Below are positions 1 through 64,000 of a DNA stretch of 64,000 nucleotides, piece after piece. The notes under the pieces were generated by a model. The model was not told the DNA's origin. It was given only the letters and a program-made list of their open reading frames with translations, and ran no database searches. Location: NCBI GenBank assembly GCA_002811645.1, contig PDIP01000032.1:124001-188000 (forward strand), written 5' to 3'. Position 1 is the first letter of the stretch. Each line of letters begins with the position of its first letter. A program made the position numbers and the translations under genes. Origin of the DNA: Corallochytrium limacisporum Hawaii (lineage: Eukaryota > Protista > Pluriformea).

Positions 1-1
1 T

Positions 2-310
2 CCATACAGAGTGCTAAGAACTGCAGTCGACAACCTGCGGCCGTTGGTCGTCACTCAGACTAACGTAACTCGTGGTAGTCGCTATACTGTTCCAGTAGCG
101 GTTGGTGAGATCCGCGGTCGTAACATTGCGCTCAAGAATATGGTCAAAGCCGCACGTAACAGCAACGCACGCGTACCCATGTACGAGAAGCTGTACAATC
201 AGGTTCAGGATGCACTGCAGCGTCGTGGAGCAGTCTACGAGAAGCGACAGGAAGCCCACAAGTTGGCCGAAGCGAACCGGGCGTACGCACACCTGCGGTT
301 TGCGTCATAA
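2..310 (+). CDS. MRPS7: Mitochondrial-type ribosomal protein uS7, 3' part (5' end outside window)
   Basis: The frame is open from the window edge. It contains RGSRYTVPV and the C-terminal KRQEAHKLAEANRAYAHLRF typical of bacterial/organellar S7. Confidence 0.85.
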   Translation, partial: PYRVLRTAVDNLRPLVVTQTNVTRGSRYTVPVAVGEIRGRNIALKNMVKAARNSNARVPMYEKLYNQVQDALQRRGAVYEKRQEAHKLAEANRAYAHLRFAS

Positions 311-581
311 AAGCATTGTAACAGTAATACACACCATAGGTCATCAAAATCATCTAGAAGTGCTAGACTCAATGGCCGTTTTTGTAAGAATAGTATTTGA
401 TCTATATGCGATGTTACAGACGAAACGATGTTGTGGATGTGAATCAGTGTGTTTCTCGAAATGACGATGGATGGTCTAATGGTCCTGTGAGATCCATCTT
501 CTCCTCAGTGTCTTTTGCAATGAGCTCTAGTATTAGCAAGCTCTCATGTTTGTTTTCCTAATGTGAAAATGGTTTTGTCAT

Positions 582-3725
<3,144 letters not shown>

Positions 3726-6520
3726 TCAACTACCTACACATATCAACTGTCATCAAGCGGTGCTGGGTCCCTTTTTCACGCATTATGTGTTCCTTTGCGT
3801 TCTCCATCGATCAAACCCGGTCTGGCCATGACGTTGCGAACCATACGTCTTTGCCCTTGGCCCCCCCTTCTCTTCTCCTCACCTCCGTGTGCTTTGCAGT
3901 GTTTGTTGTTCACTTCTGCCGTCATATGGCCCCCCCCCCCCGGGGGGGGGGAAGGGGAAAAGGCGAAAACACCTTCTGGGAGTTTGGGGGTTTGGGACAT
4001 AGGGCCCCCCACTGCCGGACTTTTCTTGCCCCCCCCCCAAGGTGCTACGGTGCGCCTCCCCCCATTGCAACAGATCAGACAGACACCGGGGGGCCCCGAA
4101 CAACAGCGTAACACCTGCCTACCTGGGCCGTGTCTAGCTTTTATCTCCCGGGGAAAAAAAAAGGGGAGATACCAGGAAAGAAGAAGAAAAAAAAATAACG
4201 GTGAAAACACAGTACTGAGACAGACCAACGGGCCCTTGCACAGTCAGTCCCCCCCCCCTTCTTCTCCCTCCTTCCGGGTGAAACGCTCGGCCGTACGGGA
4301 GCAGGGGTGTCGGAACGGGCAGGTGACAAATGGCAACCCTTGCTCGTACCCAAACATTTGGCGGGCGAATCAATCGTGCTCGATGGACCTCTCCCGCGAT
4401 TCGCCCACCTCCCCAATTTTGCTATTTGTTTTTTTTTTTTTCCTTTCCGGCTCACTCTCTCCCGCGATGCATGGGTCCTCGGTCGAACCGCCCCCGCTGG
4501 CTTTTAAATGCCATTTCATAGCTTAGGCCTGCCGCGTCACCGTCCAACGGCTTGAAACCACCCTCCGTCCCCCTCGGCCCCCCTTTTGAAAGCTTGGCCT
4601 TTGGTTTCTTGGCTTTCTAATTCTCTCCCGGTGTTCATCCCTTCGCAACCCCCCGGGGGGGGGGCCCTCCCCTTCGGGAGAGAGCGAGGGGGTTTCGATA
4701 TTCGGAATACGGCGGTCAGTTTTTACGTACCGAAGACGAGGAGGAACGCGGCTCCAGGACACCCGACAGGCCCCCCCCCGGGAGAACGAGGAGAGGATCC
4801 CCGGCCTCCACCGGTGCGGAATGCCAAGGAAAGCATAGAAGTGTACGAGTGGACAGCGCGGGGGCGACTGGGAAGTGCCTCGTCGACAGATGGCAGCTCC
4901 AAATCCGTGCCTTTGGAGTGGTGTGGTTAGTCGATCATGCCTTCTTTACATTAGCGAGCAAGCATCGTCACACAACACTGATAGACGACGGCATCTCACA
5001 TGAGGCAAGTGAACTTGGTGCACGGGAGGACACTTGTTCATGATCCAGTGCGGCTCTTGATGGCGCTCTCTTTACCCAGCATGATCTTCTCCATGGATCC
5101 TAAAGGAGCCGAGGTCAGAAAGAATATTGCCTGGAAGGAAACAAGATCTCCTACCATGTCCAATCGGTGTCTAATATGTGGATATATGTGTCGCATGTAG
5201 TAAACTCCAATCAGTCAGGCCGAACGGGCTTCCCTCCACGCGGTCTTCATGTGTCTCCGGCGGGTATATGCCGATGGGGGGACGTGTATACATATAATCC
5301 ATCAGGGCACACCACCTCCCAACAAAAGTGTTCTGGAAGGGTCAACCACTAGGAAAAATCTTCAATTGTCAAATTTCATTCTCTGGTAATGGGGAAGAAA
5401 ATGGGTGAGCCATGAAAATTAGAAAAATGAATTACAAACGGCAGCGAAGATTTTTGGAGAAGAAGATGAAGGAATTTCGGGCTTTGGGTAGAAAACTTGG
5501 TGCATTCCCTGCGGTCCTGGGGCTCCAGGGAGAGAGAGAGAGGGAGGTGTGCAGGGCAGGGGGGGGATGTTTACCCGCGCTCCGGCTCTGCCGGGTGGGT
5601 CCTTATCCGCTATCAGCAATATTTTGCTCGTCGACTTAAATCCCTAGAGAAATCCCATATAAACTCGATACCGAGGACCATTCAGCTTCCCGCAGACTGG
5701 GGAATATGCCATTCCGCTCTCTTCGCCTGCCACTGCAACGCCATCCATCCCTACCTCCCCGTGGCGAATTGTGATTGGGCTGTGCCCATATAGAGGGAGT
5801 CTAATTTCCAAAAAAACACCAATACCTCCCTTGGCACGGCGGTCCGGACGTCCTGGTCGGCAAGAAAAGGGGGGTGGAATACGGTAAAAACTGATCCCCA
5901 AATTAAGTAATTACTGGAGTTTGTAGCGCGAGTTGTTTGGTCGGTGCTGTGTTGTGTAAAGCCAGTGAGGCCGGAACGGAAAGGTGTGCGGACGTGGGCG
6001 GGCGCAGAGCCGTTGTTTGCTCTGCGATTCATACGTTTCATAATAGAGTGTGTGCGCATGGTGAGTAGTATAATAAACGAATTGTTTCTCCAATTGTAGA
6101 ATGATGATCGCCCTAACATTCAAGCATGCTAGGTAAGGAAACGGTATGACAACGAAATAGCCAGATAGTGCAACTCGTTGGTTCTACGCACTGTCGAATT
6201 ACCGGGGGCCCGTACCGCGGTATATTGACTATTGACGTGGGCAAGACAAAAGCCGTTCGGATCTAATTCGACCCGGAGACTATTTTTGGCTTTGCGCAGG
6301 ACCAGCAGTCCCGACAGAGAGCCGCGGCCGCTGCATTTCGACAGCTGCTGTGTTTGGAAACACGCGAAGCGAGTCAGGTGGGTGGGTTGGAAAAGGTCGT
6401 TTAACGGTAGCCAGGTATAAAGGGACCATCACGCAAAAGCAAGAAAGTTCTGATCACCTACCGATACCAACAACAAGCCTGCTGTCCTGAAGAACGTTTG
6501 CCCGGAAAACGAAAACAATC

Positions 6521-6966
6521 ATGGGTCTCCTTAGCACCGCTTTGCTCCTTAATGGAGGTTTTGACTTTGCGCTGACCTTCCTGGCGCCAAAAGCCAACGC
6601 CAATCTGCACTCTGGCTTGTCCCGTACCAGCAGGTATTAGATTTTGATTTATTGGTTTTGTCTATTCAATTGGATACAGTACTAACACCTACAGCTTTTT
6701 CCTACTTTACAATAGCAGGCATGGGTATTGCTGAGCGCTCTTTTGTTTACGGTTTCTGGATGCATGGTATCATCCGTGTGTCTGCTGCCATGAATCCCAA
6801 GTATCTGAAGCTCGCCACCGCCTCCTACCTGGTTGAATTGGCGATGGCCGTCTTGGAGGTTTACTACTTTAAGTCGACCACAATCCAGGCCAGTGGCGGT
6901 ATGATCCTGATTCCAATAGTCATGGGCTTTTTCTCTTGGACCAATCGAGACGCCCTTGAGATCTAA
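6521..6966 (+). CDS. Small multi-pass membrane protein, ERG28-like; two exons, intron boundaries uncertain (about 6624/6630-6694)
   Basis: ATG 6521 opens a hydrophobic exon. An AT-rich segment carries TACTAAC (6680-6686) and ends in ACAG (6694). The second exon, AERSFVYGFWMHGIIRVSAA...LEVYYF, resembles the ERG28 'ARTFG.W...IR' pattern. Confidence 0.5.
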
Positions 6967-7096
6967 AGCGACCATGTTTTGATTGTCCATTTGGCCTGGT
7001 ACCAAATCGACTTGAACAATGTCTCGCAAGGTTGAAAATAAAGTAAAAATTCCCGGAACATAGCAAACTGCTGTCGGCATTATGCAACACCTGCGA

Positions 7097-7963
7097 TCAA
7101 TCACTCAATATTTCGATGTCTGAATCCTCGTCTGAATCCAGCATGATTACGTCCTCCTCATAGTACACCCCGCCATCGTCTGATTCGTTGTCCGACAATA
7201 CAAGCACTCCACGCCGTCCTCGGCGCACAGATACTGTCCTACAGCGGTGACAGTACCAATCATCATATGGCACCCTGTTCAGACCAACGCAGAATGTGTG
7301 GTAAGGTTGGTCACACCCGTCGCAGAGCAGCAGCACATCTTCTCGATCACAGTTTCCACAAATCATGCAGTAGGCGAGCTCTTCCACAGTTTCAACCGGT
7401 GCAGGCGGCGGTTCCATCTTGTGCACAATATCCAAGACTCCTTCTTCGCCAACCTTGTGTTCAATTAGTTCAGTGAACTCTTGCTTACACATTGGGCAGT
7501 TATTGGAAAGCTTGCTCCATTCCAGGATGCACGCATAGCAGAACTCGTGTTTGCAATTTGGGATCCATCCACGTACCTCAATTTGTTCGTAGCAGATAGC
7601 GCACGGTTCTTTCTGCCCAGGAGTGCCATCTTGATTCGATTTCCCCGGAGACTGCTCGGGACTTTCTATGTCTATGATTGACTGACCACCTTTGCCTTCC
7701 TGCAGTGCTACAGAAGTGCTCTCCGCTCTGTCCTCTGCCTGTTGCTTGTGTTTCTTTTTCTCTGCCTGGAGCGACTGTCGCAGGCGGAGCAGCTGAAGCC
7801 GCCTTGGGCGATCCAAATGTTGCGTCGGGCTACGAAAGCAGTCCGGCGTAGACTCAGTGCTGACCGAATTCGCTGTTCGCATATTATGGCTCCGCGATCT
7901 TGTTAACTGTTGAGAGGGGCTCTGGAAGCGTTCAGGCGATGATTCGTTACTGATTACATCCAT
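7097..7963 (-). CDS. RING (C3HC4) + PHD finger protein, PHRF1/Asr1-like
   Basis: RING CAIC...CKHEFCYAC...CPMC is followed by PHD CMIC...LLLCDGC...YHTFC...WYCHRC and an acidic tail. Confidence 0.88.
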   Translation of the reverse strand: MDVISNESSPERFQSPSQQLTRSRSHNMRTANSVSTESTPDCFRSPTQHLDRPRRLQLLRLRQSLQAEKKKHKQQAEDRAESTSVALQEGKGGQSIIDIESPEQSPGKSNQDGTPGQKEPCAICYEQIEVRGWIPNCKHEFCYACILEWSKLSNNCPMCKQEFTELIEHKVGEEGVLDIVHKMEPPPAPVETVEELAYCMICGNCDREDVLLLCDGCDQPYHTFCVGLNRVPYDDWYCHRCRTVSVRRGRRGVLVLSDNESDDGGVYYEEDVIMLDSDEDSDIEILSD

Positions 7964-8323
7964 TGTGGGCTCCTTTAAATATTTTCTAAACCTTACGCCG
8001 CGTTCGGCAAAACCGGAGTCACCCTGTGCTGTGAATCAGCGTGGTCACGTGCATTGTCGACCTTCACATTTGCTATCCATGCGGATAGAACACATCGCAG
8101 AGGTCTGAAAGCTAACGATCACGTTCTAATTTCGGCTGTCTCTGATGCATCCGGTAGTTGTGAAGATTACAGCAAAGTTTGAATGGCAGAAGTTATGTAC
8201 CTGTCCCTCAAACCCGACGTCGTGCCGCTGGCCTCTCACGGTTTCGGGTCTCAACGACGCGCAACCCCCCAATGTCCAGGATACGGTGCGGGCGGGAAAC
8301 GGGAGTCTATATCAATGTTCAGG

Positions 8324-8396
8324 AAAAAAAAGAAAAGAAGAAAGGAACGAGAGAGAGAAAGAAAGAAAGTAGAAAAGAAGAAAAAAAAAAAAAAAG
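8324..8396. repeat. A/G-rich low-complexity tract (poly-T on the tRNA strand; probable Pol III terminator region)
   Basis: Runs of A and AG lie about 40-110 nt downstream of the minus-strand tRNA. Confidence 0.55.
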
Positions 8397-8436
8397 CACA
8401 TCTAAAACCATGAGTTACTGCTAAGAACAGAAACAA

Positions 8437-8510
8437 AGGCTCGACCGGGATTTGAACCCGGGACCTCGGCATTACTAGTGCCGCGCTCTAACCAACTGAG
8501 CTATCAAGCC
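8437..8510 (-). tRNA. tRNA-Thr(AGT)
   Basis: The reverse complement is GGCTTGATAGCTCAGTTGGTTAGAGCGCGGCACTAGTAATGCCGAGGTCCCGGGTTCAAATCCCGGTCGAGCCT. It has a 7-bp acceptor stem, anticodon stem CGGCA/TGCCG with loop CT-AGT-AA, a GGTTCAAATCC T-arm and discriminator T. Confidence 0.96.
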
Positions 8511-8753
8511 GTACTGCGCTTCTTGTTCGGTCAGGTGAAAATATAATATATGAACTATTATCAAACAAGTTTTCAATTTTCTATACTGAACTGTGGCAAT
8601 GTACGACCACTATAATATCACTATGACGAGAACAACCATTGTCCTCCAGGGGCATCTGGCTGGGGGCGGAGTTCCCCATGAATTTGTTGTGCGCCTTCAT
8701 GCAATTGCAAAGTAATAAAAGTGTATTGCTGACGTTCCTAAGATCCTCAGTCC

Positions 8754-10640
8754 CTACAAACGAACCTTGCCATCCTGGATGTCGTTCATGGCGGACTTGT
8801 CAATGGGCAAATAGGTTTTTGCCTTGCCAGAACGGAAGTACACCTGGCCCTCTCCACACTTGGCGGGGTCGAATGAGTCACGCTGCAGATCGACCTTGCG
8901 GTGTTTGAAGGTACCCGTAGTGTCCATGCTCTTCAGCACGCGCATGAAAGCGGGACGAGCGTAGACGGGCAGGCCTTCACCGGTGTGGTAGAAGTCCTTG
9001 AGGTCCAGCTCGAAGCCCTCCTTGACAGCAATGGCAGCCATACCGGCCTTGCCATCGTGGTTTGGCACCGGAACACCGTAGACGTTGCACTCGTAGACCC
9101 AGGGAAGGTGGCCAAATGCGTGGGCGACCTCCGTGGTGGCGACGTTCTCACCCTTCCAGCGGAAAGTGTCGCCAACGCGATCCATGAAGTAGTAGAATCC
9201 ATGCTTGTCGAAGCACAGGATATCTCCAGTTGCGAAGTACTGGTCACCCTGGGCGAAACAGTCGTGGAGGATCTTCTTTTCTGAGGCGTTCTTGTTGCCA
9301 ACGTAACCGTCATAGTTGGACTGTCCACCAATCTTGCGGATCTCCACAACCATCTGGCCAGGCTCTTCGGGTCCACAGGGGATACAGCGGCCAGTCTTTG
9401 GATCCCGGATCACCTCCTCGTTCTCCATGTCAAACTTGACAATCTTGACCGTGTACAGACTGCGCAGCAGAGGGGGCACCCAACCCACCGCACCGCTGAA
9501 TCCGTACTCATCCATGGTGTTCATCAAACCACCGGCACCCTCGGTGGCGGCGTACAGCTCACCAATCTGATTAATGTTGTAGCGGTTCTTGAAGCGATCC
9601 CACACATCGGGACGCATGCCATTTCCAAAGGCAAGACGCAGAGGGTTCTCACCGTCGTCGGTCTTCTCAGGAGAGGCAAGCAGGTACCGGCAGATCTCGC
9701 CAATGTACTGGAAGCAGGTGGCGTTGGTGCTGCGGACATCGTCCAAGAACTTGGAGGCACTAAACTTGCGGCGAAGAGAAATGGTCGCACCCAGGTAGAT
9801 CATGCAGCCAATTCCAACAATGCCCGCGGCAGAGTGGTACAGGGGCATGACCTGGTAGACCACATCGTTTTCAGTGATGCCGTAGGCTGTGGCCAGAAGA
9901 TAACCACCGGTGCAGTAGCGATTGTTGCGGATCAGACCTGCCTTGGGGTAGCCCGTGGTGCCCGAAGTGTAAATGTACATGAGAGGAGTGCCCATGCTAA
10001 TCTGAGCCTTCTCGTTGGGGGTGAGGTTGGAAGGGTCCATGGAGTCGACCTCAGAGTCAATAGAGGCGAAAGGAATGTCCTTGACGGCGTCAGTACCAGC
10101 GTAGGCCTCCTCGAGCACAAAGACCTTGTCGTCGGACAGGGGCTTGTCCTCGTCGTTCAGGGCGGCATAGGCCATGGCCTGCTTCGGGGTAGAGATCAGG
10201 AGCTTGCCGTTGGCAATGCGGACGCAATGAGCCAGAGGATCGCCAGTCAGGTTTGTGTTAATACAGGCGGTGCAGACACCAAGGTTAGCCATACCGAGCC
10301 AGAAGCAGATGAACTCGACACTGTTTTCAGCGTTCAGCACGACGATATCGCCCTTCTGCAAGTTCTTACTCTTTCCCCAGCGGGACCACTGGTTAACCCG
10401 ACCCTGGATCTGAGCCCAGGTGTACTGGCGCTCCTCAAAGACGACAGCGATCTCATTCTTGCGGGCAGCAGCCTGGCGCTCAAAGGTGCGGATGGGGGTG
10501 TTGACATCACCAGGGCGCAAGAGACGAGCCAACTTGATGCCGAGGCCTACAAAGTGAAACAGGCCCTTAGTATGTGCCCAGTAGCTCAGGGACTTGTCAC
10601 GATTGTCAAGCAGAGCCTTGGGGAGTTCTGAGTCAGTCAT
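8754..10640 (-). CDS. Fatty acid transport protein / very-long-chain acyl-CoA synthetase (FATP/SLC27A/Fat1 family)
   Basis: Motifs YIYTSGTTGYPK, PLYHS, FQYIGEICRYLL, ELYAATEG and DRVGDTFRWKGENVATTEV are present. Confidence 0.95.
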   Translation of the reverse strand: MTDSELPKALLDNRDKSLSYWAHTKGLFHFVGLGIKLARLLRPGDVNTPIRTFERQAAARKNEIAVVFEERQYTWAQIQGRVNQWSRWGKSKNLQKGDIVVLNAENSVEFICFWLGMANLGVCTACINTNLTGDPLAHCVRIANGKLLISTPKQAMAYAALNDEDKPLSDDKVFVLEEAYAGTDAVKDIPFASIDSEVDSMDPSNLTPNEKAQISMGTPLMYIYTSGTTGYPKAGLIRNNRYCTGGYLLATAYGITENDVVYQVMPLYHSAAGIVGIGCMIYLGATISLRRKFSASKFLDDVRSTNATCFQYIGEICRYLLASPEKTDDGENPLRLAFGNGMRPDVWDRFKNRYNINQIGELYAATEGAGGLMNTMDEYGFSGAVGWVPPLLRSLYTVKIVKFDMENEEVIRDPKTGRCIPCGPEEPGQMVVEIRKIGGQSNYDGYVGNKNASEKKILHDCFAQGDQYFATGDILCFDKHGFYYFMDRVGDTFRWKGENVATTEVAHAFGHLPWVYECNVYGVPVPNHDGKAGMAAIAVKEGFELDLKDFYHTGEGLPVYARPAFMRVLKSMDTTGTFKHRKVDLQRDSFDPAKCGEGQVYFRSGKAKTYLPIDKSAMNDIQDGKVRL

Positions 10641-10980
10641 ATTTGTGAATGTCTATTTGGTACTTTCCAACGACTACAACGTTCGTCTTGATATTTCACC
10701 AAGGGTCGCGGTCGAAGACTGCTGTTGACAGTCTCAAGTACCTGTCAAGATCCCTCGGCAAGTGTTCATTCTTTGCAGCGTAAAGAAACCACCCTCAGAA
10801 ACATAAGAGAGCACCTTCAGTTGGCTGTCCGTCGGTCATGCCCGCCACTCCTCCTTCAGTCTGCTACCGCATCCGCAGCCACAGTCAAGTCAAGTCATCT
10901 ATGGTTCTGCAGACAAGCCAGGTTGTATTCTGTCGTGCGATGTGGCACGCCCACCCGCTGTGGAGAATACAGACACCGGT

Positions 10981-11021
10981 CTCTGCCTCTCTCTCTCTCT
11001 CTCTCGCTCTATCTCTATCTT
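10981..11021. repeat. (CT)n microsatellite
   Basis: Imperfect CT repeat. Similar tracts occur at 11778-11811 and 26418-26443, and as GA at 5530-5542. Confidence 0.8.
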
Positions 11022-11981
11022 CCGTGCCACCCGTTTTGAGACTGCGGCTTGAGACTGCTGTGTAGAAGCACAACGAGGAACGAAAAACCCTGTCATCGGG
11101 GGAGCTCACCTGGCCAATTCGTCCAGTATTGAGATACGCGGATGCAAGGGACACGGATCGCAGGTGTGAGGGTAGGCGTGTTTTGCTTCGCATATCCAGT
11201 CGGCCTGTACGGCCATAAAAAATTCGCTTGCCTTCGAGATGTTGCAAACAGCCAGCCATTCACGCAGCATTCTAAGTGGGAGTCTTGACTATGGAGATTG
11301 GAAAAAGAACCTCGCACGTCTAGTTTCAAATGTTCTTTTGGTTTGCGATGGCAACTTTCTTCATCATCGGTGTCGACAAATGGGACAGGCAATAGGACGA
11401 ATAACAACGGCACAAAATCAACACTTGCCATAGCAGACTCGCAACGGAGCGTTGGGGGGGGGGTGAGAGGAGGCGGGGAGCCTTATCCATAATTTACCAC
11501 CGGAACCTCGTCGGATGCTCACTTGGTGGCATTAAGAGCATGAGCCTTTACACGTCTACGCACTAGTACCGGAAACAAAAATAGGCCATAACTAGTCGCT
11601 CAGACCAGGTGAGAGCCAGCTTGCTCTTGAACCTAAGATGCGTTTGTAACGACATGTTTGCTGCAAAAACAACAAACCAGGTAGGTGGCCCAACTGCTGT
11701 TGATTGACTGATGGGTGCGATGGTGATCTATGTTTACTCCTATGTTAAGAACTGCCCCCAAACGGGTGCGTCGTCGGCTCTCTCTCACTCTCTCACTCTC
11801 TCTGTGTCTCTCGGCGAAGATAAACGTCCTACTCTTGTCCAATGTAAGCCATTTGCCTACATGCAAACAAGAGTATCTGCATGGGCCCGTGTGCTCTATC
11901 TCCGCCGGATGAGTGATGGGTTTTGCAGGACCTAATCAGATGATATACCTGGAACGGGTACATGGAGATAAATGTATGGCT

Positions 11982-12077
11982 TAGTTTATGTATGGCTCAG
12001 CGGGGGAGTGGTTTGCAAGATATGGCAGGGCATACATTACCTAGTTTGTGTGAGGATCAGCGGAGGAGTGGTGTGCA
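11982..12077. repeat. Imperfect direct repeat, 36-nt unit at 60-nt spacing
   Basis: tagtttatgtatggctcagcgggggagtggtttgca (11982) versus tagtttgtgtgaggatcagcggaggagtggtgtgca (12042). Confidence 0.7.
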
Positions 12078-15000
12078 TGCCTGGACCTGCCAGACTGCGC
12101 AAAGTCGTTTCCGTCCTTCCTTGAAAGACGAATGTGCGTCATGGGCAGACGGACCGCCGGACCTGCCATGCACAAGACAGCGGCAGCGAGTGATTTCCAG
12201 TGCTTGTCGAAGCTATGTATGAAAGTGTGGGCATGATTCTGAGAGTCAATGTTGGACGACACAAGGTCTGAGGTAAAACGGGAGCGTAGCTCTGGGAGTT
12301 CAGAACCAGCGGCTCAGGGCAGTACTGAGTCTGCCTGAAATTAGTACCTACTGCCGCTCCCTTTTACTCTTGTAACCTGCCACCTGCCGACTCACGCCAC
12401 GTAGCCGTTCACGCCGTACCTTTCAACTCCGCACCTCTCCGCCAGGCCCATCCCATACTAAATGTATACCAAGTTTTACTCCACTTCCCACTGGTGGTGC
12501 TGTAGCGCAACTGTTGTGCTACCGTGAGGCTCAGCATTTATGTTTAATGCATTATTGTTCGAAATTGATGAATCGCTCTTCAACTTTTGCATATACGCTG
12601 TCGAAGCGTGCGTGGAACTCATTTAAATTCAATAAATGAGATTTTCAGCTATTGGTACTTCCACCGTGTCTCGCATACTCAATCTATTGAACAAGAAATT
12701 CCCCTATGACGGACGAGAGCTGATTGGCTACAGCTACCAAGTATTCAAGAGTTCTCATAATGGGGCGCGGTACTGGCTTTGAACGTTCTGCTCCGAAGCA
12801 AACCGTACAAATCATTTCGTTCACTCAGAACTCCTCTCTAGGACATGCCTCTTTCTCCGTAGAATGTCATGCTCTGGTACAATCTCTGAGTGTTGAACTT
12901 CGATGTTTGTGGCAGATGCTCATACAGACTGCTGCGCCTTTGTACTCAATGTGCTGTCCTGGAGGTGTTCAACAGAGAGTACCGCATTGTTGCAGCGCGC
13001 CATGTGATTTTGGCGTGTCGCATGCGTTCCCGTTTGCTAGGTTTCTCTGTTTCAAGCTGCCGAACACTGAAGTCGATCTCCGCTCATTCTTGGCCGATGA
13101 GCATCCACAGCAATCGGGAGGCGACAGATTGAGAAGACAAGAACCCCACTCAAGGCACAGGCAGCCCACAGGTATGTCATGGTCCCGTCCAAGAATTCCA
13201 TGATAAACCGCGTACCCGTACACCGAGTAATGGAGCGCAGACATAGAAGCATTTGTATAGAAATCACAGGCGCATGTTCACACTTTTTGTTTGCCAGTGC
13301 GTCAGTCATCCGAGAATCCGCCCCGGTTGGACAATGTAACAGTCTGCCAAACAGTTAAGGAAGAGCCCCGAACCAATGCATCCAAAAATACAACCTTTCT
13401 CTCCAATCTCACTTGCGTAAAGGGAATCCCGTCCCTTCTGCGACACGCATGTGTGGAGCATGGATAGCGCACAGATATAGAACCACATGTCCATCACCGT
13501 TTTGTTCGACCCATACATTCGCTATCATAACCCCTACGTCACTGTCGTACCCTGTCTATAGACTTAGTACTTACCCAAGACAAGTAATCAGACAGTGCAT
13601 CATCTTCGTCGGCTATGATTGGCCGAACTGTCCACGTTTGGAGGACTGTGAACTATGCACCAAAGGCCCCATGTGCCTATCGTTACTCTCGACTCTTGAA
13701 TCTCATAGTTGTGGACAGGCTCTGTCAATCGTGGCAAGTGATCGAAACTTCTAAAGTAGACTTCCGTACTTAACATACGAGAGATTTCTTGGCAGATCGA
13801 TGCGACTTCTCCTCTGCTGTCGCTTTGTCTTCTCGCTACCAATGCCTGCGGACCAAATCAACCACATCATCAGTGCCACATCAAGTCAGATGAAATAGGT
13901 AGAGGATTAACATCGACAAGTGAACCCTTCCCCTACTCAATAGCCCTAACAGTCCTGTCCGGTGCTCAGTCCCTGACGCAAAACATGAATTCTTCGTACC
14001 AGTATTTTCATTTGCAAAGATTTCTCCTCACCACCCCTAGGATGCCCATGCGCCTTATCACCACTTTTTGATACCAATTGCATCTCGGCGACGAAAACTT
14101 GCAATATGTTTAGTATAAGAAATCTGTAATTGTGGTAGCAGTGTGTGAAGTGTGTAACAGCGTTGATAAGCCGCGAGAGCCCAGTGCCCGCCCTTGTTCC
14201 GAGTTTCCTCGAGCTGTTTTCGATATCCCGTTGGATTCCATTTATTGTCATAGTAAAGCTACGAACTACTTTTTGTTCTTATAGAAGAACTCGCAAAAAT
14301 CTCTCCGCAGCTCATAAGGGAAAGGATAGAAAGTTTTGAGCAATGGACATTGCAAGAGTTCCTCAACACTTACTCATAGTGTTTTTCTTTCTTTGCGATG
14401 ATGCCGCATAGACTGCGCATCCCCTGCATTGTGGTATCGGGTAGATGGCAGGCATCGTTTCTCTGTCTGCACATATGACAACCGCATTTGTAGCGTACTG
14501 CGGTATTGTTCACTATCTTTCAATCCGCCACACGTCCGCACCAAGTCACAGATGCCTGATGTTGGTGGTTCATTAATCACTTAGAGCAGGAACACAGAAT
14601 TTCACTCTCGGTAGGCCCCCAGCCCCTGCCGATGTCAGGGCTGCGTATCCGCTCTTTCTGTCTGCCCCGCGAAGAAGAAGCTCCGCATCAAGCACACAGG
14701 TACTTCAGCGCCTATGACGGCACATGGAGCGGGGAATAACCAACAAGAATAAAGAAAAGAGCCCCGAGAAGTACCGAAGAATCATGCGCACAATGATTCT
14801 GTGGGATCCTCCAGCGCAATGGAAACTGAGAGAATTGAAGGGGGGACAGCACGGGATCGATAAAAATTGGTGCAACTGCGCAGGTAGTGGCTGATCATAC
14901 CCGCAGTTCTGGGCTGGTTTGTCACCTTGACGTTGCGTATCTTACAAGTCAGAGTAGTTGTGTTCAACGACGCTACGTCACTCGTGGACCCTCCCTAGCT

Positions 15001-17805
15001 CCCGATAAAGAAGGCTAATGCCATTTTCCGCAGAACTCGTACTATATACATAATGTATAGGTAAAGATAACCTCCGGAGACGAAAATACTGAGCACGGGG
15101 AACGGGACGTTGAACTGGGAAGCGGGGCGCAGGTGGGCGGGGGTCGCGTGTATTGAGCCGATCTACTCTTCCAATTTTCTATGGGGATCTCCATTCCTTC
15201 GTTCTCTCTCCCTTCTTACCCAGGCTGTGGTACTGAATGTATTCAATAGAATCTCGTGGATCAATAAAACGATGAAAAAAGAATGTGGGCGCGTCGCAAA
15301 TCACATGAAAACCAGTTTGTGTACCAGAGGGGAATCAGAGCGTTCAGTGAAGACGAGTAGTTCCTGTTGGTCCGTTCCTGCGGATTTGTAGGTATACACA
15401 CAACCGTTGTTCCACGTCAGAGTAAGGAAATGGTCAGCCTTGGCCCCTTGTTTTCTTGCTAGAATGACACCGTGCCCTGGCCTCTTCTCCCAGCTCTCGT
15501 CAGTGCATAGGTAATTGGGCAAGTGTGATTTATATAAAATATATGACATTTTTTTGGCCGAAGATCTAAACCTCGAGACAGCACGATCCCATATTTGGCG
15601 CCGAAATTGTGCAAGCTGCGACCCTTCCATCCCATTCCACTTCCACGGAAAATCACATGACTCTTTGCGCCGCAGTGCTTGCACACACTAGACTATGTCA
15701 ACCAAGTTCCCTGTGTGTGTGTGTGTGTACCAAAACCAAACCGAAGAATCCATACAAGAATAATCTAGCAGGTACTGCGGAGGAGTACCACGCGCATGCT
15801 GCGCTCACGGTCAGTGAGGAAACTGAGACCAACATGGACGCAGCGGCACACTACGAAGCTGCGTATGTATAGAGTTCTGCAACTACGGGTAAACCCCCTT
15901 ATGCGCTCATGTCGGTGCCAAATTGGTCAAATAAAACCCCCGTAGTTGTGCTTGGATAAGACGACCATTACAGTTTCTGTCGAAGTGTCCCTACCAATTC
16001 CATTCTCGAGGAGGGTTTGCTGCTGGTTGTATTTTTTTCTCATCATCGTCAAACTAAAAACGGAGAGAGAAAGCCCCGAGGGGACTTTTTTCTTTGTGGT
16101 CCCATGTGGTCTTGACCGATGTCGCAGAAGAGCAGTGGGAGGTCGTCTCGACTTTTTTATTTGCGATAGGACCGCAAGTGAACCAAACTGCGTCATTTTT
16201 GTACGATACTGACAATAATTACAGTATATTTAGTACCAACTATCGTCGAAAGCATAGGATGATACAGTCGCCGTCGTGTCGCCGTGCAGCCTGCAGCCTC
16301 TGACTTTCTTTGCAGTCGAGGATATGCAGAAAAATCACTTCCATGAGTTCGGGCTTCCTCTCCGAAAATTGTTTCCAATAATAAATAAGTTGAGATCCTT
16401 TCGACCAATATCTGTAAACCGCACTGACTGCGACGTGCGGGGGTGGTGTTGAACAGAATGAGAGGCGCCGACAGGCACGAGACAGTGTTGGTGTTGGTGT
16501 GCCACATATAATGCTTTGGAAATGGGGGGAGGGTGGTCGTAAAGAGGAGAGGATGCGTCAGGGGGAGGAGAGCGAGGAGGAGTAAGCCTTATTTCACTAT
16601 AGAACTGAGGGTCCTATAGTGCATGCACTGTCGAATGGTTGCTGTCGTTGAGATTACTGGAAACCTAAGTTCCCACCCATATCGCCCCCTTACACGACTC
16701 CAATCCAGTCACATAGAAATACCTAAACCTGGTAGCAGGTTCAAACGGGCAACAAGGTGTACCTAATCCAATATAAAAATAATGGACATTCGTCGGGCAT
16801 TTAGTGACAGAGTATCAAGAAACGCCAGAAAGCTCTTTGTAAAAATTTTCTTTTTTTTTTTGGTGTTGCATTTGTACAGCACAGCGGTGAGAAAGGACAC
16901 TTTCCTTGCACACAGTGGTGGCTGGTATGGGGTTAGTTGATGTAGGTCTATTCACTACTGAGCCTCCCCAAGAGAGAGCTCCCCCGCTCTTCTCATTGCG
17001 GTGCTGTCGCTCTGTATAGGCCCACCGCTGAGATCTATACTCCGGAAAACCGTCTGAGCCTGGGTATGATCTAGCCGTGGACGCTCGCACACAGAGAATC
17101 CGATAACAACCTCTTGCCGAATTTTCATCCACAAAATGTGCATGTAAATAGTATAAACTTTGAGTTGTGTCTTTGCGCGTAGCCCTGCGGCCCTGTGAGA
17201 CAATGGCTGTTCTTGATCGAGTGTGGGTGCGATAGGGATAAACTGGTCGAGCACAACCGGCGGAAGCAAAGGGGGTGGCGAGGGAGACTCCACCGACAAA
17301 CGGTAGCATTCGTTGGAAAGCTTCTTATCAATAGTAAATGTACATAATCTTTGTCCACATTACCAAGGGACACAAGAAATTCGAGGTCCACATGCACGAC
17401 CGCGAAGGAAAGTGAGTTGCCTGAAGCGTCGCTGAAGACACACGGAGAGAGGGGAAAGGGTGCTGCAGCCCTCTTGTCTGTTAAAGCATGTGGGAGACTT
17501 TCCGTCAGCAATACTCAGTATACGCGGCAAAGGCGCCCACAACGGACGGGGACTGTCGATATTGAAGACTGCGGACCGCCTGCAGCAGATACATTGGGAA
17601 TTTCCTCCCTTCGGTTTGTTTTTGTTTGTTTGGTTGTGCGAGTACGATATGCCTTCGTCTTTGAAACAGGAATAACAAAATTGCCCATTTTCTACAGCAT
17701 ATCTACTACCAAATCTCCCGTCCATGGCGTTAATCAACCATTCGCAACACACCCTCCGCCAAATAATCTCAAGATCTCCCTCCTTTGCATTGGCTTCCCC
17801 CCCCC

Positions 17806-17874
17806 NNNNNNNNNNNNNNNNNNNNNNNNNNNNNNNNNNNNNNNNNNNNNNNNNNNNNNNNNNNNNNNNNNNNN
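17806..17874. other. Assembly gap
   Basis: N run preceded by C9. Confidence 0.99.
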
Positions 17875-18143
17875 CCCTCTTTCTGTCGCACCCCCAAAGA
17901 AAAAGTCATGCTCTTCACAGGCTGCGAGCGTTGAAGAATACGGCCCACATACACAACCAAAGGCGAACGCGCTCACCACGACTTTCACGACCCCCCTTTG
18001 ATTGGGTGGAGGCAGTGGCACCGCATGCAACCACCCTCTCTCCCTTCCCCGCGGGCACTTATTCCTTTTCACGTCTCTCACCGGAGAGCGGGAGTCGAAC
18101 TCGTCGGTTGTTTTCATATGTGTTCTTTTTTTGTGCGCGAAAG

Positions 18144-18325
18144 NNNNNNNNNNNNNNNNNNNNNNNNNNNNNNNNNNNNNNNNNNNNNNNNNNNNNNNNN
18201 NNNNNNNNNNNNNNNNNNNNNNNNNNNNNNNNNNNNNNNNNNNNNNNNNNNNNNNNNNNNNNNNNNNNNNNNNNNNNNNNNNNNNNNNNNNNNNNNNNNN
18301 NNNNNNNNNNNNNNNNNNNNNNNNN
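18144..18325. other. Assembly gap
   Basis: N run followed by G-tracts. Confidence 0.99.
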
Positions 18326-19044
18326 GGGGGAAGAAGGGGGAGGGGGGGGAGGGGCAGAGCAGCAGCAGCGTGATCATTCAAATGCAATAGTAAGCCCAGT
18401 GCCTTTTCCCCACACGCCTTCGTTTTCTATGGGTGCGTGAAGAAGGGGGGGGGGTGTCAACTGAGTCAGCAAGTGGTCGGAAACATAGAGCGCATGAGGG
18501 CACACATTGAGAGCGAGTGTGTATGTGTGGCAGGGGCCGCAGTAGTCAGTCATTCCTTGTCTGTGTGACCGGGGCCAGTGGAACTCTCCCTGATCGTTTT
18601 TAACTCAGAGGTGGACTTCTGGAGTTTGAATGAGAATGCTACGGTGTGGGATTCTGTATCAGACCAGGACAGTTTGGAAGGACAAATCACAATTAACAAT
18701 CACTGGTACTTGAGGTGAGCTACTTCGGGCCACACACAGTTTCAACATTACAATCAGCCTTTTTTTACCCGCGTTTGTAAAAGAGAAAGAATTGACAGAA
18801 TTTGTACAGAATAACGGGCCAAGTATGAGCCAAGAATAACAATGCAATCCCCTATTCAGACCGAGACCCGTGCCGATTATATCGTAGTAAGCGTTTGGAA
18901 GTCCGCTTCGTGCTAAAGAGAACCTGTGAGTATCAAAAAAAGGCATTCAACTACACATAGGTTATCCATAAGTTATCATTTTATACCATACTATCACATC
19001 AGCAACAATATCCTTACCAAGTTTCATCAATAAGGACAAACAAT

Positions 19045-19854
19045 ATGACTGAGTTTCAAGAGTTCCCCATGATTTTCCCTGAGGAAATCTTCGGCATGAC
19101 CGCTCCGGTCCAGCCTCAGCAAATCCCTATTGCTGTTCCTGCTGCTGCTATCCCTGCTGCTAACCCTGCTGCTTTTGGCGACTTTGCCCTGCTTGAAGAC
19201 AACGACTTTTCCGCATTGCTGTCTGACAGCGATGTTATGGACATGGTCGAATTCCTTGGCACTATCGCTGGTCCCGTCCAGGGTCCCATGGACTTCTCCC
19301 TTGGGGCTCAGGTCGAGACTTTTGGTCCCGGAACTGCGTCTGGGGCCTCGACGGACGATGAGAGCTGCTCTGTGAAGACCGAGTCTTCTGCCTCGTCTTC
19401 TCATTTCTGCAGCACCTCTCACTCTTCCCCTTCTCTGGAGCAGAAGTCTGCTGCCAAGAAGAAGGCAGCTGAGCGCAAGAACTCTACCACCAAAAAGACT
19501 TCCAACCCCAAAACTGCCGCCAAGAAGAAGGTCTGCCACAACTGTGGCTCGGAGGACACTCCTCTGTGGCGTCGCGATGCTGAGAAGAACATTCTTTGCA
19601 ACGCCTGTGGCTTGTTCTACAAGTGCCACGGTACTAACCGCCCCATTGGCGAGGATGCCGTTCTTCTCCCGGAGAACGACCGTGGCATCTCTTGCTATAA
19701 TTGCGGTACTACCCGCACGTCTCTGTGGCGTCGTGATGAGCTGCAGAGGTCCGTGTGCAATGCATGCGGTCTGTACAGGCGTATTCACGGTAAGGACCGT
19801 CCCAAGGGCATGAAGCGTACCTCCATTCGTCCCAACCTGAAGCACCGTGCTTGA
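19045..19854 (+). CDS. GATA transcription factor with two tandem type-IVa zinc fingers
   Basis: Two C-X2-C-X17-C-X2-C fingers: CHNC..TPLWRR..LCNACGLF and CYNC..TSLWRR..CNACGLY..HG..RP. The N-terminus is acidic/hydrophobic and the tail is basic. Confidence 0.95.
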   Translation: MTEFQEFPMIFPEEIFGMTAPVQPQQIPIAVPAAAIPAANPAAFGDFALLEDNDFSALLSDSDVMDMVEFLGTIAGPVQGPMDFSLGAQVETFGPGTASGASTDDESCSVKTESSASSSHFCSTSHSSPSLEQKSAAKKKAAERKNSTTKKTSNPKTAAKKKVCHNCGSEDTPLWRRDAEKNILCNACGLFYKCHGTNRPIGEDAVLLPENDRGISCYNCGTTRTSLWRRDELQRSVCNACGLYRRIHGKDRPKGMKRTSIRPNLKHRA

Positions 19855-20080
19855 ATGGAGCTTTACCGCAATCATATCTTCCTTCTGTTTACCGATCCAC
19901 AACATGAATCCATTCAGCAGCAGAAATGGTGTGTTCTTGTTTCCCGGTAAATGAGGATGTATTCCCCATTGTCGAAAAGAAAAAAGTCCCAAAAAAATTG
20001 TCTTACCCACCACCTTAATCTTCAATAAAGCGCAGCCAGCAGCAGCCTACCCACAACACCCGTTTTCAGTGCCACTGCCC

Positions 20081-21244
20081 TTAGGACCCCTTGTCACCAC
20101 GAATCTGTTGGACTACGGCCCGCAAAAGAATAGTAGCCACCGGCAAGAATAGTGGTACATAAATGGCGTACTTGTGGTCCTCGGGGAAGTATAGCTGGAC
20201 GAGCATGTCCTCGCTTTGCAGGGCAACGCTGCTCTCAAATAACGCCATCTTGGCATGCTGTGCACCTTCCGCAAAGATAGTCCGGTTACCCTTGCCAGCT
20301 CCAAGCTTTTGTTCCGCCGTGGTCATGTGTTTGATGGCAGCCATGAAGCGCTCGACGAGCGGCTCCTTCGATGGCAGGGCGGGCATTGCTCTTAGCTGGC
20401 TCTGCAGGGTCTTGCAGTTCGCCATGGCACGGTCAAGGTGGCCAGATGCAGATCCCTCAACAATTCGTAGAAAGTCCAATGGGTCATGGTCTCCAAAGTC
20501 CAACAACTCTACAATTGAAGATGGTATTGCCGATTCCAGGACAGTACTCTGCACGTACAGTGGCTGGTGTTGGCTCGTGTACTTCACGTCGGCGTCTGCG
20601 TCCAGGAAGGTAATGCTTCCAAACCCGTCAAAGACCAGTTGCTTCATCCCTGTACCCATATTTTCGTCCCGCACCCGGTGCTTTACGTTTTGGCGGTAGT
20701 CCAAATAGTAGATCAGTTGGATCGGTTGACAAAGGGACGGTTTCGCTGGTGCTAATTGAGGTCCCAGCACGCTAACAAAGTCATTCAATTCTGGGATAGA
20801 ATGAACATGGGTAACTGATGAATGATCTTTTTCATTCAGAGACTCATCAATCAGTGTACTACTACTGTCTATACTACCAAGTTCCAGGCCAAAGCCATAT
20901 TGCACTTGAAATTCGAAGTAGAGGTCTGTAGCAAGCGAAAGTGACTTCACAAAGTGATCGAGGTTCGCTTGGAATTCCCTGTCCCAAACGTCGAACTTAA
21001 CGTCTTCTGTCTGCGAGTGCTTGTCGAGAACCAGGGTGTTGATCATTGTATAGCATATCCCTATGGCTTTAGGTGGTATTTGCCTAACAATACTGTTAAC
21101 CCTGTCTTCCAGTTTGCTCAGATCATAGTCATCAACCTCCGAACTAAAGCTCGCAAACGAGAAGAGAGCGCTCCCAAAAGCGGTGATCCAGAGCGCAAGC
21201 TCCACAACCACGAATACGCCATACCAGAACAGACTCCCTTTCAT
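20081..21244 (-). CDS. PIGS: GPI transamidase subunit PIG-S/Gpi17-like
   Basis: The C-terminal LYFPEDHKYAIYVPLFLPV matches the PIG-S signature, and there is an N-terminal TM segment. It is shorter than typical PIG-S. Confidence 0.8.
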   Translation of the reverse strand: MKGSLFWYGVFVVVELALWITAFGSALFSFASFSSEVDDYDLSKLEDRVNSIVRQIPPKAIGICYTMINTLVLDKHSQTEDVKFDVWDREFQANLDHFVKSLSLATDLYFEFQVQYGFGLELGSIDSSSTLIDESLNEKDHSSVTHVHSIPELNDFVSVLGPQLAPAKPSLCQPIQLIYYLDYRQNVKHRVRDENMGTGMKQLVFDGFGSITFLDADADVKYTSQHQPLYVQSTVLESAIPSSIVELLDFGDHDPLDFLRIVEGSASGHLDRAMANCKTLQSQLRAMPALPSKEPLVERFMAAIKHMTTAEQKLGAGKGNRTIFAEGAQHAKMALFESSVALQSEDMLVQLYFPEDHKYAIYVPLFLPVATILLRAVVQQIRGDKGS

Positions 21245-22150
21245 CGTTCACTCCGAACACTGCTGGCACACACACCTTCATGCAAACACGATCAAACTGA
21301 TCACACTGGGCGGTGGCCCACATTGATTCGAGCTGCACCAATCATGCCATACAAATCAAATATGTCTGTCACTGAAATAGCTTGTGGCTTTGTATTGAAC
21401 ATGCCAATGAACTGTAGAAGAGTACCCAAACAATCACGCAAAACAGCGAGAGTAATGGAACAGTTCTGCGCAAGAAAGATCGTTGATCTTGATCTTCATG
21501 CTCTTCTGCTCAGCCAGCGCTATGGCTACAAACCTAGAAAGGGCCGGTAAAAGTGATCGCGGATCAAAGGCATTCGCAACAATGCGCCGCGCGCAACCAA
21601 TTGCAACCGGCGCACCACACAGTGTAGACACTGAAACAAACGAAAGTTGATGCATTATTAAACTGACTGATCCACCATCGTCCATTGATCCGCAATCAAA
21701 AGCTTGGTAGGTCTACACTATGGAAAACCACCAGGCTCCATACTCTACGTACTGAGAACGCTGCTCCGCACAATGGCCACCGTACGAAAACAACACTGCG
21801 TACATAGTAAATGTACTGTATGTACAGAATCCCGTACTTTTACTACTACGTTCCAAGTTTCAGTAGTGAAAGGCCCGCAAAAAGGAAATTGGGTACATTT
21901 ATTATGGAAAAGAGGCAGACTCCAGCCACTCGTGGCTTTTTTACCCGTCCGGTGTTTGTGCCACTTCATCGGTCGGCGAACGCATAACAACAACATTTGC
22001 CTACACAAAGTTGCCATATCCATCGCAGTTGCTCTTATTTGTTGCAGAGTATATTATTGTACGGGCCAGGTACATCAAGATTATCACATATTCAAAGAAT
22101 ACACATCACATAAGTAGCACATTACATAAATAGGCTCGTTTCATACAACA

Positions 22151-22789
22151 ATGAAGCCACTGTCATATTGCATTCTGCTGGTTCTGGTCGTGTTCGCATC
22201 GGGTCTGGACCTGACTATTGAGCACGACCTGACTGGCACCGGGAAGTTCACACAGCGGGCCAAGGTGATCTTTTCACATGTCGATGAGAAAACACAGGGG
22301 CTAGTCACAGGTCAGGATGGTGGGCTGTCGGCCTCGGACATCAGCGCGCTGAAGACCCTAGCAAAGGAGGGTAAGCCTTATCGCATTCGCACTAAGAGCA
22401 GCCCTACTGGCTCTGCGTCCTATGTCATGACGTATATTAATGCGAATGATTTAGTGGAAGCTGGACTACGGGATCGCCTGCTTGTGACCGTCGATGGCCA
22501 GTCCCAAGCAGTGCTGGCACTCGACTACGGTGTGCGCCGCAAGAGCTTCCTCACTACTGAGACTCAATCTCAAACCGATGCTAAGGCTTTTAACACCATG
22601 GCTCGTCTCGACCTACAGACTGAAGTTCCCAATGTCTTCCTTGAAGCGCACTTGGCCACTCGGAAAAACGTCCGCCCAGACGGAAGTAAGGAAGAGGAAC
22701 AATCCTTCATTCAGAAGAACTGGCACTACCTGCTCATTGGCTTGCTCTTGGTGCAGGTTCTGGGTGCCATGGCCCCTCAACAGGGATAG
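22151..22789 (+). CDS. EMC10: ER membrane protein complex subunit 10
   Basis: Signal peptide, then LTIEH...F..R and YRIR, and a C-terminal QSFIQKNWHYLL followed by a TM helix. Confidence 0.8.
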   Translation: MKPLSYCILLVLVVFASGLDLTIEHDLTGTGKFTQRAKVIFSHVDEKTQGLVTGQDGGLSASDISALKTLAKEGKPYRIRTKSSPTGSASYVMTYINANDLVEAGLRDRLLVTVDGQSQAVLALDYGVRRKSFLTTETQSQTDAKAFNTMARLDLQTEVPNVFLEAHLATRKNVRPDGSKEEEQSFIQKNWHYLLIGLLLVQVLGAMAPQQG

Positions 22790-23572
22790 AGGAAGTGGCT
22801 GTTCTATTCAATACAAGAAGAAAATCGTGGGTATAGCATGGTATGCATGGCCACAACACTCGAGCTTAATAAACAAAGAATTATAGTAGTTTCAGACCAA
22901 CCTCTTATCATCATCGAAATCGACACGCATGCAATGGACACAAATGGCGACGCCGCAGCCCACGAGTAGATAGTACAGCAAACCACAGTTTTATGGTTGT
23001 TCTAACCGGTATCAACTGTAGTTCCTCGTCGGGGCGGCTGCGGTTGCTGCTGTGCTGCGTCTGCGTCGGTTACTGTCTTAGGTGAATCAAGCTGTGTCCT
23101 CCTCCGCGCTATACGCAATTGGCCTCCAAGGGAGCCCCTCCCGCCGTTTCCCTTCGCTTGCGGTGGGTGGCAACAGCAGCCGCCCCCTGCCCGGCGGGAA
23201 AGATTTGTGTGTGAGGCAGGCGCGCCCAAGCGAGAGGGGCTCCGGTGACGGAGCGGAGTTGGGAGTGGGAGAGAAGGGCAAAGTGGAGAGACCCCTACTC
23301 TTACGTTCGGTGCCGGCTGTTGCGCCCGAACAGGTCAACGGCCAGACAAGCGGCGGGGGGCGCGAGTGGGGACGGGGAGCGAGGCACAGAATTATGAGGG
23401 AGTGGAGAGTGCGATTAAAGGGGAGGGCCCCGTATTTGGTCAATATGGGAAGGGCTGGCGTATTTGAGGCACCAGACGACTAGAGCCACGGGGGAGTCCT
23501 GTCGGTATGGAACATCCTGGGATGGATCGTTCGGTGGATCTAACATACCGTGGACACACTTAACATCTTTGA

Positions 23573-24118
23573 ATGAGATCGTTCAGCATGCTGGAGGACC
23601 CCATGGCACTCGAACAGGTTGTAGGCTGGAACTGCGACCCGGCGGTGATGGACAAGGAGTCGGTAGACATGGATGTTCAAGAGCTACGCAACTTGCTGAA
23701 CGACACTCTGAAGCATTCCCACTCACCATACTCCAACTTTCGAGTGAGCTGCGTGATGTTCACGAAGTCTGGTCGCCGTTTCGTGGGCACCAACGTCGAA
23801 AACGCGAGCTTCGGACTGACCACATGTGCTGAGCGGTCCGCTATCTTTTCCGCCGTTAGCCAAGGAGACCGTGACTTTGTGCGCTGCGCAATCATGACTG
23901 ACAGTCCCGTGGATGGCGTGGCCCCTTGTGGCGCATGCCGTCAGGTCATTGCAGAGTTCTGTGACAATGACATGCCGATAGACATCTACAGTAGTGCTGA
24001 AGAAGAGGTCGCACACATGACTCTGGGAGAGCTGCTACCTGTTGCCTTCCGCTCCAGCAGGCTGCGGTCATCCACTCCCGGATCTGAGTCTACCGTCTCC
24101 ACATCGGACTCTTCATAA
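23573..24118 (+). CDS. CDA: Homotetrameric-type cytidine deaminase (start may be a downstream ATG)
   Basis: Motifs SPYSNFRV, NVENASFGLTTCAER, PCGACRQ and ELLP.AF are present. Confidence 0.93.
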   Translation: MRSFSMLEDPMALEQVVGWNCDPAVMDKESVDMDVQELRNLLNDTLKHSHSPYSNFRVSCVMFTKSGRRFVGTNVENASFGLTTCAERSAIFSAVSQGDRDFVRCAIMTDSPVDGVAPCGACRQVIAEFCDNDMPIDIYSSAEEEVAHMTLGELLPVAFRSSRLRSSTPGSESTVSTSDSS

Positions 24119-24382
24119 AATCATGCACGTTCCCATAGTATGAAATCTACATTGTATGTATAGTAAAGCTATGAACGTAGCTGACTCGTTCTGATTGTCT
24201 GGTTGTGAATATGAATTAGTTACTGCTGCTCCACAGCATTGTCAGTTTCCTTCGCGTAGTTCATGATGATGCTGTTCAGGCTTTTAAAACCGCTTGTTTT
24301 GAAACTTCTGTAGCTACACTATATGAACATAATAATTGATTCCAACCCGTCTTGACTCAGTTGATATAGCTACCTGATCTTC

Positions 24383-25756
24383 CTACTTCTTAATGGTGGC
24401 ACTGGACATCCTCCGCTTCAGATTTGTAATTGCCCGTCGTAGGAACGGTGACGAATGTTTGGCTCCAATTTCGCTTGCCTCCTCTTCAGACATGACCTTA
24501 CGTGCCTTGTCCAGGTTTGGCTTCGAAAGACGTACTGTACCAAACAGACGCTCTGGCAGCTCCACAGCCTGTTCTCCCTGGATGACAAACCCCAAGTCAA
24601 TGCTTAACTGCTTTGAGTAGTTCCGCATGACTCCGACGATCATGTTGGCAACCTGTGAACTGAATACATCGCAGTCAATCTCAAAATACTGTTGTCCGCG
24701 GAAATAGCGGTGTTTCAGCTTGGTTCCCAGCAGCGCCGGTTTGTTGCCCACCGCCCGCTTGACGACCCACGGTGCATCCACCAGGGAAGGAATGACCTTA
24801 AAGCGGCTGTCACGGTAACTATCATCGCCGTCAATGAAATGCTCCCAAAGCAGTTGGAAGGCCTTGTCATTCTCAATATCTTCCGTGCTGTGTAGGACCC
24901 AGGTACAGATCAGGTGGTGTGGTGGGCTCTGAAAGTTGATGGCCAGGTAGAACGACTTGGATCCCTTCGACAAAGCCTTCTGTACGTAGCTCTCAGGATG
25001 AGCACACCAATTATCTACCCGTTCTTCCTTGTTGATCATGTCACAATTTTGCAGCCTCAGGAGAGGTGGTTTGGACATGATCTTGACCTTGTCCTTCAGG
25101 TAGGTTGGGGAACGTACTTTCATTTCGACCTCAGGTTCGCACCAACTGTGCTTGGAACCGGTTGGGGGACCTTTCGGGAAGGGCAGCTCTTCATCAGGTA
25201 CCCATTCCCACTCTTCTGCAGATTCCTGCTCGCGGACGAATTTTTCTCCCTGCTCTCGCGCACGTCGACGAATCCAACGGCGCCGGCGCACAAAGTCAGT
25301 GAGGCCTGCCTCACTAATACTCTTACCTTTCAGTTTCCGCTTTACGAGCTGCGTGAAATCGCTTGCGTAGCTCCAACCTTCTTCATCGCAATTGGTATAC
25401 TCCTTGTCGAGGTGCCATTCCTCAACCCATTCCCACCCTTCGAACAGCTCCTTGTCTGTGCTGCCGGGATGGTACGGTACAGGAAACCCACGGTCGTCGG
25501 ACCAGTGCGGCCGGTTCGCTGTGTTGGGGGACCAGCCCTTCAGTGGAATAGCACGCTCGTTCTCGTACACAATTTCCCAGATTGTCTCGTTTCCCGTTGT
25601 GTCATCAATGAAGGCCGTTCCCCCTTCGACCTCACCCACGACTTCAACGGACTCGGCAACCACGGGCTTACCGTTTGTTGCCTCCTCTGGGGCCTCCTCT
25701 GGGGCCTCCTCAGCGGGGATCGCGTGGGAGTCAACCTTTGTGGTCTTTTTCCCCAT
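24383..25756 (-). CDS. DysF (dysferlin/Pex24-type) domain fused to an EDR2 C-terminal (DUF1336) lipid-binding-like domain
   Basis: N-terminal part: YENERAIPLKGWS..HWSD..WEWVEEW..DEEGWSYA..FVRRRRWIRRR. C-terminal part: W.EP...KVRSPTYLKDKVK, DSRFKVIP.LVDAPWVVKRAVGNKPALLG, YFEIDCD, IDLGFVIQG...ELPE.LFG.VR. First ATG is at 25756. Confidence 0.85.
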   Translation of the reverse strand: MGKKTTKVDSHAIPAEEAPEEAPEEATNGKPVVAESVEVVGEVEGGTAFIDDTTGNETIWEIVYENERAIPLKGWSPNTANRPHWSDDRGFPVPYHPGSTDKELFEGWEWVEEWHLDKEYTNCDEEGWSYASDFTQLVKRKLKGKSISEAGLTDFVRRRRWIRRRAREQGEKFVREQESAEEWEWVPDEELPFPKGPPTGSKHSWCEPEVEMKVRSPTYLKDKVKIMSKPPLLRLQNCDMINKEERVDNWCAHPESYVQKALSKGSKSFYLAINFQSPPHHLICTWVLHSTEDIENDKAFQLLWEHFIDGDDSYRDSRFKVIPSLVDAPWVVKRAVGNKPALLGTKLKHRYFRGQQYFEIDCDVFSSQVANMIVGVMRNYSKQLSIDLGFVIQGEQAVELPERLFGTVRLSKPNLDKARKVMSEEEASEIGAKHSSPFLRRAITNLKRRMSSATIKK

Positions 25757-26774
25757 TGCTATGTATTCTCTATGGTATGTGTATGTGGATCCCAATAAAA
25801 ATGAATGATAATACGCTAATAATCGTTGCTAGCTCTACGGAGCTATGGCTCGCAGCGTGGGATATCCACCCATTCGCATGATCTACAGCACATTAATAGC
25901 TTCTCACATGGTGGGTTTTGGAGCCGATTCTGAATTTCTGTTATCCCTGCCAAGGAAAATAACATTTTGGACGGCATTGTCATGGAATTAGCAAGGATGC
26001 AATGAGGACCGACGCAGATAAATGAAACAAATCGTTCCAACCTCCCGTGTTCTCGAGAGCCGGTCCCCCTTCACCTCCCTCCCACTCGCATTATCGACGG
26101 TTGCGGGGGGAGAGACATAGCGGGAGTGCAAAAAATCACAAGCAAAAAAAGACAGCTACCATCTGGATTTCCCACACATTGACTATGAGATCACAGGAGT
26201 CATGTTTTGTGGTACTGGTAGAGAGGAATGTGGGGGTGAGGTGGTGGGAGGAGGAGTGTGAGGGTTCCACTCCGTCTAGGGTGAGAGGATTGGCACCGTC
26301 GCGCTTTTCCTTGCAAGCCCCGGGGCACACAGCTGGCCCAGTATCTCGGTGCCTGTGCCCCGGGACACCCCCAACCCCCGCACAGTTTGCCAGCACCAGC
26401 GTAGAACATTGTTCCAAGCTCTCTCTCTCTCTCTCTCTCTCTCCCTTGCGCAGTAAACAAGGGGACGCAGGATGACAAGGTTCTCCCTCAGGAGTTTTTA
26501 GGGAATTTTGTTTAAAAGTTCATTGTTTCCATTGTCCGCCATGCAGAACAGGGCATAGGCAGGCCACAAACTCCGGAACGCTGGCCGTTTCGGTGAGACC
26601 GTGGCGGAGGCGTCGCGAATTGGGGGCGACTGGAGAGTCCGCGCGAGAAAAAGTGTCCCCCGCGTTTGGACGCAACAGTCTCCTACCATCGTCGTATGCG
26701 AATTAAAGCTTGGGAGCTACCATACATAAAATATGCGCCCGTCTTGGGCCATGCGTTGGGGGGGGGAGTGAGAT

Positions 26775-26978
26775 NNNNNNNNNNNNNNNNNNNNNNNNNN
26801 NNNNNNNNNNNNNNNNNNNNNNNNNNNNNNNNNNNNNNNNNNNNNNNNNNNNNNNNNNNNNNNNNNNNNNNNNNNNNNNNNNNNNNNNNNNNNNNNNNNN
26901 NNNNNNNNNNNNNNNNNNNNNNNNNNNNNNNNNNNNNNNNNNNNNNNNNNNNNNNNNNNNNNNNNNNNNNNNNNNNNN
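26775..26978. other. Assembly gap
   Basis: N run flanked by G-tracts. Confidence 0.99.
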
Positions 26979-28424
26979 GGGGGGGGAGGAAGAGAACGGG
27001 ATTACGGAAGCACAAAAGCGGGGAGCGGGAAAGAGAGAAGGGGGGGGGAGTGAGATGGGGGACCTCTCCCTCCATTAAGGAGTCTTTCTGAAGAAACGTG
27101 GAGGCCTTGCTCACCACCGCGGAGAGGGGGGGGGAACGGGTATCCGTACTGCCAGGGATACCCAGCGTCGCCTGTTGACCACATTCCCTCTTCCTTCGGG
27201 GGCCCCTTCGATTTGCATTGTTTCGCATCGGCGGGGATCATTTGTGCCTGAACGAATAAAGCCAGTGTACGAGCACCCTAATCGTCGTTGAAAACAATTT
27301 TTTTCTTTTCCTGGATTGCTATCCCCTATCAGTCCGTGGTATGTTCCACTGCGACGCACTGACGACGATGTTGTTTCACTGTATTCTCTCTTGGGTTATA
27401 TCGTGGATCACCCAGCCTGATTAGCTATCTTTGTCGGCCGACTAAGAGACAAAATCTGCCGCCCTGCTTCTCGCTCTTCCTTTCGATGATCCGGGGATGG
27501 ATGCCTCCTTTGTGATTGTTCCGCCGGCCGTATCCTGCCCCCATCGCCTGGACTGGAGAAGGAACGCGAGTGACTGTGTGCGATGGCCCGTTAGGGACAC
27601 AAACATGGGTAATACCTACCTACCTTTTTTTAACCCCCAACATTGGAAACTCAAGTAGAATGTCACCAGAAAAGAATATCTTCTTTTTGACGTACTTGCG
27701 CTCTGTGCCTCCTGCAACCGCTCTGAACTGCTTCGCCGGGGGTGGGGGGAGAGCGGAGTCAGGTATATAAATCGGCTCCCCCGTTGGTACGCGAACGTCT
27801 CCAGGAACCATGCACGCACGGCGCGGGCCCGGAAGCTAGAGAGCGAGCAGAGGAAAGACGAGCAGGGGATCAGATCCCCCGGGACCTTTTGTGCTCTCCT
27901 TCTTTCAGTGTTTACGCATTTGCTAGGCAGCAGCGCGACTGCCTGCTCTCTCGCATATTTATCAGAACTCGTGGACCTTTTAGTCGGATGTCTTTTCTCT
28001 CCCTGAGTCACTCCTGCACCACTGTTGCTGCGCGCAGCCATGATGATGATAAAATCGGGAATGATATAAAGGAGAACGTTAAAAAGTACAAATAGTGGGA
28101 ACTGCTTGTCCGTTCACCACCACGGGGGGGGGGTCCACGAGAAGGGGAGGGGAAGCGCCGTAGTGACACGCTGTGCGATGAAACTTCTGCCGTGTATTCA
28201 TCAGAAGAAACAGACCATGATGCCAATCGATACAAAGTTAGAAACAGCGGTAACGCTCTCTTTTGGGCAAGAAGTTATCGCGAAGTCATTATACGTCTCA
28301 ATTGCTAGACTTTGGACGGTGCCTCAGCCGAGGGATGGGCGTGGATTTATTTTGTTGACTTTGCCTAACTAAAAGTTACAATGATATGGATATGTGGTTG
28401 TCTGACGACTAAGCATGCAATACC

Positions 28425-31400
28425 TTAGGCATCGACCATCTCGCAAATGAGATCATTGGCCTGCAGTTCATCGCCTTGTTCCACAGAAACCTTGGTGATG
28501 GAACCCTTGAATGGAGCAGTAACCACAGTCTCCATCTTCATGGCACTCAAGATGGCCAGAGGATCGCCCTTGCCGAGCTTATCACCGACCTTCACCTTCA
28601 CGCTCAGCACGGAGCCAGGCATGGGGGCACCGATTGATCCCTTGTTGCCCTTATCGGCCTGTTCGCGGTTACCGAGGTGGGCACCAGCTGTCTTGTCCAT
28701 GATATGAATGCTACGGGGCTGACCATTGACCTCAAAGTACAGCTCCCGCTGGCCGCGAGCGTCAACATCACCGATGGCCTTCAGAGTGATATGCAGAGTC
28801 TTACCCTTCTGGATCTCAATCTCAATCTCCTGGTGCCGCGTCATACCCTTGAAAAAGGTGGCAGTGTCCACCTTGGACACATCACCGTACTCCTTGCGGA
28901 AGGCGATGTACTCGTCGGTTACCGCCGGGTACAGAGCATAGTTGAGAGCATCCGTCTCCCAGATAGTCTTGTTGTAGTAGTTGGCGAAGTGGTCTTCCTT
29001 GATCTTCTTCTTGATGGCATCAAAGTCCACAGGGGGGAGGTCGGCACCCGGCCGGCCACTGTAGACAGTGCGACTGCCCACAACCGTCTCCGCCAGGGCC
29101 TGCGGGAACCCGTTTGGCGGTTGACCAATCAGTCCCTGGAAGAATTCAATCACAGAATTGGGGAAGTTCAAACTGGCTGCCCTGTCGTTAAGCTGCTCCA
29201 CCGTTTCAATCTTGTTTTGCACCATAAACTGAGCGAGGTCGCCGACAATCTTCGAAGAAGGAGTCACTTTGACCAGGTCACCGAGCGCAATGTTCGCAAC
29301 AGCGTATGCCTTCTTGATCTGGTTCCACTCGTGTAGGAGACCCAAAGAGAACGCCTGGAACTGGAGGTTGGTATACTGACCGCCAGGAATCTCGTGTTCG
29401 TAAACGTCGGAAGAACCGCTCTTCATGGACTGGGTGCACTCGAATGGAGCGTAGAGACGGCGAACACCTTCGAAATAGTTGGAGATGTTGGTCAGATGCT
29501 CTGAGTCGAGACCAGTGTCGTAGCCTTCGGCCTTCAGCAGGGCGTTCAGCGCACCAATGGAAGGCTGGGAGGTCATGCCGGACATGGAATCGACGGCAGC
29601 ATCGACGGCATCGGCACCGGACTGAATGCAAGCGACCATGGAGGCTACACCAGCACCGGCAGTATCATGAGTGTGGACATGGATCGGAATCTCTGGGAAC
29701 TCCTCACGGAGAGCACCCACCAGCAGTCGAGCACCATTCGGCTTCAGTAGACCGGCCATGTCTTTGATACACAACACATGAGCGCCACCGCTGACCAATT
29801 TACGAGCAAAGTCCAGGTAGTAGTCCAGCGTGTACACGGAGCCCTTGCGAGGATTGGCAACATCGCCAGTGTAACAGATGGCGGCCTCGACGATACCACC
29901 AGCCTGGTTAACGGCATCCATTCCGACTTGGATGTTGGGGTAGTAGTTGAGGGAGTCAAACACACGGAAGACATCCATGCCGTGCTCCTTTGCTTCCTTG
30001 CAAAACTTGTAGACGACATTATCAGCGTAGTTGGTGTATCCGACAGCGTTGGCACCGCGCAGCAGCATGCTGAAAGGGACATTGGGGATGCGCTCACGAA
30101 GACGGATCAGACGATCCCAGGGATCCTCACGGAGGAAGCGGAGAGCAACATCATAGGTGGCACCACCCCAGCATTCAAGGGCGTAGGCACCTCCCATGGT
30201 CTGGGCCATATACGGAGCAATGGTCAGCATATCGGCGGTACGCATACGAGTGGCCAGAAGGGATTGGTGTGCATCACGGAGCGTGGTGTCCATCATGAGG
30301 GCCTGCCCGTTCTTACGACGATTGCGGACTTCCTTGGCAAAGGCCTCGGGTCCGTCTTGAAGGAAAATGTCACGCAAACCTTCCGGGCGCTTGGTTGAGG
30401 GCACAATTGGCACGTCAACCTTGACATCACCAATCACGGCGTCCGGAACACCCAAGGGCATCATGGGCCCGTTTACAGTGGTCTCACCAATGAAGTGAAG
30501 AAGGCGCTGGGCGCGGTTCTGGCTCATCTGGTCGTCGGTAGGGCGCGTGAGGTCAGGGTGGGTTCCGATAAAATCTGTGGTGACAGCACCATCCACGAAA
30601 TCCGGATGGTTCAACACATTGTAGATGAAGGGAATGTTGGTCTTCACGCCACGGATGCGGAATTCGGACAGAGCACGGCTCAGCTTGCGGCAAGCCTCTT
30701 GGTGGGTCTTACCACGGGAGATGACCTTTACCAGCAGAGAATCGTAGAAAGGAGTAATGATGGAACCCGAGAACCCGGAACCGGCGTCGAGACGGATACC
30801 CATGCCCTCACCGGCGCGGTAGTGGCTGATGCGGCCAGTGTCTGGGCGGAAGTCTTGCGAGGGATCTTCCGTGGTCACACGGGCCTGGATGGCATTCCCG
30901 CGGCACTCGATGGTGTCCTGAGACAGACCGAGCTCGCTCAGACTCTTGCCAGATGCCACACCAATCTGTGTCTGCACCAAATCCACTCCAGTAACTTCTT
31001 CGGTCACGGTGTGTTCGACCTGCAGACGGGCATTAACTTCAATGAAGTAGTAGTTACCGTTCTTGTCCAGCAAGTATTCCACAGTACCCGCATTATAGTA
31101 TCCGGCGTGCTGGGCCAGCTTGACCGCATCCTTGAGCATGCTCTCACGCACCACGGGGTCCAAATCCATAGCCGGCGCCAGTTCAATGACCTTTTGGTGA
31201 CGACGCTGCACACTACAGTCACGCTCGTAGAGGTGAACAACGTTGCCGTACTCATCACCCATGACCTGCACCTCAATATGACGCGGCTTCTCGATAAACT
31301 TTTCAATAAACACAGAACCGTTGCCAAAGGCAGCGAGGGCCTCAGAGGTGGCACGTTCAAAGGCGTCAGCGTACTCGGACTCGCTGTTAACAATGCGCAT

Positions 31401-32048
31401 ACCACGACCACCGCCGCCGTAGGCAGCCTTCAGAATGACGGGGAATCCAGCTTCCTGGCAGAACTTCAGGCCACTGGCAGCATTAGTGATAGCTTCCGGG
31501 GTACCGGGAACGGTCTGTACCCCGGCAGCTTCAGCAATCTTACGGGCCTCGGTCTTGTCTCCCATCTTAAAAATGGCATCCGGTGAAGGACCGATGAACT
31601 TAATACCGGCTTTCGTACATTCACGGGCAAAGTCGCTACGCTCAGATAGGAAGCCATATCCGGGATGAATGGCATCGACATCGTTTGCGGCAGCGAGTGC
31701 GACAATTTCCTTGATGTTCAGGTAGGCTTCGACGGGTGCGAGACCCTGACCAACCATGTAGGCCTCATCAGCCTTCTGGCGGTGCATGCTGCGAGAGTCT
31801 TCCTTGGAGTAGATGGCAACCGTACGGATGCCCATTTCAGTGGCGGCGCGCATCACACGGATGGCAATCTCACCACGGTTGGCAATCATGATCTTCTTGA
31901 TTTCGCGAGGGCTTCCCGCGAGGTCTTCGGCTTTCCCGCTAATGTAACGCCTGCTTGTGGAGTTGCACAGTGTTGGCCGAAGTGCGCGAACAGCAACACC
32001 CGGCCAGACACCTGGTCTGGCACGGAACAATACAGCAGCAGAAGCCAT
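28425..32048 (-). CDS. PC: Pyruvate carboxylase with N-terminal mitochondrial presequence
   Basis: Motifs IANRGEIAIR, GGGGRGMR, RDCSVQRRHQK, RDAHQSLLATR, HVHTHD and the biotin site AMKM are present. An Arg-rich, acid-free N-terminus starts at ATG 32048. Confidence 0.98.
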   Translation of the reverse strand: MASAAVLFRARPGVWPGVAVRALRPTLCNSTSRRYISGKAEDLAGSPREIKKIMIANRGEIAIRVMRAATEMGIRTVAIYSKEDSRSMHRQKADEAYMVGQGLAPVEAYLNIKEIVALAAANDVDAIHPGYGFLSERSDFARECTKAGIKFIGPSPDAIFKMGDKTEARKIAEAAGVQTVPGTPEAITNAASGLKFCQEAGFPVILKAAYGGGGRGMRIVNSESEYADAFERATSEALAAFGNGSVFIEKFIEKPRHIEVQVMGDEYGNVVHLYERDCSVQRRHQKVIELAPAMDLDPVVRESMLKDAVKLAQHAGYYNAGTVEYLLDKNGNYYFIEVNARLQVEHTVTEEVTGVDLVQTQIGVASGKSLSELGLSQDTIECRGNAIQARVTTEDPSQDFRPDTGRISHYRAGEGMGIRLDAGSGFSGSIITPFYDSLLVKVISRGKTHQEACRKLSRALSEFRIRGVKTNIPFIYNVLNHPDFVDGAVTTDFIGTHPDLTRPTDDQMSQNRAQRLLHFIGETTVNGPMMPLGVPDAVIGDVKVDVPIVPSTKRPEGLRDIFLQDGPEAFAKEVRNRRKNGQALMMDTTLRDAHQSLLATRMRTADMLTIAPYMAQTMGGAYALECWGGATYDVALRFLREDPWDRLIRLRERIPNVPFSMLLRGANAVGYTNYADNVVYKFCKEAKEHGMDVFRVFDSLNYYPNIQVGMDAVNQAGGIVEAAICYTGDVANPRKGSVYTLDYYLDFARKLVSGGAHVLCIKDMAGLLKPNGARLLVGALREEFPEIPIHVHTHDTAGAGVASMVACIQSGADAVDAAVDSMSGMTSQPSIGALNALLKAEGYDTGLDSEHLTNISNYFEGVRRLYAPFECTQSMKSGSSDVYEHEIPGGQYTNLQFQAFSLGLLHEWNQIKKAYAVANIALGDLVKVTPSSKIVGDLAQFMVQNKIETVEQLNDRAASLNFPNSVIEFFQGLIGQPPNGFPQALAETVVGSRTVYSGRPGADLPPVDFDAIKKKIKEDHFANYYNKTIWETDALNYALYPAVTDEYIAFRKEYGDVSKVDTATFFKGMTRHQEIEIEIQKGKTLHITLKAIGDVDARGQRELYFEVNGQPRSIHIMDKTAGAHLGNREQADKGNKGSIGAPMPGSVLSVKVKVGDKLGKGDPLAILSAMKMETVVTAPFKGSITKVSVEQGDELQANDLICEMVDA

Positions 32049-35000
32049 TGTTTGCGGTGATAAACAACGGAACCTTCTACCTACTGTATGATATTGTTGT
32101 GATGAGATCAATGATCATCGCACTAGCGGGTCATGCTGCGATGTGTTATGTACCACTACTTCTGGGTAAGATGAAAACCGCAGAGAAGAGGCCGTGGACT
32201 CTGGTCACAGACGGCGGATCGTGCAAAAGAGTCCCCGATTCGAAGCCATAGTAGAATATACACGTCCGTCCATATCATCTGTACGGCCCAGGAACCCCTT
32301 TCTGCAATATGTGAAGAGAAGAAGGGGGGGCCAATTAGGCACTGCTGATGATGCGATTCGCGATCTCAGGGCGCAATATTGAAACGGCGGCCCACTGTTC
32401 GGTTCAAACTGTTTTGCCAACAAACCATTGGTCCGAGATTTCGAAACGCACCTCATCAGCACGCTTGCAGGCTGGCTGTAGCCCGTTTCGCTCCGCTCAT
32501 TCTCGGAGAGAGATGGAGAGCGACGATAGCCAACACCAGAAGTTTGGTCATTCAAAACCTGAACCCAGGGGCATCAATAGCGGCAAGAGAACCCCTTTTT
32601 ATGAATGCAGTCCTGTCCCCAACATCAACACAGAGTCATACTGCACGCCGCGTTTGCAACCGACACATCAACACCGCCACCAAGAACCTGTCATCGAGTC
32701 TACAGACATGCATCAAACTGACATCCACAACTCATCAATTCCTCCTTCACTAATCTTCGTTATCTCTTGTCTTTTGGCGAAGATGCTCGCGAGGTGGCCA
32801 ATTTCCCCGTGGTTTTCCTTTCAGGATCGATGACGTTCGGTGTGTCGTTGTTTTGATTTTGGGTTCCACTCGTGGACCTGCCACAACGGACTTAGTATGT
32901 GTCCCTCATGTCCCAGAGAAATGGAAGTGGACGAAGGGCTCGATTACTCAGTGTAAGCACGCGATGTTGTTTTCTGACCGCCATTCGAACTCAGCGAGTT
33001 CTGACTACGACAATGCAAATTCTCTGCGTGAAGGTCTGTCACGACATTGCGAATTCTTTGTATTAAAGTCTGCCACAGTTCGTTTGTTTTGGTTTCCCTT
33101 CGCCTGGGTCCCGAAGTTATGCCTTCGAACGTAGAATTTTTCGCAGCGAATCCCCCAGAACAAAAAAAAAAACCAGAACTCGTAACCTGTTGCGCTACTT
33201 CAGCAGTTCCAGCGGGGAAGCGGGCTAATTTTGTCCATGAGAAAAGTCAGTATTTCTACCGCTGCCGACATACCTACGACACTGACACCAGCCCACCCAA
33301 ATATTATAAAGGGGAAGAGACGGAAGAATTCTTGAAGTGTCGGTGTTCGAATATTGCAGAGTTGTTCTAATTTCTAAATGCAAAATAAAGGAGTCATAAA
33401 TGCCACGGGACATGTGGCTCTCGCAGTGCTGCAGGCATGAATATGTCCCTTGCAGCTCCGCCCGTCCCCACAGCAGCAGGAGGGAGGACCCTGTGGGTGT
33501 ATCAGAGAGGCGATCGTTATTGACAAGTCACACGAAGAGGTGAACTTGTAGTCGGATAGGCCCGCCTCCCTGATGAGCATTGTTGTTCCTTTTCACTGTG
33601 TACCGCAGCGATTGAAATTCGACCAGTGGGACGGCATTTTGTGGACGTATGTCTATGAAGTCCGAGTTTGCCAGGGGTTTGGACCACCCTGGTGACACTC
33701 AGGAACTTCGCCCCCTGCTGAATACAACAATACATGCTTTGTTTTCCTATTCCCTCCCCAGCGGAGCGGGGCCCCTATATTTTCTCATGTCAAACATTTC
33801 TGGTGGGCTCGGTGGGTGCTGTTTGCTGCAGAGGCTGGGCATCAGTCCTTGATCCCAGAAGTTGAAAACACGGTCTGGACTACGGATGTTGGTAGCCAGA
33901 GAAAAGTGGCTATGTGGCACACTGGGGGAGACACACGTATTTTCGGGTCTATCTAGTGTGCGGAGGCCGGGATCCACGGGCCCTTTGTTCTCATAGTTCC
34001 CGCTAAGAGAACCATCACGCGGCTATCGCCTACCCCTTGGGGTCATAAGGGCGACCACAGGGACTGAAAATACACATGATTTGACGATTTTTGTGGAACT
34101 GGCTTTAGAAATTTTGTTGTTTCAATTGGAAATGCCGTATTGCGGTGGGGAGACTGAACTGGTGAGAAGTGTTCTCACCAGTTGACTCGAAGCTGTTTAC
34201 TTCGTCGTGCCTAAGGAGCTAGGAACCAGAACTCCCCTCGCTCGAAATAAACACCGACACGTAATATGTGTGCAACGAACGACGAGGGATCAAAGAGGTA
34301 TCCCTGATCATGGGTATGGATGCGCTCCAAAGGAGCAACGAGAGGAGGGATGGACTTATTAGGCATCGAACATGCGCACATTTTGTTTTCTTGCTTGTTA
34401 GAATTTTGCTGGTGATATCCATACCGGCACAGTAAGCACGGTACGGGGCATACCATACTATGGTAGGGTGATCTGTAACTATCGACGCAGTGGATGATGA
34501 TGGCAGATCAAAGGTGGAGAGAGTTAACCCCCCCCCCGGGGGGACCTCATCGAGGACGGTGGTGAGTCTCGGGGTGCGTGGCGCAAGCGAAAGAGCTCCA
34601 TCCGCCCCCTCGCAATATTGAGAACCCAGTCCCTGAGCTCCTACTTTTCTTCTCTCAATAGCCCAAGTATGGTAAGTTTATTTTTGGGGTACCTCTCGAA
34701 GGGGGCGGGCAGGGAAGAGAGGGAGTGAGGGTTCATTAAATAGGCCCCCGTTTAGGCAGCTGGCGACCGCGTAGCCCGTTTGTACGGTATACTTCCGGAC
34801 ATTTATGAACCTCGATCCGTCTCACGTTTGCCCGTCCGAACGGGCTGAATCCAAAACTTTTCTGAGGGTCTCTTGAAGCCGGTGCTCCGGAGAGTCGCCT
34901 GCGGAAACACGAACCCCGGCAGGCAGGCCTTCAGAGATTTCTTGTGCGCAAGGCGAATTAAGGAGGGCAGGCCTTGGGAGGGGCAGGCTCAGGGAAGCGA

Positions 35001-35108
35001 CTTCTACACCTGTTTGGGACCCGAACGAAGTCTGCTTCCGCTTACGTGTTTTAGGAAGACTTACCTGAAGCATTCGATCAGAAATGCATTTAGGGCAGGT
35101 ATTGACGC

Positions 35109-36418
35109 ATGAGCGTAGCAACGGGAAATGTATCCACAGCGGTATTCCTCAGAAGCAAGCCCATGGGAGACCTGAGCGAGGTTCCGAATCTAGGTACGCT
35201 TGCCGCTCAGTTTGGTAGTAATCTCACTCTCTCACAGACATCATTCAGCAGTAAGGACTTGATAACCGTTGGTGATGCTTTCACTGACGAGGATTGTGTT
35301 ACCATCGCAGCAATTATCGAAGAAAATCGGATGGCCGCCTGCAAGGCCCGATCGCGACCCCGAAACAAAGATTCTTCATGAGCTGCAAAACTTTCCGAAC
35401 GGGCCTTGATTATGGCTTTAAAAGCACTGAAGTACGCAAAGATGCTTGATCTCATTCTTGAAAGGAGTAAGTTTCTCGTACACTATCCCGATCTGTCAAA
35501 TGATTAGAATTGGCTTCATGGGATGCTCTTCCCTGCAATCGTTTCCAGTGCGGTGACGACGGCGTCCGTGAAGAGCTAAATCCCAACGGTCGCTGTAAAC
35601 AATTCTCTGTGGCCATACAGGAGCACCGAGTAAAACTTGCAGTAGCTCTAGCCAAGTCTCGGGTGGCATGGCAGGCGTCAACTATTCAGGATGTGCTGCC
35701 TGATGAGTATCAAAACAAGGAGTGCACTGGTGAGAAACAGTGGAGGTACATCTTGCTAGCGAATCCAATTCCACGAGCGCGCCTTCAAGAGACATTCGAG
35801 GCTGATGCGGGTACGTACGTGCCCTGGGACGAGTATCAGACCAATGGAGCGCAGTTGCGATCCTGGACAATCGATCCACTGGATTCCCGTTGTCTGGCAC
35901 TCACTCCCGACCTGGGTCCTGAAATTGAAACTCTGTCGGTCAACGAATTGACAGTAGCGATACTCGGCGATCGGGACGTGTCTCTGGCGCTTCACGCCCT
36001 GCTCAGTCCCCTGCCAGACGGCATGGATGGCACTTTTCAAAACGTGCTAATTTATGACGTAGGCAATGGTTCCATCCTTCCCGTGGGCAAGCTTCCTAAT
36101 CTCAAGTACGCTGTTTACCTCAGCAACTCTCTGCATAAGGGGGAGACAGAACCAATTGTTCAGATGGTGTTGTCATCATCCGAAAATACGCTTGCACTGC
36201 GACCTGTCCTGCCTGGTGTTGATTTTGGACAGGAAGACATCACGCAGAATGCACCCCATGTGCCTTGTTCGCCCATAAGCAATGGTTTCTACCTCGCTGA
36301 TTTCATACCAAAACCTACTGCAGTCTCCATCAAAGTGCCACCGTCCACCAAGAAGTTCAGAAAGAAAAAGTCAAAGGTAACGTCCAAGTCGATGGTCAAC
36401 CTGCAATGGCGATGGTAA
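35109..36418 (+). CDS. Unidentified protein; 41-nt intron at 35467-35507; in-frame TGA at 35379-35381 (or true start at ATG 35412)
   Basis: ORF 35109-35381 continues in frame after the TGA. Removing GTAAGT...TTAG joins that frame exactly to the 302-aa ORF (ER-K-LASWD). Confidence 0.6.
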
Positions 36419-36508
36419 TGTGATCAAACACCATGAAGCACTTGTTGTCACTGAAGTAGTCTTAGGAAATAAATGTCTATGCTGAAACACTTCGCCTACA
36501 TCCAAAGC

Positions 36509-37462
36509 TCACTTGCGGGCTGTTGTTATTGCAGCTCCCAATTCATTTTCTAACAGCTTTGCCTCAGAGTCTCTTCCACGTTTCTTCAAGTAGCTGGCAT
36601 ACGCGTTCAACAGATCCTCTGCTTCGTTAGCTTCCTCAAGTGACAGCAACCGTCCTTCATAGACGCCTTTCGCACTGCCATAGTATCCTTCAGTCAAAAG
36701 GGAAGAGTCATGGGCCGCATCCGCTCCCTTTGCGATTGCTGTCAGGATCACTCCAGCAAATGTGGACACGGCTTTCTCGCCGGCTTCGTTCCTCAGTTCG
36801 CCCACGGACTCTTCCATGATTTTCCTGTTCCCATCTAAGACGCTGACGGCTGCTTTCATAACAGTCGCTCCATGCAAGTCCGCGATCTTTGCTATATCGC
36901 CCTTTACGGACCCTTCGATGTTCGCCATCAGACATGAGCGTGCGACGTGTTCAATCGCTTCTTCGTCCTTGGAGGCTGCCACACTGTCAAACGCTTCCAT
37001 TGCAGACGCTTGTGATCCCTCCAGCAAATCGCAACGGCCGAGCAGTGCTTTACCTAAGGAGGAATGTGTACCGGTTCCGCTCAGAATTCTTCTAACTAGA
37101 TCATTCTTGTTGCTGCTGCTGGCAAGCAGTGCTAGATGTTGTTGGGAATCTTTGTCTAGAGCGCCAGACTTGTATAGCTTTGACAGAATGTTGAATGTGG
37201 TCTGGTGGTGTCCCTGCTGTGAGGAGATTTCGCATCCCACTTTTAGCGCATCTGTCTTGACTGGCATTTCATCCGGCAAGTTTTGCAAAATCTGCATAGC
37301 CCGTGTGTATTCTTGCCAAGCGAGGCCAGGTTTGCCATTCCTAAGTGCTTCATTTGCTGCTGCAATTTCGGGCAAGGTTTCTCCACCTGAGGAGAAGCTC
37401 CGCGTCCACAGTCGCCGTGATGCTGGACAACCGCGGCTGCTGAATGCTCGAAGTCCCAGCAT
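36509..37462 (-). CDS. Hypothetical helical/TPR-like protein, probably mitochondrial
   Basis: 317-aa ATG ORF with a presequence-like start (MLGLRAFSSRG...RSFSS) and Ala/Leu-rich amphipathic helices. Confidence 0.7.
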   Translation of the reverse strand: MLGLRAFSSRGCPASRRLWTRSFSSGGETLPEIAAANEALRNGKPGLAWQEYTRAMQILQNLPDEMPVKTDALKVGCEISSQQGHHQTTFNILSKLYKSGALDKDSQQHLALLASSSNKNDLVRRILSGTGTHSSLGKALLGRCDLLEGSQASAMEAFDSVAASKDEEAIEHVARSCLMANIEGSVKGDIAKIADLHGATVMKAAVSVLDGNRKIMEESVGELRNEAGEKAVSTFAGVILTAIAKGADAAHDSSLLTEGYYGSAKGVYEGRLLSLEEANEAEDLLNAYASYLKKRGRDSEAKLLENELGAAITTARK

Positions 37463-37909
37463 ACTGTTCCTTGGTCACCATTCGTCTACGAGAGCATGCT
37501 GACGTTAGAAGAGCGATGTTTCGTGTTCCAACGCTGTCCCAAAGTAGTTGTCTTGTGAGCTCAGCCGTGACGCAACTCTTGAGGGCTGAGTGGAGAAATT
37601 CCAGTGGAGAGTCTCACCAGAACAGGAGCACAGGAGGAGCAGGGAGGGACACCCCCACCCCCTCTCCCTCCCTCCCTCGAAAGAGGGGGGTGCGCTATGC
37701 AAAGTAGCTGGTTTCTCGATGGCCTGGTCTAATTTGGTGACCCGCGCTGCACATGTTCTAAGCCATTGCCTACGGTACTGTGCAGTAGGTTATGAAGACG
37801 ACCTTTTCTTCTTGGTACTTGGGCTCTGCATGAAGAAATAATTCACTGACTGGGACACAGAATCTTCATAAATACTTTCTAAATTGTAGATATTACAATT
37901 CAGAACACT

Positions 37910-38812
37910 ATGTCTAGACAAGATCAGTTCGACGGTATGCTGCTTGCAGTTGCCCAGCAGACCAGTGGCATTGATGAGCTTTTGGACGTGTTCTTTGGTT
38001 TCCTCGATCGTAAGACCGACTTCTATAGCAATCCACAGCAAGACCCAAAGGCTGCTGTGGACCGGGTATTCAAGAGGTACTGCAAGGCCAAGCAGTCGGT
38101 GCCTTCGAAGTCTACGCCGGCGAGCATCCAAGAGATCAAGGAAGAGAGGCCAGCAGAGGATGTGATGCAGACAATTGAAGCAGAGAGAAAGAAACAGGAA
38201 GAGTTGGTTGCTGCTGCGACTGCGAAAAAGACCGAGGGACCCAAGGACAGTGGGGAGACGAAGGAGGAAGATGGTCCGGAAGAGGGCAAACAGATGCCTA
38301 ATGTTGGCAACGGTGGCTTTGCCGACAATTACATTTGGTCACAGACTTTGGCTGACGTGGAAATTCGTCTACCCACTCAGATAGATGCCCGACTGAAGGG
38401 TCGTGACATTGTTGTGGACATCGGACGGCGCAAATTGAAGGTGGCTATCAAGAACGGCAAGACCCTTGTTGATGGTGAGCTGTACAACGAAGTGAAGGCA
38501 GATGAAAGCTTTTGGACACTGGAAGATGGCAAGACCATTGTAGTGCAGTTGAACAAAATTAACGCCATGGAGTGGTGGGAATCTATTGTGAAAGGTGGTC
38601 CTGCCATTGATACCAAGAAAGTGGAGCCGGAGAACAGCAACCTCAGTGACCTAGACGGAGACACTCGGCAAATGGTGGAGAAGATGATGTATGATCAGCG
38701 ACAAAAGCAGATGGGTTTGCCCACAAGTGATGAGCAGAAGAAGCAGGATATGCTCAACAAATTCATGGCGCAGCATCCAGAAATGGACTTCAGCAATGCA
38801 AAGATTCAGTAA
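37910..38812 (+). CDS. NUDC: Nuclear migration protein NudC
   Basis: FDGMLL..AQQ...FFGFL.RKTDF, a CS domain (Y.WSQTL), and PENS.LSDLDG.TR.MVEKMMYDQRQK...HPEMDFS. Confidence 0.97.
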   Translation: MSRQDQFDGMLLAVAQQTSGIDELLDVFFGFLDRKTDFYSNPQQDPKAAVDRVFKRYCKAKQSVPSKSTPASIQEIKEERPAEDVMQTIEAERKKQEELVAAATAKKTEGPKDSGETKEEDGPEEGKQMPNVGNGGFADNYIWSQTLADVEIRLPTQIDARLKGRDIVVDIGRRKLKVAIKNGKTLVDGELYNEVKADESFWTLEDGKTIVVQLNKINAMEWWESIVKGGPAIDTKKVEPENSNLSDLDGDTRQMVEKMMYDQRQKQMGLPTSDEQKKQDMLNKFMAQHPEMDFSNAKIQ

Positions 38813-39602
38813 TCAAGCTGTGTTTCTTACGAGATTTGTGCATGATTAAATCAACTCTTTCCTGTAATAAAGAAGATCCCGGGAGTTCAACAGGTTTGTC
38901 TTTCATGGCGGGCTTTGCGGTTTCGTCTCTCGCTTTAGGATCGGCCATCGCGGCTTCGATCTGCTTTTTTCGCTCTTCTCTTTGTTTCGTTTCCCTCTCT
39001 TTCCGGATCTTAATGTCACTCTTAACACGGTCATTCAACTCATCATAGTGGCATACGCTTTAATCGATGAGCCACCTGAGCCCTTCTTCAATCGCATCAT
39101 CAAGGCCCTCCGTGCCTTTTGCCTGACAAGAGACTATCTTTGGACACTTTTCATCTCCAATAAACCGGGACACAAGCGTTGCGTCTTGCTCGTTAGCAAT
39201 GAGATCTCTCTTGTTTCCAAGGAGTAGCAATGGCTTTCCCTTCACATGCTCATTCTCAAGGACTCCAGCCAGAACCTCTCGTGACCCCGCAAACTTTTGC
39301 TCATCTGTAAGATCAAACACTTAGATAACACCATGTACATCTGGTGTGTAGTTTGACCAGATATGAGGTATCCTTGTACCACCACCAACGTCGTATATTG
39401 TGACCTGTATGTCTCCCATTTGAAACACTTCCCGATTCAACCCGACCGTTGGGACAATATAGTCAACAGGTTGACCTTGAATTGCACTGACAACAGTCGA
39501 TTTTCCAGCATTATCTAGACCAAGTACCACGTATGTAAGGCCTCAAAACTGAGCGTCTGCATCCTGCTTGACTTGTAAGTTGCTTGAGCACCTGCAGCCC
39601 AT
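38790..39602 (-). pseudogene. ARL13B: ARL13B-like ciliary GTPase interrupted by three in-frame stops (TGA 39543-45, TAA 39321-23, TAA 39060-62)
   Basis: A single frame reads MGCRCS..QF*GLTYVVLGLDNAGKST..PTVG..YDVGGG..IW.NY..HGVI*VFD..GKPLLLLGNKRD..GLRWLID*SVCHYDELNDRV and then a coiled coil. DxGGG (no catalytic Gln) plus the coiled coil are ARL13 hallmarks. Confidence 0.85.
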
Positions 39603-40594
39603 TGCGTGGTCTCCCTGTACACATCGCTGGGAATGTTCGACTTGGAATTGGTTCGAATCTAGTATGGCGTTTGATGTTCATGGCTCCTCAGGGAGTTCAC
39701 ACCGCTTGAATAGGCGGAACTCATCATTTAGCGCTACTCTGTCAATCAGCCGTTGGGATTTCTGGTACTTCCTCTCACCCACATCAGCGCCTGTAGAGTT
39801 CAATGGGCAGACGAGGGTTGCCTTGACACGAATCCCTCTCAGTCCCCTCCGGGGCCCCAGGACAGTTTCGAGGTACCACCTATTTCCTGCCTTTCCAAGC
39901 CAAGGCCCATATCAGGGCAGAGGCCAAAGGTATCTATCTAATATGAAATCGAACTGATTGTGGTACCACTCTGGGCCGTGTGTCTACAAAGTACAAGCAG
40001 CGCAGTTTTCTGATCCTCTATCCATCCAGAGGTAGCCCGGCCTGTTACCGCATGAGGTGTCCATACTAAACGCCAATCGACTGGACGATGGCCCCCAGTG
40101 CGTATGCAAATCCCTGTAATTCTGTTTTGTAACAAAAGAAACTCTTGGCGTCAGCAGGAAAAAAAATTGCCCGGCGTCCCAATGCTGTCTGTGAAAGTCC
40201 GCGAAGCCGTCCAGCATAAGAGTACTCAAGGTTCTGGACTCAGTGGCATTTCTACCACAGTTCGTGTAGAAACCACTACGACGCCCTCTTTTGGAAGACG
40301 TCGGAACGCTCGAGACAGAGTGGACAAGTATCGAGCAACCCAGTCGTGCCGCCGGTAGTTAGATATGCCCTGGTGATTTTTGCACCCGGGAGAGTGCGGG
40401 GGAATGGCGCAAGACGAAAAAGGGCTAGGTAGCCAGCCACACAACCCGCGGGAGTTGCAATAGTCCAGTATAGCAGGGCGGTGACACTAAAAGGCGGTGG
40501 AGGCAGTACCTGGGATAAAGCGCACACATTCATTCTTATGGTCGGAAATTAAAACTATTTCATTGAAAACGGAAATCAGCTTGCGAAACTTTAT

Positions 40595-40987
40595 ATGGCG
40601 ATCTTATTGACCAGAGTCTACTGCACAATAGAAACTTGCCGCGAATCTAGTGCAATGACAAGCAACGGTACAGAACAGCCCAAGGACAGTGGGCAGAAGG
40701 CTGAGTCTTCAAGCTCCCGCAAGCGCCGTTCCGTAAAGAACAGAGAACAGCATAATCGTCTGGAAAAATATCGTCGGGCTCATCTGAAAGCCTGCTTCGA
40801 AGAACTTAAAGAAACGATCCCGAGCATTCAGGACAGCAAAGCATCTACTGTGGCCATCCTCCAGCATGCCACGAAGTACACAGGGGCACTGAACCAGCAT
40901 TACGAGCAAACTATAATTAGGATTGCTAAGCTACGATATATTAATGAATGGTGCAAGCAGCAAATGGCTGAAATTGAGGGTAAATAA
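40595..40987 (+). CDS. MNT/Mxd-like bHLH-ZIP transcription factor (start ATG 40595 or 40655)
   Basis: REQHNRLEKYRRAHLKACFEELKETIP closely parallels MNT (REVHNKLEKNRRAHLKECFETLK..IP), and a short zipper follows. Confidence 0.85.
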   Translation: MAILLTRVYCTIETCRESSAMTSNGTEQPKDSGQKAESSSSRKRRSVKNREQHNRLEKYRRAHLKACFEELKETIPSIQDSKASTVAILQHATKYTGALNQHYEQTIIRIAKLRYINEWCKQQMAEIEGK

Positions 40988-41011
40988 AGCAGATAATAAA
41001 TATAGGCTTGC

Positions 41012-43186
41012 TCATTCTCGTGTTCCCTTGGCTGTGCTAAGCACAATAACGCAGACGTCATGGACGGGAATATGAAACAGTTTCCGGGACGCCAAATAGC
41101 TTCGTACACCGGAGATTCTGTCCAGGTCTACGTCCTCTGTGGGTTCAGCAGAAAGGCCAGCGTCTTGAATCTCATCGAAGAGCTCATCGACCTCGTCACT
41201 TGGCATTTCCAGAATGATTCGGGCCTCATTCGCAATATGCAATCTCGCACCAATTTCGGCCCAGCCCTGCCGAATACCACGTAACATAGCATTGAAGTTC
41301 CTAATGAGTGAGGTTGACACACCGGAAGAAGTTATCTGTGCAAGCAAGAGGTTTTGAACTGCGAAATGATCCAGCTCAGGTACTAAGAAATCGAGGAGGT
41401 CAGAATGCAATCGGTGGTTGAGCATGGCGCGCGCGCTTAGCAAGTGCTGGGATGCGATTGTTATGGATTCGGCCCAGACTAAAGTAGATGGGTGGTAGGA
41501 CATAATATCATCGTCGACCTGGTCGTCAGTACCATCTGGGTCCGCACATGTACGCCAGCTCAACTTCTTGATGAATCCCATGACCGTGTCACAGAGCAAC
41601 CCCGTGCAACGCCGTTCTGCATCTTCATACACCTTTTCGATGCCCATGAGATCAACCGTATCATCGGAATTCTCTGACTCATCTTTCAGCGCAAATGAAT
41701 CCAATAAACTGTGTTGTACATTTCCGATTGACTGCCGAAGCTCAGACAGACTGTTACCAATCTGACACAGTGCCCTCAGAGTTTTGTCCACGTGTCCCTG
41801 CAGGCGACTACATGTCAGCGCAGCTGAAGACAGCTCAGTTTCCGTGGCACTCAGGGTCGGAATAAAACACTTGCGGACGAACCAACGCCTTTTCTCGGCA
41901 CTTGCAATCAATGTACACCTGTCAGTGAACGACGATGTATAGATAATGAGCCGCCTCATTTCTGGCAGCAGACCATTTTCTCCCGTGTGGTCGACTGCAA
42001 TATCCTGTATGATCAAATTCTTAACAAATTGGTCCGCTGTACCAACGAGCTGGAACGCCTTCTCATACCCAGACTGCTCGTATGTTTGAAAGAGTTCCCA
42101 GAGTTTGTCATACTGCAGCAGTCGGTTCATCAGACTGTCCTCTAAATTCACACCATTCAGATTCAAAAGGCGGCGATCAAAGAGCAGAACCTCGCCGAAT
42201 GTGTGATTCAGGAGTCCATCGTCCTTTACTATTGTATCCTGATCTACCAATATTTTCTGCGCCGCAAGATCGACAGCCCGTTTAGCAAGTAGAGGGATCA
42301 ATGAGGGAAGCCAATTCAATCCGCGTTTCCGCAAGTCGGCATCGATGGTTTCGTAGCATCCCAATGAATTCAGCAAGAAGGTGAGGTACCACTCCGGCTT
42401 ATCAACCCGATTGGTTGGCCGATCTCCGATGAAATGAAATTGGAATCTTTTCAGAATGGGTGTCAGGAAGGACGTCACGAGAAAGTCGAATCGGATGGGC
42501 TTCTCATCCCGTATTCTCAAAGTCACTGGCATGCCCGCAGAACCATTGCTGTTTCTGTCATTTTCCATCAATCCCGACGTAGTCATGATCACGGGGTTCT
42601 CCAGAAAAACCATCTCCGTGACTAGTGACACCAACGATTTCCGAACTGGCAGAGACAACTCATCTGCATCCTGAACCTTCGCAAGCCACCCTACCTGATT
42701 AAACATGGCCTGGAAGTGTCGATCCAAAAATTCTCTTATAGCTTGCTGCCAATATAATTGTTCCCTTTCAATGAAAGAATTGAGACGTGTGCATGCTGAG
42801 CCAGAAGAATGTTCCATAAGCAGTGACAATTTCCCATAGTTCTGCAGGATCTGTTCCCGCTGATTGTCCTGCAGTGGTTCCTGAGGCCGCAACGCCAAAA
42901 CTGCTGCCACGTATCTACTGTACTGGTCAATCAAAAACCATCCTCCTCTCTTTTGCAATGCATCAGCATCTGATGAGGATGAGGCGTACCGGCTGTTGCT
43001 CTCCTTCGGTAAGTGTAGCTTCGCGTCTTTGAGTAACCCCTGGAGATCTGACACCTCCTCTCGCAACGCCGAATCTAGTGACTTATGTGTCTGTTTCAGA
43101 GTATCTAGCGACGCAGCCAGGTGCAATCGGTCTGCTTCTGCATCTTCCAATGCAGATTTTAATGTTTCTCTAATATTGTGGGTCAT
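41012..43186 (-). CDS. RINT1: RINT1/Tip20 ER tethering-complex subunit
   Basis: Signature PILKRFQFHF.G.RPTNRVDKPEWYL, H.FGEVLLFD..L and an N-terminal coiled coil. First ATG is at 43186. Confidence 0.92.
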   Translation of the reverse strand: MTHNIRETLKSALEDAEADRLHLAASLDTLKQTHKSLDSALREEVSDLQGLLKDAKLHLPKESNSRYASSSSDADALQKRGGWFLIDQYSRYVAAVLALRPQEPLQDNQREQILQNYGKLSLLMEHSSGSACTRLNSFIEREQLYWQQAIREFLDRHFQAMFNQVGWLAKVQDADELSLPVRKSLVSLVTEMVFLENPVIMTTSGLMENDRNSNGSAGMPVTLRIRDEKPIRFDFLVTSFLTPILKRFQFHFIGDRPTNRVDKPEWYLTFLLNSLGCYETIDADLRKRGLNWLPSLIPLLAKRAVDLAAQKILVDQDTIVKDDGLLNHTFGEVLLFDRRLLNLNGVNLEDSLMNRLLQYDKLWELFQTYEQSGYEKAFQLVGTADQFVKNLIIQDIAVDHTGENGLLPEMRRLIIYTSSFTDRCTLIASAEKRRWFVRKCFIPTLSATETELSSAALTCSRLQGHVDKTLRALCQIGNSLSELRQSIGNVQHSLLDSFALKDESENSDDTVDLMGIEKVYEDAERRCTGLLCDTVMGFIKKLSWRTCADPDGTDDQVDDDIMSYHPSTLVWAESITIASQHLLSARAMLNHRLHSDLLDFLVPELDHFAVQNLLLAQITSSGVSTSLIRNFNAMLRGIRQGWAEIGARLHIANEARIILEMPSDEVDELFDEIQDAGLSAEPTEDVDLDRISGVRSYLASRKLFHIPVHDVCVIVLSTAKGTRE

Positions 43187-43719
43187 GTTGTTAACATAAC
43201 GGCGCGCTCCAAGATCACATATTACCAAGGATGTTGGAGCCGATGGCCTGCCTACGTGATATCCATGCTCTACGTAACTTAGTTCTAAAGATTCTATGAT
43301 TTTCACTCTAAGAAAAGAAGGGAAGATCTTCTAGCCGGGAATCATGCACTTCGTACCTTTTAGATGCACTGTCAGATATGCCAGGCTGGTCCGGACGGCA
43401 AAGCTCACCGCTTTGTGCACAGTCCAGATCCACATGAGCCCCTAGTGTAAGCTAGAATGCGCGGGCATTTGTTTGCCTTGGCGGGGAAGGGGCGATACCG
43501 ACTGGTCGTAGGCGAATTGGGCAGCTGAAGGACTTTGGTGGTTTTGTGGGGGGAGGGTGGGGCTGTCCGAACGATCCAAAAACGAGGAGGACTGGATATC
43601 GGGTGTAACAATAACAACAATTGCAAGGTACTTACGTCTCCAATGCGTTGGAAATGCTCATTGAATGATGACTATCTAGTCTTGACGTTGGAACTTTACT
43701 GTTCCACAAAATAAAAATT

Positions 43720-44952
43720 ATGGATTCCCTTAGACAGCGGCTATCCGCGGTGTGCGTACAGAACCCACCAGATGGCGCTGAAGCAGAGGCTGAACAATGT
43801 CTTGATGTTGCCATGCAAGGGGCAAAGTCTGGTGAAACGGGCCCTATTGAGCTCTGGCTGGACATGATTCTGCAAGAAGGAGTTTCGGCGCAATTGCCGC
43901 GCGCTGGTATCCCTGCCTTTCTCAGATCTTTGGAAGCATCGGACGGATTAGGTGAACAAATCGTAGTGCATATAGGAGAGAAGGCATTGAATTTGTTGGA
44001 GACTAGGCGGCTGATGTTCGAAGAGAACATTGTACGTCTACGAAAAGTTTTATCGGGTGTATTTGAAAAGCAAGAAGACTTTGTGAAGGCAGCACAAATT
44101 CTGGCACCAATCACGGAATATCACCATCTGCGCATATTCACTCCGAACCTGAAGTTCGGAGATCTCCTACACATTGCAGAGCTATATCTAAAAGGGGATA
44201 GTCATGTTCAAGCTGACAGTTTTATCAGTCGTGCATCTGTGCTCCAGGCGGATGTGGATGATCAAAAGCTCTTCATCAAGTTCCAGGAAATGTATACCAC
44301 CATTCTGGACTTGAAGCGTAGGTTTATGGACGCCGCACAGCGATACTACGATCTGAGTTGGCAGCCATCTGAATACATTGCTGAGGACGAACGCGAATAT
44401 GTACTGGAGCGAGCCATTGTCTGCACTATTCTCTCTGGAGCCGGGCAGCAGAGAACTCGAATGCTGGGCATTCTCTATCGCGACGAAAGAAGTCATCGTC
44501 TGGATGTATACGACGTGCTCAAGAAAACTCACCTTCAGCGTCTCCTTGGCAAGGCCGATATGGAACTCTTCGCAAAACGCCTGGGTGCTCATCAATTGGC
44601 CACACTGGCAGACGGCAGTACAATTCTCGATCGGGCTGTTCGTGAACATAATCTTTTGTGTGTCAGTCAATTATACAACAACATTGCAATAAGTGAATTG
44701 GCACTATTGCTTGGATTTTCGGAATCTGTGGCGGAGAAGACAGCGGCAACAATGATCTCAGAGGGTCGAATGGAAGGCAGAATAGATCAGAAGGAAAAGA
44801 TGATTTATTTTGCAGACGATGAACGAGATATTCAGCGCTGGGATGACAAGGTTCATGGAATCTGCTTGCAGTTAAATGACTGCCTTGAAAAGATTCAGGA
44901 GTTGCATCCAGATGGAATCCCTAATGTGAATAGTATGGACATTGCCTCCTAA
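43720..44952 (+). CDS. COPS4: COP9 signalosome subunit 4
   Basis: Motifs LD.KRRF.DAAQRY, AGQQR.RML..LY.DER, HQLA..ADGSTILDRAV.EHNLL, LYNNI and MISEGRM.G.IDQ (PCI domain). Confidence 0.96.
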   Translation: MDSLRQRLSAVCVQNPPDGAEAEAEQCLDVAMQGAKSGETGPIELWLDMILQEGVSAQLPRAGIPAFLRSLEASDGLGEQIVVHIGEKALNLLETRRLMFEENIVRLRKVLSGVFEKQEDFVKAAQILAPITEYHHLRIFTPNLKFGDLLHIAELYLKGDSHVQADSFISRASVLQADVDDQKLFIKFQEMYTTILDLKRRFMDAAQRYYDLSWQPSEYIAEDEREYVLERAIVCTILSGAGQQRTRMLGILYRDERSHRLDVYDVLKKTHLQRLLGKADMELFAKRLGAHQLATLADGSTILDRAVREHNLLCVSQLYNNIAISELALLLGFSESVAEKTAATMISEGRMEGRIDQKEKMIYFADDERDIQRWDDKVHGICLQLNDCLEKIQELHPDGIPNVNSMDIAS

Positions 44953-45105
44953 GTGTATCCAATATATGAATTCAATTCTAAGACATCATCGCAACTTCAA
45001 TTCAATATGCGATAATTTAATAATAGATGGGAAATTCTTATTTAGCTCTGCAAGAATTTTTCTTGTAGAGGGATGTAATTAGGCAGGACCCCAATACTGC
45101 AGCCT

Positions 45106-47103
45106 TTACATCTCCTCACTAACTTCAATATACCCACAGCCACACTTACGGATCATGTTTCCATCATCATCGTGGCCAATGTCTTCAAATTCGTGAACGT
45201 GGTCTACACGTGCTGCCTTTTGGATCTGTTCCGAGCGTTCAGACACAGCCATTCTTCTTTTCCGTTCCTGTTCTTCTTGAACATACTTCTTGTAGTTGAA
45301 TTGGCGCTGAATTCTGTCTCTGTGGATCAGTAGTCTGCAAATTCGGCTCCAATTACCAACGGTTCTTTTGGACTTTGCTTCAGCCAATTTGCGCGCTTCC
45401 ATCGCTTCATATTCTGCGATTCCTGCCAGGATAAAGTCCTCTGTTTCCTGACATACTACAATGCCTTTTGTGATAGGCACCATTCGTCCACTTTGATACT
45501 CAAAATCGACGACTGCTTTTGCAAAGTCAATTCCCAATTTCTTCGCAATTGTGTCTGATTTTCTCGCGAGTATGTGGATACAATTCTTTGGTAGCATGCT
45601 CGGCTGAAAGAGGTCCACAAAACCATATCGATTTTTGGGCACTCGCCCATTTTCAGCACTGGGCGGAATGTACTTTTCTGTTTGCCACTCACCGAAGAGC
45701 TCCTGGTCCTCCTTGTTTTTTCGCTTAGCAGTCTTGATCGGAGTTGCGTCCTCCTTCAGCACCTTCGCCATCTTCAGCCAACCCTCCTTCGATCTTAGTT
45801 TCCGCACATTGGCACGCGGATAGATTGCCTCTCCTTTTATACGTCCCAGAATCGGTTGCATTGGATGGATGACTTCGTAGGTTCCGACAAACTTAGCCAT
45901 TGCGTACATTGGATGGTTGCGATAGTCTTGCATCTTCGTCGGTAGGGGTCCTGACATGTGAGCGGAGGTGAGCAAAATGTCCTCGTTCTCTTGCTCAATG
46001 GTCTTTGTATTGTCTAGCTTGGCGATCAACTGACTCCACCATGTCCCATCAGGTCGTTCCTTTTGGGTTCTATGTAACCAATTCGTCGCATATCTGGCCG
46101 TGACGTCTCGAATGTTTCCCGTATTGTCAACGCCCACCACGTAGGTCAGCTGACGTTTAAGCTTGGCCTCAACTTGCATGGGCTTGTCGCTAATGCCACT
46201 GATTGGGTCATACATAATCCACCGTCGTGTTGGTCCCTCATCAAGCTTTAGTTCTACCCAGTGAGTCATCGGAGACTGTTCCCGTCCACTAGCTTGATCG
46301 GATGGGGAAACCCACTGTTTGACTGGTGATATCCTGTCCACACTGTCTTGTACTAAACCTGTGGTCTGTTGAATATGAGCAGTCCACAAGTTGCTCATTT
46401 GCTCGGCCAGCGCTCTCATATTCGGTGCATCTGTACGGATGTATGTGTTCTTGTTCATGCGGTAATCTAAAGGACGCAGAGGTTTCACAATCCGAGCTGA
46501 GACGTCGAATGCGCGGCACAGTGCCACGAAAACACAGGCAAGTTCCTCATAAGTTCCACTCTGGGTTCGTATTACCTCGAGCAGCCTCTTGCGAGTGAGT
46601 TGTCGGCTTTGCCGGACGTCTAATCCTTCAGGCATGAAGAAATCGTCAGGAAGCACATCTTCCTTGCAGAGCCGGAATGTTCTCTGGTACCAGACAAAGA
46701 GGTGCCCGACCAAACGGTTTTTTGAGCCCTGTTGCAGTTTCAATTCCGGGGGCACTGATGCAGCAACTGCATCTTTGACTTTGTCATGATTGACGCACTC
46801 ATTCAGATGTTGCAAGTTTGCAACTTCACAAATAAGGTGAGTTTTGTGGCAAACGGTACGTAGCTCTCTTGCCCTGCGTAGCGACACATCTGAAGTTTCT
46901 TCCACCTCAGTACTGTCCCTATCCTCGTTTACTGATATCCGAATGCTTTCTTCTGGAAGGTGAATGCTCCCTGTCTCTGAAATCTCCTCCCAATTCTGTT
47001 CATTTTCAGCATCATCAACGATCTCTGACTGAGAAACCACCGCATCGAGCAGCTTATCTGGGTTTTCGCCGGGGTCATCCCTTGTCTTGTAGAGCCGCGG
47101 CAT
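45106..47103 (-). CDS. XPC: DNA damage recognition protein XPC/Rad4
   Basis: Motifs HKTHL, FVALCRA..V.AR.V, HWVE, RDVTARY, NHPMY, LFGEWQT, VPKN.YG.VD and AVVDFEY...P...GIVV, plus the centrin-binding-like NWSRICRLL. Confidence 0.95.
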   Translation of the reverse strand: MPRLYKTRDDPGENPDKLLDAVVSQSEIVDDAENEQNWEEISETGSIHLPEESIRISVNEDRDSTEVEETSDVSLRRARELRTVCHKTHLICEVANLQHLNECVNHDKVKDAVAASVPPELKLQQGSKNRLVGHLFVWYQRTFRLCKEDVLPDDFFMPEGLDVRQSRQLTRKRLLEVIRTQSGTYEELACVFVALCRAFDVSARIVKPLRPLDYRMNKNTYIRTDAPNMRALAEQMSNLWTAHIQQTTGLVQDSVDRISPVKQWVSPSDQASGREQSPMTHWVELKLDEGPTRRWIMYDPISGISDKPMQVEAKLKRQLTYVVGVDNTGNIRDVTARYATNWLHRTQKERPDGTWWSQLIAKLDNTKTIEQENEDILLTSAHMSGPLPTKMQDYRNHPMYAMAKFVGTYEVIHPMQPILGRIKGEAIYPRANVRKLRSKEGWLKMAKVLKEDATPIKTAKRKNKEDQELFGEWQTEKYIPPSAENGRVPKNRYGFVDLFQPSMLPKNCIHILARKSDTIAKKLGIDFAKAVVDFEYQSGRMVPITKGIVVCQETEDFILAGIAEYEAMEARKLAEAKSKRTVGNWSRICRLLIHRDRIQRQFNYKKYVQEEQERKRRMAVSERSEQIQKAARVDHVHEFEDIGHDDDGNMIRKCGCGYIEVSEEM

Positions 47104-47738
47104 ATCAGGTGCAGATTTCACACCTCAAACTTGGATGAGTAGTGAAACATTCCCTTAGTTTCCAAACATGTTCGCTGTGTACGATCCAGATCTCGTGCTA
47201 TTCATCCGCGCGACGCGTATATTCAAATTGATACATCGTATGGAGGTAGTAGACTTTGACACATGATCGTGTATTTGGAACCATTCAGCTAGTTTGTTCG
47301 AATACCTAACAATCATCTATAAACGTCACATGAAGAAAAGAGATCCGAGAGTGCTGAGACACGGAAGAGGTGCTTCAAATCCTCTTTCTGCTCTCGCTTC
47401 CTTCGGAGTCAGCAATTGCCGGCAAAGAGGGTGGCTTGGGGGAGTATTGAACTTTGCAGCACAAACGGCGAGAAGCAATTTGGGTGTCGTTCGGGATCAT
47501 AGGGGGAGAGTAGGCCTCCCGCCCCCACCTACCGGGAGGAGGAGGGGAAAGGAAGACCACACATAGCACAGGGTCAAGAGGGCCACTTAAGGAACCAGTG
47601 GAAAGTGATGTATGCGACTCGTGTACTGATCGTCTCAACTTTTCTACGAAATGAAATGCTAATTTATGATGTTTTTATGAGAAATGTGTCCGTCTGTGTC
47701 AATGACTATCTATGCACGTCCCGTTCGATGCACGAACC

Positions 47739-49583
47739 TTAAAGAAAGGTGATCTTGTTCTTACCCAGATCTTTCAAGTCCGCGAGCATTTGCTCTGGCT
47801 TGAGCACTGCAGTACCACCAATGAAGACATCAGCGTTGCGGGCCTTGCTGACTTCATATGCGCAACGCATCTCCGAGTATGAAATGCCACCGATGACGAA
47901 CACAACGACCTTCTTGCCCTTTGCCTGGGGAGCAGCGGCAGGTGCCGCAGACTTTGCAGAAGACCCTGCAGCCTTCTTCTGTGCCCAGCCAGGGCGACTA
48001 CGTGCACTCGTGGCCTGTGGCGGAGTGGCACTGGCGGGTGTCTGGGCAGCAGTGGCCGCGGTGAGATTGCCGGCCACGGCGGTAAAGTGGCTGGCCGGCA
48101 AACGACCGTCCAGGGCATCTTCCATAATATCTTTCACGATCGGAGTCCACCGCAACAGGGCATATGAACCGTCTGTGTTACGCTTGCGCCGAGGATAGGG
48201 CTTCTGACTGCTCTTGCCATTGACATCGACTCCAAGCATGTTCAAGTTGTGAATAGCAGCAGCATCTGCTTCGCTAATGCCAGCTGTTTTGATCAACTTC
48301 TGCAAGTCGTTTGCGGGCACACCACCTTTCAAACCAACAAAGGCAATCAACAATCTGAGCTTGTGATCAGATCCAATGTTGCGATCCTGCAACACTGGAA
48401 CAATATGATTCACAGGATTCTTCACCTTATCACCTTCAGCAGTCTCTGCTGCCAAGATGTCTTGCTCGACCACGGCAACCTTTTCAATCTGTTCACCACC
48501 GGACTTTCCGAAGAATGTGTTCATGCATTGCTGGCTCATATCCATGTGCAAACTATACTTACTCATTTCCTCCTGATACTGTGGAAGATCCTTAATGGCT
48601 TTTGTGAGATCCTTGAATGTAACCTTATCTTGCATAGATACCTTGCCAGGGTTGGCCTTCTGCATGAACTCCTTAAACTTTGTAGTTACTTCCTTGACCG
48701 CATCGGCGATGAATTCATGTCTGACCGAGGACCAGATGGGGTCGTGCTCACCAATGATAATGTCCCGCTTCACTGTTTTTCCATCAGCGCCGGCGAAAGA
48801 GTGGTTGTACTTGTCACCGTCAATGGGAAGATAGTCGTAGGCCATGCACTGGTAGGTGCACTCGTGAAGAACGGGTGAAACTGGATCAAAGTCACGGCCC
48901 AAGATGAGCAGCTCCACAGCATTGTCTCCAGTACCGGTCGGTAGCGGCTTCTCCGAAGCCATCTCATCCAGACATATGATAAGTTGGTTTGCCAGTCGCT
49001 CATTCCATGGGCTCGACTTCATGAACTTGATCGTCGGGTAATATCCCAGGGTACCGAACACAGTTGCAAGCTGGGAGGCTGTCCTTTCAATAACCAGGCT
49101 CTGAGCTTGACTTTTGTTGCTGTAGATTTCATGCATGAAGGAAGGCCGGTCAATATGGAAAACACGCTCCTCGTAAGGAAGGTAGTCTACGTAGAATTCT
49201 TCGAGGGTCTTGATCTTGGTCGCAACCCGGTTGCTGGTCAAAACATATAGAGCGTCCGGGGGGATGATACCGGTGGCAAAAATATGAGCAGCAGCATACT
49301 GCTCTTCGTGTTCCTTCTCAAAGTCTTCAGCAATGATCTCAAAGTTTTTCTTGGTGGGTTCCACGAAGTAGATGGCTTCAAAGTAGTCGAAACGCTTGCG
49401 CTTCAGTGCAATGTTCTCAACAATTGTGACCCCGTTATCCATGACGTCAAACATGCGACAGGACTGCGAAATAACCCGAGTCGCATGCTGGTCAACAACC
49501 AAGACCTTCCAGCCTGAGTCAGGGTCAACTTTCTTGATCATGCCTTCCATGATCCGTTCCCGGACTTTGTTCTTGAGATCCAT
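47739..49583 (-). CDS. STXBP1: Sec1/Munc18 (STXBP-type) SM protein
   Basis: Motifs WKVLVVD, GVTIVENI, EAIYF, FDPVSPVLHE.TYQ.MAYD, LPQYQ.E.SKYS.H, RWTP.VKDIMED and VFVIGG.SYSEMRCAYEV. Confidence 0.93.
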   Translation of the reverse strand: MDLKNKVRERIMEGMIKKVDPDSGWKVLVVDQHATRVISQSCRMFDVMDNGVTIVENIALKRKRFDYFEAIYFVEPTKKNFEIIAEDFEKEHEEQYAAAHIFATGIIPPDALYVLTSNRVATKIKTLEEFYVDYLPYEERVFHIDRPSFMHEIYSNKSQAQSLVIERTASQLATVFGTLGYYPTIKFMKSSPWNERLANQLIICLDEMASEKPLPTGTGDNAVELLILGRDFDPVSPVLHECTYQCMAYDYLPIDGDKYNHSFAGADGKTVKRDIIIGEHDPIWSSVRHEFIADAVKEVTTKFKEFMQKANPGKVSMQDKVTFKDLTKAIKDLPQYQEEMSKYSLHMDMSQQCMNTFFGKSGGEQIEKVAVVEQDILAAETAEGDKVKNPVNHIVPVLQDRNIGSDHKLRLLIAFVGLKGGVPANDLQKLIKTAGISEADAAAIHNLNMLGVDVNGKSSQKPYPRRKRNTDGSYALLRWTPIVKDIMEDALDGRLPASHFTAVAGNLTAATAAQTPASATPPQATSARSRPGWAQKKAAGSSAKSAAPAAAPQAKGKKVVVFVIGGISYSEMRCAYEVSKARNADVFIGGTAVLKPEQMLADLKDLGKNKITFL

Positions 49584-52500
49584 TTTGATTTTAATTGGTT
49601 GCACCCATCGAATGAAACTAGGCAGTACAACTGAGCAGGAAGTCGGAACTATGATGGAGCCATATACTGATCGGTCTGATTGCCCTTAAATATCTATGGC
49701 GATGGCCAAACAACCGAGCATGAGTGACTTACGTTAAAGGAGACCTCCCCCATAGCTGGATACCCTTTCAAAATGGCCTAACCTTGGGAATTGAAAGAAT
49801 AAAATTCTTCCCGCCTCACTCTGCATGTGCTGTGGATACTGAATATACCAATTGGAACCAACAACTGGAAGAATATTCGTGTTGAAAGAAACCCTCCCCA
49901 ATGGTGCCTCACCAAATGGCATTATTTCAGATGTCTGGAGTGCCCACCACGGGTACTCCATCAAGGGCAATGGCCGTGTACGGGCGTCCAGATTAGTTGT
50001 TTCGCTATGCAAGCTTGGAGGGCACCCCCGCCCCCTTCTAGAGTGTCTGGCTATTGTGATGATTTCGGTGGGTTCGGGAATGAGCGTGCCAAAAAGAAAA
50101 ACACAAACAAGACTTCAAGAGAAGTGAGTGGGTACGCTATTACGACAAGCAAGATCAGCGTCATTGGTAGGGACAAGCGTAGTAGTTAAACAAGCAAACT
50201 ACAGCAGGAAGTGGGAAGCAGCACGACAGGCACAGGGCTTCTCCCAACCCCGCAACAGAGCTAGGGCACCAATTGTAACGTGGAAACCCATCTTTGCGAA
50301 ATGCAAAGGTCTGTTGCCGAATAATCCTTGTGAGAACAGTTGAACGGGGTCCCCCCAGGGGAAATAGAGAAACAAAGATTCTTCTCCCGCATGATTTCTA
50401 CTAGATGGACATGTTTATGTTGGGCCAGCGAAGAAACTAGCTTGTGTGGTGTTGTCCCTGCCCTCCCCCCGGGGGGGGGGGCATCAGTGGCTGTCGGGAT
50501 TTCCTCGTCTTGTTGCGATACCGGTGGGGTCTGCCTACAACAGCCCAATGCTCTTTCCGTTATGTACCTACCGGTCAATAAGAACCAGCGGGGAGCCAAC
50601 GGGTGTGCCGTGTGCACTTAGTTGAACGTCGTGGTGATATAATGAGCATCAGTCCCGAATTGTTGCGAACTGGGCCGAGGGACCCACCGACGGGAATGTT
50701 ACGTGTTTTGATCACACACACAGTAACCTCAATTACCCGCACATCAGTGGATTTGACCATCATCGATTCGTTTTCGCTTGAACGTAGATTTCAGTGTATG
50801 AGCATGAATACGGTGAATACTGGTCATGCCCGCAGATCCGCCATGCCCATCACGAGATGTTTTCCTCAATGGATCAGCAGCCGCCACCAGAGAGGGCGCA
50901 CCGAGCCCTATGTATGCAAAGCGACAGTCCTGAGCCAGTGGTGGGCTGCCAAAGGAGGGGGGGAGGATGAAGGGTGGGCGTGGTGGAGGACATGTCCAAC
51001 CAGTACTAAAAGTTCACGAGTATCCGCTGACGACTAGTACAATTCCATCTAACTTTTTGGTATACAAATTACAAGAGTTCTGTGCCTACGTTTCCGGTCC
51101 AATCACGACGGTCCCCGTTTAGTATTTTTTTTCTTTGCTTCACCCGCGCTACCCATTGAACCGCCTACCGCGATCACTGGGCCAGGATTCGGTCGCAATC
51201 GTAGTCACCACCCATCAACATGGAGACATGAGTGGAACTGGCCTGAGTTGCTTGGACCCGGTGGGGAGGGGTCCCAGAGTGTCGCTATATTCATTCCATT
51301 CACTATTGGCCCAGCATTGTGTAATGGCATAAATTGCCAATGGAGACCGCATTTTTTTTTTCCTGTTTAGCCGTTCATTTCAGCCGGGCTTTGGGCCCGA
51401 CCAGTGAAAGTCCTGCATGCGCTGAAGAGCCACTCCTTTTAAGAGCTGACAACCCCGTTCTGAGTCATTCTTTCTATGGCGGGCTATGATGCATTCTGAC
51501 TAACGAATACTTGCGCCCACCACCACCGCAAGCTTAGCAAGTCCTGGGAGTTCGCTTGATCCTCTCTTTTGCCCTGCGGCGTACGGACGCCCTCATGATG
51601 TATAGCTTCTTTAGCTATCCCTATCTGCGGCCAGTAGAGAAACTGCCACTCTGCTCCGGACGGGTACCCTTCGCGACGGCGAGTGTCAAGGACCTGCACA
51701 CCAACTTGTAGCTTTACTCCCCCATTCATTTGTATTGATTCCTGGTTCATTCACAAGTGAAAGGAGTTGGTTTCCAATCAATGGTCACTTAGGGAACCTG
51801 TTTACTATTGCCATCGGCGGTTCCTTCTTGTAGCTCTGCGACCCCCAACACACTTTGAACATTGGTTCTCTTCCTTTCCTTTTTTTTTTTTTCTCAACGA
51901 CAACAGAGAGGAGGGTGGAACATTTGAGGGGGCGTCATGGGGTTTTGTTGAATCGTCTCATCGCGAGGCATGCGGTGGACCAGTTTCACCGGGAGGGAGA
52001 ATATCTGCCACCACTTGCGCAGAATATGTACTTTCATTCGCAGCGGCTGAATTCCATAGAGAATGTAGGGACACAAAAAGGCGTGTTGGGGACCTGCTTC
52101 TTCCGAATCCTGGAATGCCGCCTCGGGGTCGTCGCACTTCGATGCACTTTAACGCCCCGAGCCCGCCCAACTCCGACCGGGCCGGCCTGTGGCCATGCAT
52201 CTGCCACCACCGACAGGGGGGTGGGGCCCTGGATCGTTTCCGCATTAATAGTAAATATATGAAATATATGGGCCGAAAGGGAAAGGACGAGAGAATTTTT
52301 TCCATGCCGGGGTGCGGCGATTGACAAAACGGTAAAAGATAGACGAGGAATAACGAAAATGGCGGGTGGGTAGGTAGGGCCCGTGTATGCGCCGGAATTT
52401 TGCCACCCTTAGAGGCGAAAAGGGGGCTTGTAGACGTCTCCTGGAGCACACCTGCGGTGGAAACATGGCGATAGAGATGTGAACTCGGCAAACACATAGA

Positions 52501-52767
52501 GATACCTCCCTTTCAGGAGCTTTCTTCACGCCTTAGGCTGCACATCCTTCACAGCCACATAGCTTGGTTTCGTCTTCAACTTATCATCGTTGCGTTCAGG
52601 TATGGAAACGACTACATTTGGGTTGAGGAAAACTCTTCCTTCGAGGGGCGAGGCAACATGCAGCGTTCGCAAAACCTTAAGGTAGCCCCAGAGCACGGTC
52701 AATACGATTTACAGAAAAGAAGAATATAGGGTACCGACTGCAGCATTAGGACAGCGTTGTATGTAGC

Positions 52768-54999
52768 ATGCTCCATCGGTACAGGCTTAGTGAACTGCAG
52801 GCTGCCAGTTTTGCCAAGCTGGTAGCAGTACCTCTGGACCAATCAAAGCCGATGAGTGCCACTAGTGAAGACTCTGGCTCAAGGGAGCGTCCATCAGCGG
52901 AGCAAAATTCACTGCGCGTTACAGATGAACACGAACATGAGCCCAAGGAATCAGCGAGCTCTGAGGGAGACAGCGGGGAACGCACACTTGGCAGACCCAC
53001 CCGTGGAGTCTCGCCAGTGTACAAGAAACCAGTTGCAAAACAGTATAGTGGTGAATCAGCTATTGCACCTATAGGCTCCAAGATAGGGAATTTCAGCTGG
53101 CAATCGGCGACAAACACAGTTGCAGAGGGACTCGGACTCCCTGGATTTTCGAACAAGTCGCCATTCAAAGACTATGTATACGAAAAGGTTCTCGGTTCTG
53201 GTGCTTTCTCTAAAGTGAGACTCGGAATCCATGTTCCCACGCAAACAAAGGTTGCAGTCAAAATAATGTCAAAGGCACGGCTGGAAGTATGTCGAGAGAG
53301 ACAACTTAAGCAGAAATTGAAGCTTAAGCTGATCACACAGGACCAGTACGAAGAGCTCAAGGAAGAAGCACTGACTACATGGGAGCGTCTAAGCAAGGAG
53401 GCCAAGCTATTGCAGTATTTGGATCATCCCAATATTATTGTACTTTATCAGGTAGCAGAGTCAGCAACAGAATTTCACATTATCCAAGAATATGCCCCGG
53501 GTGGCACTCTGCCGGGATACATGAAATCAAGGGGCGGCAAGTTGAGCGAGGAGACCAGCAGGGTCATTTTCAGGCAATTGCTGTCTGCGTTAGATCATTG
53601 CCACCGCAGCGGTGTAGTACATCGTGACATCAAGATGGACAATGTGCTATTAAGAGATGCGGACGCTGACGTTCCCCACGCGATGTTGACAGATTTCGGC
53701 TTAGGACGAATTATCGATCCGGAAGATATGTGCGCAACCTTTTGCGGGACCCCCATTTATGCTGCGCCAGAGCTGGTCTCTGGCGTACGGTACCATGGTA
53801 GTGTGACAGACATATGGGCTTTGATGGTACTTTTATTCCAGCTGATTGCTGGTCGTGCCCCGTTTAAGGCCAAAGGGGTACCAAATCTGTACAAGAAAAT
53901 TCTAGCAGTGGACTATATTATGCCGGAGCAGTTCTCACCGGAATTGCAGGAACTTATCCAAGGAGTGTTTAAACGGGACTCTGCTGACCGTTTGGAAATG
54001 GAGGAATTGCGCATTCGTGAATGGACAAACAAAGGGTTTGACACACCACCTGCACGAGTCCTGCCACACAAAGCCATCAATCAGATGAGCATGAATTTCA
54101 TGGACAACTGCAAGAGCATCGCGTACGAAAAGGATGCTATCATCTATCTGTACAACAATCCATCGGGCATCAAGGACTACATCAAATCTGGATTTGACGC
54201 TGGCAAGCCATCTGCACTTGGGGTCGAAAATCAAAGTACACTAAGCACGAGCCTCTCATCTGAACTGTTGGATACCCAAGACAGCAATCAGTCGAAACCT
54301 CGAATGCGTTTACCAACTTTCTCAGAAGAAGAGGCTGAAGCAGATGCACTTGTGAAAGCCCCGGGTGACATCTTGGGAACTAGTCTAAGTGTGCTTGACG
54401 AGTTGAGCCAACCAAAGTTCACCATCGCCCGTTCCAAGAGCGAGATTAGCCAGAACTCGGACGAGGCAAAGTCATCAGGTACTTTGGGCCAGCGTCACAG
54501 TATCGACGATAAGGATCTGCCACACGTTCAACGTCGCGCCAACAGTGAGAGGCCCAAGAGCCGGACTCGTCCAGTCAGCATGTCAGAAAGCGGGAACGCG
54601 CTACAGAAAATCGCGCCCTTTCGTTGTGCCTATAAATGCACGCACCTGAATCCGGAGCAACTGTTCTTGAAATTGAAGAGAATCCTGACTCACTTGAGCA
54701 TGACCTTTAGTGTAAACACAGGCACTATGATGTCATTGCGGGCTACTCACCTGGGCGATCATGGCGTCGTAGAGAGTCCTGGTCCGATTGAGAACATGTC
54801 GGAAATGTTGAAGAGTCTTACGAATAGCAAGAACCCTCCGGCCAATTCTGGGTTAAGAGAAGCCCTGGTTATGGACCTCACGGTGGGGAAGGTCTGGATG
54901 TCCACGACTACCACTGCTTTGCAAATTAGGAAGGTAAGCGGTCGCGAGGATGTCTTCCGTCAAATTCACGATCGAATCGTTGCCCTGTGTGACAACTAA
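52768..54999 (+). CDS. AMPK-related (CAMKL; Kin1/MARK-like) Ser/Thr kinase with KA1-like C-terminus
   Basis: Motifs LGSGAFSKV, VAVK, HRDIK.DN, DFG and TFCGTP.YAAPEL. The C-terminus ends LQIRKVSG...FRQI..RI. Confidence 0.9.
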   Translation: MLHRYRLSELQAASFAKLVAVPLDQSKPMSATSEDSGSRERPSAEQNSLRVTDEHEHEPKESASSEGDSGERTLGRPTRGVSPVYKKPVAKQYSGESAIAPIGSKIGNFSWQSATNTVAEGLGLPGFSNKSPFKDYVYEKVLGSGAFSKVRLGIHVPTQTKVAVKIMSKARLEVCRERQLKQKLKLKLITQDQYEELKEEALTTWERLSKEAKLLQYLDHPNIIVLYQVAESATEFHIIQEYAPGGTLPGYMKSRGGKLSEETSRVIFRQLLSALDHCHRSGVVHRDIKMDNVLLRDADADVPHAMLTDFGLGRIIDPEDMCATFCGTPIYAAPELVSGVRYHGSVTDIWALMVLLFQLIAGRAPFKAKGVPNLYKKILAVDYIMPEQFSPELQELIQGVFKRDSADRLEMEELRIREWTNKGFDTPPARVLPHKAINQMSMNFMDNCKSIAYEKDAIIYLYNNPSGIKDYIKSGFDAGKPSALGVENQSTLSTSLSSELLDTQDSNQSKPRMRLPTFSEEEAEADALVKAPGDILGTSLSVLDELSQPKFTIARSKSEISQNSDEAKSSGTLGQRHSIDDKDLPHVQRRANSERPKSRTRPVSMSESGNALQKIAPFRCAYKCTHLNPEQLFLKLKRILTHLSMTFSVNTGTMMSLRATHLGDHGVVESPGPIENMSEMLKSLTNSKNPPANSGLREALVMDLTVGKVWMSTTTTALQIRKVSGREDVFRQIHDRIVALCDN

Positions 55000-55077
55000 A
55001 ACCATGTACCATATCAGACAACAGATTATAAAACAACTGCAAAGCTGTACTTCTTTACTTTGTCGAAATCAAACTCG

Positions 55078-57213
55078 TCAAGCTGATGCATCGAACAATG
55101 CCTTCAACTCTCGTTCCACATCTGCAGCGGAGTATTTGATATACTTTTCCGGTGTGGTGGTAAATGGCACATTCTGGTACCGGACTAAAAACTTTCTGTA
55201 CAGCGGCAGCAAGCCGTCCAAATGTGACTTTACCAGTGCTGCCCGCAACGCTGTGTCCGGTACAGCCCACTGTTTCTGAGACGACGTAAGAGCCGCAAAT
55301 TCCGAGTTGAAGGTTGAGAACTTGTCCTTGATCATTTTCTTCGCATCGCGCGAAATCTTGTCACCTGTCAGGTCATGTTCCTTTCCACCTTTCTTGATAT
55401 CCAGGACAGCCTCAGTGCACTTGAACCAGGTGGCATCATAGTTGCGCCGGTACTGTATGAATCCGGACTGGACGTGTTTTTTTACATCCTGTGGCGTGGC
55501 CTGTTCCAGGCCCTTGTGAGTGGATCCAGAGGCCGATGGAACGCAATGTTTCTCTATGTAGTGAAGGTTGTTCATCATGAAGACATCTTGCAGACCAGTT
55601 TCCGAGTAGACTTTGGACTTAGCCTCCAAATTATCATACAGAATACCAACTAGTTCACCAATGTAGTTGTTGATATTGCTTCCCATCGACGACAACAAAG
55701 GAATCACTGTCTCCTTGTACTCTAACAGTTTCTCCAGATTGCCAATGATCTCAGATGTGACCTCGTGCACAGTGCCGTCGTTTGGTACGGCACGACCACC
55801 CTGAGCCTTAGCATTGACCGTGATATCCTTGAGAGCTTTGGTGCACGCACCCTCAAAGTCACTGACAAGGTCCTGGTATTTTTCAAACTCTTTGGTAACA
55901 GCCCAGAGCAGTTTGCGCATTGGACTCAGGTTTTTCTTTAGGGCTTTCAGAATATCTAAACATTCGTAGAGCAGAGTGTAGTCATAGCCCATCTCAGGGC
56001 TGTAACCAGCCTTTTCACTTTCCTTGGACAATTTCTGCACCATGACCAAATTCAAGTCCACGAAGTCAGTCACTGGCGTACTAATGACACTGGCAAATCC
56101 AGTGGCAACTAGAGCTGCGGGAATGCACCTCTCGGTCATCGCCTTTTCATGATCCAAAATCTTATAGAATTGGTGTACAGACCGCGCATAGCGACTGGAA
56201 CCCACTTCATATCCTTTCCGATTGTCACCAGCACCCTTGACCACGTCGGCGAGTGCAGTAATGCTCGAGCGGTGCCCATGGCCTAGGCTCGGCTGACGAA
56301 AGTGATCAGTGGTCTTAGATTTGATTTTGTCCAGGGCCCGGGCCCCCATGCTGATATTGTCTTTACGGCTACGGTGCCCACGTTTCGAAGGTCCTCCACC
56401 ACTTGGTCCGTCACCCAATTTTGGCGCACCACTATCTGCGCCTCTTTCCTCGGCGAGCTGACCAATATCAAAGAAATCTTCAGTGATCGATTTCTTCAGT
56501 AAATTCACCATATGGCTACTTCGGACAGTGGCATAGATGGTGATAAAGTTATTAATCTGCACCGTTGTGAACCATGACCCAATCTTGTACATGTCATTGA
56601 TTAATATGTCAATGTCCTGCTGCGGATTCTGTGAAGGTTGCTTAATCGCAGCAAAGCCCACTTCAGACTCAATCTCGGTGAGCTTGGACACCCGCAGTCG
56701 GTAAACACTCTCTAATTCACTTACGCCTCGTCCATAGTACACTTCAATTTCACTGATAATTCCATCTGATAGGGCCGCACTACGTCCTCCTGGGGTGTGC
56801 TCTACCTGTTCTTTAAAGAATTGCATGGCTTCATGAGCCTTGTACATTACTCTGATATAGTCCGACAGGTCGCTGGTGGCACCGAGAGCAACCACATCTT
56901 CAATCTCCTTTGGTGTGTAATAGAAGCTGATGATATACTCCAACTGCGTGATTGTTTCTTGAAGGTTCTCAGAAGCCAACTGAATATCTGTGGTCACACC
57001 ATGGAGTGGAGATATACTGGTTTCAACATCTTCTAGGCGGTTGGCAAACGCAGCCAAGATGTTTGTAAAGTCTGTTGTTACTTCGTCTGCTCGTTTTAAC
57101 GATTGTCTCAGCAGGACTGTATCATCCCGATCCGACTGCATGCTTTCCTCCATTTCTGCTCTCTTCTGGAACAGAGCCAGAATCTCTGGCTTCATGACAT
57201 ATGTATTCGACAT
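55078..57213 (-). CDS. EXOC7: Exocyst subunit Exo70
   Basis: Motifs VPNDGTVHEVTS, VFMMNNLHYI, IKDKF..FN..F, QKQWAVPD..LR and PEKYIKYS. Confidence 0.95.
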   Translation of the reverse strand: MSNTYVMKPEILALFQKRAEMEESMQSDRDDTVLLRQSLKRADEVTTDFTNILAAFANRLEDVETSISPLHGVTTDIQLASENLQETITQLEYIISFYYTPKEIEDVVALGATSDLSDYIRVMYKAHEAMQFFKEQVEHTPGGRSAALSDGIISEIEVYYGRGVSELESVYRLRVSKLTEIESEVGFAAIKQPSQNPQQDIDILINDMYKIGSWFTTVQINNFITIYATVRSSHMVNLLKKSITEDFFDIGQLAEERGADSGAPKLGDGPSGGGPSKRGHRSRKDNISMGARALDKIKSKTTDHFRQPSLGHGHRSSITALADVVKGAGDNRKGYEVGSSRYARSVHQFYKILDHEKAMTERCIPAALVATGFASVISTPVTDFVDLNLVMVQKLSKESEKAGYSPEMGYDYTLLYECLDILKALKKNLSPMRKLLWAVTKEFEKYQDLVSDFEGACTKALKDITVNAKAQGGRAVPNDGTVHEVTSEIIGNLEKLLEYKETVIPLLSSMGSNINNYIGELVGILYDNLEAKSKVYSETGLQDVFMMNNLHYIEKHCVPSASGSTHKGLEQATPQDVKKHVQSGFIQYRRNYDATWFKCTEAVLDIKKGGKEHDLTGDKISRDAKKMIKDKFSTFNSEFAALTSSQKQWAVPDTALRAALVKSHLDGLLPLYRKFLVRYQNVPFTTTPEKYIKYSAADVERELKALFDASA

Positions 57214-58156
57214 GATTATGCTAGTGTTTGATGCCCCTTCAACCGAAGATCAAGCACGTAGTATTTGTGTGCCATGTAGCAGCGTGAAGAATGCCTGCAC
57301 GGGACATCCACAGAGACATCCACTTTAGGACCATAGATCCTCAGTACCTGAGTCCGTGACATATAGTTTATGGTTAATGGAATGGTTCAACATGCGACAC
57401 TTGTGTTGGAGTATGCCCCCCGGGTCCAACCCTCAGGCCTCTTTCGCCAGTAAAGCAGGTCCGGACGCTTGCCCTTTGAGACTGCGACCGGACCCGCTCT
57501 TCTCTACTGAGTTTGACCAAGTTGCGGACACCACTCAACGACAAACAGGCGCGGATAATTATATACTCAGCCTTGAAAATTTAAAATTTATATTCAAATT
57601 ATACTGATATTGATATACTTAAGTTTTAAATATGCAGCCTGCGAGAACTATTATTCCTGCTGGAGAAGCGACAAAGTTTCCCCCACCAAAGCCCATTTCC
57701 TAGTGGAAAAGTATGAACTTCCGCCGAGGACCGGGCAAGTTTTTTCGCTCCCTTTTTTGCTTTTGCTCTGGCACACGGGAGGCCTGGAGGCCAGGTAATG
57801 GTCATCTCAAGGTCTGCAATTGACACTTCGCAGTGCTTTCGGAAATAATAGTGTTCTGCACCCTCCTTTCAACGATTTGCTTTTGAGTAGCAACACAAAA
57901 ATATGAAATCTTTGAAGTTTTTGTATGCCAGTGACCCAATTTTGGACTTGGAAAGTAATATTAAGTTTCGATCAGGTATTTCTTACTGTGACTCTGATGA
58001 AAATTACATTTCAACGCAGTAGAAAAGATCAGTGTGAACACAACAGGCGGGAGGCATTCTAACGAGCTTCTTGCTTATATTGTCTCAGAAGATGAGTTGA
58101 AGTGTCACAGTGTTCGCAAATATGTGAATGAGAAACCTAGCACGACATCTACCAAA

Positions 58157-61100
58157 ATGGTTCAAGATCCTGACCCCGGTATAGAAGCGTCAAATGACGC
58201 TGGAGAGGCCAGTGAGGAAAAGATGCAATTGCGTCAGGCGGCGATCGATGAACTTGATGGCCAGATGCAAGGGATAGTTGACAATTATGAGCTCAAAGTA
58301 ATTGAAGCATATATTTTAGAGTCTGGAGATGATATTTTGTCGTGGCCATTGGATTCCTACAAGGCCTACGTAGCCAAGAACAGGTTGGAGAATGTCATTG
58401 GTGCGCAGGTCGTTGATCCTAATACAGGAGACTTGGCCTCGGAACTGAATGTCAAGGCCATGCTGAGACAAAGGAAGACAACAGACCAAGGAAAGGAGAC
58501 GCACAGTGTGGCCAGCGGTCTATCTGGAAGTGGTCTCGATGTCCCTTCACCTTCTGGCGACAGCGAAGCGTTCGTCCCTCACAGTGAACGCGGAGGAGGT
58601 GAAGGTGACAGTTTGACCCACCGCTTGGTACCACTGACTGAGTACATTCCTATGGAAGAAAGGGCCCCGGACGCTGCCATTGAGGATGAGATGGCCGTGG
58701 ACGAAACTGCGGATCAAAAGCACAAGCAGGCACAGCAAGGGAACATGGCCATTGTTAAAGTCAGGGAACTGCTCGATTCAACCCGAGCCCTGAGTTTACA
58801 AGCCATCACCACCGCGAAGGATCTTCCTGAGTTCGAAGCAAGTGTGCTGCAGGGCGTGCGGGCCCTACAGACCAGCGGTCGCTGGACCATCAAAAGACAC
58901 CCGAAAGTTCGTGAGCTTCCTGTATCCGCTACGTACCGCGATTTGGTCATGGAGGAAGCGCTGTGGATGTCAGAAGATTTTCGCATGGAAAGAAGGTGGA
59001 AGAAAGGACTGGCGGCAACACTGAGTCACCAGTGTGCGGAAATTGTGCGTGCAAAGAAGGAAATCGCGGCCGAACCAACACAGAAGATTCAACCAGAGAC
59101 AATCATTCCCCTCAAAATTGCCCGTATGGTGGAAAATTTCTGGAAGAATTTCGACCTGGCACCGGCCACAAGTATTGCGATGGACATCGACGATACAGAC
59201 GGAGATGAGGATGATGACAACATTCCAGTGTTTGAATTCACCAAGCACAGTGCCGAGATGTCCATGATTAATCTGGAAAGGTCACAGGAACTGATCCCAA
59301 TTGCTATGGAATCAGCCTCATCTGTCGTCACCAAAGACTCCATAATGCCTGCCAGTGAGAAAGGCAATAAGTCTGTCGTGCCTGTATACAAGGACTTGGC
59401 CACTGTGGTAAATGCCATGTTTGGCATCTTCTCATGCGGAGCAAACATCTTGCTGCGGAATGTCCCCTTTGAATGGCAGCGGCACCAGGCTATTATTCAC
59501 TATATTCAGTCTCTGGAGGAGAAAAATGGTGTGAGGGGACCTCATCTGTTTATCAGCGACCGCAACAGTGTCAACCAGTTGATCCAAAAATCCTCCGATG
59601 ACGCCGACAGTGGACTATTCATTCGCAAGGGAGCGAGTGTGAAGCACAAAGTACCGTTACAGTGCATTACTTTTGAGGAGTTGGCTCGTAAAGGCCCAGA
59701 GCTGGCCAAGACTGAGTGGGATCACATTTTTTTGGAGTCAGAGGACGAAGGACAATTCTTGGCACAGATGTTGGAGGACTGCCCGGATCTGCCCAATATT
59801 CCGAGCAAAAGGCGCTGTGTACTGTTGCGTGATAACGATGCCATGAAGAAAGATGGTCAGTTGAGCGTAGATAAGCGTGTGAAGATCCTGCAGAGTCTGT
59901 ACCTACTGCTGGCCTGTGAACCTGGCGACAAGGAGGTAAAGATTGCAGACGAAGTGAATGAAGGCATGGAGAAGACCGTCCGTCAGCAACTCCAAGCCAT
60001 TTCCTTCAATGCAGCAAGAGCCACGAAAAACCTAGGAGCTGAAATAGAGACAAGCGCCCCGGAAGAATGCGAAGTCTCTGTTGAGTTTGTTACTAACGAG
60101 CCGACGAACTGGCAGAAAGAACAGCTGCAGCTTACTAGCAAATTCTTACAGGCACGCACAGAGAAGCGTGAGATTGATCAGCGTGATTTGCTGTCATCCA
60201 TTCTCTACGCCCAAAAGGTTCTATGGTCTCCCGACGCTTCTTATCTGTCAATGCACGGGCGCCAAGAAGAAGGAATGAAACCAACCAGGAGCACGGATGC
60301 GGCATTTGCATCCCGGTGCCAGTCACTGTACGGGGAAGGACTTCAGCGTTCTGGCGCTGCCAAGACACAGAAGAAGGACTTCGATGAGGTGCAAACCGAG
60401 AGTCCAAAGCTGAAATGGCTCATGGACCATCTGTATTCTTGTATTGGCGACCGCACTGCGACCATTGTGCTCAGCAGTAATGGCACTCTACTTGAACATC
60501 TGGGAATGCTGCTGAAGGCCATTGAATTGCCACACATTGTGCTGGTTGGAAATGGCACTAAGGAAGTGCAGAAAGCAAGGATCGAGAGTTTCAACAAAGC
60601 TCAAGGCACCAAGATTCTCCTCATGCACACTGACTGCGGACCCATTGAGGAGATGACCAACATCGCCAAGGATATTGTCTGTCTCGGAATGCCAGTGGTT
60701 GACTTCGTGGCGCAACAGGCGATGGAAGCGCTATCAAACTTCTATGACTCTGCGTCGGGCGCCGTCACGGTACACCACGTGCTGTCCGAGGCCACCTTCG
60801 AAGAAGTGTACCAAAGCAAGGTGGACATCAAAGATTTGGAGTCAGGTGGACTTGCCAAAGCAGTGTTTGGCCCATACGAAGCCATCTCCCTGCTAGATCA
60901 CGATCTTCTGGCCAGCATGTTTGACAATGAGGACCAAGTGGAAGAGATTGGCACATTAATTCCGCCGTCCTCTGTGATTGCCTCCAGTCTCTCCCGTACG
61001 TACTTCCAGCTTGTAGACGATGTTACACAGCGGACACGCTACCGCCGAGAGGTTAACTTAGGACGCGAGAAGCCTTCTACTGGTGTGGACAAGCTTCCGG

Positions 61101-62911
61101 ACGGAGGTGATGGGGGCACCACCCACCGTCGCCACGTCCGGGACCTAGCACTGCAGAGTATCAAAACCTCTGGATCATCGGGCATGTTCTTTGCAGGAGC
61201 AGCTGACAAGGATGGCCACTTGGTGCCTGTCTGTGGCGGTGACTATCGTGATACTGGAGGTGATCTGCACCTATTTGCTTCACTCGGAGACGAATTGCTT
61301 AGCGCGGATGATTTTATCAATGACCCCTTCTTTGATGCCAACGATTTCTCAGCGTTAACCTTGGGCACTGCGAGTGGAAGTACTAGCGCCGCAGCTGCAT
61401 CTGGAGTGCTCAAAAGCAAGGGCGCCAATATTCCAACTTGGGCGCCCCCTACTAAATACGACATTGTCACACAAGATGGTAGTCTGCGCAATGGACTCTA
61501 CAACGAGAATTTAGTGCTCGGTCTGCAGCACACTGCCAAATTACCCAGACCTCCCAGACTGGGACGGAAGAAGAAAGAAGAAGCGGCAGCGGCAGCGGCA
61601 GCTGCGGCAGCTTCGGTTGCAGTCGAGAGTTCGATGCAGCGCACCGTCGGCGACGTGATTGAGGACTTCGATCTCATTGATTTTGGCAAGATGCTGATGC
61701 TCCCTGCGTCCTGCAACCTCGAGAAGAGCATGTCTGCCCAGAAACGGGCGCAACAGGCCAAGAAGATGCAGGATACAAAGTCTCTGCGCCTTGCCAGTCT
61801 CACGGACTGGAACGTGGAGGAAGATTACCTACTGCTGCGCAGTGTTGGCTTTGTGGCGAAGGCATTCCCGAGTCGGTCGGGTGCGTTGAACTGGGAACTG
61901 ATCGCAGAGGCGGTAAATTCGAAAACCAATTTTTATGGTCATCCACGAAGCGCTAAACAGTGTCGTGACCGCTACGAGAAGGTCATCGTACCCACCGAAC
62001 AGGGCAAGTACTACCCACTTATTCCCAGCCTACCCCAGGGAGGCAATAAGAAGAAGGACAAAGACAAGGACAAGAAGAATAAGAAGAAGGAAGCGCAGTT
62101 AAAGAAGAGGCCACGGCCTTCCACCCTCGTACAAATTGACACTGACGAAGGTAAAACTTTCCTTGACTACAAGAACCGAGTTAGCGAGGCAGTCAGAAGG
62201 GCCAGCCAGAAGCGCAAGAAGCGCAAAGGCACCCACGATGGTATCGGAGAGGTTCCCCATGACTCGCATACCACAGCTCTTCGCAACTACCGGCCAAGCG
62301 TCGGCCCTGCGGCCATGGCCCGGAATCTTCCGGCGAACGCAGGGGCCGCGAACGTCACCAGCGGGGCAGCGCCAGGCGCTCAGGGCCAGACACAGGCTGC
62401 CGCAGCAGCAATGGCCGGTAGTGCGGCTCAAAAACTGCGCCAGAGCACGTCAATGCTCAGTGGTGTTGCTGCAGGACACCCGCCCGGTCGCGCGATGCCA
62501 AACCCCGCAGCAGCTGCAGCAGCCGTGCGGGCGAGTCCCGCGGGACTCGGTGGCCCATCTGGCCTCGGTGCTCCGGACCTCAACGCCGGCGGTGCACACG
62601 GCGGTCCTGGGGCTGCTGCTGCTGCGGCGGCCGTCGGTGGTGCCGCTGGTGCAGGTGATTTGAAGCTGCCTTTCTCACAGGAACAGATGGCCAGCCTCAC
62701 TCAGCAACAGAAAATGCAATTGCTGAACCGTTTGCGTCTGAAACAGCACCAGCAGCAGCAGCAGCAGAAGCAGCAGCTCCTACAAAAGCAGCAGAGTCAG
62801 CTCACGGCGGCACAGCAGCAGGAACGACAGCGGCAGTTGCTTGCTCTTCAAAAAGAGCGCCAGCAGGCGCAGGCACAGGCGCAAGCTCAGGCGCAAGCAC
62901 AGGCGCAGGCG

Positions 62912-62978
<67 letters not shown>

Positions 62979-63808
62979 AGGCACAGGCGCAGGCACAGGC
63001 GCAGGCACAGGCACAGGCACAAGCTGCTGCTGCCCAACAGCAGCAGGCTGCAGCTGCCGGGGCTGCTGGGGGTCTGCTGGGTGCCAGTGCGGGCGATTTT
63101 GGTCTGCTCTTCGGTGCGGGCGCGGGTGCCGCGGGCAGCAGTGCCAAGGCCGCTGCTGCCGCTGCAGCTGGCCAGCAGCCCTACATGGCAGGGTCGCTGC
63201 TTCGGGGCTCTCCCGGAGCAGCTGCAGGAGGCGGCGCCACATCTGCTGATGCTGCGGCCCTGCAACAGCGCTTGCAGCAGCAGCAGGCCGCGCAGGCACA
63301 GCAGAGGGCAGCAGCAGCGGCGGCGGGCGCTGGCGCAGCTGGACAGCTACCCCCCGCGGAAGTGAGGGCTCGCCAAAAGCTGCGCACTTTGGCGCAATGG
63401 TTTGTGTCAAAGGTGCCGAACGCCAAGCCGCACGTAGCGTCGGTCATTCAACGCCAGGACATGACCACAGAGCAAAAGATTGTACAGGTTCAGAAGCTGG
63501 TTGTCCGTGCTCAAACAATGATCCGTCAGCGGCAGCAACAGGCACAGGCAGCCCAGAGACACCAACAACAACAGGCAGCGGCTGCAGCTGCGGCCGGTCC
63601 CGGCGCCGGCGCCGGTCCTGGCGGTGCCGGTGGTTTCAATCTTGGCGGCCTCGACTTCGGTATTGGTGCAAGTACTGCAGGAGCCGTCAATCCCGGCTCG
63701 GGCGCCGGCGGAGACGGCAGCAACGGTCAGGGCGGCGGTGCCACGGGCATTCCCAGCTTTGATGCGCTGCTGAGTCCGAAAGGCGGGGCCGGTGACCAAG
63801 CAAAATAA
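58157..63808 (+). CDS. EP400: p400/Domino-like NuA4/TIP60 scaffold: HSA + degenerate SNF2 ATPase + SANT + Q/A-rich tail
   Basis: HSA: EEALWMSEDFRMERRWKK. Also PTWAPPT. SANT: W.VEEDY.LL...NWELIAE.VN...RSAKQCRDRYE.VI.P.EQGK. SNF2 remnants lie between HSA and SANT. First ATG is at 58157. Confidence 0.85.
62864..63026 (+). repeat. Coding hexamer repeat (CAGGCR)n encoding poly(Gln-Ala)
   Basis: Roughly 27 QA units with an uninterrupted CAGGCA core. Confidence 0.95.
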
Positions 63809-64000
63809 AAAATGAACACAACACATTCAAGAGAAATCTATGAAAGTCATGTGCTGAAGCCAATTTATGGATTCTTGATGTTTCTTTAGTGAAGGCTGCT
63901 TAGTTGATGAGCTTGTGCTACTCCGTGAGGCCTGCTCAGTGGATAGCTATTCATTTGAATTGCTCAAAATCGGACGGCTTGAGCCCGATTTGCTCATCAG

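What the first reader, a model, noticed from the sequence alone, without database searches (positions are those of the whole stretch)
38790..39602. Ciliary ARL13B gene with three in-frame stops and no frameshift: recent cilium loss or stop recoding
Seen: the ORF-track pieces 39321-39530, 39060-39320 and 38790-39038, plus an unlisted MGCRCS N-terminus (ATG 39602), form one 271-codon frame broken only by TGA, TAA and TAA. Known: ARL13B is largely restricted to ciliated eukaryotes and acts as the ARL3 GEF. Against human ARL13B (from memory), stop 1 falls on Arg20 (CGA>TGA would be one CpG transition) and stop 2 falls on the aromatic residue of GVIFVVD (TAY>TAA). The Joubert-syndrome positions R79 and Y86 read P and T here. 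Inference: this is most likely a young unitary pseudogene, a fossil of very recent flagellum loss. The more exciting alternative is stage-specific restoration by readthrough or RNA editing (A-to-I would turn all three stops into Trp), analogous to sexual-stage premature-stop correction in filamentous ascomycetes.
Basis: partly seen in the sequence, partly recalled or inferred. Interest (0 to 1): 0.85.

Follow-up and report, generated by a model that had tools for sequence, protein, structure and literature searches.

The report
Dead cilium gene marks flagellum loss
In Corallochytrium, a single-celled relative of animals thought to hide a flagellated stage, this cilium gene (ARL13B) and most other cilium genes checked are broken or gone, so that stage very probably no longer exists, while one transport module (IFT-A) stays intact and probably has another job.

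Summary
In detail: window 39602-38790 (minus strand) is an ARL13 gene of 270 codons with three in-frame stops. The genome is Corallochytrium limacisporum.

The gene is a unitary pseudogene, not recoded. The stops are in the DNA contig and unedited in a matching RNA-type contig. A second strain shares stops 1 and 2, has GAA at stop 3, and carries its own 2-nt frameshift. Trp, the A-to-I product, is almost never found at these sites in 94 homologues.

Genome-wide, ARL3, ARL6, B9D1, B9D2, IFT46, IFT54, IFT57, a kinesin-2, meckelin and DNAH2 are broken by stops, frameshifts or large deletions. No axonemal or IFT dynein motor domain was found. This contradicts the published 'cryptic flagellate stage'.

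Unexpectedly, all five large IFT-A subunits and Tubby keep long open frames (about 7,400 IFT-A codons, no stop), as do centriole genes. Centrioles are known from TEM. The IFT-A retention suggests a cilium-independent role, perhaps as a vesicle coat.

Other first-stage readers of this scan noted ciliary decay, and an IFT-A-only idea, on other contigs of this genome. I found no paper reporting it, but could not read the 2015 source paper.

The parts
38790..39602 (-). ARL13 (ARL13B-type) unitary pseudogene, 270 codons plus terminal TGA, no intron
39546..39602 (-). N-terminal 19 codons with a Cys pair (MGCRC), the position of the ARL13 palmitoylation site; the only part translatable before stop 1
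   Evidence: role from established knowledge
39543..39545 (-). Stop 1, TGA at codon 20 (R or K in most homologues; CGA>TGA is one transition, inferred); shared by both strains
39048..39542 (-). Arf-type GTPase domain with G1 GLDNAGKS, G3 DVGGG (Gly in place of the catalytic Gln, as in ARL13) and G4 NKRD
39363..39368 (-). Codons 79-80: Pro-His in this genome, Arg-Asp in the second strain; Arg79 is found in 93 of 94 homologues, so Pro79 is a recent loss
39321..39323 (-). Stop 2, TAA at codon 94 (F or Y in homologues; TAY>TAA inferred); shared by both strains
39060..39062 (-). Stop 3, TAA at codon 181; GAA (Glu) in the second strain, so private to this strain
38937..39047 (-). Charged coiled-coil segment after the G domain, with the ARL13 pattern L..RV..D
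38965..38966 (.). 2-nt deletion in a 6-base homopolymer in the second strain (frameshift after codon about 213); absent in this assembly
37910..38812 (+). Intact NudC gene, convergent; its last 23 bases overlap the 3' end of the ARL13 frame; used as a local control for strain divergence
37885..39653 (.). RNA-type contig in two 2015 runs spanning NudC and the ARL13 pseudogene, ending about 50 nt upstream of the ARL13 ATG, with no depth in the flanking intergenic gaps
   Evidence: RNA status is the tool's guess and strand is unknown

Best explanation
The locus is the only ARL13 gene of Corallochytrium limacisporum and is a dead, neutrally decaying unitary pseudogene left by loss of the flagellum. 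Shown: the three stops are genomic. Two are shared by both cultured strains, and each strain has gained one further lesion of its own (a stop here, a frameshift there). Its partners and most other ciliary modules tested are broken or undetectable, while centriole genes and the IFT-A/Tubby module are open. Inferred: translation ends at codon 20, so no GEF is made, and its substrate ARL3 is dead too. Loss predates the split of the strains and is therefore not a culture artefact. The gene may have escaped the large deletions seen elsewhere because it abuts the 3' end of NudC. The locus is probably still transcribed, which could help explain why transcriptome surveys scored flagellar genes as present.
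For: Stops present in DNA contig X1 and unedited in RNA-type contig X3 (0 differences over 37885-39651); X4 differs by 10 substitutions and a 2-nt deletion within ARL13. Seven of these are non-synonymous (one at stop 3) and 3 synonymous, over 625 and 176 sites; this ratio is not different from neutral (P=0.46). Non-synonymous density is 8 times that of NudC (P=0.03), and all substitutions 5.6 times (P=0.017). Seven of 39 highly conserved columns are changed, against a median of 2 in homologues. No second ARL13 among 45 Arf-family matches. ARL3-like and ARL6-like genes have internal deletions and frameshifts. B9D1-like: TAG plus deletion; B9D2-like: 2 TAG, frameshift, 3' loss; IFT46: N-terminal two thirds missing plus frameshift. 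IFT57 and IFT54 frameshifted. Kinesin-2-like remnant deleted and frameshifted. DNAH2 reduced to about 110 recognisable residues. Meckelin reduced to 43 residues. Only one dynein motor domain found, in the 4,907-aa cytoplasmic-type chain. [quoted passage not shown]
Against: Contigs show only majority sequence, come from standard cultures and drop rare variants, so rare or stage-specific editing is not excluded directly. RNA status of X3 and X4 is a guess by the tool. Strain substitution counts are small. The X4 deletion lies in a homopolymer. Empty HMM searches (BBS5, BBS9, IFT38, IFT43, IFT52, IFT81) had no eukaryotic positive control. The lesions in the other ciliary genes were read from this one assembly only. 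IFT-A, Tubby, delta and epsilon tubulin and SAS-6 are intact, which a rudimentary cilium-like structure could also use.
Confidence: 0.93

Rival explanations
1. Stage-specific restoration by A-to-I editing or stop readthrough, as in premature-stop correction in ascomycete sexual stages, makes functional ARL13 in a cryptic flagellated stage.
For: This assembly has only stops and no frameshift in ARL13. The two TAG stops of the B9D2-like gene sit at positions I recall as Trp (residue identity from memory). A cryptic flagellate stage has been proposed (PMC7147346).
Against: No RNA-DNA difference at the stops. Trp in 0, 1 and 0 of 94 homologues at the three sites. Stop 3 is GAA in the sister strain, which also has a frameshift. 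Editing cannot mend the deletions and frameshifts in ARL3, ARL6, IFT46, IFT54, IFT57, B9D2, kinesin-2 and DNAH2. Arg79 is lost in this strain.
Confidence: 0.02
2. The stops are assembly or sequencing errors.
For: X1 may be the source of the assembly, so it is not independent.
Against: Two 2015 runs from other samples and studies carry stops 1 and 2, and one carries all three. Neighbouring housekeeping genes and 11 kinesins have no stops.
Confidence: 0.01
3. ARL13 alone was lost, as in some ciliated taxa, and a reduced non-motile cilium-like structure persists, built on the centriole with IFT-A but without IFT-B, transition zone or IFT motors.
For: IFT121, IFT122, IFT139, IFT140, IFT144, Tubby, delta and epsilon tubulin and SAS-6 are open. 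Centrioles are seen by TEM (PMC11153136). [quoted passage not shown]
Against: All IFT-B subunits tested are broken or undetected, and no dynein-2 heavy chain or intact kinesin-2 was found. From established knowledge, IFT-B and kinesin-2 are what compartmental ciliogenesis needs most. The TEM passages I read describe centriolar MTOCs and mention no axoneme.
Confidence: 0.04
4. The protein is dead, but the DNA is kept for a second role as the 3' end or antisense partner of NudC. This is compatible with the best explanation.
For: The frames overlap by 23 nt and one RNA-type contig spans both genes in both strains. No large deletion is visible within the G domain or coiled coil, unlike many other ciliary relics.
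Against: Substitution density between strains is 5.6 times that of NudC, with an indel, so sequence-level constraint is weak or absent. Short genes are also simply smaller targets for deletion.
Confidence: 0.15

Closest known systems
ARL13/ARL13B (Arf-like ciliary GTPase, GEF for ARL3; PDB 4m9q, 5di3)
   Same: G domain with Gly at the catalytic Gln position, N-terminal Cys pair, following coiled coil; about 35% median identity to ARL13-like homologues over the G-domain region, and groups with them at 100/98 support.
   Different: Three nonsense codons, Arg79 lost in this strain, short C-terminal tail (270 codons against about 330-550 in most full-length hits); cannot make a protein.
Ciliary pseudogenes in taxa with recent cilium loss, e.g. 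the apparent ARL3 pseudogene of Reticulomyxa filosa (bioRxiv 10.1101/2021.10.14.464442)
   Same: A cilium-restricted Arf-like gene decaying in an organism scored as ambiguous for cilia.
   Different: Here ARL13, ARL3 and ARL6 are all dead, two strains allow the decay to be ordered, and the organism is a transfectable close relative of animals.
Cryptic flagellate stage proposed for C. limacisporum (Torruella et al. 2015, as cited in PMC7147346 and PMC12731214)
   Same: Same organism and the same class of genes; flagellar genes are recognisable and at least this one appears transcribed.
   Different: Most of the genes tested are pseudogenes or remnants, which points to loss rather than a hidden stage. 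The 2015 paper itself was not available, so I cannot say which genes it scored.
IFT-A as a COPI-like vesicle coat (WDR35/IFT121; PMC8754431) and non-ciliary IFT-A roles (PMC6294004)
   Same: The subunits proposed to form the coat (IFT121, IFT139 and the core) and the Tubby adaptor are what stays intact in this genome.
   Different: In those systems IFT-A works in organisms that have cilia, IFT-B and kinesin-2. Here it persists without them and is strongly diverged (IFT122 35-37% identical to orthologues that are 48-72% identical to each other).
A-to-I premature-stop correction in filamentous ascomycetes (own knowledge)
   Same: In-frame stops in an otherwise open conserved gene.
   Different: Those stops sit at conserved Trp codons and are edited in mRNA; here the sites are Arg/Lys, Phe/Tyr and a variable residue, and are unedited.

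Membership tests
ARL13 subfamily (by descent) | Arf-family G domain whose best matches are ARL13 | tested here: met
   Pfam Arf 6e-19; top PDB hits are ARL13B
ARL13 subfamily (by descent) | Gly in place of the catalytic Gln in the G3 motif | tested here: met
   DVGGG; Gly in 84 of 94 homologues
ARL13 subfamily (by descent) | Coiled-coil extension after the G domain and N-terminal Cys for palmitoylation | tested here: met
   L189, R192, V193 and D196 match the consensus; MGCRC start
ARL13 subfamily (by descent) | Groups with ARL13 apart from other Arf paralogues in a tree | tested here: met
   100/98 branch separating it and 22 hits from the genome's own ARF1, ARL1, ARL2, ARL5, ARL8, ARFRP1 and SAR1. 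Caveats: the hits were chosen by similarity to the query and are mostly unnamed, and no ARL3 or ARL6 rows were included.
Functional ARL13B GEF | Open reading frame and intact switch II Arg79 | tested here: not met
   three stops; Pro79 in this strain
Functional ARL13B GEF | GEF activity on ARL3 and ciliary location | not testable with these tools
   the ARL3-like gene is itself broken
Unitary pseudogene | Disabling lesions fixed in the genome | tested here: met
   stops 1 and 2 in both strains; one private lesion each
Unitary pseudogene | No functional copy elsewhere in the genome | tested here: met
   no other ARL13 among the Arf-family matches; draft assembly, 83% BUSCO per PMC5560861
Unitary pseudogene | Neutral evolution (dN/dS near 1) | tested here: inconclusive
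   7 non-synonymous and 3 synonymous changes, ratio about 0.65, not different from 1, but few changes
RNA-edited or readthrough gene | RNA differs from DNA at the stop codons | tested here: not met
   0 differences in X3; no A>G-type change at the stops in X4; contigs only, standard cultures
RNA-edited or readthrough gene | Edited codon restores the conserved residue (Trp) | tested here: not met
   Trp in 0, 1 and 0 of 94 homologues

The most novel reading that the evidence does not exclude
C. limacisporum has dismantled its flagellum module by module but keeps, under selection, a diverged IFT-A complex (IFT121, 122, 139, 140, 144) with a Tubby adaptor, without IFT-B, BBSome, transition zone or IFT motors. 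IFT-A would then work as a stand-alone, cilium-independent membrane coat or cargo adaptor in a transfectable unicellular relative of animals. The open frames are shown; selection is inferred from them; the coat function is a hypothesis.
Probability: 0.55. Interest if true: 0.82.

Novelty: new member of a known kind. Interest (0 to 1): 0.6.

Why it matters
The pseudogene alone is ordinary. Its context matters for three reasons. First, a cryptic flagellate stage in Corallochytrium is repeated in the literature on animal origins, and this evidence says the genes behind that claim are largely relics; presence calls from similarity hits to transcripts can mistake transcribed pseudogenes for a working organelle. 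Second, a flagellum caught mid-loss sorts ciliary genes into those that decay (cilium-only) and those that stay open (second jobs), a genome-wide screen for non-ciliary functions of ciliopathy genes. Third, retention of IFT-A and Tubby without IFT-B or motors makes the question of whether IFT-A acts as a vesicle coat testable in a species with stable transfection.

Tried and rejected
Alternative genetic code: rejected, because neighbouring genes are long and open and end in ordinary stops. Tiny in-frame introns hiding the stops: rejected, because the alignment to homologues is one residue per codon across stops 2 and 3 and no joint appears in the RNA-type contigs. An intron explaining the IFT57 break: unlikely, since the only GT..AG there spans about 17-20 nt, while introns in the ARF6-like gene are about 80 nt by eye. 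Homologue search with the 86-aa middle piece gave nothing; that tool only sees proteins of similar length, so this blank means nothing. Contig look-ups for three neighbouring proteins gave nothing. The marine metagenome run X5 holds two short near-identical pieces of neighbouring sequence but none across the ARL13 stops. The bacterial promoter scan is not applicable. Torruella 2015 was not held, nor was the id I tried for a paper on IFT module evolution. ARL3, ARL6, B9D1, B9D2 and kinesin-2 were named from Pfam family plus motif inspection, not from trees.

Full report
Observation. The minus strand from 39602 to 38790 is one frame of 270 codons plus a terminal TGA, interrupted by TGA at codon 20 (39545-39543), TAA at codon 94 (39323-39321) and TAA at codon 181 (39062-39060). 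The first two pieces match Pfam Arf, and the best solved-structure matches of the first piece are ARL13B (4m9q, 5di3; E 2e-13). I read the gene through with X at each stop and aligned it with 94 homologues from the representative search. It has the ARL13 marks: Gly in place of the catalytic Gln, an N-terminal Cys pair and the coiled coil after the G domain. In a tree it falls with those homologues, apart from the genome's other Arf proteins, at 100/98 support. The homologues were picked by similarity and are mostly unnamed, so the tree is a consistency check only.

Organism. The assembly is 24.1 Mb in 286 contigs and intron-poor. Two of its proteins are identical to EukProt entries named Clim_evm, and 24.1 Mb is the published size for Corallochytrium limacisporum (PMC5560861). 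Two cultured strains exist, India (described 1987) and Hawaii (bioRxiv 10.1101/2020.11.12.379420). A cryptic flagellate stage has been proposed for this species from its gene content (PMC7147346; PMC12731214).

Are the stops real, and are they edited? Contigs of four runs were laid on 37500-41300. DNA run X1, possibly the source of the assembly, is identical. X3 and X4 are 2015 runs from other samples and studies, guessed by the tool to be RNA; their coverage follows gene boundaries and is absent in intergenic gaps, as expected of RNA. X3 covers 37885-39651 with no difference, so all three stops are present unedited at consensus level. X4, which I take to be the other strain, shares stops 1 and 2, reads GAA at stop 3, keeps Arg79, and has a 2-nt deletion at about 38965 that shifts the frame in the coiled coil. 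Each strain has thus gained a lesion of its own on top of two shared ones, so the loss predates their split and is not a culture artefact (inference). Within ARL13 the strains differ at 10 of 813 bases against 2 of 903 in NudC (P=0.017). Non-synonymous changes are 7 of 625 sites against 1 of 717 (P=0.03). The ratio of non-synonymous to synonymous rates in ARL13 is about 0.65, not distinguishable from 1. These counts are small. A-to-I editing would give Trp, which is found in 0, 1 and 0 of 94 homologues at these sites. Three stops imply very roughly 8% neutral change since death (range 2-24%): young, but several times the strain divergence.

The rest of the ciliary kit. No second ARL13 was found. 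The ARL3-like and ARL6-like genes have internal deletions and frameshifts. B9D1-like has a TAG and a deletion; B9D2-like has two TAG, a frameshift and a lost 3' end; IFT46 lacks its first two thirds and is frameshifted. IFT57 and IFT54 are frameshifted. A kinesin-2-like gene has lost most of its motor domain, and none of the intact kinesins shows a kinesin-2 neck by inspection. Dynein motor-domain searches find only one heavy chain, a 4,907-aa cytoplasmic type; a search with an N-terminal domain adds a remnant of about 110 residues of axonemal DNAH2 between two other genes. Meckelin is a 43-residue scrap. BBS5, BBS9, IFT38, IFT43, IFT52 and IFT81 gave no hit, and IFT80 and IFT172 did not appear in the shared TPR searches; blanks are weak evidence alone. 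Deletions and frameshifts cannot be mended by editing, so recoding is excluded as a general explanation. Names for ARL3, ARL6, B9D1, B9D2 and kinesin-2 rest on Pfam family plus motif inspection, and these lesions were read in this assembly only.

What stays intact. Alpha, beta, gamma, delta and epsilon tubulin and SAS-6 are open, which fits the centriolar spindle poles seen by TEM (PMC11153136). Less expected, all five large IFT-A subunits have long stop-free frames: IFT121 1,463 aa, IFT122 1,189 aa, IFT140 1,240 aa, IFT144 1,858 aa and IFT139 1,638 aa, plus a Tubby protein of 504 aa. At even one lesion per 300 codons, the first four would all stay open with probability about 5e-9. IFT122 is full length (1,187 aa) but only 35-37% identical to orthologues that are 48-72% identical to one another. 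IFT140 and IFT144 are more diverged still, and IFT140 matches only the first part of the C-terminal TPR profile. So IFT-A appears kept by selection, under long-altered constraint (inference). IFT-A has been proposed to act as a COPI-like vesicle coat (PMC8754431), which is the mechanism I think most likely here; it is untested.

Mechanism. Shown: genomic stops, shared and private lesions, unedited consensus RNA-type contigs, module-wise decay. Inferred: the flagellum became dispensable, selection on cilium-only genes lapsed, long genes were cut down by deletions and short ones collected point lesions. ARL13 translation ends at codon 20. The contig ending about 50 nt upstream of its ATG in both strains suggests its promoter still fires, though strand cannot be read from contigs and a long NudC 3' end is also possible. 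Transcribed relics of this kind could account for earlier presence calls.

Comparison and novelty. A ciliary Arf-like pseudogene in a lineage that recently lost cilia has a precedent (ARL3 in Reticulomyxa; bioRxiv 10.1101/2021.10.14.464442), so the gene is a new member of a known kind. I found no paper reporting ciliary pseudogenes or IFT-A retention in Corallochytrium, but the library lacks most subscription papers, including the 2015 source. First-stage readers of this scan noted similar decay and an IFT-A-only idea on other contigs of the same genome; these are unchecked notes, and I count only what I tested.

Verdict. Pseudogene from flagellum loss, confidence 0.93; recoding about 0.02. 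Interest 0.6: the exciting recoding reading is refuted, but the result contradicts a repeated claim about a key relative of animals and exposes a testable IFT-A-only system (probability about 0.55, interest 0.82 if true).

Noticed in passing
G000 C173, C88, C25, C177, C49, C246 (L070, L074, L077, L080): All five large IFT-A subunits and a Tubby protein have long open frames while IFT-B, transition-zone genes and IFT motors are broken or undetected; IFT122 is on a long branch.
   Followed up: partly
L071:8764-9252 (minus), G000 C261: A remnant of about 110 residues of axonemal dynein DNAH2 is squeezed between a RAD51/DMC1-like gene and a convergent 814-aa gene; nearly all of a 13-kb gene has gone.
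   Followed up: partly
L071:9393-10000 and upstream (minus): A RAD51/DMC1-family recombinase gene with at least one intron looks intact; if it is DMC1 it would hint at meiosis in Corallochytrium. Not tested.
   Followed up: no
L033 (G000 C179, about 28100-28400) and L034 (G000 C243, about 128000-128450): ARL3-like and ARL6/BBS3-like pseudogenes with clean internal deletions that remove the P-loop region.
   Followed up: partly
window 38790-38812: The NudC stop and the ARL13 3' end overlap by 23 nt on opposite strands, and one RNA-type contig spans both genes in both strains.
   Followed up: partly
window 38091-38323 and 40462-40637: A 2025 marine metagenome (run X5) holds short pieces 99-100% identical to this genome, so wild Corallochytrium DNA may be present there at low depth.
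   Followed up: no
G000 C272:24781-24876: A second, 32-residue Tubby-domain match in a 57-aa frame; either an exon of an intron-containing gene or a decayed second TULP.
   Followed up: no
window 58034-63808 (+): A 1,924-aa EP400/EAF1-like protein with HSA- and Myb-like regions and a long Gln-Ala repeat; named by eye only.
   Followed up: no
L072:4067-5749 (minus): A 560-aa ORF that appears to fuse a DinB-like N-terminal domain to a eukaryotic-type pantothenate kinase; by eye only.
   Followed up: no
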